From Candidatus Saccharimonadota bacterium (GTDB lineage: Bacteria > Pseudomonadota > Gammaproteobacteria > Enterobacterales > Enterobacteriaceae), in assembly GCF_900128735.1 (NCBI RefSeq), contig NZ_LT667503.1:30001-62000 (forward strand): DNA of 32,000 bases, in the 5' to 3' direction. Below the pieces are notes generated by a model. That model saw only the letters and a list, made by a program, of their open reading frames with translations. It ran no database searches and was not told the DNA's origin. Made by a program: the position numbers and the translations under genes. The first letter of the stretch is position 1, and the number at the start of each line of letters is the position of its first letter. Shown here piece after piece: positions 1 through 32,000 of the stretch.

Positions 1-257
1 TTAGATTCTTTTAGACCTAATCCTGTTACGCTACGAATAATTTTGATTACTGCGACTTTATTTTTTCCTATTTCATTTAGTTTTACATTAAATTCAGTCT
101 TTTCTTCTATTTTTTTTGAAGAGATTTCATTTGTAGAATTTAACGGCATTGCGGATGATACATTAAATTTTTTTTCTATTTCAGAAATTAATTTTGTAAT
201 ATTTTGTATAGACATTTCAGATAAAGCATTAAGTATTTGTTCGTTAGTTAGTGACAT
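1..257 (-). CDS. rplL: 50S ribosomal protein L7/L12, N-terminal 85 codons; the 3' end runs off the left edge of the window
   Basis: Hand translation of the reverse strand from the ATG (complement of 255-257) gives MSLTNEQILNALSEMSIQNITKLISEIEKKFNVSSAMPLN...KVAVIKIIRSVTGLGLKES. This matches the L7/L12 N-terminal domain, hinge and start of the C-terminal domain (E. coli ..GLGLKEAK). An AGGA lies about 10 nt upstream. It follows rplJ as in the rplKAJL cluster. It is absent from the ORF track because it is open at the edge. Confidence 0.9.
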   Translation of the reverse strand, partial: MSLTNEQILNALSEMSIQNITKLISEIEKKFNVSSAMPLNSTNEISSKKIEEKTEFNVKLNEIGKNKVAVIKIIRSVTGLGLKES

Positions 258-303
258 AATATTATTCCTAATAATTATAAAATATAATTTTTAATAGTTA
301 TAT

Positions 304-798
304 TTAAATTTTTTTAATTTTATAAATAGAATTTAATACATTTAATAATTTTCCTACAGCAGCTGTTTTTAATGTTAAAATTAGTTTGATTAATATTTCA
401 TTATAAGTTGGAAGTATAGCTAACTGTTCAATCTCTTGAAAAGATAATATTTTTTCTTCAAATATTGCTTTTGTAATTTTGAATCTTGTATTTTTTTCAG
501 TGAATTTTTTGAATAGTCGGCTAGCGCTACCTGGATGTTGCATAGAAAAAGCGATTAATGTAGGCCCTTTTAAAGTGTCACTTAATTTTGAGAATTTAGT
601 ATTTTTTAGAGATTTTTTTAGTAGCGTATTTCTTATAACAGACATTTCGATATTTAATGAACGAGCCTTTTTTCTTAAGTCATTCATTTCATTTACTTGA
701 ATATTTGATATATCAGCAGTGATAGCAGATAATGCAAATTTAGCGATGTTATGATTTTTTTTTATAATTTTTTTTTTATTTTTTAATTTTAACATCAT
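304..798 (-). CDS. rplJ: 50S ribosomal protein L10
   Basis: The ORF 304..822 aligns along its full length with E. coli L10 (GPTLIAFSMQHPGSASRLFKKF vs [28 protein letters not shown] vs LPTYEE). I place the start at the ATGATG at 798/795 because AAGGA (complement of 807-811) sits 8 nt upstream and the length then matches about 165 aa. The ATG at 822 is the alternative. Confidence 0.92.
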   Translation of the reverse strand: MMLKLKNKKKIIKKNHNIAKFALSAITADISNIQVNEMNDLRKKARSLNIEMSVIRNTLLKKSLKNTKFSKLSDTLKGPTLIAFSMQHPGSASRLFKKFTEKNTRFKITKAIFEEKILSFQEIEQLAILPTYNEILIKLILTLKTAAVGKLLNVLNSIYKIKKI

Positions 799-1009
799 GT
801 TATTATCCTTTTTTATTATCATATAAAATTTTTATAATTTTTAGATATTTTAAAGTTAGGGTATTAAAATCTTTTTTAAAAACTATAATAAGATAAATAT
901 TTTTTATAGTTGATTTTATTGATTTATGTAATACCAGTTAATTTTTTTAAGTTAACTTTTTTCTTTGATATATAAGGATAATGATTATATAAAATATATT
1001 GTATAAATT

Positions 1010-1699
1010 TTATAAAGAAAGATGGTCAATAGTTATTCCGGGACCCATAGTAGTAGATAAACTGATTTTTTTACAATAAATTCCTTTAGATTGATTGTTT
1101 TTAGATTTTTTAATAGCATTAAATAATATTTGCAAATTTTGATATAATTTTTTTTCAGAAAAGTTTATTTTACCAAAACTACTATGTATTATCCCATTTT
1201 TATCATTCTTGTAATTTACTTTTCCTATTTTTGCTTCTTCTATTGATTTTTTTATATCTTCGGTAACAGTTCCAAATTTAGGATTTGGCATTATACCTCG
1301 CGGTCCTAGAATAGGTCCTAATTTACTAACTATTTTCATGGTATCTGGAGATGCAATAATAATATCAAATACTATTTTTTTATTTTTAATAATATCTGCT
1401 AGATCTTCGGTGCCAACAGCGTCTACATTTAATGATTTGGCTATTTCTGCATTTTTTCCTGTAGCAAAAACCGCAATTTTTGATTTTTTTCCTGTTCCAT
1501 GTGGCAGTAATATGGATCCACGGATATTTTGTTCAGATTTTTTAGTATTTATATTCAGATAAAAAGCTGCATCGATACTTTCATTAAATTTAGCAAGTTT
1601 TAGTTGTTTTAAAAAATTTATTCCATTTTTTGCGGAATATAATTTATTTTTTTTTATTTTTTGTTGATTTTGTTTCTTTTTTTTAGATAATTTTTTCAT
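1010..1699 (-). CDS. rplA: 50S ribosomal protein L1
   Basis: The 229-aa product is colinear with E. coli L1 (NIRGSILLPHGTGK, IIASPDTMKIVSKLGPILGPRGIMPNPK, YKNDKNGIIHSSFGK). It starts 3 nt after the rplK stop. Confidence 0.95.
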   Translation of the reverse strand: MKKLSKKKKQNQQKIKKNKLYSAKNGINFLKQLKLAKFNESIDAAFYLNINTKKSEQNIRGSILLPHGTGKKSKIAVFATGKNAEIAKSLNVDAVGTEDLADIIKNKKIVFDIIIASPDTMKIVSKLGPILGPRGIMPNPKFGTVTEDIKKSIEEAKIGKVNYKNDKNGIIHSSFGKINFSEKKLYQNLQILFNAIKKSKNNQSKGIYCKKISLSTTMGPGITIDHLSL

Positions 1700-1702
1700 A
1701 TA

Positions 1703-2134
1703 TTATTCCTTTATCACTTTAATGCCCATAGAATAAGCAGTTCCTTCAATAGATTTTGCTATTTTTTCGATATTTTTTCCTGTCATATCTTGTTGTTTTA
1801 ATTTAGCGATTTCATAGATTTTATTTTTTGTTATGGTGCCTATGATTTCATGTTTTGGTTTTTTAGATCCCGTTTTAATATTTATTTCTTTTTTTAATAA
1901 AATTGATGCTGGTGGAGTTTTTATAATAAATGTAAATGTTTTGTCTGCAAAGACTGTAATAATAACTGGCGTTGGAATTCCTTTTTCAAGATGGGCGGTT
2001 TTTGCATTAAAAATTTTACAAAATTCCATGATATTTACTCCTTTTTGACCTAATGCTGGTCCTACTGGAGGACTGGGATTAGCCATTCCAGATAATATTT
2101 GTAACTTTATTTTTGTATTTGTTTTTTTTATCAT
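1703..2134 (-). CDS. rplK: 50S ribosomal protein L11
   Basis: [25 protein letters not shown] is nearly identical to E. coli L11. The ATG at 2134 ([20 protein letters not shown]) puts the conserved motif at the same offset as in E. coli. The ORF-track start at 2149 adds 5 residues and has no SD. Confidence 0.93.
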
Positions 2135-2223
2135 ATATTTTCCAGACATTTTTGATGATTTTTTTTATCTTTTTAAATTAAGGAAGTTTTACATTTTTTA
2201 AATGAATTATTATCTTTTTCTCT

Positions 2224-2766
2224 TTAGTTGTTTTTTTCTACCTGTTCAAAATTTAATTCAACAGGAGTAGATCTGCCAAAGATTGAAACAGAAACCTTTA
2301 ATCGGTTTTTTTCATAATCTATTGTTTCAACGACACCGTTAAAGTCTGAAAAAGGACCATCATTAACACGTACATTTTCGCCAGGTTCAAAAATAGTTTT
2401 TGGTCTAGGTTTATTACCAATTTTTTTTAGTTTAATTAGAATTTTGTTTATTTCTTTTTCACTGATGGGAGCTGGTTTATCAGAAGTTCCTCCGATGAAA
2501 CCTAAAACTTTTGGTAAGTCTCGAATTAAATGCCAACTGAAATTACTCATTACCATGTTAATTAATATATAGCCTGGAAAGAATTTATAATCGCTTTTTA
2601 TTCTCTTTCCTTTTTTTATTTCAATCACTTCTTCAGAAGGAATCATAATTTTTCCAATGATATCTTCTAATTTTTTTAATTTGATGTGTTCTTTTATTGA
2701 TTGTGCAACACGATTTTCAAAGCCGGAAAAAGATTGTAATACATACCATTTTTTTTTTGCACACAT
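2224..2766 (-). CDS. nusG: Transcription termination/antitermination factor NusG
   Basis: The 180-aa product is colinear with E. coli NusG ([68 protein letters not shown]). Confidence 0.95.
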
Positions 2767-2789
2767 ACCATTTTTATAACCTCAACTAA

Positions 2790-3167
2790 CTAAATAATCC
2801 ATGATATTAAATGCATTAAAAAATTATCTAATACCCATAAAATTAATGATAATAGTATTGTAATAATAATGACAATTGCAGTAGTTTTTAGGGAATCTAT
2901 TTTTTTTGGTACAATAATATTATTTAATTCTCTTGTAGATTCTTGAAGAAAAATAAAACATTTTTTCCAGATTTTTGTATTAAATAATATACATATACAG
3001 AAGATTATTAAGAGGACATTTATTACAATATGTACTATATTTAAATTTGTTTTTTTTGGAAGTGAATTATTTTTTAAAAAAATAATAAATATTAACAAAA
3101 TATTGAACCATTTGATTTTTTCTATATGATGATGTATATATTTTTTATAAATTTTTCGAATATACAT
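2790..3167 (-). CDS. secE: Preprotein translocase subunit SecE
   Basis: The 125-aa product has three hydrophobic segments. Its C-terminal part ESTRELNNIIVPKKIDSLKTTAIVIIITILLSLILWVLD aligns with E. coli [39 protein letters not shown]. It sits directly upstream of nusG. Confidence 0.88.
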   Translation of the reverse strand: MYIRKIYKKYIHHHIEKIKWFNILLIFIIFLKNNSLPKKTNLNIVHIVINVLLIIFCICILFNTKIWKKCFIFLQESTRELNNIIVPKKIDSLKTTAIVIIITILLSLILWVLDNFLMHLISWII

Positions 3168-3359
3168 ATTTTGAACCTTAAAAAAGAAAATGGTTTTTAT
3201 AAAACGATTATATTTTTAAAAAAAAATTTATATAAAGAGTTTTTATTTTTTCAATCTATATATATTTTTTATTTAAAAGTATTTTAATTTATAATAGTGA
3301 TTTTTTTTTGATATATATAAGAAGTTTATAGATTTTTTCGGAGAAATTTTTATTTTTTT

Positions 3360-3433
3360 TGCTGATACCTAGATTTGAACTAGGGACCTCATCCCTACCA
3401 TGGATGCGCTCTGCCGAGCTGAGCTATATCAGC
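3360..3433 (-). tRNA. thrT: tRNA-Thr (anticodon GGU), 74 nt, no encoded CCA
   Basis: The reverse complement is GCTGATATAGCTCAGCTCGGCAGAGCGCATCCATGGTAGGGATGAGGTCCCTAGTTCAAATCTAGGTATCAGCA. It folds as a cloverleaf with a 7-bp acceptor stem and anticodon arm CATCC/ATGGTAG/GGATG. The discriminator A is followed by AAAA. Confidence 0.95.
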
Positions 3434-3443
3434 GTGTTTTTTT

Positions 3444-3515
3444 AGCGGGCAGTGGGAATTGAACCCACATAATCAGCTTGGAAGGCTGAAGTAATATCCA
3501 TTATACGATGCCCGC
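3444..3515 (-). tRNA. glyT: tRNA-Gly (anticodon UCC), 72 nt, no encoded CCA
   Basis: The reverse complement is GCGGGCATCGTATAATGGATATTACTTCAGCCTTCCAAGCTGATTATGTGGGTTCAATTCCCACTGCCCGCT. This is nearly identical to E. coli glyT as I recall it. The anticodon loop is CTTCCAA. Confidence 0.95.
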
Positions 3516-3540
3516 ATTATAAAAAATATAGATATTTTTT

Positions 3541-3622
3541 TGGTGGGAGAAGGATTCGAACCTTCGAAGTCTATGACATCAGATTTACAGTCTGCTCCCT
3601 TTAACCACTCGGGCATCCCACC
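3541..3622 (-). tRNA. tyrU: tRNA-Tyr (anticodon GUA), 82 nt with a long variable arm, no encoded CCA
   Basis: The reverse complement is GGTGGGATGCCCGAGTGGTTAAAGGGAGCAGACTGTAAATCTGATGTCATAGACTTCGAAGGTTCGAATCCTTCTCCCACCA. The anticodon loop is CTGTAAA. The terminal A is the discriminator and is followed by AAAAAA. Confidence 0.95.
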
Positions 3623-3624
3623 TT

Positions 3625-3697
<73 letters not shown>

Positions 3698-3745
3698 TTT
3701 TTTATCATATTTAATAAAAATTTTTTTGTTATTAAATAATATTTA

Positions 3746-3775
3746 ATTATATGTATGTAATTAAATAAAAGTCAA
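3746..3775 (-). promoter_or_regulatory. Candidate sigma-70 promoter of the thrU-tyrU-glyT-thrT operon
   Basis: The minus strand reads TTGACT (3775-3770), an 18-nt spacer, then TATAAT (3751-3746). This lies about 45-50 nt upstream of the tRNA-Thr(UGU) 5' end. A G/C-containing -35 hexamer stands out in an otherwise nearly pure A/T spacer. The same hexamer pair recurs upstream of the tRNA-Val operon. Confidence 0.55.
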
Positions 3776-4176
3776 CTTATTTTTTTTTTTTTAAAAAATA
3801 TCTTTAATATTTAAAAATACTTTTTTTTAAAGAAAACAGAAAATATTTATTTTTTTACGTAATTTGTATAGTTTATTTTTTTCTAAAAATGAATATTTAT
3901 AAATCTTCAATAGCATTAATATTTTAAGATATGAGGTTTTTTATTAAAATTAATTTAATTCAATAACTAAAATTTTTTATATAAATAGAGATTTTTATGC
4001 AATATATTTAGATAAAATTTTTTTACTACTTCCGTTTATTTTTAAAAGTATTTCTTTTTTTATATTATAAGCTCTATATAATATATATAGGATATCTTTT
4101 TTAAAAAATGATATCAATCATTATATTTTTTAATATTTAGCATTTATGAATAAAATTATTATGATAATACATTGGG

Positions 4177-5064
4177 GTGTTTATGTGGCATAGAAAGATA
4201 AATTTAATTAAAGAAAAGTATAATATATCAAATTTAAAAAATAAAATAAAAGTTTCTTTTGAATTTTTTCCACCTAAAAATACTATAATTGATTCATTAT
4301 TTATTAATTCGATAAGAGAATTAAAAAATTTTAATCCAGATTTTTTTTCTGTTACGCATAGTGTGAATACAAAAAATAAAAAAGATACGTCGATTGTAGT
4401 TCAAGAGATACGACGGATAGCTTCAAATATTACTGTAGCTCCTCATTTAACTAGTATTGGTTATACAGTTATGGATTTGAAAAATATTGCTGAAAAATAT
4501 TGGCAAGATGGAATAAGAAATATTATTGCTCTACGAGGAGATTTTCCTCTTAAATATCAAGGTCCTAAGATATATGCTGTAGATTTAATAAAACAATTAA
4601 AAAATGTTGCTAATTTTAAGATCTTTGTTGCCGCATACCCTGAAATTCATCCAGAATCTATAAATTTAAAGGATGATCTTATGAATTTAAAAAATAAAAT
4701 GGATGTTGGAGCGGAACATGCTATTACGCAATTTTTTTTTGATGTAGAAAAATTTTTACGATTTCGTGATAATTGTTATAAAAATAATATCAATATTGAT
4801 ATCATTCCAGGTATTTTGCCCATTTTAGATATTCAACAATTAGAAAAATTTTCAAATATGACTAATGTATATGTCCCAAAATATATTTTGAAAAAATTTC
4901 ATCAACATATTAAAAACAATAAAAAATGTATTTCTATGAGTATTAATATAGCTGTTAATATTATTTTAAAATTATACCAAGAAGGGATTAAAAAATTTCA
5001 TTTGTATACATTAAATCGTTCAGAATTAAGTTTAGGTATTTGTCAACGATTAGGGTTGTTATAA
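4177..5064 (+). CDS. metF: 5,10-methylenetetrahydrofolate reductase
   Basis: The product is colinear with E. coli MetF (VSFEFFPPKN, APHLTSIG, IRNIIALRGD, VAAYPEIHPES, ITQFFFDVEKFLRFRD, IIPGILPI, FHLYTLNR). The ORF-track start is GTG at 4177. The ATG at 4183 is an equally plausible start. Confidence 0.93.
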   Translation: MFMWHRKINLIKEKYNISNLKNKIKVSFEFFPPKNTIIDSLFINSIRELKNFNPDFFSVTHSVNTKNKKDTSIVVQEIRRIASNITVAPHLTSIGYTVMDLKNIAEKYWQDGIRNIIALRGDFPLKYQGPKIYAVDLIKQLKNVANFKIFVAAYPEIHPESINLKDDLMNLKNKMDVGAEHAITQFFFDVEKFLRFRDNCYKNNINIDIIPGILPILDIQQLEKFSNMTNVYVPKYILKKFHQHIKNNKKCISMSINIAVNIILKLYQEGIKKFHLYTLNRSELSLGICQRLGLL

Positions 5065-6071
5065 ATTAGATGCGGTATTATATATCAAAAATTTTTTAGT
5101 TTTATTTTTTTTTCAAAAAATAAAAAATAAATATTTTAAAATTTTTTCTTTATATTATACATATTTTTAATATTTAAATAATATTAATATTATTAAATAA
5201 ATATATTTACTATTTAATTTTGTTTTTTATTAAGTAAAATTTATTATTAATATAATATATAAAATCATTTATATCTTTACATTTCTGAAAAAGTTTAATA
5301 ATTATTATTAATAATTTTTTTTTCAAGCTATAGAGTAGAGACTGAGATTGATTTGGTTAAAAAAATAAAGATATTTTTATAAATTTTTTAAAAAAAATAT
5401 TTCAAGATTTTTAAAATAATTATTATTTCAATTGTATTAAAATTATGATTTATATATTTATTGATATATTAAATTTTTTTTTAAAAAAAAATGAAAAGTT
5501 AAACTATATTTTTATATTTTTTTTATTCGATGTCTTTAAGATACAATTTATTTTTTTTATCAATATTTAGTTAATTTTTATAAAGTAATTATTTATTTAA
5601 TTTAGATAAATTAATAGATGCTATTAAAATTATAGATTAACATAAATTTTAAAACAATAATTTTTATTAAGAAAAATATCTTCTAAAAATTTAAGAATTT
5701 ACTAAAGTAGAGAGGGGTATTTTTTTAAATAAAAAAATTGATTGTTATAATTTATTTCACATTCTATTTTTAAAAAAAAATGATAAAAAAAATATTTAGT
5801 AATGGCAACAATATTTTTTATTATTTGAAAAGTATAATAATTTATTGATTTTTTTATTTTTTAGATAAAAAAGATAAATGAATTTTTTTCAACATATATA
5901 TAAAAAAATATATCTAAATGATAAAATTTATATATTATTATAAATATAATATTCTTTAGCACTTATATAAATATTAAAAATTTTTTTATTATTATAAATA
6001 GTTGTGATATTTTTATTAATTTTTATTAAAAAATATATTTATTTTAAGTTAAAAAATGAATAGGAAAAAAA

Positions 6072-7289
6072 ATGCTTATAAAAAATGATAAAAAAGAAAT
6101 AATTGTTTTAGCGTATTCAGGGGGACTAGATACATCTGCAATTATTCCATGGATTAAAGAAAATTATAATTTTGATGTTATAGCTTTTGTTGCTGATGTT
6201 GGCCAATCAAGAAGTGATTTAAAAAATATAAAAAAGAAAGCTATTTTATCTGGGGCTTTAGATTGTTATATTGCCGATTTAAGACATGAATTTGTAGAAA
6301 AATATGTTTATCCAATGTTATCGGTAGGCGCTTTATATGAAGGAAATTATTTATTAGGAACTGCAATAGCTCGACCTATCATAGCAAAGGCGCAAGTAAA
6401 ATATGCTCATCAAATAAACGCTATCGGGTTGAGTCATGGAGCAACAGGAAAAGGTAATGATCAGGTAAGGTTTGAATTAGCTTATGCTTCCTTGGATTCT
6501 TTTCTTCAGGTGATAGCTCCTTGGCGTGAATGGAAATTTCGTTCTAGAGAAGATTTATTAAAATATTTGCAAGAAAAAAATATTAGTACTACCGCTAGTA
6601 TTTCTAAAATATATAGTAAGGATGAAAATATTTTTCATATTTCTACTGAAGGAGGTATTTTAGAAGATCCATGGAATATTGCGAATGATGATTGCTGGAC
6701 ATGGACTACAAATCCTTATTCTGCTCCAAATAATCCTGAAAAAATTTGTTTGTCAATTAAAAAAGGTTGTGTCATATCTATTAACGGAGAGTCGTTAAAC
6801 CCGTATAATTGTTTGAAAAAATTAAATAAATTAGGCTCTAAACATGGCATTGGGCGTATTGATATTGTAGAAAATCGTTTAGTAGGTATGAAATCACGAG
6901 GTTGTTATGAAACACCTGGAGGAACTATTATTTTTTTAGCTCTTAGAGCATTAGAACAGTTAGTTTTGGATCGTGAAAGTATCCAATGGAAAAGTAAAAT
7001 AGCTTTAGAGATGTCAACCTTGATTTATGATGGCCGTTGGTTTACTCCCTTAAAAGATGCGCTTCAAAAATCTTCAGATGTTTTTTCAAAATTTATTGAA
7101 GGCGAAGTAGTAATTGAATTATATAAAGGTTCTGTCATTATTTTAAAAAAACGTTCTTGTAATTCTTTATATTCTTCTGAGTACGCTACCTTTAGTGATG
7201 ATCAGGTATATAATCAAAAAGACGCTCAAGGGTTTATTCGTTTATTTTCGTTATCTTCACGTATTCGAATGTTAAAAAATAAAAAATAA
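6072..7289 (+). CDS. argG: Argininosuccinate synthase (short, about 400-aa type)
   Basis: It has the N-type ATP pyrophosphatase motif AYSGGLDTS, plus GATGKGNDQVRFE, ENRLVGMKSRGCYETPGG and DGRWFTP. An AGGA lies about 9 nt upstream of the ATG. Confidence 0.93.
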   Translation: MLIKNDKKEIIVLAYSGGLDTSAIIPWIKENYNFDVIAFVADVGQSRSDLKNIKKKAILSGALDCYIADLRHEFVEKYVYPMLSVGALYEGNYLLGTAIARPIIAKAQVKYAHQINAIGLSHGATGKGNDQVRFELAYASLDSFLQVIAPWREWKFRSREDLLKYLQEKNISTTASISKIYSKDENIFHISTEGGILEDPWNIANDDCWTWTTNPYSAPNNPEKICLSIKKGCVISINGESLNPYNCLKKLNKLGSKHGIGRIDIVENRLVGMKSRGCYETPGGTIIFLALRALEQLVLDRESIQWKSKIALEMSTLIYDGRWFTPLKDALQKSSDVFSKFIEGEVVIELYKGSVIILKKRSCNSLYSSEYATFSDDQVYNQKDAQGFIRLFSLSSRIRMLKNKK

Positions 7290-7310
7290 TATTTTTTTTG
7301 GAGTTAATAT

Positions 7311-8702
7311 ATGTCGCTTTGGGGCGGAAGATTTACAGAAGTTTCTCAGAAACAATTTAAAATATTTAATCGTTCCTTATCGGTTGATTATCGTTTAGTT
7401 GAAGAAGACATCGAATCTTCGATTGCGTGGTCAAAAATGTTATATGAGACTGGAGTTTTAACAGATCAAGAACAAAATTTAATAGAAAAAACTTTATCTG
7501 ATATTTTAAAGCATCATACTCATGATATTAATTCTATTTTATCTTCTGATGCAGAAGATATACATAGTTGGTTAGAAAAAATATTAATAGATAAAATAGG
7601 TTCTTTAGGAAAAAAATTATATACAGGTCGAAGTAGAAACGATCAGATTGCTACTAATTTAAAGTTATGGTGTAAAAAAAAATTACGTAATATTTATCTA
7701 TTAATTATTCAATTACAATGTAAATTTTTAAAACAAGCTACCATTCATCTGCATACTATTATGCCGGGATATACTCATTTACAAAGAGCTCAACCAATTA
7801 CATTTTCTTATTGGTGTCTTGCGTATATTGAAATGTTTGAACGAGATAGAAAGAAAGTTAAACAAACATTAAAAAATCTTGATTATTCCCCTTTAGGGTG
7901 CGGTGCTATTTCAGGAACTTCGTGGTTTATTGATAGAAAAAAATTAGCAAAATTAATGGGTTTTTCGAATTGTACCAAGAATGCATTAGATAGTGTTTCA
8001 GATAGGGATTTTATTTTAGAAATTTTATCTGTTGCATGTATTAGTATGATGCATTTATCTAGATTTTCTGAAGATTTAATTTTTTATAATTCAGGTGAAG
8101 CTAATTTTGTTTGCTTATCTGACTCCATTACTTCCGGTTCTTCATTAATGCCTCAAAAAAAGAATCCGGATATTTTAGAGCTAATTAGAGGTAAATGTAG
8201 CTCGGTATATGGTTCTTTATTTTCTGTTTTTACTTTATTAAAAGGGTTACCTTTAGCATATAATAAAGATCTTCAAGAAGATAAAAAAAATTTATTTTCT
8301 GCATTAGATACCTGGGAAGAATGTTTGATAATGGCGTCGGTGGTATTAAGAAATATTACAGTAAATATTGACATTTGTAGAGTTGCAGCAGAAAAAGGTT
8401 ATAGTAATGCAACAGAAGTAGCAGATTACTTAGTTAATAAGGGGTTATCATTTCGTGATGCCCATGATATTGTTGGAAAAATTGTTATAGAGGCTATAAA
8501 TTTAAATCAATCTTTGGTAGAATTAGATTTATTAGTATATAAAAAATATCATCCTTTTTTTTCTCAAGATATTTATCAAATTTTAACTTTAACTTCTTGT
8601 TTAGATAAAAAAAATTCTTATGGTGGAGCATCTTTTCAACAGACTCAATTAGCTATAGTTTCAGTTGAAAAAAGATTAAAAAAATTAAAACAATACATTT
8701 AA
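7311..8702 (+). CDS. argH: Argininosuccinate lyase
   Basis: MSLWGGRFTE..., TGRSRNDQIATNLKLW, MPGYTHLQRAQPITF and the signature SGSSLMPQKKNPD are colinear with E. coli ArgH. An SD-like TGGAG lies 8 nt upstream. Confidence 0.95.
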   Translation: MSLWGGRFTEVSQKQFKIFNRSLSVDYRLVEEDIESSIAWSKMLYETGVLTDQEQNLIEKTLSDILKHHTHDINSILSSDAEDIHSWLEKILIDKIGSLGKKLYTGRSRNDQIATNLKLWCKKKLRNIYLLIIQLQCKFLKQATIHLHTIMPGYTHLQRAQPITFSYWCLAYIEMFERDRKKVKQTLKNLDYSPLGCGAISGTSWFIDRKKLAKLMGFSNCTKNALDSVSDRDFILEILSVACISMMHLSRFSEDLIFYNSGEANFVCLSDSITSGSSLMPQKKNPDILELIRGKCSSVYGSLFSVFTLLKGLPLAYNKDLQEDKKNLFSALDTWEECLIMASVVLRNITVNIDICRVAAEKGYSNATEVADYLVNKGLSFRDAHDIVGKIVIEAINLNQSLVELDLLVYKKYHPFFSQDIYQILTLTSCLDKKNSYGGASFQQTQLAIVSVEKRLKKLKQYI

Positions 8703-8736
8703 AATTTAATGATATTAAAATAAAAATTTTTTTTTA

Positions 8737-8770
8737 AATCACGCGATTTTTATCGCGTGATTATTTAATT
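8737..8770 (+). terminator. Intrinsic terminator-like hairpin downstream of argH
   Basis: A perfect 11-bp G/C-containing stem AATCACGCGAT (8737-8747) / ATCGCGTGATT (8752-8762) has a 4-nt TTTT loop. It begins 35 nt after the argH stop and is followed by ATTTAATT. Confidence 0.65.
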
Positions 8771-9185
8771 AATATCCATATTAAAATTTTTTTTATTTAA
8801 TTATTTAATAGCGATGTAGTTTTCTTTTTTTACATTTGAATTTCATAAATAATACAAATCTTTTTTTTATATCAAATATATATTATATAAAATAAAAGCT
8901 TATTTTTTATTTTTTTAGTTAAAAAAAATTTCTTTTAATATATATGAAGAAATACCATGAATATGGTTTCTTTTATTTTTTTTTAAACAATATAATAAGT
9001 TATCTTGCGAAGAAATAATAAATATTTTTTTATTAGAATTTATAAATTTATCTAATTAATTAATATCAGAATATTTATTCTGAAGAGTATATATTAATAA
9101 TATACCTTTTAAGATTAAATAATCATATTATTATTACTATAAATTAAATATTTTTAAGATAGTTATTAATATATACTTTATATTT

Positions 9186-11027
9186 TTAAGAATCATCTAA
9201 AAAACTTTTTAATATTTCCGATCTACTTGGGTGCCTTAATTTCCGTAATGCTTTTGCTTCTATTTGACGTATTCTTTCTCTAGTGACGTCAAATTGTTTT
9301 CCGACTTCCTCTAATGTATGATCTGTATTCATATCAATTCCAAAGCGCATACGTAATACTTTAGCTTCTCGCGCGGTTAATCCAGCTAAAACATCATGCG
9401 TAATAGTTTTGAGGCTTTCTGAAGTAGCCGACTCTAAGGGAAGTTCTAAGTTAGTATCTTCAATAAAATCTCCAAGATGTGAATCATCATCATCACCAAT
9501 AGGAGTTTCCATAGAAATTGGTTCTTTTGCAATTTTTAAAACTTTACGAATTTTGTCTTCTGGTATTAACATTTTTTCTGAAAGCTCTTCAGGAGTAGGT
9601 TCTCGTCCGATTTCTTGTAGCATGTAACGTGATATTCGGTTTAATTTATTGATAGTTTCTATCATATGCACGGGTATGCGAATAGTTCTTGCTTGATCGG
9701 CTATAGATCGTGTAATAGCTTGTCTAATCCACCAAGTTGCATAAGTTGAAAACTTATATCCCCGACGATATTCAAATTTATCTACAGCCTTCATTAAGCC
9801 GATATTACCTTCTTGAATAAGATCTAAAAATTGTAGTCCACGGTTAGTATATTTTTTAGCTATAGATATTACTAATCTTAAATTTGCTTCAACCATTTCT
9901 TTTTTAGCTTTTTTTGCTTTTATTTCGCCAATCGACATTCGCTTATTTATTTCTTTTGCTTCTTTAATTGTCAACCCTATTTTTTTTTCAATATTTACAA
10001 GTTTTTTTAAAATTTTAAAAATATCTTTTTGATATTTAGATAATTTTATAGACCAAGGGGTATTCATTTTAATGGCAGTATAAAACCATTTTTGATTGGT
10101 TTCTTGATTTTTAAAAATTTTTATAAAATTATTTTTAGGCATTTTGCATATGTTTACGCATAAGTGAAAAATTTTATTTTCTTGTATGTGGATTTTTTTA
10201 ATAAAATTACGCATATTTTCTACTAAATAATCAAATTGTTTTGGTACTAATCGAAATTGTTTCAAGATTTCTGAAAGTTCTGAGATTGCAGAAATAGCAT
10301 TTTTATGGTTTCTATTTTTTGTTTTGATTATATAATTTGTAATATAATATTGCGTTTGTAATTTTAAAAATTTTTCTTTAGCAATATTTGGATCAATATG
10401 ATTTTCTTCTTCATGATCTGTAGAAGAATTATTAATATTAATTATTTTTTCAGTTTTTTTGTTTATATTATTTAATATTTCATTTGTGGTTATTGGAAAT
10501 AATGTATTTTCTATATTAGGATCAACAAATCCGGAAATGATTTCAGATAATTTCATATCTCCTGATTCTACTTTATGATATAGAGCTAAAAGATATGAAA
10601 TTGCTTCTGGATATTCAGAAAAAGAACTTTGTACTTGATTAATACCTTCTTCAATACGTTTTGCGATATCAATTTCTCCTTCGCGAGTTAATAACTCTAC
10701 AGTACCCATTTCACGCATATACATGCGTATTGGATCAGTTGTTCTACCTAATTCTATTTCAACATTAGAAAGCACTTGAGCTGCCACTTCTACTGCATCT
10801 TCATCTGTATCAGTTGGCGTTTCATTTAATATTAAATTACCAGCATCACGAGCTTCTTCTACCACTTGAATACCAAAATCTTTTATCATTTGAATAATAT
10901 TTTTAATTTGATCAGAATTGATAATATCATCGGGTAGATGATCATGTATTTCTGTATACGTAAGGTATCCCTGTTCTTTTCCCTGAGAGACTAGTAGTTT
11001 AAGTTGTGCATGTGGTTTTTTTTCCAT
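9186..11027 (-). CDS. rpoD: RNA polymerase sigma-70 factor
   Basis: At 613 aa it is the same length as E. coli RpoD. Regions 2-4 are almost invariant ([38 protein letters not shown]; [30 protein letters not shown]). It is the last gene of rpsU-dnaG-rpoD. Confidence 0.97.
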
Positions 11028-11173
11028 AATACGACGTCTACTTGTTAATATGTAAGAGTTAATAAAAAAAATAAATAAATTTGTTTGTATATAAATAAAA
11101 ATAAAATATGATTTTTTAATCTAAGACTAAGTTTATAAATAATAGTTTAATAAATTTATTAAACAATAATATA

Positions 11174-12934
11174 TCACTGACATGGCTTAATATTATTAAT
11201 GACAATTTTTTGGCTAATTATCCATAACTTTTTTTTTTCTAACTGATTTAATCCTTCTTTTCTCTCTTTATTAAGCAAAGAAGTATATTTATATTCTAAA
11301 TTTTGCAATTTTAATTTTTTAAGTAGCTCAAAAAATGTTGGATAAACTTTATTTTTTCCAATCATATTGTTCCATATAATTAAATATTTAAATATTTTTT
11401 CTAATTTTGAATTTCGATAATATTCAATTAATTGATTAGTTTTAAGATTAGGTTTTTTGTGTAGTTTTTTAATTAAATTTACAAAAATGTCAATTCCTAA
11501 TATATGAAATTTTTTTATTTTTTTTGTATCTTTAATTTCTTTTGCTAATATTGGATTTTGTAAAATTAAACTAATTAACAATCGTATAGTTGTTTTCTTT
11601 ACAAAAGATATATGATTAATTTTTTTTTTTGTATATGCTTTGTCACATAATTTTCTAAATTGATATGTATCTAAAATACCCGTTTTTTCTCCTAACATTT
11701 TTTTTAAATGTATTTGTATATTTTTTCCTGGAATTTTATTTATTAAAGGTAAAATTAATTTGCTTAACTGAATACGATCTTCAATTTTTCCTAATTGCAT
11801 ATTTTGAGAAATTTTATTAAATAAAAATGCATATAATATTTCTGATTTTTTTATTCTTTTTTTAAATTCTTTTTTTCCTTCTTTGAATATTAAACTACTA
11901 GGATCTTCATTATCAGGTAAAAATATAAATTTTACTGTACGATCATCAGTTAAGAATGGAAGGATAAGATTTAGTGTAGTCCAATTTGCTTTTTTTCCAG
12001 CATCATCTCCATCATAACAAAAAATAATATTATCGCTGAGTTGAAATAATTTCTTACAGTGATATACAGTGATAATTGTTCCTAATAAAGCTACCGCATA
12101 AATATTATATTGTGCTAATGATAAAACATCAAAATATCCTTCTACTACTAAGATCTGTTTTGGATTTGGATTTTGATTTTTTAATTCATAAATTCCATAA
12201 AGATTTTTATTTTTATAAAATATTGGAGTTTCTGATGAATTTAGATATTTTGGTTGATGTAGATTGTTAATTCTACGGCCTCCAAATCCATTAATTTTTC
12301 CATATTTATCTCTGATAGGGAAGATAACACGTTGTCTAAATCTATCGTATAATTTATTATTTTTATGGGTAATTATTAATCCAGAATCAGAAAAGATAGA
12401 CGATTCTAGTTTTTTTTTTTCAAGATAACTTTTTATTTGATTATTTTTTATTGAAGCATAACCTAATAAAAATTTATGAATAATTTTGAGTTTAATTCCT
12501 CTTTGAAGTAAATATTGATAAGCGATATTGTTAGACGAAAAAAGATTTTTTTGATATATTTTAGAAATATCAGATAATAATAAATGTAATTTTTTTATGT
12601 AAAAGTATTTTTTTGCTTCTTTTGTTTTTATTTTTTTATAAGGAATTTCAAGATTGTTTAATGAGCTTAGCTCTGTAATGCTATCTAAAAAATTTAATTG
12701 TTCATATAACATTAAAAAATCAATAGCGTTTCCATGTATTTTACATCCAAAACAATAAAAAAATTGTTTTTTTTTATTTATAATAAACGATGGTGTTTTT
12801 TCTTGATGAAAAGGACACAATGCTTGGTAATTATTTCCTATTTTTTTAAGTTTAATTCGTGAATTTATTAAGTTTATTATGTTAGTTCGTTCAAGTAGTT
12901 CTTCGATAAAATGTTGTGGAATTTTTTCTATCAT
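11174..12934 (-). CDS. dnaG: DNA primase
   Basis: It has the zinc ribbon CPFHQEKTPSF..YCFGC and the TOPRIM motifs VVEGYFDV and YDGDDAGKKA. It lies between rpsU and rpoD. It contains two in-frame A11 tracts (complement of 11630-11640 and 12410-12420). Confidence 0.93.
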   Translation of the reverse strand: MIEKIPQHFIEELLERTNIINLINSRIKLKKIGNNYQALCPFHQEKTPSFIINKKKQFFYCFGCKIHGNAIDFLMLYEQLNFLDSITELSSLNNLEIPYKKIKTKEAKKYFYIKKLHLLLSDISKIYQKNLFSSNNIAYQYLLQRGIKLKIIHKFLLGYASIKNNQIKSYLEKKKLESSIFSDSGLIITHKNNKLYDRFRQRVIFPIRDKYGKINGFGGRRINNLHQPKYLNSSETPIFYKNKNLYGIYELKNQNPNPKQILVVEGYFDVLSLAQYNIYAVALLGTIITVYHCKKLFQLSDNIIFCYDGDDAGKKANWTTLNLILPFLTDDRTVKFIFLPDNEDPSSLIFKEGKKEFKKRIKKSEILYAFLFNKISQNMQLGKIEDRIQLSKLILPLINKIPGKNIQIHLKKMLGEKTGILDTYQFRKLCDKAYTKKKINHISFVKKTTIRLLISLILQNPILAKEIKDTKKIKKFHILGIDIFVNLIKKLHKKPNLKTNQLIEYYRNSKLEKIFKYLIIWNNMIGKNKVYPTFFELLKKLKLQNLEYKYTSLLNKERKEGLNQLEKKKLWIISQKIVINNIKPCQ

Positions 12935-13025
12935 ATTATTTAAATTATAAGGTATGAGTATGAAATTTTTGACCGTGCTTTGGTATAGAACGGTCGATAT
13001 GTTTTTTTTTACGAATATAAATAAT

Positions 13026-13241
13026 TTAATACATTCGAGTACGTTTAGAATGGTCTCGAGCTATTTTTTTTGCTAATCTTTTAATAGCAGAAGCTTTTGC
13101 ACGTTTACGTTCAGTTGTTGGTTTTTCGTAAAATTCTCTTCTACGAATTTCTGCTAAAATTCCTGCTTTTTCGCATGATCTTTTAAATCTTCTCAACGCA
13201 ACATCAAATGGTTCATTTTCGCGTACTTTGATAATAGGCAT
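13026..13241 (-). CDS. rpsU: 30S ribosomal protein S21
   Basis: [52 protein letters not shown] is near-identical to E. coli S21. Confidence 0.97.
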
Positions 13242-13401
13242 ATTTATTTTTCTCTAATTTTAAAGGAGTTCTTTTTTGGTTTTTATTTTTTTTTTAAAAT
13301 TTTTTTATTTTTTTATATTATACAATATTCTTTTGATAATTAATAACTTGTATAATATTGAATATATTTTTAAAAAAAAATATATTTTTTTGGAATATAT
13401 T

Positions 13402-14448
13402 ATGAAAATTTTAGGTATAGAAACATCTTGTGATGACACATCGGTTGCTATTTATGATGATCAGTTAGGAATTATTTTTCATAAAACTTGGAATCAGACT
13501 AAAATTCATTCTAAATTTGGAGGTGTGGTCCCTGAACTAGCGGCAAGATGTCATTTAAGTCAATTAAATTATTTAATAAAAGAAATTTTTTTAGAATTAT
13601 TTAATTATAACATAAAAAAATTGAAAAATAATATTATTGATGCAATTGCATATACAGCTGGACCGGGATTAGTTAGCTCTTTGTTAGTTGGCGCCACTGT
13701 CGGTTGTAGTTTAGCTTTTTCTTTAGGAATACCATATATACCAGTTAATCATATAGAAGGTCATTTATTATCACCTATGATTAATAAGAAATTTCCAGTT
13801 TTTCCTTTTATTGCTTTATTAATATCAGGCGGTAATACACAGTTAATTCATGCAGTTAGTTTGGGTCAATATAAAATTTTAGGACAAACTGTAGATAATG
13901 CTGTGGGAAATGTATTTGATTATATAGCTAAATTATTAGGATTAGGTTTTCCAGGAGGAAAACAATTATCTCTTTTAGCGCAATATGGTATTTATAAAAA
14001 GTATATATTTCCTCGTCCGATGACTAAATATTATAATTTAAATTTTAGTTTTTCTGGTTTACAAACGCATACAGAGCAAGTATTTTATAAGAGTACAAAA
14101 ACATTTCAAGAAAAAGCAAATATTTCTAGAGCTTTTGAAGAAGCTATAATTGATACATTAATTATAAAATCTCAATATGCTATTAAAAAAATAAAATTAA
14201 ATTCTTTGGTTGTTTGTGGTGGAGTTAGTGCGAATACTACCCTACGAAAGAAATTTAATTCTGTAATGAAAAGAAATAATGGAAAAATTTATTTTTCTGA
14301 AAAAAAATTTAGCACAGATAATGCTGCAATGATTGCATACGTTGGATATTTAAGATATAAGTTAGGTTTATATTCTACTGATTTATCTATTCAAGTTTAT
14401 CCAAATTGGTTAATTAATGAAAGTAATCTACTAAATATAAAATATTAA
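13402..14448 (+). CDS. tsaD: tRNA N6-adenosine threonylcarbamoyltransferase (t6A synthesis; formerly ygjD/gcp)
   Basis: MKILGIETSCDDTSVAIYD..., NHIEGHLLSP and VVCGGVSAN match TsaD. It is divergent from rpsU, as in E. coli. The ATG at 13402 matches the canonical N-terminus. The ORF-track start (TTG at 13276) adds 42 F/I/L-rich codons with no homology. Confidence 0.9.
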   Translation: MKILGIETSCDDTSVAIYDDQLGIIFHKTWNQTKIHSKFGGVVPELAARCHLSQLNYLIKEIFLELFNYNIKKLKNNIIDAIAYTAGPGLVSSLLVGATVGCSLAFSLGIPYIPVNHIEGHLLSPMINKKFPVFPFIALLISGGNTQLIHAVSLGQYKILGQTVDNAVGNVFDYIAKLLGLGFPGGKQLSLLAQYGIYKKYIFPRPMTKYYNLNFSFSGLQTHTEQVFYKSTKTFQEKANISRAFEEAIIDTLIIKSQYAIKKIKLNSLVVCGGVSANTTLRKKFNSVMKRNNGKIYFSEKKFSTDNAAMIAYVGYLRYKLGLYSTDLSIQVYPNWLINESNLLNIKY

Positions 14449-14613
14449 TCATAATTATAATATATATTATCCTCTTTTTATTTTTTTTGATGTTTTTTTT
14501 AAAAATTTTTTATATATTTTGTATATTAAATAAAGGTTTGACCTTATATAATGTATATATATATTTATATATTTTTCTTTTTAATTTATTTTTTGTAAAT
14601 TACTTATTAAATA

Positions 14614-15888
14614 ATGATTTTTTTAGGTGAAAATTTGAAAATATATTTAGTAGGAGGCGCAATTAGGGATAGTTTATTAGGTTTAGCTATTCATGATAGA
14701 GATTGGATGGTTGTTGGAGCGACGCCTGAACAAATGTTAAAAAAAAAATATCAACAAGTTGGTCGAGATTTTCCTGTTTTTATACATCCCAAAACTTATG
14801 AGGAATATGCATTAGCTCGTACAGAACGAAAAAATGGAGTAGGACATACAGGTTTTTCTGTAAATTTTTCACCGGATGTAACATTATCAGAAGATTTAAT
14901 TCGGCGGGACTTAACCATTAATGCAATGGCTCAAGATAAAAATGGTAATTTAATTGATTTATTTTTTGGAAAACAAGATATTAAAGATCGAGTTTTGCGT
15001 CATGTATCATTAGCGTTTCAGGAGGATCCTTTAAGGGTTTTAAGAGTTGCTCGATTTGCCGCTTCTTTGGCTCATTTAGGATTTCAAATAGCAAAAGAAA
15101 CCATGTGTCTTATGCAATCTATGTGTGAAAATAAAGATTTATTACATTTATTTCCAGAAAGAATTTGGAAAGAAACAGAAAAAGGATTGTGTACAAATAA
15201 TCCTCATGTATATTTTCAAGTGTTACATTCGTGTCATGCATTAAATTTTTTATTTCCTGAAATAGTTTTTTTTTATCAGTATTTTTTTTCTGTATTTCTT
15301 TTTGAAAAAAAGATTAGCGCAATAAAAATAGGATTTAAAGAAATGTTTCGAATATCTAAGTTGACTACAGATGTTTGTATTAGATTTTCTTATTTTATTC
15401 AGTTTTTGAGTAGAATTTATTGTGTTCCTGATATTTTTACAGATGATTATTTTTTTTATAAAAAACCGGTAATATTAATTCAAAGTTTATGTGCGCGATT
15501 AAAAATTCCTTTAGAAATTAAAAAAACAGCAGTTTTTATGTGTGGTTTTCATAATTTTTTACAATCTATTAATATACAACCTACAAAATTAATTATAAAG
15601 TTTTTTGATATTATTGATGTATGGCGTAACCCTAGAATGTTAAAAAAATTTAATTACTTAAAATTTTATTATACTCATGTTACATTTTCTTTTCAAAAAA
15701 AAGTTACTTTAGGTGATTTATTACATAATATGTTTAATGTTATTAAAGAGATCTCTATTCAATCAATTGGTTTTAAAAAGAAATTAGAAGGTATTGCTAT
15801 ACGTAATGAGTTAAATCGTTTAAGAGTTTATCATTTGGAAAAATGGCGTTCATTACAAAAACTTAATTTTATCAAAAAAAAATATTAG
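14614..15888 (+). CDS. cca: CCA-adding tRNA nucleotidyltransferase; head domain conserved, HD phosphohydrolase motifs lost
   Basis: [53 protein letters not shown] and [14 protein letters not shown] are colinear with E. coli Cca. An alternative start is TTG at 14635, preceded by AGGTGA at 14625-14630, which would reproduce the E. coli N-terminus MKIYLVGG. Confidence 0.9.
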
Positions 15889-16326
15889 ATTTATATATTA
15901 GTAGTGAATTTTTATAAGATATTTTTAATATTTTTTGAATATTTTAAATGCAAATATAATTATTAGTTTTTTTTTGGAATTTAAAATTAATTTTTAAGAG
16001 AGAAGAAAATTTTATTAAAAAACTTAATAATAAATGTATATATACTTTTTATAGTACAATAATTAATATGAATTTTGATATATTTTAAATTGGATAAATA
16101 AAAATATTGAAATCTATATTTCATCATGCAAAATACTATCTTTGATATATATGAATGTCCTTGATTTTTCGGTAATGAATATTCTTCAATATTATTGATT
16201 AATTTTTTTTCTATTATATATCAATATTTTATTTATATTTAAAGAAATTTTTTTATTATTAAGGGGTAAAATTTTTTATTTTTTAACTGATAATTAATTT
16301 AATTGAATACTATGGAAAATCTTTTA

Positions 16327-16797
16327 TTAATAAAGATTTTCTATTTTCATAATTCTTGTTTTTCCGGCTTTTATCATACCAGAATATAGACGTATTTTTT
16401 TTATTTTTTCTGAATAATGTATTGTTATTATCATTGATTTAATCCAATGATGGATTAATGATTTATTGATCATAATAAGTTCATTGGAATAAATGTATTG
16501 TTTATATAAAATCATTTGACTTATTTTTTCTTTAGGAATGTTGTTAGATATTTCTAGAGTTATGGAGATTTTAATTTCTTTTGTTATTTTTATTAATATT
16601 TGATATTTATTATTAATATCATTGATATTAATGATGCCATGACAAGGACTAATTATTATTTTTCCGGTTTGTTGTACACTCATTTTTTGAGAATAAATTT
16701 TTTTTAAAGCGTTTTGATTAATTTTTTGAGAGGTTAAGATAGATATTTTTCCAGATATCGGAGATATTATATTTAAAGTTTTACATTTATTTTTCAT
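16327..16797 (-). CDS. crr: Degenerate PTS EIIA-Glc (Crr)-like protein; intact ORF but both catalytic His positions substituted (possible pseudogene in the making)
   Basis: LNIISPISGKI aligns with E. coli IEIIAPLSGEI, TGKIIISPCHGII with TGNKMVAPVDGTI, and the C-terminus LYSGMIKAGKTRIMKI with LSGSVTVGETPVIRIKK. The position and orientation relative to ligA match E. coli crr-ptsI-ptsH-cysK-cysZ-zipA-ligA. The remainder is very diverged. Confidence 0.6.
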   Translation of the reverse strand: MKNKCKTLNIISPISGKISILTSQKINQNALKKIYSQKMSVQQTGKIIISPCHGIININDINNKYQILIKITKEIKISITLEISNNIPKEKISQMILYKQYIYSNELIMINKSLIHHWIKSMIITIHYSEKIKKIRLYSGMIKAGKTRIMKIENLY

Positions 16798-17009
16798 GAT
16801 TTTTTTATATTTTTTTTTATTTATTATATTGTATCTTACTTTTGTATAAATAAAAAGAGTATTATATATCTGTGTAATTTTTAAAATTTCAAATAATTTT
16901 TTTATTATTGTTTGATAATAGATTTAAATATATTTTGGTAAAAATTAAAAAAATAAATTTTTAATTAGAAATATTTTTTAATCGTTATTTTTTTTATTTT
17001 TTTTAATAG

Positions 17010-19073
<2,064 letters not shown>

Positions 19074-19077
19074 ATAA

Positions 19078-19150
19078 TGGGTTGTGCAGGATTTGAACCT
19101 GCGACCAATTGATTAAAAGTCAACTGCTCTACCGACTGAGCTAACAACCC
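19078..19150 (-). tRNA. lysV: tRNA-Lys (anticodon UUU), 73 nt, no encoded CCA
   Basis: The reverse complement is GGGTTGTTAGCTCAGTCGGTAGAGCAGTTGACTTTTAATCAATTGGTCGCAGGTTCAAATCCTGCACAACCCA. The anticodon loop is CTTTTAA. Its 3' end lies 4 nt from the convergent ligA stop. Confidence 0.95.
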
Positions 19151-19199
19151 TTCTTGTAAATGATATTTTATACATTATATTTTTTGTAGAATATAAATT

Positions 19200-19272
19200 T
19201 GGGTGATGACGGTCTCGAACCGCCGACCCTCTCCGTGTAAAGGAGAAGCTCTACCAACTGAGCTAATCACCC
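19200..19272 (-). tRNA. valU: tRNA-Val (anticodon UAC), 73 nt, no encoded CCA
   Basis: The reverse complement is GGGTGATTAGCTCAGTTGGTAGAGCTTCTCCTTTACACGGAGAGGGTCGGCGGTTCGAGACCGTCATCACCCA. The anticodon loop is TTTACAC. The Val-then-Lys order, divergent from gltX, matches the E. coli valU-lysV / gltX arrangement. Confidence 0.95.
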
Positions 19273-19279
19273 TATGTAT

Positions 19280-19307
19280 ATTATAGGGCAGATATTCTAT
19301 GAGTCAA
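19280..19307 (-). promoter_or_regulatory. Candidate sigma-70 promoter of the tRNA-Val/tRNA-Lys operon; the start is predicted within 1-2 nt of the mature tRNA-Val 5' end
   Basis: The minus strand reads TTGACT (19307-19302), a 16-nt spacer CATAGAATATCTGCCC, then TATAAT (19285-19280). After that come 7 nt (ATACATA) and then G19272, the first base of the tRNA. Confidence 0.55.
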
Positions 19308-19410
19308 TATAAATTTATTATTATTTTTTTTATCTTAAAAAAAATTATATTTTTTTTAAAACATTTTTATTAATTTTTATTCTTAATAAATATTTTTTAT
19401 AGGTTACTAT

Positions 19411-20820
19411 ATGAAAGTTAAAACTAGATTTTCACCTAGTCCGACTGGTGTATTACATATCGGTGGAGTTCGTACCGCTTTATATTCTTGGTTATTTGCA
19501 CGTAAGTTTGGAGGATCTTTTATATTACGTATTGAAGATACCGATATTAATCGATTACAAAAAAGTTCAGTGAATGAGATTATAAACAGTTTATATAAAT
19601 TAGGTTTATTTTGGGATGAAGAACCATATTTTCAAAGTAAACGTTTAGCAATATATCAAAATGTTATTCGAACTATGTTAAATAATGGTACTGCTTATAA
19701 ATGTTATTGCTCAGTTCAGCGCTTAGAAAAGTTACGTAAAAATCAAATAGAAAAAAAAGAAAAACCAAGATATGATAAAAAATGTAGAGATTTGTCTTTA
19801 TCTTTTAATAAATCAAATACACCATATGTTGTTCGTTTTAAAAATCCAGAAAATGGATATGTTGAATTTACCGATCTTATTCGAGGAAAAATAACGTTTT
19901 TAAATTCTGAGTTGGACGATTTAGTCATTCAAAGATCCAACGGAATACCAACGTATAATTTTTGTGTTGTAGTAGATGATTACTCTATGGAGATTACTCA
20001 TGTGATTCGAGGTGAAGATCATATTAATAATACTCCTCGACAAATTAATTTATTACATGCTTTACAAAAAAATATTCCTCAATATGCCCACGTACCCATG
20101 ATTTTAGCTGCAGATGGACAAAAATTATCTAAAAGAAATAGTGATACACCAAGTATTATACAATATTTTCGTGACGGGTATATTACTGAAGCATTATTAA
20201 ATTATATTTTGCGATTAGGCTGGGCACATAAAGATCAAGAAATTTTTACTGTAGAGGAAATGATTCATTTATTTAATTTTAAATCAGTTAGTAAATCGCC
20301 AAGCATTTTAAATAAAAATAAATTATTATGGTTAAATCATCATTATTTATCTAATTTACCTAATAAACGAGTAAATAATTATCTTTTTTCATATATGAAA
20401 AAAATAGGTATTTCTTTTTTTCCAGATATAGATTCAAGTAATATTATTAAAGATTTTATGTCTCGTCATAGAACTTTAAAAGATTTTTTAGAGTCGTACC
20501 CGTATTTTTATAAAGAATTTAATATTGCACAAGTAGAAAATATAAAAAAATTTTATAATATACAAAATATTGAAATATTAACCTTTGTTTATAAGAAGTT
20601 TTTAACAGTATTAAATTGGAATACTAAAGAATTATCAAATATTCTTAAAAATTCATTGTTAATGTTGAATATTAAATATAAAAAAATTGCTATGTTATTA
20701 CGGATTAGTGTTACAGGAATGCAGCATACTCCAGGTATTATATCAGTAATTTTTTATTTAGGTAAAACTCGTGTTTTATGTCGTTTACTTAATACTTTAA
20801 AATATTTTAATCAATCTTAA
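19411..20820 (+). CDS. gltX: Glutamyl-tRNA synthetase
   Basis: It has the class I motifs: HIGG (PSPTGVLHIGGVRTALY) and KLSKR (DGQKLSKRN). RIEDTD, the CYC...C zinc-binding cluster and VIRGEDHINNTPRQ are also present. At 469 aa it compares with 471 aa in E. coli. Confidence 0.95.
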   Translation: MKVKTRFSPSPTGVLHIGGVRTALYSWLFARKFGGSFILRIEDTDINRLQKSSVNEIINSLYKLGLFWDEEPYFQSKRLAIYQNVIRTMLNNGTAYKCYCSVQRLEKLRKNQIEKKEKPRYDKKCRDLSLSFNKSNTPYVVRFKNPENGYVEFTDLIRGKITFLNSELDDLVIQRSNGIPTYNFCVVVDDYSMEITHVIRGEDHINNTPRQINLLHALQKNIPQYAHVPMILAADGQKLSKRNSDTPSIIQYFRDGYITEALLNYILRLGWAHKDQEIFTVEEMIHLFNFKSVSKSPSILNKNKLLWLNHHYLSNLPNKRVNNYLFSYMKKIGISFFPDIDSSNIIKDFMSRHRTLKDFLESYPYFYKEFNIAQVENIKKFYNIQNIEILTFVYKKFLTVLNWNTKELSNILKNSLLMLNIKYKKIAMLLRISVTGMQHTPGIISVIFYLGKTRVLCRLLNTLKYFNQS

Positions 20821-21121
20821 TAAAAAATCATTTAATATTATTTATTTTTTTTTAAATTTTTTTTTATTAAAAATATTTATGTGATCTTTTTTTTATAAAA
20901 AACTATAATATTTTTTAATCAAAAGATATTAAAGATTTATGATTACTAATATAGTAAATAATTTTTACTATAGATTTTTATCTCTTAATTGTTTTTTATT
21001 TTTATTTTTTTATAAATTTTCTCTTTTTTTGAAAAATTTATATGTGAATAAATATTTTTTTAGTTTTAATTTTTTTTTTAAAAATATTTTAAACCTCTTT
21101 TTTTGCATAGATATCTTTTTT

Positions 21122-21156
21122 AAGATGATTTAACGGATAATAGATCATCTTTTTAT
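21122..21156 (+). terminator. Terminator-like hairpin in the gltX-fliE convergent spacer (first of two)
   Basis: An 8-bp stem AAGATGAT (21122-21129) / ATCATCTT (21144-21151) is followed by TTTAT. It contains G/C in an otherwise A/T spacer. Confidence 0.35.
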
Positions 21157-21164
21157 AAGTATTG

Positions 21165-21210
21165 CATTATGCTAGATTATATATTATCTGGCATAATGAT
21201 TTTATTTTTT
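21165..21210 (+). terminator. Terminator-like hairpin between convergent gltX and fliE (second of two)
   Basis: A 13-bp stem CATTATGCTAGAT (21165-21177) / ATCTGGCATAATG (21186-21198), with one G-U pair, has an 8-nt loop. On the + strand it is followed by ATTTTATTTTTT. It starts 19 nt beyond the fliE stop, so it may act in both directions. Confidence 0.45.
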
Positions 21211-21216
21211 ATATAT

Positions 21217-21552
21217 TTATACTGGCATATTTATAATTTCTTCATATGCACTAATTAGTTTTTTTCTGATTTGGGTTAATGTTTTTATCCATAATCCTTC
21301 CTGATTTAATTCGATACATTTATCTTTATAACCTAGATAATTTTTTTGTTTTATTTTTTTAATTTTTTCATTTAGTTTAATTTTATTTATATTTAAAAAA
21401 TTATCTTTTTTTTTATTAATTTTTTTATTTAAAATTTTATTAACGATCTTAAAGAATTGACTCTTTATTTTTTTTTTCTGATGATAACTATTTTTTATTT
21501 TTTGATTATATATTGGTTTTGGTGTATTTTTTTTGATATTCTTTATATTCAT
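21217..21552 (-). CDS. fliE: Flagellar hook-basal body protein FliE (only the C-terminal part is conserved)
   Basis: The C-terminus LTQIRKKLISAYEEIINMPV aligns with E. coli IQVRNKLVAAYQEVMSMQV. It is divergent from fliF, as in enterics. The N-terminal two-thirds is Lys/Asn-rich and of low complexity. Confidence 0.8.
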   Translation of the reverse strand: MNIKNIKKNTPKPIYNQKIKNSYHQKKKIKSQFFKIVNKILNKKINKKKDNFLNINKIKLNEKIKKIKQKNYLGYKDKCIELNQEGLWIKTLTQIRKKLISAYEEIINMPV

Positions 21553-21718
21553 AGTTGTGGTCCGATAACTTTTTAAAATAACTTATTAACTTTTATAGTC
21601 ATTAATATTTTAAAAAAAATGATTATTTTTTTATATTATATCTTTTTTGTATTTTCTTACAAGTTCTACTCTAAAATACAGAAAAATTATATGAATATTT
21701 TTAGGATAGGTAAATTGA

Positions 21719-23419
21719 ATGAAAATTAAAAATAAAATTGTTACAACAGAAAGCACTAAATATTGGAATAATATTTTTCTTTATTTTTTAAAAAATTTTC
21801 AATTTTTTATGGTTTTTTTTTCTTTTTTTTTATCTTTTATAATTGTTTTTATTTTATGGTTTAATAATATTCATTATTCTGTTTTATATGATCATTTATC
21901 TAATCAAGATGAATTTTGGGTGGTTTCTCAATTGCAATCTATGAAAATTCCATATAAATTTAATAATATTTCCGGGTCTCTTTCAGTTCCTGAAAATAGG
22001 ATACATGAATTACGTTTTAAATTATTGAATAATAACTTAAATAAAGAAAAAATTTATGGTTTTGATTTTTTAAATAATGATAAATTTAATATCAGTCAAT
22101 TTAATGAAAAATTAAATTATCATAGAGGTTTAGAGGGAGAATTATCAAAAACATTAATGAATATTTTTCCTATAAAGTATGCACGTGTACATTTATCGTA
22201 TCAAAAAAATAATGATTTTTTACAAAAAAAAGAGATTCCATCAGCGGCAGTAGTAGTGACTTTATATCCAGACACTTACTTAAAAAAAAATCAAATTGAT
22301 TCTATTTCTTCTCTTATTTCAGGTAGTATTTCTCATTTATCTGCAGATCATATTGTAATCATTGATCATAATGGGAATTTATTGAATCAATTATCTTTAA
22401 ATTTAAAACGTTTTTTCAATAATGATATAAAAAAAAAGGTTGATTTTTTAAAAGATTATTATCTACATCGTATTAACGAAATTTTAAGACCTCTTTTAGG
22501 ATCAAAAAATTTTATTATTCAAATAAATCCTCATATTATTTCATGTCAAGAACGTCGTAACATTGTATATAAAGACAAAAAACATAATAAAAAAATTCCT
22601 GATTTATTAAATTTAGTACCTGAATATTTAAACAACTTAGGCATTACAAAAAAAAATAATTTTTTGAAAAATGTTTCTTCTCATATTTGTTCTAAAAAAA
22701 TTAAGCCTATTGTTACTGGAATGCGGAAAAATATTAATTCTCAATCTATCAGAAAAATTTTTACCGTCAATAATAGCATTCCGGATAAAAAGATATTAAA
22801 ATTAAGAAATAGTAATAATAATTCATCTCATTTTTTTGGTATAAGAAAAAAAAATATAGAAAAATATAATACTGATTTTTATCCACGTACTTTTCGAAAT
22901 TCATTGATTAGTTTTTCTGTTAGAATTTTAGTGAATTATAAAAAAAATAGCTTAGGAAAGTTAATACCATTGACTGTAAAAGAGATAAAAGATATTACAA
23001 ATATGACAAAATCAGCAATGAATTTTTCAAATCAACACGGAGATTTTTTACAGATAATCAATATATTATTTTTTACTTCTAAAAAAGATATTCATATAAA
23101 TTCTTTTTTATTTTATAAAAATTTGATTTTTTCTTATAAATTTTTTATTATTTTCTTCTTCTTTTTTGTTTTTTTCTTTATTTTAATGCGTAAAATTATT
23201 GAGCGATATATAAAAAATAATAATATAGTTAAAGGTTTACCTTTTTACAAAGAAAGATCTTTTTCTCAATCAGATAATTCAAAACAATTATTTTCTATAG
23301 CACTAAGAAATAAAAATATTTTATTAAATTCAAAACATTTTTTTAATAATAAAAAGAAATTAGATATTGACCCTAAAATTATAGCTAAAGTTATTCGTTT
23401 ATGGATGAAAAATAAATAA
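21719..23419 (+). CDS. fliF: Flagellar MS-ring protein FliF
   Basis: VSQLQSMKIPYKFNNISGSLSVPENRIHELRFKL aligns with E. coli VAQLTQMNIPYRFANGSGAIEVPADKVHELRLRL. FNEKLNYHRGLEGELSKT and ARVHL also match. The C-terminus DPKIIAKVIRLWMKN aligns with DPRVVALVIRQWMSN (the FliG-binding tail). There are two TM segments. Confidence 0.9.
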   Translation: MKIKNKIVTTESTKYWNNIFLYFLKNFQFFMVFFSFFLSFIIVFILWFNNIHYSVLYDHLSNQDEFWVVSQLQSMKIPYKFNNISGSLSVPENRIHELRFKLLNNNLNKEKIYGFDFLNNDKFNISQFNEKLNYHRGLEGELSKTLMNIFPIKYARVHLSYQKNNDFLQKKEIPSAAVVVTLYPDTYLKKNQIDSISSLISGSISHLSADHIVIIDHNGNLLNQLSLNLKRFFNNDIKKKVDFLKDYYLHRINEILRPLLGSKNFIIQINPHIISCQERRNIVYKDKKHNKKIPDLLNLVPEYLNNLGITKKNNFLKNVSSHICSKKIKPIVTGMRKNINSQSIRKIFTVNNSIPDKKILKLRNSNNNSSHFFGIRKKNIEKYNTDFYPRTFRNSLISFSVRILVNYKKNSLGKLIPLTVKEIKDITNMTKSAMNFSNQHGDFLQIINILFFTSKKDIHINSFLFYKNLIFSYKFFIIFFFFFVFFFILMRKIIERYIKNNNIVKGLPFYKERSFSQSDNSKQLFSIALRNKNILLNSKHFFNNKKKLDIDPKIIAKVIRLWMKNK

Positions 23420-24396
23420 TGAATTTAAATGGTATTCAAAGAAGCGCACTTTTATTAATGTCTATTAATATTGATGAAGCGGCAAAAACCTTAGAATTTT
23501 TTTCTGATAAAGAAATTAGCCAATTAATACAAGCTATGATTTCTTTTGATTTAACAGTTTATTATGATACCTCGGAAATAATAAAAAATTTTTATCAATA
23601 TTTAAATCAAAGTAAATTATCTAGTTTTGATATTACAAATAATATTTCTCAATTAGTTAAAAAAAGCTTAGGTGATAAAAAAAGTTCTATAGTACTTCAA
23701 GAATGTTTATTAAAAAAATCTATTCAAAAAAAAATTATTTTTTTAGAAACGCTAGATGTTCATGAAATTTTTTTATTAGTAAAAAATGAACACAAACAGA
23801 TTATTACCGTTCTTTTAACTTATTTTTCAAAATCGGTGTCAGCAAAATTACTATTATTATTTGACATCATAGAACAATCTAATTTTTTATTAGATATTGA
23901 AAATTTCATTCCTTTAACTACTCATGGTTTATTAGAATTTAATCAAATTCTCGCATACTTATTAAAGAAATATAAAAATTCTTTAAAGACTAAAAAAAAT
24001 ACAAGACGTATTACAGAAATTTTAAAATTATTTAATAAAAAAAATATTAAAAATATTTTACTACAAATTAAATCTGTAGATATAACTTTAGCGAATGAAA
24101 TTAATTGTATTTTATTTACTTGGAACGATATGTGTAACATAAGTAATGATGATATTAAGTTTATTATCCAAAATATTGATTTAGAAATATTATATAAGGG
24201 TTTAAAAGCAATAGATGAAAGTATAACTAATAGATTTTATAAAAATTTTTCAAAAAAAGAACATAATTATTTTTATAATAAAAATTTAGATAATAAAATT
24301 TTTTCTTTTTTAGAAATATCATTAGCGAAGCGTAAAGTATTAAATATTATTAAAGGGTTTATAAAAACAGGAAAAATTTTTATTAATAAAAGATAG
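23419..24396 (+). CDS. fliG: Flagellar rotor/switch protein FliG
   Basis: GIQRSALLLMSINIDEAAKTLEFFSDKEISQL aligns with E. coli [32 protein letters not shown], and EHKQIITVLLTYF with EHPQIIATILVHL. The start overlaps the fliF stop (TAATG at 23417-23421). Confidence 0.85.
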   Translation: MNLNGIQRSALLLMSINIDEAAKTLEFFSDKEISQLIQAMISFDLTVYYDTSEIIKNFYQYLNQSKLSSFDITNNISQLVKKSLGDKKSSIVLQECLLKKSIQKKIIFLETLDVHEIFLLVKNEHKQIITVLLTYFSKSVSAKLLLLFDIIEQSNFLLDIENFIPLTTHGLLEFNQILAYLLKKYKNSLKTKKNTRRITEILKLFNKKNIKNILLQIKSVDITLANEINCILFTWNDMCNISNDDIKFIIQNIDLEILYKGLKAIDESITNRFYKNFSKKEHNYFYNKNLDNKIFSFLEISLAKRKVLNIIKGFIKTGKIFINKR

Positions 24397-24406
24397 GAAA
24401 ATAAAT

Positions 24407-25087
24407 ATGAAAAATTTTATAAAAAAAAAAATATGGAAACGTTGGAGACCAAACTTGCGCGATGAAAATAGTAAAGAAAATAATATCGTTAAATCATTGA
24501 CAATAAAAAAAGATTATTCTTCCAAAAAAGACTCTAAAAAAAAAATGAATAAAAAAAATTTACAACAGTATCTAAAAGGGTATCAAATAGGATTGGATAC
24601 AGGTTATCAACGGGGGTGGTTTCAGGGTTTTAATTCAATTTCATTAAAATATTTAAAAAATTATGAACAATATTTGCAGATACAATTTTCAAATATTTTG
24701 AAATGTTTCTGGAAGTCGATTAATGATTTAGATAGTCAGCTTGAATTAAAATTATTAAAAATGATTGTTAAAATATCTAAAATTGTTGTTTCTAATTCAT
24801 TATTAATTAATGAAAATTTTATATTAGATAAAATAAAAAATATTTTAAAAAATTTTAGACGCACGTTAAGAAATCCTAAATTATTTATTCATCCTCAGAA
24901 AAAAAAAATTATAGAAGAAAAATTTGGTAGATTATTAAAATTATATAATTGGACATTGAGTACTGATAAAAAAATTAATATGCATAGTTGTTATGTTCTT
25001 GCTGATGAAGGCGAGATAGACGCTACAGTAGAGCGGTGTTGGAATGAAATTGAACAAGTTTTGTTAGTTCAAAAGGATAAAATATGA
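24407..25087 (+). CDS. fliH: Flagellar export apparatus protein FliH (FliI regulator)
   Basis: WKRWRPNL aligns with WKTWTPDDL, the GYQIGLDTGYQRGWFQG repeat with GYQAGIAEGRQQGHKQGYQEG, and CYVLADEGEIDATVERCWNEI with CKVSADEGDLDASVATRWQEL. It lies between fliG and fliI. It contains an in-frame A11 tract at 24421-24431. Confidence 0.82.
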   Translation: MKNFIKKKIWKRWRPNLRDENSKENNIVKSLTIKKDYSSKKDSKKKMNKKNLQQYLKGYQIGLDTGYQRGWFQGFNSISLKYLKNYEQYLQIQFSNILKCFWKSINDLDSQLELKLLKMIVKISKIVVSNSLLINENFILDKIKNILKNFRRTLRNPKLFIHPQKKKIIEEKFGRLLKLYNWTLSTDKKINMHSCYVLADEGEIDATVERCWNEIEQVLLVQKDKI

Positions 25088-26454
25088 CTTTTAAAAAAAA
25101 TAAATGGTGTAAAAGAGTAAATATTTTTAAAAAAAAAATTAGTTTTATCTCTAATTTTATATCGATAGGGTATATTATTAGTATAAATAATTTTTTAGTG
25201 AAAGCGTCTGGAATCACTTTACCTATTGGAAAATTTTGTTTTATTGAAAATAATAATCAAAATAAAGCTCCTACGATTATTTGTAAAATTGTTGGTTTTT
25301 CTAAAAAAAATAGTTTTTTAATGCCTCTTTATTCTTTAGATGGTATTTTTCCGGGAGCTAAAGTTTTTTCTTATTCATTTTTTAGTAGTACATTTTTAAT
25401 ATTTGATAAACTTCCTTTTTCATATAAATTACTGGGGCGTGTTTTAGATAGTTTTGGTTTACCTTTAGACGGTCTTAATAATATTCATACAGATGATTAT
25501 CGAGATTTATCTTCTCAAATAATAAACCCATTAAATCGTGCGCCCATTAAAGAAATTTTTGATACTGGTATTTGCGCTATTAATAGTTTATTAACTATCG
25601 GAAAAGGTCAAAGAATTGGAATTTTTGCTCGTGCTGGTGTTGGAAAAAGCATGTTATTAGGTATGATTGCCCGACATTCTAAAGTAGATATTATTGTTAT
25701 CGTCTTGGTAGGAGAACGTGGAAGAGAAGTAAAAGAGTTTCTTGATAATATTTTAGGACCTGAAAGTCTTAAAAAATCTGTAGTAATAGTTTCTCCCGCA
25801 GGTACTTCGCCATTATTTCGAGTACAAGCTATACAATATGCTACATCTATTGCGGAATATTTTTGTAAAAAAAATAATAATATTTTATTAATTGCTGATT
25901 CATTAACTCGATATGCTATGGCGTATAGAGAAATATCATTGTCAATTAATGAAATACCAATTGCGAAAGGGTATCCTGCGTCTATTTTTTCAAAAATTCC
26001 GGAATTAATAGAAAGAACAGGAAATATTTCGAAAAATTTTGGTTCTATTACTGCTATTTATACGATTCTTACAGAAGGCGATGAGTCTAATGATCCTATC
26101 TTGGATATTTCAAAATCTATATTAGATGGACATATTTTTTTATCTAATGATTTAGCAGATACTGGGCATTATCCAGCAATAGATATTAGTAAATCAATCA
26201 GTAGGGTGATGTCATCTATTATTAATTCTCGACATAGAAAAAGTGCTATTTATATTAAAAAATTAATTTCATGTTATATCTTGCATCAAGATCTTATTAC
26301 TTTAGGTGCTTATGTTGTAGGAACAAATAATTTATTAGATATAGCTATTAAAATATGGCCAAAATTAACAAAATTTTTACAGCAAGATTTTTTTGAGCAT
26401 TTTTCTTATCAATATTCTATTGAAAAATTAGAAAAATTATTAAATAATATTTAA
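25084..26454 (+). CDS. fliI: Flagellum-specific (type III export) ATPase FliI
   Basis: It has Walker A GIFARAGVGKSMLLG, the catalytic segment VLVGERGREVKEF and Walker B ILLIADSLTRYAMAYREIS. SITAIYTILTEGDE and GHYPAIDI are also present. An ATGA overlap with the fliH stop (25084-25087) suggests translational coupling. Confidence 0.95.
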   Translation: MTFKKNKWCKRVNIFKKKISFISNFISIGYIISINNFLVKASGITLPIGKFCFIENNNQNKAPTIICKIVGFSKKNSFLMPLYSLDGIFPGAKVFSYSFFSSTFLIFDKLPFSYKLLGRVLDSFGLPLDGLNNIHTDDYRDLSSQIINPLNRAPIKEIFDTGICAINSLLTIGKGQRIGIFARAGVGKSMLLGMIARHSKVDIIVIVLVGERGREVKEFLDNILGPESLKKSVVIVSPAGTSPLFRVQAIQYATSIAEYFCKKNNNILLIADSLTRYAMAYREISLSINEIPIAKGYPASIFSKIPELIERTGNISKNFGSITAIYTILTEGDESNDPILDISKSILDGHIFLSNDLADTGHYPAIDISKSISRVMSSIINSRHRKSAIYIKKLISCYILHQDLITLGAYVVGTNNLLDIAIKIWPKLTKFLQQDFFEHFSYQYSIEKLEKLLNNI

Positions 26455-26478
26455 AAATTGTTTTTTTATGGAAAGTAT

Positions 26479-26932
26479 ATGAAAAATAATTATTTAAGAA
26501 GTTTGCTATATTTAAAAAAAAAATCTCAATTGTCGATTAGAAAGAATATGTATATAATAAAAGATTATATACATAAAAAAAAAAATTTTTGATCAGATAT
26601 TACAATTAAAAAAATATTATAAAGAGTATTATAATGATTTATATAAAGATTTTTTGATAGGTATTAGTCAGTATCAAGTAAATACTTACTTCAATTTTTT
26701 ATATATGTTAAAGACAGTTATTTTAAAACAATATAAATATATCGATTATTATAATAAAAAATTAAAGATTCATTGGAAATTACACAAAAATTTTTATTTT
26801 TTTTTTAAAAAAATATGTTTTTTAGAATCATATATTTATAAAAATATTAAAAAAAATTCTATGTTAAAAGAACAAAGAAATTCTGATAATTTTATTGAAA
26901 CATTAATATATTTACGAAAAAATATTAAATAA
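26479..26932 (+). pseudogene. fliJ: fliJ (export chaperone/stalk) interrupted by a 1-nt frameshift inside an A11 tract; possibly rescued by slippage
   Basis: The ATG at 26479 (GGAAAG 5 nt upstream) opens MKNNYLRSLLYLKKKSQLSIRKNMYIIKDYIHKKKNF and stops at TGA 26590-26592. The +1 frame continues ..KKKIFDQILQLKKYYKEYYNDLYKDFLIGISQYQVNTYFNFLYML.. to 26932 and includes the 92-aa track ORF. It aligns with E. coli FliJ [41 protein letters not shown]. The two frames meet in the A run at 26575-26585. Joined, they give about 150 aa versus 147 in E. coli. Confidence 0.8.
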
Positions 26933-27102
26933 GTAATTTTTTTTATAAAAAAATTAATTAAAAAAAAGTTATTATTTTTTAATTTTTATTTTATATAATA
27001 TTGAAATAAAAATAGGATTTTTTTTGTAATTTTTTAAAATTTTTTATAAAAAATTTTTTATTTGAGAGGTAACATGTTAAAAAAAAATTTTTTCTAAATG
27101 AT

Positions 27103-28467
27103 ATGAAATTAATTAATAAGCCAGTTAAATTTCAATATCAAAAAAATTCTATATCTTTAGAAGATCAACGTGTACCTTCTTCTAATGATAATTTACAATT
27201 AAAAAGTTTTTTGTTTAATAGAAAAATTTTTTTCTTTGATGCTTTATTTCATCAATTTTCTTGTATGTTATATGATGGATTTAAAAAAAATTTTTCTATA
27301 AAATTTAATTTTCAATATTTATCTTTTAAATATAATAATCAATATTATGCAAAAAAAATATTATCTGAACAAGAGAGTAATATTTTTCAACTTGCTAATT
27401 TAAAAGAATATTGTATTTTAATGGTTTCTCATAATTTTTTTGCAATTTTTACTTATATTTTATTTGGAGATAGTGATTTAATAGCATATAAAAAAAACAT
27501 TTATTGTACAAAAAAGAAAAATAATATTGCTATCATAAATCATGTTTTAAACAATATATTAATTATATTTAATGATTTCTTAAAAAAATTTTTTCGAATT
27601 TCTATTCAATCTGTTTTTAAAAATAAAAATTCAGTAAAAAATTTTTTTAAAAATAATAATTTAGATGATTATATCATTTTTTTGTTTCAAGTTACTTTTA
27701 GTTCCCTTAAAGAAGTTATTAAAATATATATACCAAAAAGTATTTTATACAAAATTTTTTTAAAAAATGATGAACAAAATAATCTTTTAAAAAAAAATAT
27801 TAAAACAATTTGGAATAAAAAAATAGAATGTAATATTAAATCTATTAATTTATTTTTAAAAATAAATATTATGAGTTATTTTATATCACTGAATGATTTT
27901 TTTGATTTAAGAATTGGTGATATTTTTTGTATAAAAAAAATAAAATATGTATTGGGTTTTTTTGATAATTTCCCTTTGATTTTAGGAAGATATGGTATAT
28001 ATCATGGTTATCGTTCTTTATATTTTAAGAATTTTATTAATGCAGAGAATAAATGTATGATAAATAAAAAGTTTATTATTTCTTCAAAAGATAGTGCATC
28101 TAATAACGATATTAAAATTCATCAAGATTTCAGTGATAATAAAATATATAAACAGAAGATTTTAAAAAAAGAAGAAACAGGAGATACTATATCTAGTAAA
28201 AAAAATGATTTTTTAGATTTTTTAAAAAAAATGAAACCGTTTATGAATATCCCGGTTGCTATTACTATTGAATTAGGAACTAAAAAATTAAGTTTAAAGA
28301 AATTACTAAATTTATCTGAAGGATCAATACTTCAGTTAAATGAAAAGGAAAATGTTCCATTAAAAATATATATTCAAGATTATTTATTAGCTTTAGGTGA
28401 ATTAGTTATTGTTAATGAAAAGTATGGTGTTCGTATCATAAATCTTATGCAAAATTTAGCAATATAG
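27103..28467 (+). CDS. fliM/fliN: Fused flagellar C-ring protein: FliM (residues 1 to about 318) joined in frame to a complete FliN (residues 319-454)
   Basis: The FliM part aligns as follows: FFDALFHQFSCML with LEIINERFARHF, ILMVSHNFFAIFTYILFGDSD with LVVFSPSLVFIAVDNLFGGDG, and LRIGDIFCIKK...YGIYHGYRSLYFKNFIN with LNPGDVLPIEK...YGTLNGQYALRIEHLIN. The FliN part MNIPVAITIELGTKKLSLKKLLNLSEGSILQL...LALGELVIVNEKYGVRI aligns with MDIPVKLTVELGRTRMTIKELLRLTQGSVVAL...IAQGEVVVVADKYGVRI. There is no stop at the junction, and an in-frame ATG lies at 28057. Confidence 0.85.
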   Translation: MKLINKPVKFQYQKNSISLEDQRVPSSNDNLQLKSFLFNRKIFFFDALFHQFSCMLYDGFKKNFSIKFNFQYLSFKYNNQYYAKKILSEQESNIFQLANLKEYCILMVSHNFFAIFTYILFGDSDLIAYKKNIYCTKKKNNIAIINHVLNNILIIFNDFLKKFFRISIQSVFKNKNSVKNFFKNNNLDDYIIFLFQVTFSSLKEVIKIYIPKSILYKIFLKNDEQNNLLKKNIKTIWNKKIECNIKSINLFLKINIMSYFISLNDFFDLRIGDIFCIKKIKYVLGFFDNFPLILGRYGIYHGYRSLYFKNFINAENKCMINKKFIISSKDSASNNDIKIHQDFSDNKIYKQKILKKEETGDTISSKKNDFLDFLKKMKPFMNIPVAITIELGTKKLSLKKLLNLSEGSILQLNEKENVPLKIYIQDYLLALGELVIVNEKYGVRIINLMQNLAI

Positions 28468-28552
28468 GTGCCTCAGACAAAGAATATCATATAGGTAATG
28501 GTATCCTCAATGATGATTAAAAAAATTATTTTTTTTTAAAGAAAATTAAAAT

Positions 28553-28900
28553 ATGAAGAATAATGAACTGATTTTACATTTTAGCGGCGCGCTTTTTTAT
28601 GTTTTAGTGATTATTTTTTTGTTTTTTTTTATATATAAAAAAAGTAACCTTTTTCATAATATGAAAGAAAATCAATCAATATATGTTCTTAATAAATGTT
28701 ATTTAAATTCTTCAAATTTTATTTGTACAGTTAATATATATAATAAAAATTTTGTATTAGCTGTTACGCCGAATAAAATTACTATTTTATATATTTTTCC
28801 ATCATTAAAAAAAATTTCTTATGAGAAAAATCATAAATATTTTCGAAAAAAAGATAGTATATTTAAGATCATAAAAAAATTTTTTAATAAATTTAGGTAG
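28553..28900 (+). CDS. fliO: FliO-like small single-pass membrane protein of the flagellar export gate
   Basis: It sits between fliN and fli[24 protein letters not shown] aligns with Salmonella/E. coli [41 protein letters not shown] with RLVLGVTAGQINLLHKLP, and the C-terminus [12 protein letters not shown] with FQSVMKNLLKRSGR. At 115 aa it compares with about 121-125 aa. Confidence 0.6.
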
Positions 28901-28908
28901 AAAATTTA

Positions 28909-29649
28909 ATGTTTAATAAATTTATTCTTTTCTTTTTTTTTATTGCATTATATCCAGTTACATCATTTGCTGATTTTTCTTTTGAGTCAATATTTAATGT
29001 TATCAATCAAGGTAGCAATTTTTGGAAATTTTCTCTTGAAACATTTGTTATATTTACATTGTTAAGTTTTATTCCGGTAGCTTTATTAATGATGACGAGT
29101 TTTACTCGGATTATTATTGTTTTTGGTTTTTTAAGAAATGCTTTAGGAACACCATACTCGCCTCCTAATCAAATTCTTGTAGGATTATCCCTATTCCTGA
29201 CGTTTTTTATTATGTCTCCGGTTCTTGAAAAAGTTTATCAAAAGGCATATATTCCGTTTAGAAATGAAGAAATTAATTTAGAGATTGCTTTAAAACGTTC
29301 TTTTATACCACTACATAATTTCATGAGAAAACAAACTAAATTATCTGATTTATTATTATTTTTTAACTTAGCAAAAGTTCCTTATACTGAAAAAAAATCA
29401 TATGTTCCAATGAGAATATTATTGCCAGCTTTTATGATTAGTGAATTAAAAACTGCTTTTCAGATTGGTTTTACAATTTTTATACCTTTTTTAATTATTG
29501 ATTTAGTAGTAGCCAGTATATTAATGGCCTTAGGAATGATGATGGTTCCGCCGTCTACTATTTCTTTACCTTTTAAATTAATTTTATTTGTTTTAGCGGA
29601 TGGGTGGCGTTTATTAATTATGTCACTATCTCAAAGTTTTTTAATGTAA
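28909..29649 (+). CDS. fliP: Flagellar export gate protein FliP
   Basis: It has a signal-peptide-like N-terminus. [56 protein letters not shown] and LADGW are colinear with E. coli FliP (246 vs 245 aa). Confidence 0.95.
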
Positions 29650-29731
29650 TTTTATTTTTATAAATAACTTAAAAAATTCATTTTTTTTTTTATTATTTAA
29701 TAATCTTTCCAATATGTAAGGTTATATTATA

Positions 29732-30007
29732 ATGACTCAAGAATTTATTATAAATTTATTTCATAATTCTATTAAATTAGGGTTAATGTTATCAGCTCCA
29801 TTTTTAATTGCTTCGTTAATTAGCGGTTTGTTTGTGAGTATTTTTCAAGCTGTTACTCAAATTAACGAACAAACTTTATCTTTTATACCTAAAGTGATAT
29901 CAGTTTTTATTTCAGGAATTTTTTTCGGGCCATGGATGTTAAGAATTATGGTTAATTATATTCATAATATATTTCATCTTATACCGATTATTATTTTATC
30001 AACATGA
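29732..30007 (+). CDS. fliQ: Flagellar export gate protein FliQ
   Basis: SAPFLIASLISGLFVSIFQAVTQINEQTLSFIPKVISVFISGIFFGPWML aligns with E. coli AAPLLLVALVTGLIISILQAATQINEMTLSFIPKIIAVFIAIIIAGPWML. Confidence 0.95.
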   Translation: MTQEFIINLFHNSIKLGLMLSAPFLIASLISGLFVSIFQAVTQINEQTLSFIPKVISVFISGIFFGPWMLRIMVNYIHNIFHLIPIIILST

Positions 30008-30798
30008 ATAATTTTATTATACAATTTTTTTTGTTTTTTATAAATTTTCATATAATTTTAATTATGACAAGAATTTTTGCTTTTTTTAGTTTTTCTTCTT
30101 TATTTAATAATAAAAATATTACTGCTCCAATAAAAATTTTATTTGTATATTTTATTGCTTTTTTTTTATCTCCTTTATTATCTTTTGGAGTAAAAGTTCA
30201 ATTTAATCAAGAGTTATTTTTTTTGTTGATATATCAAATATTAGTAGGTATGATTTTAGGATTTTCTATTCAACTGGTTTTTGCGTCGATATATTTAACA
30301 GGAGAAATTATTAGTTCGCAGATAGGATTATCATTTTCGATTTTTTTTGATTCTAATGAAAATAGTCAGTTTTTAGTTATATCACATTTTTTAAATATTT
30401 TTTTATTTTTATTTTTTTATTTTTTTAACGGACATATTTGGATTATTAAGGTTTTAATAAAAAGTTTTAATGTTTTTCCTTTATTTCATCCTTATATAAG
30501 TAAAAAGATGTTTTTTTCTTTGTTATATTTTTCGAATATTATTTTTTTTAGCGGTCTTTTTTTAAGTCTTCCAATTTTGTTTTTTTTATTAATTGTACAA
30601 ATGAGTTTAGCTATATTAAATAAGATGATTCCACAAGTGTCATTATTTTCTGTTTTTTTTCCTGCTATTTTAATAATAGGTATTTTATTTTTAAAGTTTT
30701 TTGTTATTTTTTTATTTCCTATTTTTTTTTCTTTTTTTAGTTATGTTTTAAAATATTTATTATTTTTAGAATCAAAAAAAAATTTTTATCTATATTAA
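30004..30798 (+). CDS. fliR: Flagellar export gate protein FliR
   Basis: This 264-aa polytopic membrane protein follows fliQ with an ATGA overlap (30004-30007). Its length matches E. coli FliR (261 aa). GEIISSQIGLSFSIFFD resembles the conserved FliR G..I..Q.GLS motif. Confidence 0.85.
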   Translation: MNNFIIQFFLFFINFHIILIMTRIFAFFSFSSLFNNKNITAPIKILFVYFIAFFLSPLLSFGVKVQFNQELFFLLIYQILVGMILGFSIQLVFASIYLTGEIISSQIGLSFSIFFDSNENSQFLVISHFLNIFLFLFFYFFNGHIWIIKVLIKSFNVFPLFHPYISKKMFFSLLYFSNIIFFSGLFLSLPILFFLLIVQMSLAILNKMIPQVSLFSVFFPAILIIGILFLKFFVIFLFPIFFSFFSYVLKYLLFLESKKNFYLY

Positions 30799-30868
30799 AA
30801 TTTTAAAATATAGAGATATTATATTTTTAATAAAAAATTTAGAAAAATGATTAATTAATATAAAAGAT

Positions 30869-30894
30869 ATGGGGATCTTTTTATAGATCTCCAT
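30869..30894. terminator. Hairpin between convergent fliR and rpmG (candidate bidirectional terminator)
   Basis: A 10-bp stem ATGGGGATCT (30869-30878) / AGATCTCCAT (30885-30894) has a 6-nt loop. It has one G-U pair on the + strand, which is an A-C mismatch on the - strand. The minus-strand tail is ATCTTTTATATT. The plus-strand tail reaches a T7 run after 12 nt. It is the only G/C-rich element in this spacer. Confidence 0.4.
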
Positions 30895-30910
30895 AAATTT
30901 AAATATTTTT

Positions 30911-31078
30911 TTATTTTATTTTTTTTTCTGTATATATGACATGTTTTTTAAGAATAGGATCGTATTTTTTTAATTGCAACTTATCGGGTTGATTTCTTTT
31001 ATTTTTTGTAGTTGTGTAATAATGTCCAGTTTTACCTGAAGATATTAATTTAATATTAATGCGATTATTTTTAGCCAT
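30911..31078 (-). CDS. rpmG: 50S ribosomal protein L33 (55 aa; too short for the ORF track)
   Basis: Hand translation of the reverse strand gives [55 protein letters not shown]. This aligns with E. coli [55 protein letters not shown]. It starts 3 nt after the rpmB stop. Confidence 0.93.
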
Positions 31079-31081
31079 TGT

Positions 31082-31315
31082 TTATCTCTTTTTTTTAGTA
31101 ATATATTTTTGATATGTTTCTTTAATGCCTAATTTATTAATTATGCGCAATCCTTTTGTTGAAATTCTAATTTTAATAAATTTTTTTTCTTGAGGTATCC
31201 AAAATCGATGATATTGTAAATTAATACAAAATTTTCTTTTTGTTGCATTCATAGCATGTGATCTACGGTTTCCAAAAACTGATTTTCTTTTTGTAATTTG
31301 ACATATTTTTGCCAT
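31082..31315 (-). CDS. rpmB: 50S ribosomal protein L28
   Basis: [46 protein letters not shown] aligns with E. coli [46 protein letters not shown]. An AGGA lies upstream. Confidence 0.95.
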
Positions 31316-31383
31316 ATAATTTTTTTCCTAGAATAAGATTACATTAATGAATTTTAAATTAATTAATTAATGATGATATTTTT

Positions 31384-31923
31384 TTAGTTTATTTTTTTTT
31401 TATTTTTTTCATAAGCGTATAAAATTTCATTTTGTGCATTTTGAGCGCTTTTCCAACCTTGAATCTTTACCCATTTTTTATTTTCTAGAGATTTATAATT
31501 TTCAAAAAAATATAGTATTTGTTTTTTGAGGAGCTGCGGCAAATATTCAATATCTTTAATATGTTGATATTCTTTTGTAATTGATTTATGTGGAACTGCT
31601 ATAATTTTTATATCCTTTCCTTTTTCGTCTTCCATTTCTAACATACCAATAGGTTTGCATCTTATAACAGCTTTTGATTGGATAGGATAAGGTGTTGGAA
31701 TCATAATATCTAAAGGATCGCCATCTGAACCTAAAGTATTATTGATAAAACCATAATTACATGGATAAAACATAGGGGTCGCTATAAATCGATCTACAAA
31801 AAGAGCGTTATAATTTTTATTTATTTCATATTTTACGGGACTAGAAAAAGCTGGAATTTCAATAATTCCATATATATCATATGGAATTTTTTTTCCTATT
31901 GGAATATTTTGAAAATTATTCAT
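31384..31923 (-). CDS. ppa: Inorganic pyrophosphatase
   Basis: IIEIPAFSSPVKYEINK, ALFVDRFIATPMFYPCNYGFINNTLGSDGDPLDIMIPTPYP and KIIAVPH are colinear with E. coli Ppa. An AAGGA lies about 10 nt upstream. Confidence 0.95.
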   Translation of the reverse strand: MNNFQNIPIGKKIPYDIYGIIEIPAFSSPVKYEINKNYNALFVDRFIATPMFYPCNYGFINNTLGSDGDPLDIMIPTPYPIQSKAVIRCKPIGMLEMEDEKGKDIKIIAVPHKSITKEYQHIKDIEYLPQLLKKQILYFFENYKSLENKKWVKIQGWKSAQNAQNEILYAYEKNKKKIN

Positions 31924-32000
31924 ATAATTTTTCCTTGAATAAAAAGAGATTAATATAAAATAAGGTAAACATATTTTTTATAGATTTTATAAAATTAAAA

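Follow-up and report, generated by a model that had tools for sequence, protein, structure and literature searches.

In insect endosymbionts with AT-rich genomes, the closest described counterparts of the locus reported here are genes in which a coding poly(A) run carries a frameshifting indel and a fraction of the transcripts is corrected. For Buchnera and Blochmannia, a review quotes a share of 12-50% for corrected transcripts where a poly(A) tract shifts the frame (PMC5009743), and a second paper quotes ~30% corrected transcripts and describes such frameshifts as conserved between species (PMC3017870). Both quote Tamas et al. 2008, so that the precedent cited by a first-pass annotation of our locus does exist in this quoted form. 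In the Buchnera transcriptomes of Traverse & Ochman, homopolymers held 151 of the 157 insertions and only 16 deletions (~9:1), and frame restoration was absent from these transcriptome-wide data (PMC5574713). A passage of the same paper that cites Moran 2009 and Tamas 2008 names single-base homopolymer indels as a route to Buchnera pseudogenes. Rescue in endosymbionts is thus contested, with cDNA-clone work (12-50% corrected) on one side and a transcriptome-wide study without restoration on the other.

Slippery A runs are also described in bacterial secretion systems. The type VI secretion gene tssM1 of Citrobacter rodentium contains an A11 run whose frame is restored by deletion of one A; its transcripts range from A10 to A15, and 20-25% of the protein is full-length (PMC4256274). 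As quoted in that paper from Penno et al., the type III secretion system of Shigella flexneri has slippage sites in mxiE, mxiA, spa33, and spa13, with a reported slippage frequency of 55% for spa13 (PMC4256274). Spa13 is the Shigella SctO protein, which in the injectisome corresponds to FliJ (PMC7762205).

The fliJ gene and its single-base frameshift

We analyzed a stretch of 32,000 nucleotides (hereafter the window) whose source is Buchnera aphidicola, here the symbiont of a Cinara-type (Lachninae) aphid. The best named relative of its FliI is that of Buchnera aphidicola of Cinara tujafilina (79% identity), and the close matches are all Lachninae Buchnera. The flagellar genes follow the order fliE, fliF, fliG, fliH, fliI, fliJ, a fused fliM-fliN, fliO, fliP, fliQ, and fliR, and fliK is missing from the flagellar block in the window. 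The features relevant to fliJ are listed in Table 1.

Table 1 Features of the fliJ locus and related genes in the window (position 1 is the first letter of the window)
Feature	Position	Strand	Remarks
tRNA-Lys(UUU)	19078..19150	-	anticodon decodes the AAA codons of the tracts
fliI, flagellar export ATPase, FliJ partner	25084..26454	+	immediately 5' of fliJ
GGAAAG, Shine-Dalgarno-like	26470..26475	+	3 nt 5' of the fliJ ATG; direct reading
fliJ 5' part	26479..26592	+	ATG and 36 codons in frame 0, to TGA 26590-26592
poly(A) tract 1	26514..26523	+	A10, in frame in the window
poly(A) tract 2	26575..26585	+	frameshift site, exactly 11 As, codons 33-35 (lysine-coding)
fliJ 3' part	26585..26932	+	115 codons and TAA, +1 frame; remainder of helix 1, turn, helix 2
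UUU UGA	26587..26592	+	frame 0, product of the extra A; direct reading
In-frame fliM-fliN fusion	27103..28467	+	next gene 3' of fliJ

The 5' part of fliJ corresponds to the first half of FliJ helix 1 and ends in frame 0 with CAT AAA AAA AAA AAT TTT TGA (26572-26592). The +1 frame is free of stops from ~26557 to the TAA at 26930-26932, so that the two open frames share just the surroundings of the tract, and neither part of the gene has an internal stop. From stop to stop, the downstream open frame spans 123 codons. Such a length is rare in the window, whose GC content is 22.4%: only three of 5062 non-genic stop-to-stop intervals reach at least 115 codons, the fliJ 3' frame being among them. 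When one A is removed, a 150-codon ORF results (MKNNYLRSLLYLKKKSQLSIRKNMYIIKDYIHKKKIFDQ..., 150 aa), which includes HKKKIFDQ. Tracts of at least A10 are found 14 times inside ORFs in the 32 kb, and tract 2 of fliJ alone disrupts its frame; the A11 tracts of fliH and dnaG are in frame. The public record of this genome is uncurated at fliJ: a 37-aa product is called as a gene, and of the 3' part only the final 75 codons are annotated, as a 75-aa protein.

A protein search with the corrected FliJ returned as its closest match a single protein of 150 aa (84% identical), encoded on two independent contigs (ENA ERZ27237414 and Logan DRR198868) with the same gene order. The FliI of this sister lineage (L008 and L009) is 92% identical to that of the window. 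Aligning the DNA revealed A10 in the sister at the position of the A11 of tract 2, which thus has one A more than the in-frame form, and this is the sole indel in fliJ; in addition, GGAAAA is kept in L008 at the position of GGAAAG. Across 6.9 kb aligned with L008 (90% identity), we counted six indels in ~409 intergenic nt and three in ~6.3 kb of coding sequence, namely the fliJ A11 and one each at the very 3' terminus of fliO and of fliR. At the intergenic rate, ~6.7 indels would be expected in fliJ, and one was observed (Poisson P ~0.01).

Overall, the sequence agreed well with the first-pass annotation of the locus. Its coordinates and arithmetic (ATG 26479, A11 26575-26585, the TGA, and TAA 26932) were all confirmed, its claim that fliJ is split by one surplus A within a poly(A) run is borne out by the intact A10 gene of the sister lineage, and the continuous ORF of ~150 codons that it expected after removal of one A was indeed obtained, with both halves otherwise stop-free. 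The name fliJ, which it had also proposed, holds as well, given the end-to-end profile match described below, the adjoining fliI, and the 150 aa obtained after correction.

On its own, the corrected window protein matches Pfam PF02050 over residues 37-138 with an E-value of 1.5e-4 and 22.4 bits, which is below the gathering score of 28.4; this domain is matched at E <0.01 by nine of the ten family members, the best at 1.5e-9. A profile of the corrected protein and nine orthologues matched Salmonella FliJ (3AJW) with an E-value of 5.4e-11, in a colinear alignment of profile positions 7-140 with chain residues 8-142. As this match starts at residue 8, it covers the part 5' of the frameshift too. 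The FliJ profile search, confined by its word index, covered 13 proteins. We also observed a 127-aa FliJ fragment, P0139, from a 433-kb genome.

For the 84%-identical sister protein (P0001), AlphaFold2 predicted a two-helix hairpin with helices at residues 2-60 and 64-149 (mean pLDDT 83.8). A Foldseek search of this model against the PDB gave YscO (4MH6), the injectisome counterpart, as its best hit, which was not significant (E 0.37), and did not list 3AJW. The break in fliJ lies midway along helix 1, and on the predicted structure neither the 37-aa stub nor reinitiated fragments of 92 or 75 aa could form the hairpin.

Two ways of reading the split gene without crossing the frameshift were considered and rejected. 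Termination followed by reinitiation lacks a start codon close to the TGA: the earliest ATG, GTG, or TTG codons of the FliJ frame are TTG 26654 and ATG 26705, whose products of 92 and 75 aa, respectively, would lack most of helix 1 and form no functional hairpin. A true start 3' of the tracts is contradicted by the N-terminus, whose alignment to Salmonella FliJ begins at residue 8, and also by the upstream frame, which is kept as protein (xxxNxSxIxxFKKK) in lineages with A9 at tract 1.

Recurrence across Buchnera lineages and selection on fliJ

We compared the fliI-fliJ region of the window with those of nine further Buchnera lineages and of a Buchnera-like contig that bears the erroneous label of a Janthinobacterium MAG (n = 11), and placed them on a FliI tree. 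In eight of these 11 lineages, the window included, one of the two poly(A) tracts near the N-terminus puts fliJ out of frame, and in none of the 11 do both tracts do so; only L008 and the Buchnera of Tuberolachnus salignus and Acyrthosiphon pisum are wholly in frame. Tract 1 is an in-frame A10 in the window and L011, and an out-of-frame A9, in need of +1, in the Buchnera of C. tujafilina, C. kochiana, and C. pseudotaxifoliae, in LT667500, and in the mislabelled MAG. Tract 2 is an out-of-frame A11 in the window and L011, which share the same +1 break, an A11 followed by C in L012 (out of frame, in need of +1 or -2), and an in-frame A10 in L008 and C. tujafilina; L010 likewise has A10 at this position. 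As for the A11 shared by the window and L011, the tree fits shared descent and recurrence alike.

In every lineage, a single correction gave a colinear FliJ of 145-152 aa with no other stop. Both fliJ halves are open in L011, whose FliI is 76-77% identical, and in L012 the gene is otherwise open for 115 codons. Four of the lineages with A9 at tract 1 lie outside the window's clade, with FliI only 72-80% identical, and have fliJ ORFs of 148-150 aa. For C. kochiana and C. pseudotaxifoliae, the reconstructions made by adding one A equal exactly the GenBank proteins VFP80969.1 and VFP85624.1, both named "Flagellar FliJ protein", indicating that the depositors of these two genomes already translate through the tract. 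Further disabling mutations in the orthologues, which the first-pass annotation had named, jointly with a lack of length heterogeneity in cDNA, as evidence against its reading, were not found, as the orthologues are otherwise open.

Homopolymer breaks in other fli genes are only occasional (fliH and fliO in L011; fliE and fliF in the C. tujafilina record). Set against eight of 11 lineages for fliJ, this shows that fliJ is unusually tolerant of the out-of-frame state, and yet the gene is kept. It is lost altogether in the Buchnera of Cinara cedri (PMC3246468), which, together with the absence of fliK here, indicates that the flagellar set is eroding. In the literature on fliJ in Cinara Buchnera, we found a statement of its presence or absence and no mention of a frameshift.

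To estimate constraint, substitutions on the window branch were polarized with outgroups. This branch carries three nonsynonymous and six synonymous changes in fliJ, of which two and five, respectively, lie 3' of the frameshift, compared with 10 and 15 in fliI (Fisher P = 1). The neutral proportion of nonsynonymous changes in fliJ is ~0.86, and the observed proportion departs from it with a binomial P <=0.01 even when 0.77 is assumed. On the L011 branch, the counts are 11 nonsynonymous to 9 synonymous for fliJ versus 35 to 30 for fliI. Pairwise dN/dS (NG86) is 0.27-0.66 for fliJ, with 0.27 between the window and L011, and 0.14-0.28 for fliI, the fliJ values being similar to those of fliH and fliM-N. 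In L008 and L010, which are in frame at tract 2, FliJ shows near-neutral protein evolution. Because NG86 dS is probably underestimated in an AT-saturated genome, we gave more weight to the polarized counts, the stop-codon simulations, and the indel counts.

In neutral simulations, fliJ acquired no new stop with a probability of 0.08 when 20 substitutions were introduced and of 0.004 when there were 45; the window branch carries ~20. A dead stretch within the window (5065-6071) has 10% GC and no ORF longer than 41 codons, and the GC content of fliJ itself, 13%, is near that of dead spacer (8-10%). The constraint seen in its sequence indicates that the window's fliJ is still under purifying selection. 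Taken for the window alone, the selection and stop-survival results leave the frameshift either recent or tolerated, and if the A11 is very recent, the constraint does not bear on the frameshifted state. The other lineages extend this view: with a probability of no stop of <=0.005 per branch, a neutral pseudogene would not stay open in the lineages with A9 at tract 1.

Explanations of the out-of-frame state

We consider it somewhat better than an even bet, with a probability of roughly 0.55, that this is a real and tolerated frameshift in a gene under selection, and that FliJ is made at reduced yield through slippage of RNA polymerase, sliding of ribosomes on the A11, or both. Read literally, fliJ would give a 37-aa stub, and the full-length 150-aa FliJ would appear only if the tract lost one A or gained two, that is, through a net change of -1 or +2 nt in the RNA or a shift of +1 or -2 at the ribosome. 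Most likely, RNA polymerase would slip on the T11 template and produce a mixed mRNA pool that includes A10 and A13 species; sliding of ribosomes on A11 would probably add FliJ, with perhaps a small further contribution from +1 shifting at UUU UGA. The expected outcome is a supply of FliJ that is reduced and non-zero, which could be tolerable because the export ATPase needs just one FliJ stalk per FliI hexamer. From the precedents, we rank polymerase slippage first and sliding as a probable contributor, the present data being compatible with either. The -1 or +2 needed at the window's tract runs in the direction seen less often in Buchnera transcripts, whereas the lineages with A9, and the one with A11 followed by C, need the commoner +1. 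We infer both the slippage or sliding and the function of the product, and keep these apart from what the sequences show, namely the anatomy, the homology, the single-A difference, the constraint, and the recurrence described above.

The suggestion of the first-pass annotation that fliJ is not dead is upheld in part: constraint, the lack of any further lesion, and recurrence across lineages speak for it, and the transcriptome-wide Buchnera study, which saw no restoration, speaks against it. Its further idea, that a lowered FliJ level would tune export activity, is speculative. The opposite view is that the change from A10 to A11 is recent and constitutes the first step of fliJ loss, with a negligible slippage product and a constraint that predates the mutation. 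Several observations suit such a fresh pseudogene. With an in-frame sister lineage, the A11 could be very recent; fliJ is absent from the Buchnera of C. cedri, and the window's clade has lost fliK and carries fliM and fliN as a fusion; a stop-free fliJ still has a probability of 0.08 after ~20 neutral substitutions; and its GC content lies near that of dead spacer, with dN/dS values of 0.27-0.66 that are high. Moreover, Traverse & Ochman found frames unrestored, and a passage of their paper cites homopolymer indels as a route of pseudogenization (PMC5574713). However, loss would require independent fresh hits in eight of 11 lineages, all of them free of any further decay. Four A9 lineages at FliI identities of 72-80% keep ORFs of 148-150 aa at a neutral P <=0.005 per branch, and in L011, with the same A11, the ratio of nonsynonymous to synonymous changes equals that of fliI. 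We therefore regard recent loss as unlikely. Still less credit, in our view, is due to the idea that no fixed genomic frameshift exists, the A11 being a homopolymer miscall of a true A10 or the consensus of an A10/A11 mixture in polyploid Buchnera. A single assembly of the strain is on record, its annotation is uncurated at fliJ (the 75-aa fragment), A10 versus A11 is a difference of one base in a long homopolymer, a classic error site, and the C. tujafilina record, which shifts the frame in both fliE and fliF, indicates that such records can be noisy. Yet the other long homopolymers within ORFs of the window, including the A11 of fliH and dnaG, are all in frame, which shows that the assembly is not generally homopolymer-noisy, and a random error would also have to strike the very gene whose frame is broken in seven further lineages, all assembled independently and two with curation by the depositors. 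This reading is accordingly quite improbable.

Two further possibilities accept a tolerated frameshift and differ in how FliJ would be made or why its frame is broken. Rescue could be mainly translational, a route that the first-pass annotation had not raised, through sliding on the A11 with tRNA-Lys(UUU) or a +1 shift at UUU UGA while the ribosome awaits RF2, with polymerase slippage playing a minor part. In a reconstituted E. coli system, sliding was robust on A11 and slight on A9 and A10 (PMC4363877), and an oligo-A frameshift in chloroplast atpB is reportedly corrected by ribosomal recoding (PMC8254509). The rarity of homopolymer deletions in Buchnera transcripts (PMC5574713) also suits a ribosomal route, as does the U UUU UGA that arises from the extra A, a site at which tRNA-Phe can re-pair perfectly in +1; by analogy with prfB-type shifty stops, re-pairing there would enter the FliJ frame at GAT CAG and give ...KKKNFDQ... 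On the other hand, no SD-like stimulator lies 5' of UUU UGA, because the A run occupies the upstream sequence, and no stimulatory RNA structure was found downstream, where the 80 nt 3' of the tract fold no better than shuffled sequences (z = 0.33). The shifty stop is also missing from L011 despite the same A11, its sequence at this position being TTT AAA, with no stop, and L008 is in frame. Sliding is undirected and leads mostly to truncated products (PMC4363877), and the nearest tested analogue, the A11 of tssM1, acts at the RNA level (PMC4256274). We consider a mainly translational route rather unlikely. The remaining possibility is that fliJ is held out of frame on purpose, the two slippery tracts forming an attenuator that sets FliJ well below the co-transcribed FliI; the ratio would suit one FliJ per FliI hexamer, and selection may keep exactly one tract out of frame. 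This would fit the distribution of breaks (eight of 11 lineages out of frame, none at both tracts), the fliI-like substitution counts in the window and L011, the two lineages with a tract-2 A11, as opposed to the near-neutral ones in L008 and L010, in frame at that tract, and the high-frequency slippage site in the Shigella counterpart Spa13. We regard it as a speculative idea with little chance of being correct.

Significance and comparison with known frameshifting systems

For annotation, the window's fliJ should be counted neither as lost nor as a 75-aa fragment. The number of flagellar export genes regarded as retained in Lachninae Buchnera varies with the treatment of such tracts, on which GenBank records differ. 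Beyond gene counts, fliJ may offer a natural test case for whether poly(A) frameshifts in endosymbionts are rescued and whether by polymerase or ribosome, since related lineages provide the same gene with tracts that call for +1, for -1, or for none at all. Each route would also leave its own junction peptide, IFDQILQLK for an A10 or A13 mRNA or a shift within the run and NFDQILQLK for a +1 shift at UUU UGA, and these would separate part of the mechanism question. If the out-of-frame state does turn out to be selected, it would represent stoichiometry control made from mutational debris.

By its sequence, the window's fliJ would belong to the endosymbiont poly(A)-frameshift class, as it combines a single homopolymer indel with no other lesion and apparent purifying selection. 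With the cases of Tamas et al. 2008 and Wernegreen et al. 2010 (MBE), as these are quoted, it shares the AT-rich insect endosymbiont, a single indel in a coding stretch of 9-11 or more As, an otherwise intact and constrained gene, and an out-of-frame state in several related lineages. The genes named in those quotations are cell-wall genes, a histidine gene, dnaX, dnaG, and others, and fliJ is not among them. Our gene differs from the quoted cases in being known from sequence, while theirs come with cDNA evidence, and also in having two tracts that are alternately out of frame and, in the window, a tract that needs -1 or +2 and not +1. Among the described poly(A)-frameshift cases that we found, fliJ is new; the kind of phenomenon is already known, and the two alternative tracts, one of them out of frame in most lineages, are a modest extension of it.

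Similarly, tssM1 is an enterobacterial secretion-system gene with a genomic A11 and the same -1/+2 arithmetic as the window's fliJ. It differs in that both of its products are needed and their ratio has been demonstrated experimentally to matter, whereas the 37-aa stub of fliJ has no evident role. In prfB, which encodes RF2, a programmed +1 ribosomal frameshift takes place at CUU UGA. The fliJ motif resembles this site in that a codon re-pairable in +1 occupies the P site right before a frame-0 UGA, and a shift at UUU UGA enters the correct frame; unlike prfB, it has no SD-like stimulator, arises automatically with the extra A, and is not conserved in L011. The locus therefore matches a prfB-type programmed +1 site in part, the codon and stop arrangement being present but the stimulator and conservation of the shift site absent. 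A dnaX-type -1 frameshift on X XXY YYZ does not fit, as the window needs +1 (or -2) and no downstream structure was found; -1 would suit the lineages with A9 at tract 1.

Sliding as described by Koutmou et al. 2015 likewise concerns an A11 of AAA lysine codons, with the frame lost on the run itself, but that work demonstrated loss of product, not rescue (PMC4363877). Rescue by the ribosome at an oligo-A run is described for atpB in chloroplasts, not in Buchnera (PMC8254509). As regards function, a counterpart is spa13, for which the quotation from Penno et al. gives a slippage frequency and which belongs to Shigella, a pathogen with a normal genome and not a mutation-driven, AT-rich symbiont. 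In both spa13 and fliJ, a slippery A/T run lies in the gene for the stalk of a type III export ATPase, where slippage sets, or in fliJ would set, the amount of full-length stalk, and we regard this parallel as suggestive.

Substitution pattern and annotation of fliJ

The pattern of constraint on fliJ, compared over the intervals listed in the table and based on small counts, runs opposite to that predicted from frame status. In the two lineages whose second A tract is in frame, the changes on their own fliJ branches were nearly all amino-acid-altering: the nonsynonymous to synonymous counts (N:S) were 12N:1S in the sister lineage (L008) and 36N:8S in Buchnera of Cinara tujafilina (L010), which is near neutral (0.86), although the counts are small. 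The branches of the two lineages carrying A11 at this tract appear constrained, again on small counts, with 3N:6S in the window and 11N:9S in the relative that shares the frameshift (L011).

In the public record of the window genome, a 443,747-bp NCBI chromosome, the only product annotated at fliJ is a 75-aa protein starting from the ATG at 26705. Gene callers additionally give fliJ pieces of 37 and 92 aa in the window, and the protein collection does not contain the corrected 150-aa FliJ of the window genome.

Long A tracts and frame changes in other genes

Within the ORFs of the 32-kb window, we counted 14 tracts of at least A10. Those on the sense strand of fliH, fliI, and dnaG are all in frame, and these genes appear intact. 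If polymerase slippage or ribosome sliding were as frequent as proposed for fliJ, genes with in-frame A10/A11 tracts would have to forfeit an equivalent share of their product.

Other flagellar genes also showed frame changes. The reading frame switches part-way through fliH and fliO of L011 and through fliE and fliF of L010, which may reflect real homopolymer frameshifts or assembly errors. Near the 3' end of fliO, the window has T6 at 28880 vs T5 in L008, a homopolymer length difference that alters the predicted C-terminus of the protein between the two.

Coordinates of the features discussed
Feature	Sequence	Position	Remarks
fliJ	window	26479-26932	compared interval
fliJ	L008	2583-3035	compared interval
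fliJ	L010	6396-6853	compared interval
Annotated 75-aa protein	window	26705-26932	
fliH A10/A11 tracts	window	24421-24431, 24536-24545, 24899-24908	sense strand, in frame
fliI A10/A11 tract	window	25129-25138	sense strand, in frame
dnaG tracts	window	11620-11630, 12410-12420	in frame; T11 on + strand
fliM-fliN in-frame fusion	window	27103-28467	454 aa; next ORF after fliJ spacer
metF-argG interval	window	5065-6071	
crr-like ORF	window	16327-16797	- strand; 156 aa
fliH, fliO	L011	4317-4990, 8451-8644	frame switch
fliE, fliF	L010	1118-1449, 1627-3321	frame switch
Contig L001	JBPBPJ010000057.1	1-10172	21% GC

Probably eroded DNA and a mislabelled contig

Between metF and argG lies 1 kb of 10% GC with no ORF longer than 41 codons, a stretch in which former genes have probably eroded completely; this interval served solely to illustrate long-dead DNA in the window genome. 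Elsewhere, in a region of 16% GC, an ORF weakly matching PTS glucose IIA (crr; 31.9 bits vs a cut-off of 212 bits) may represent a strongly diverged or decaying gene.

The contig L001, deposited as 'MAG: Janthinobacterium lividum', is almost certainly a mis-binned Buchnera contig. Its FliI is 61% identical to that of the window and is followed by a Buchnera-type fliJ carrying the A9 frameshift at the first tract.

Gene order downstream of fliJ

The window lacks fliK (26933-28467): fliJ is followed by just a 170-nt spacer of 8% GC. The fused ORF beyond it comprises a FliM part (TIGR01397, residues 82-279) and a FliN part (TIGR02480, residues 377-450). The fusion is also present in L008, L010, L011, and two further Buchnera loci, L012 and L016 (that of Tuberolachnus salignus); fliM and fliN are separate genes in the loci L013-L015 and in A. 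pisum, which retains fliK.
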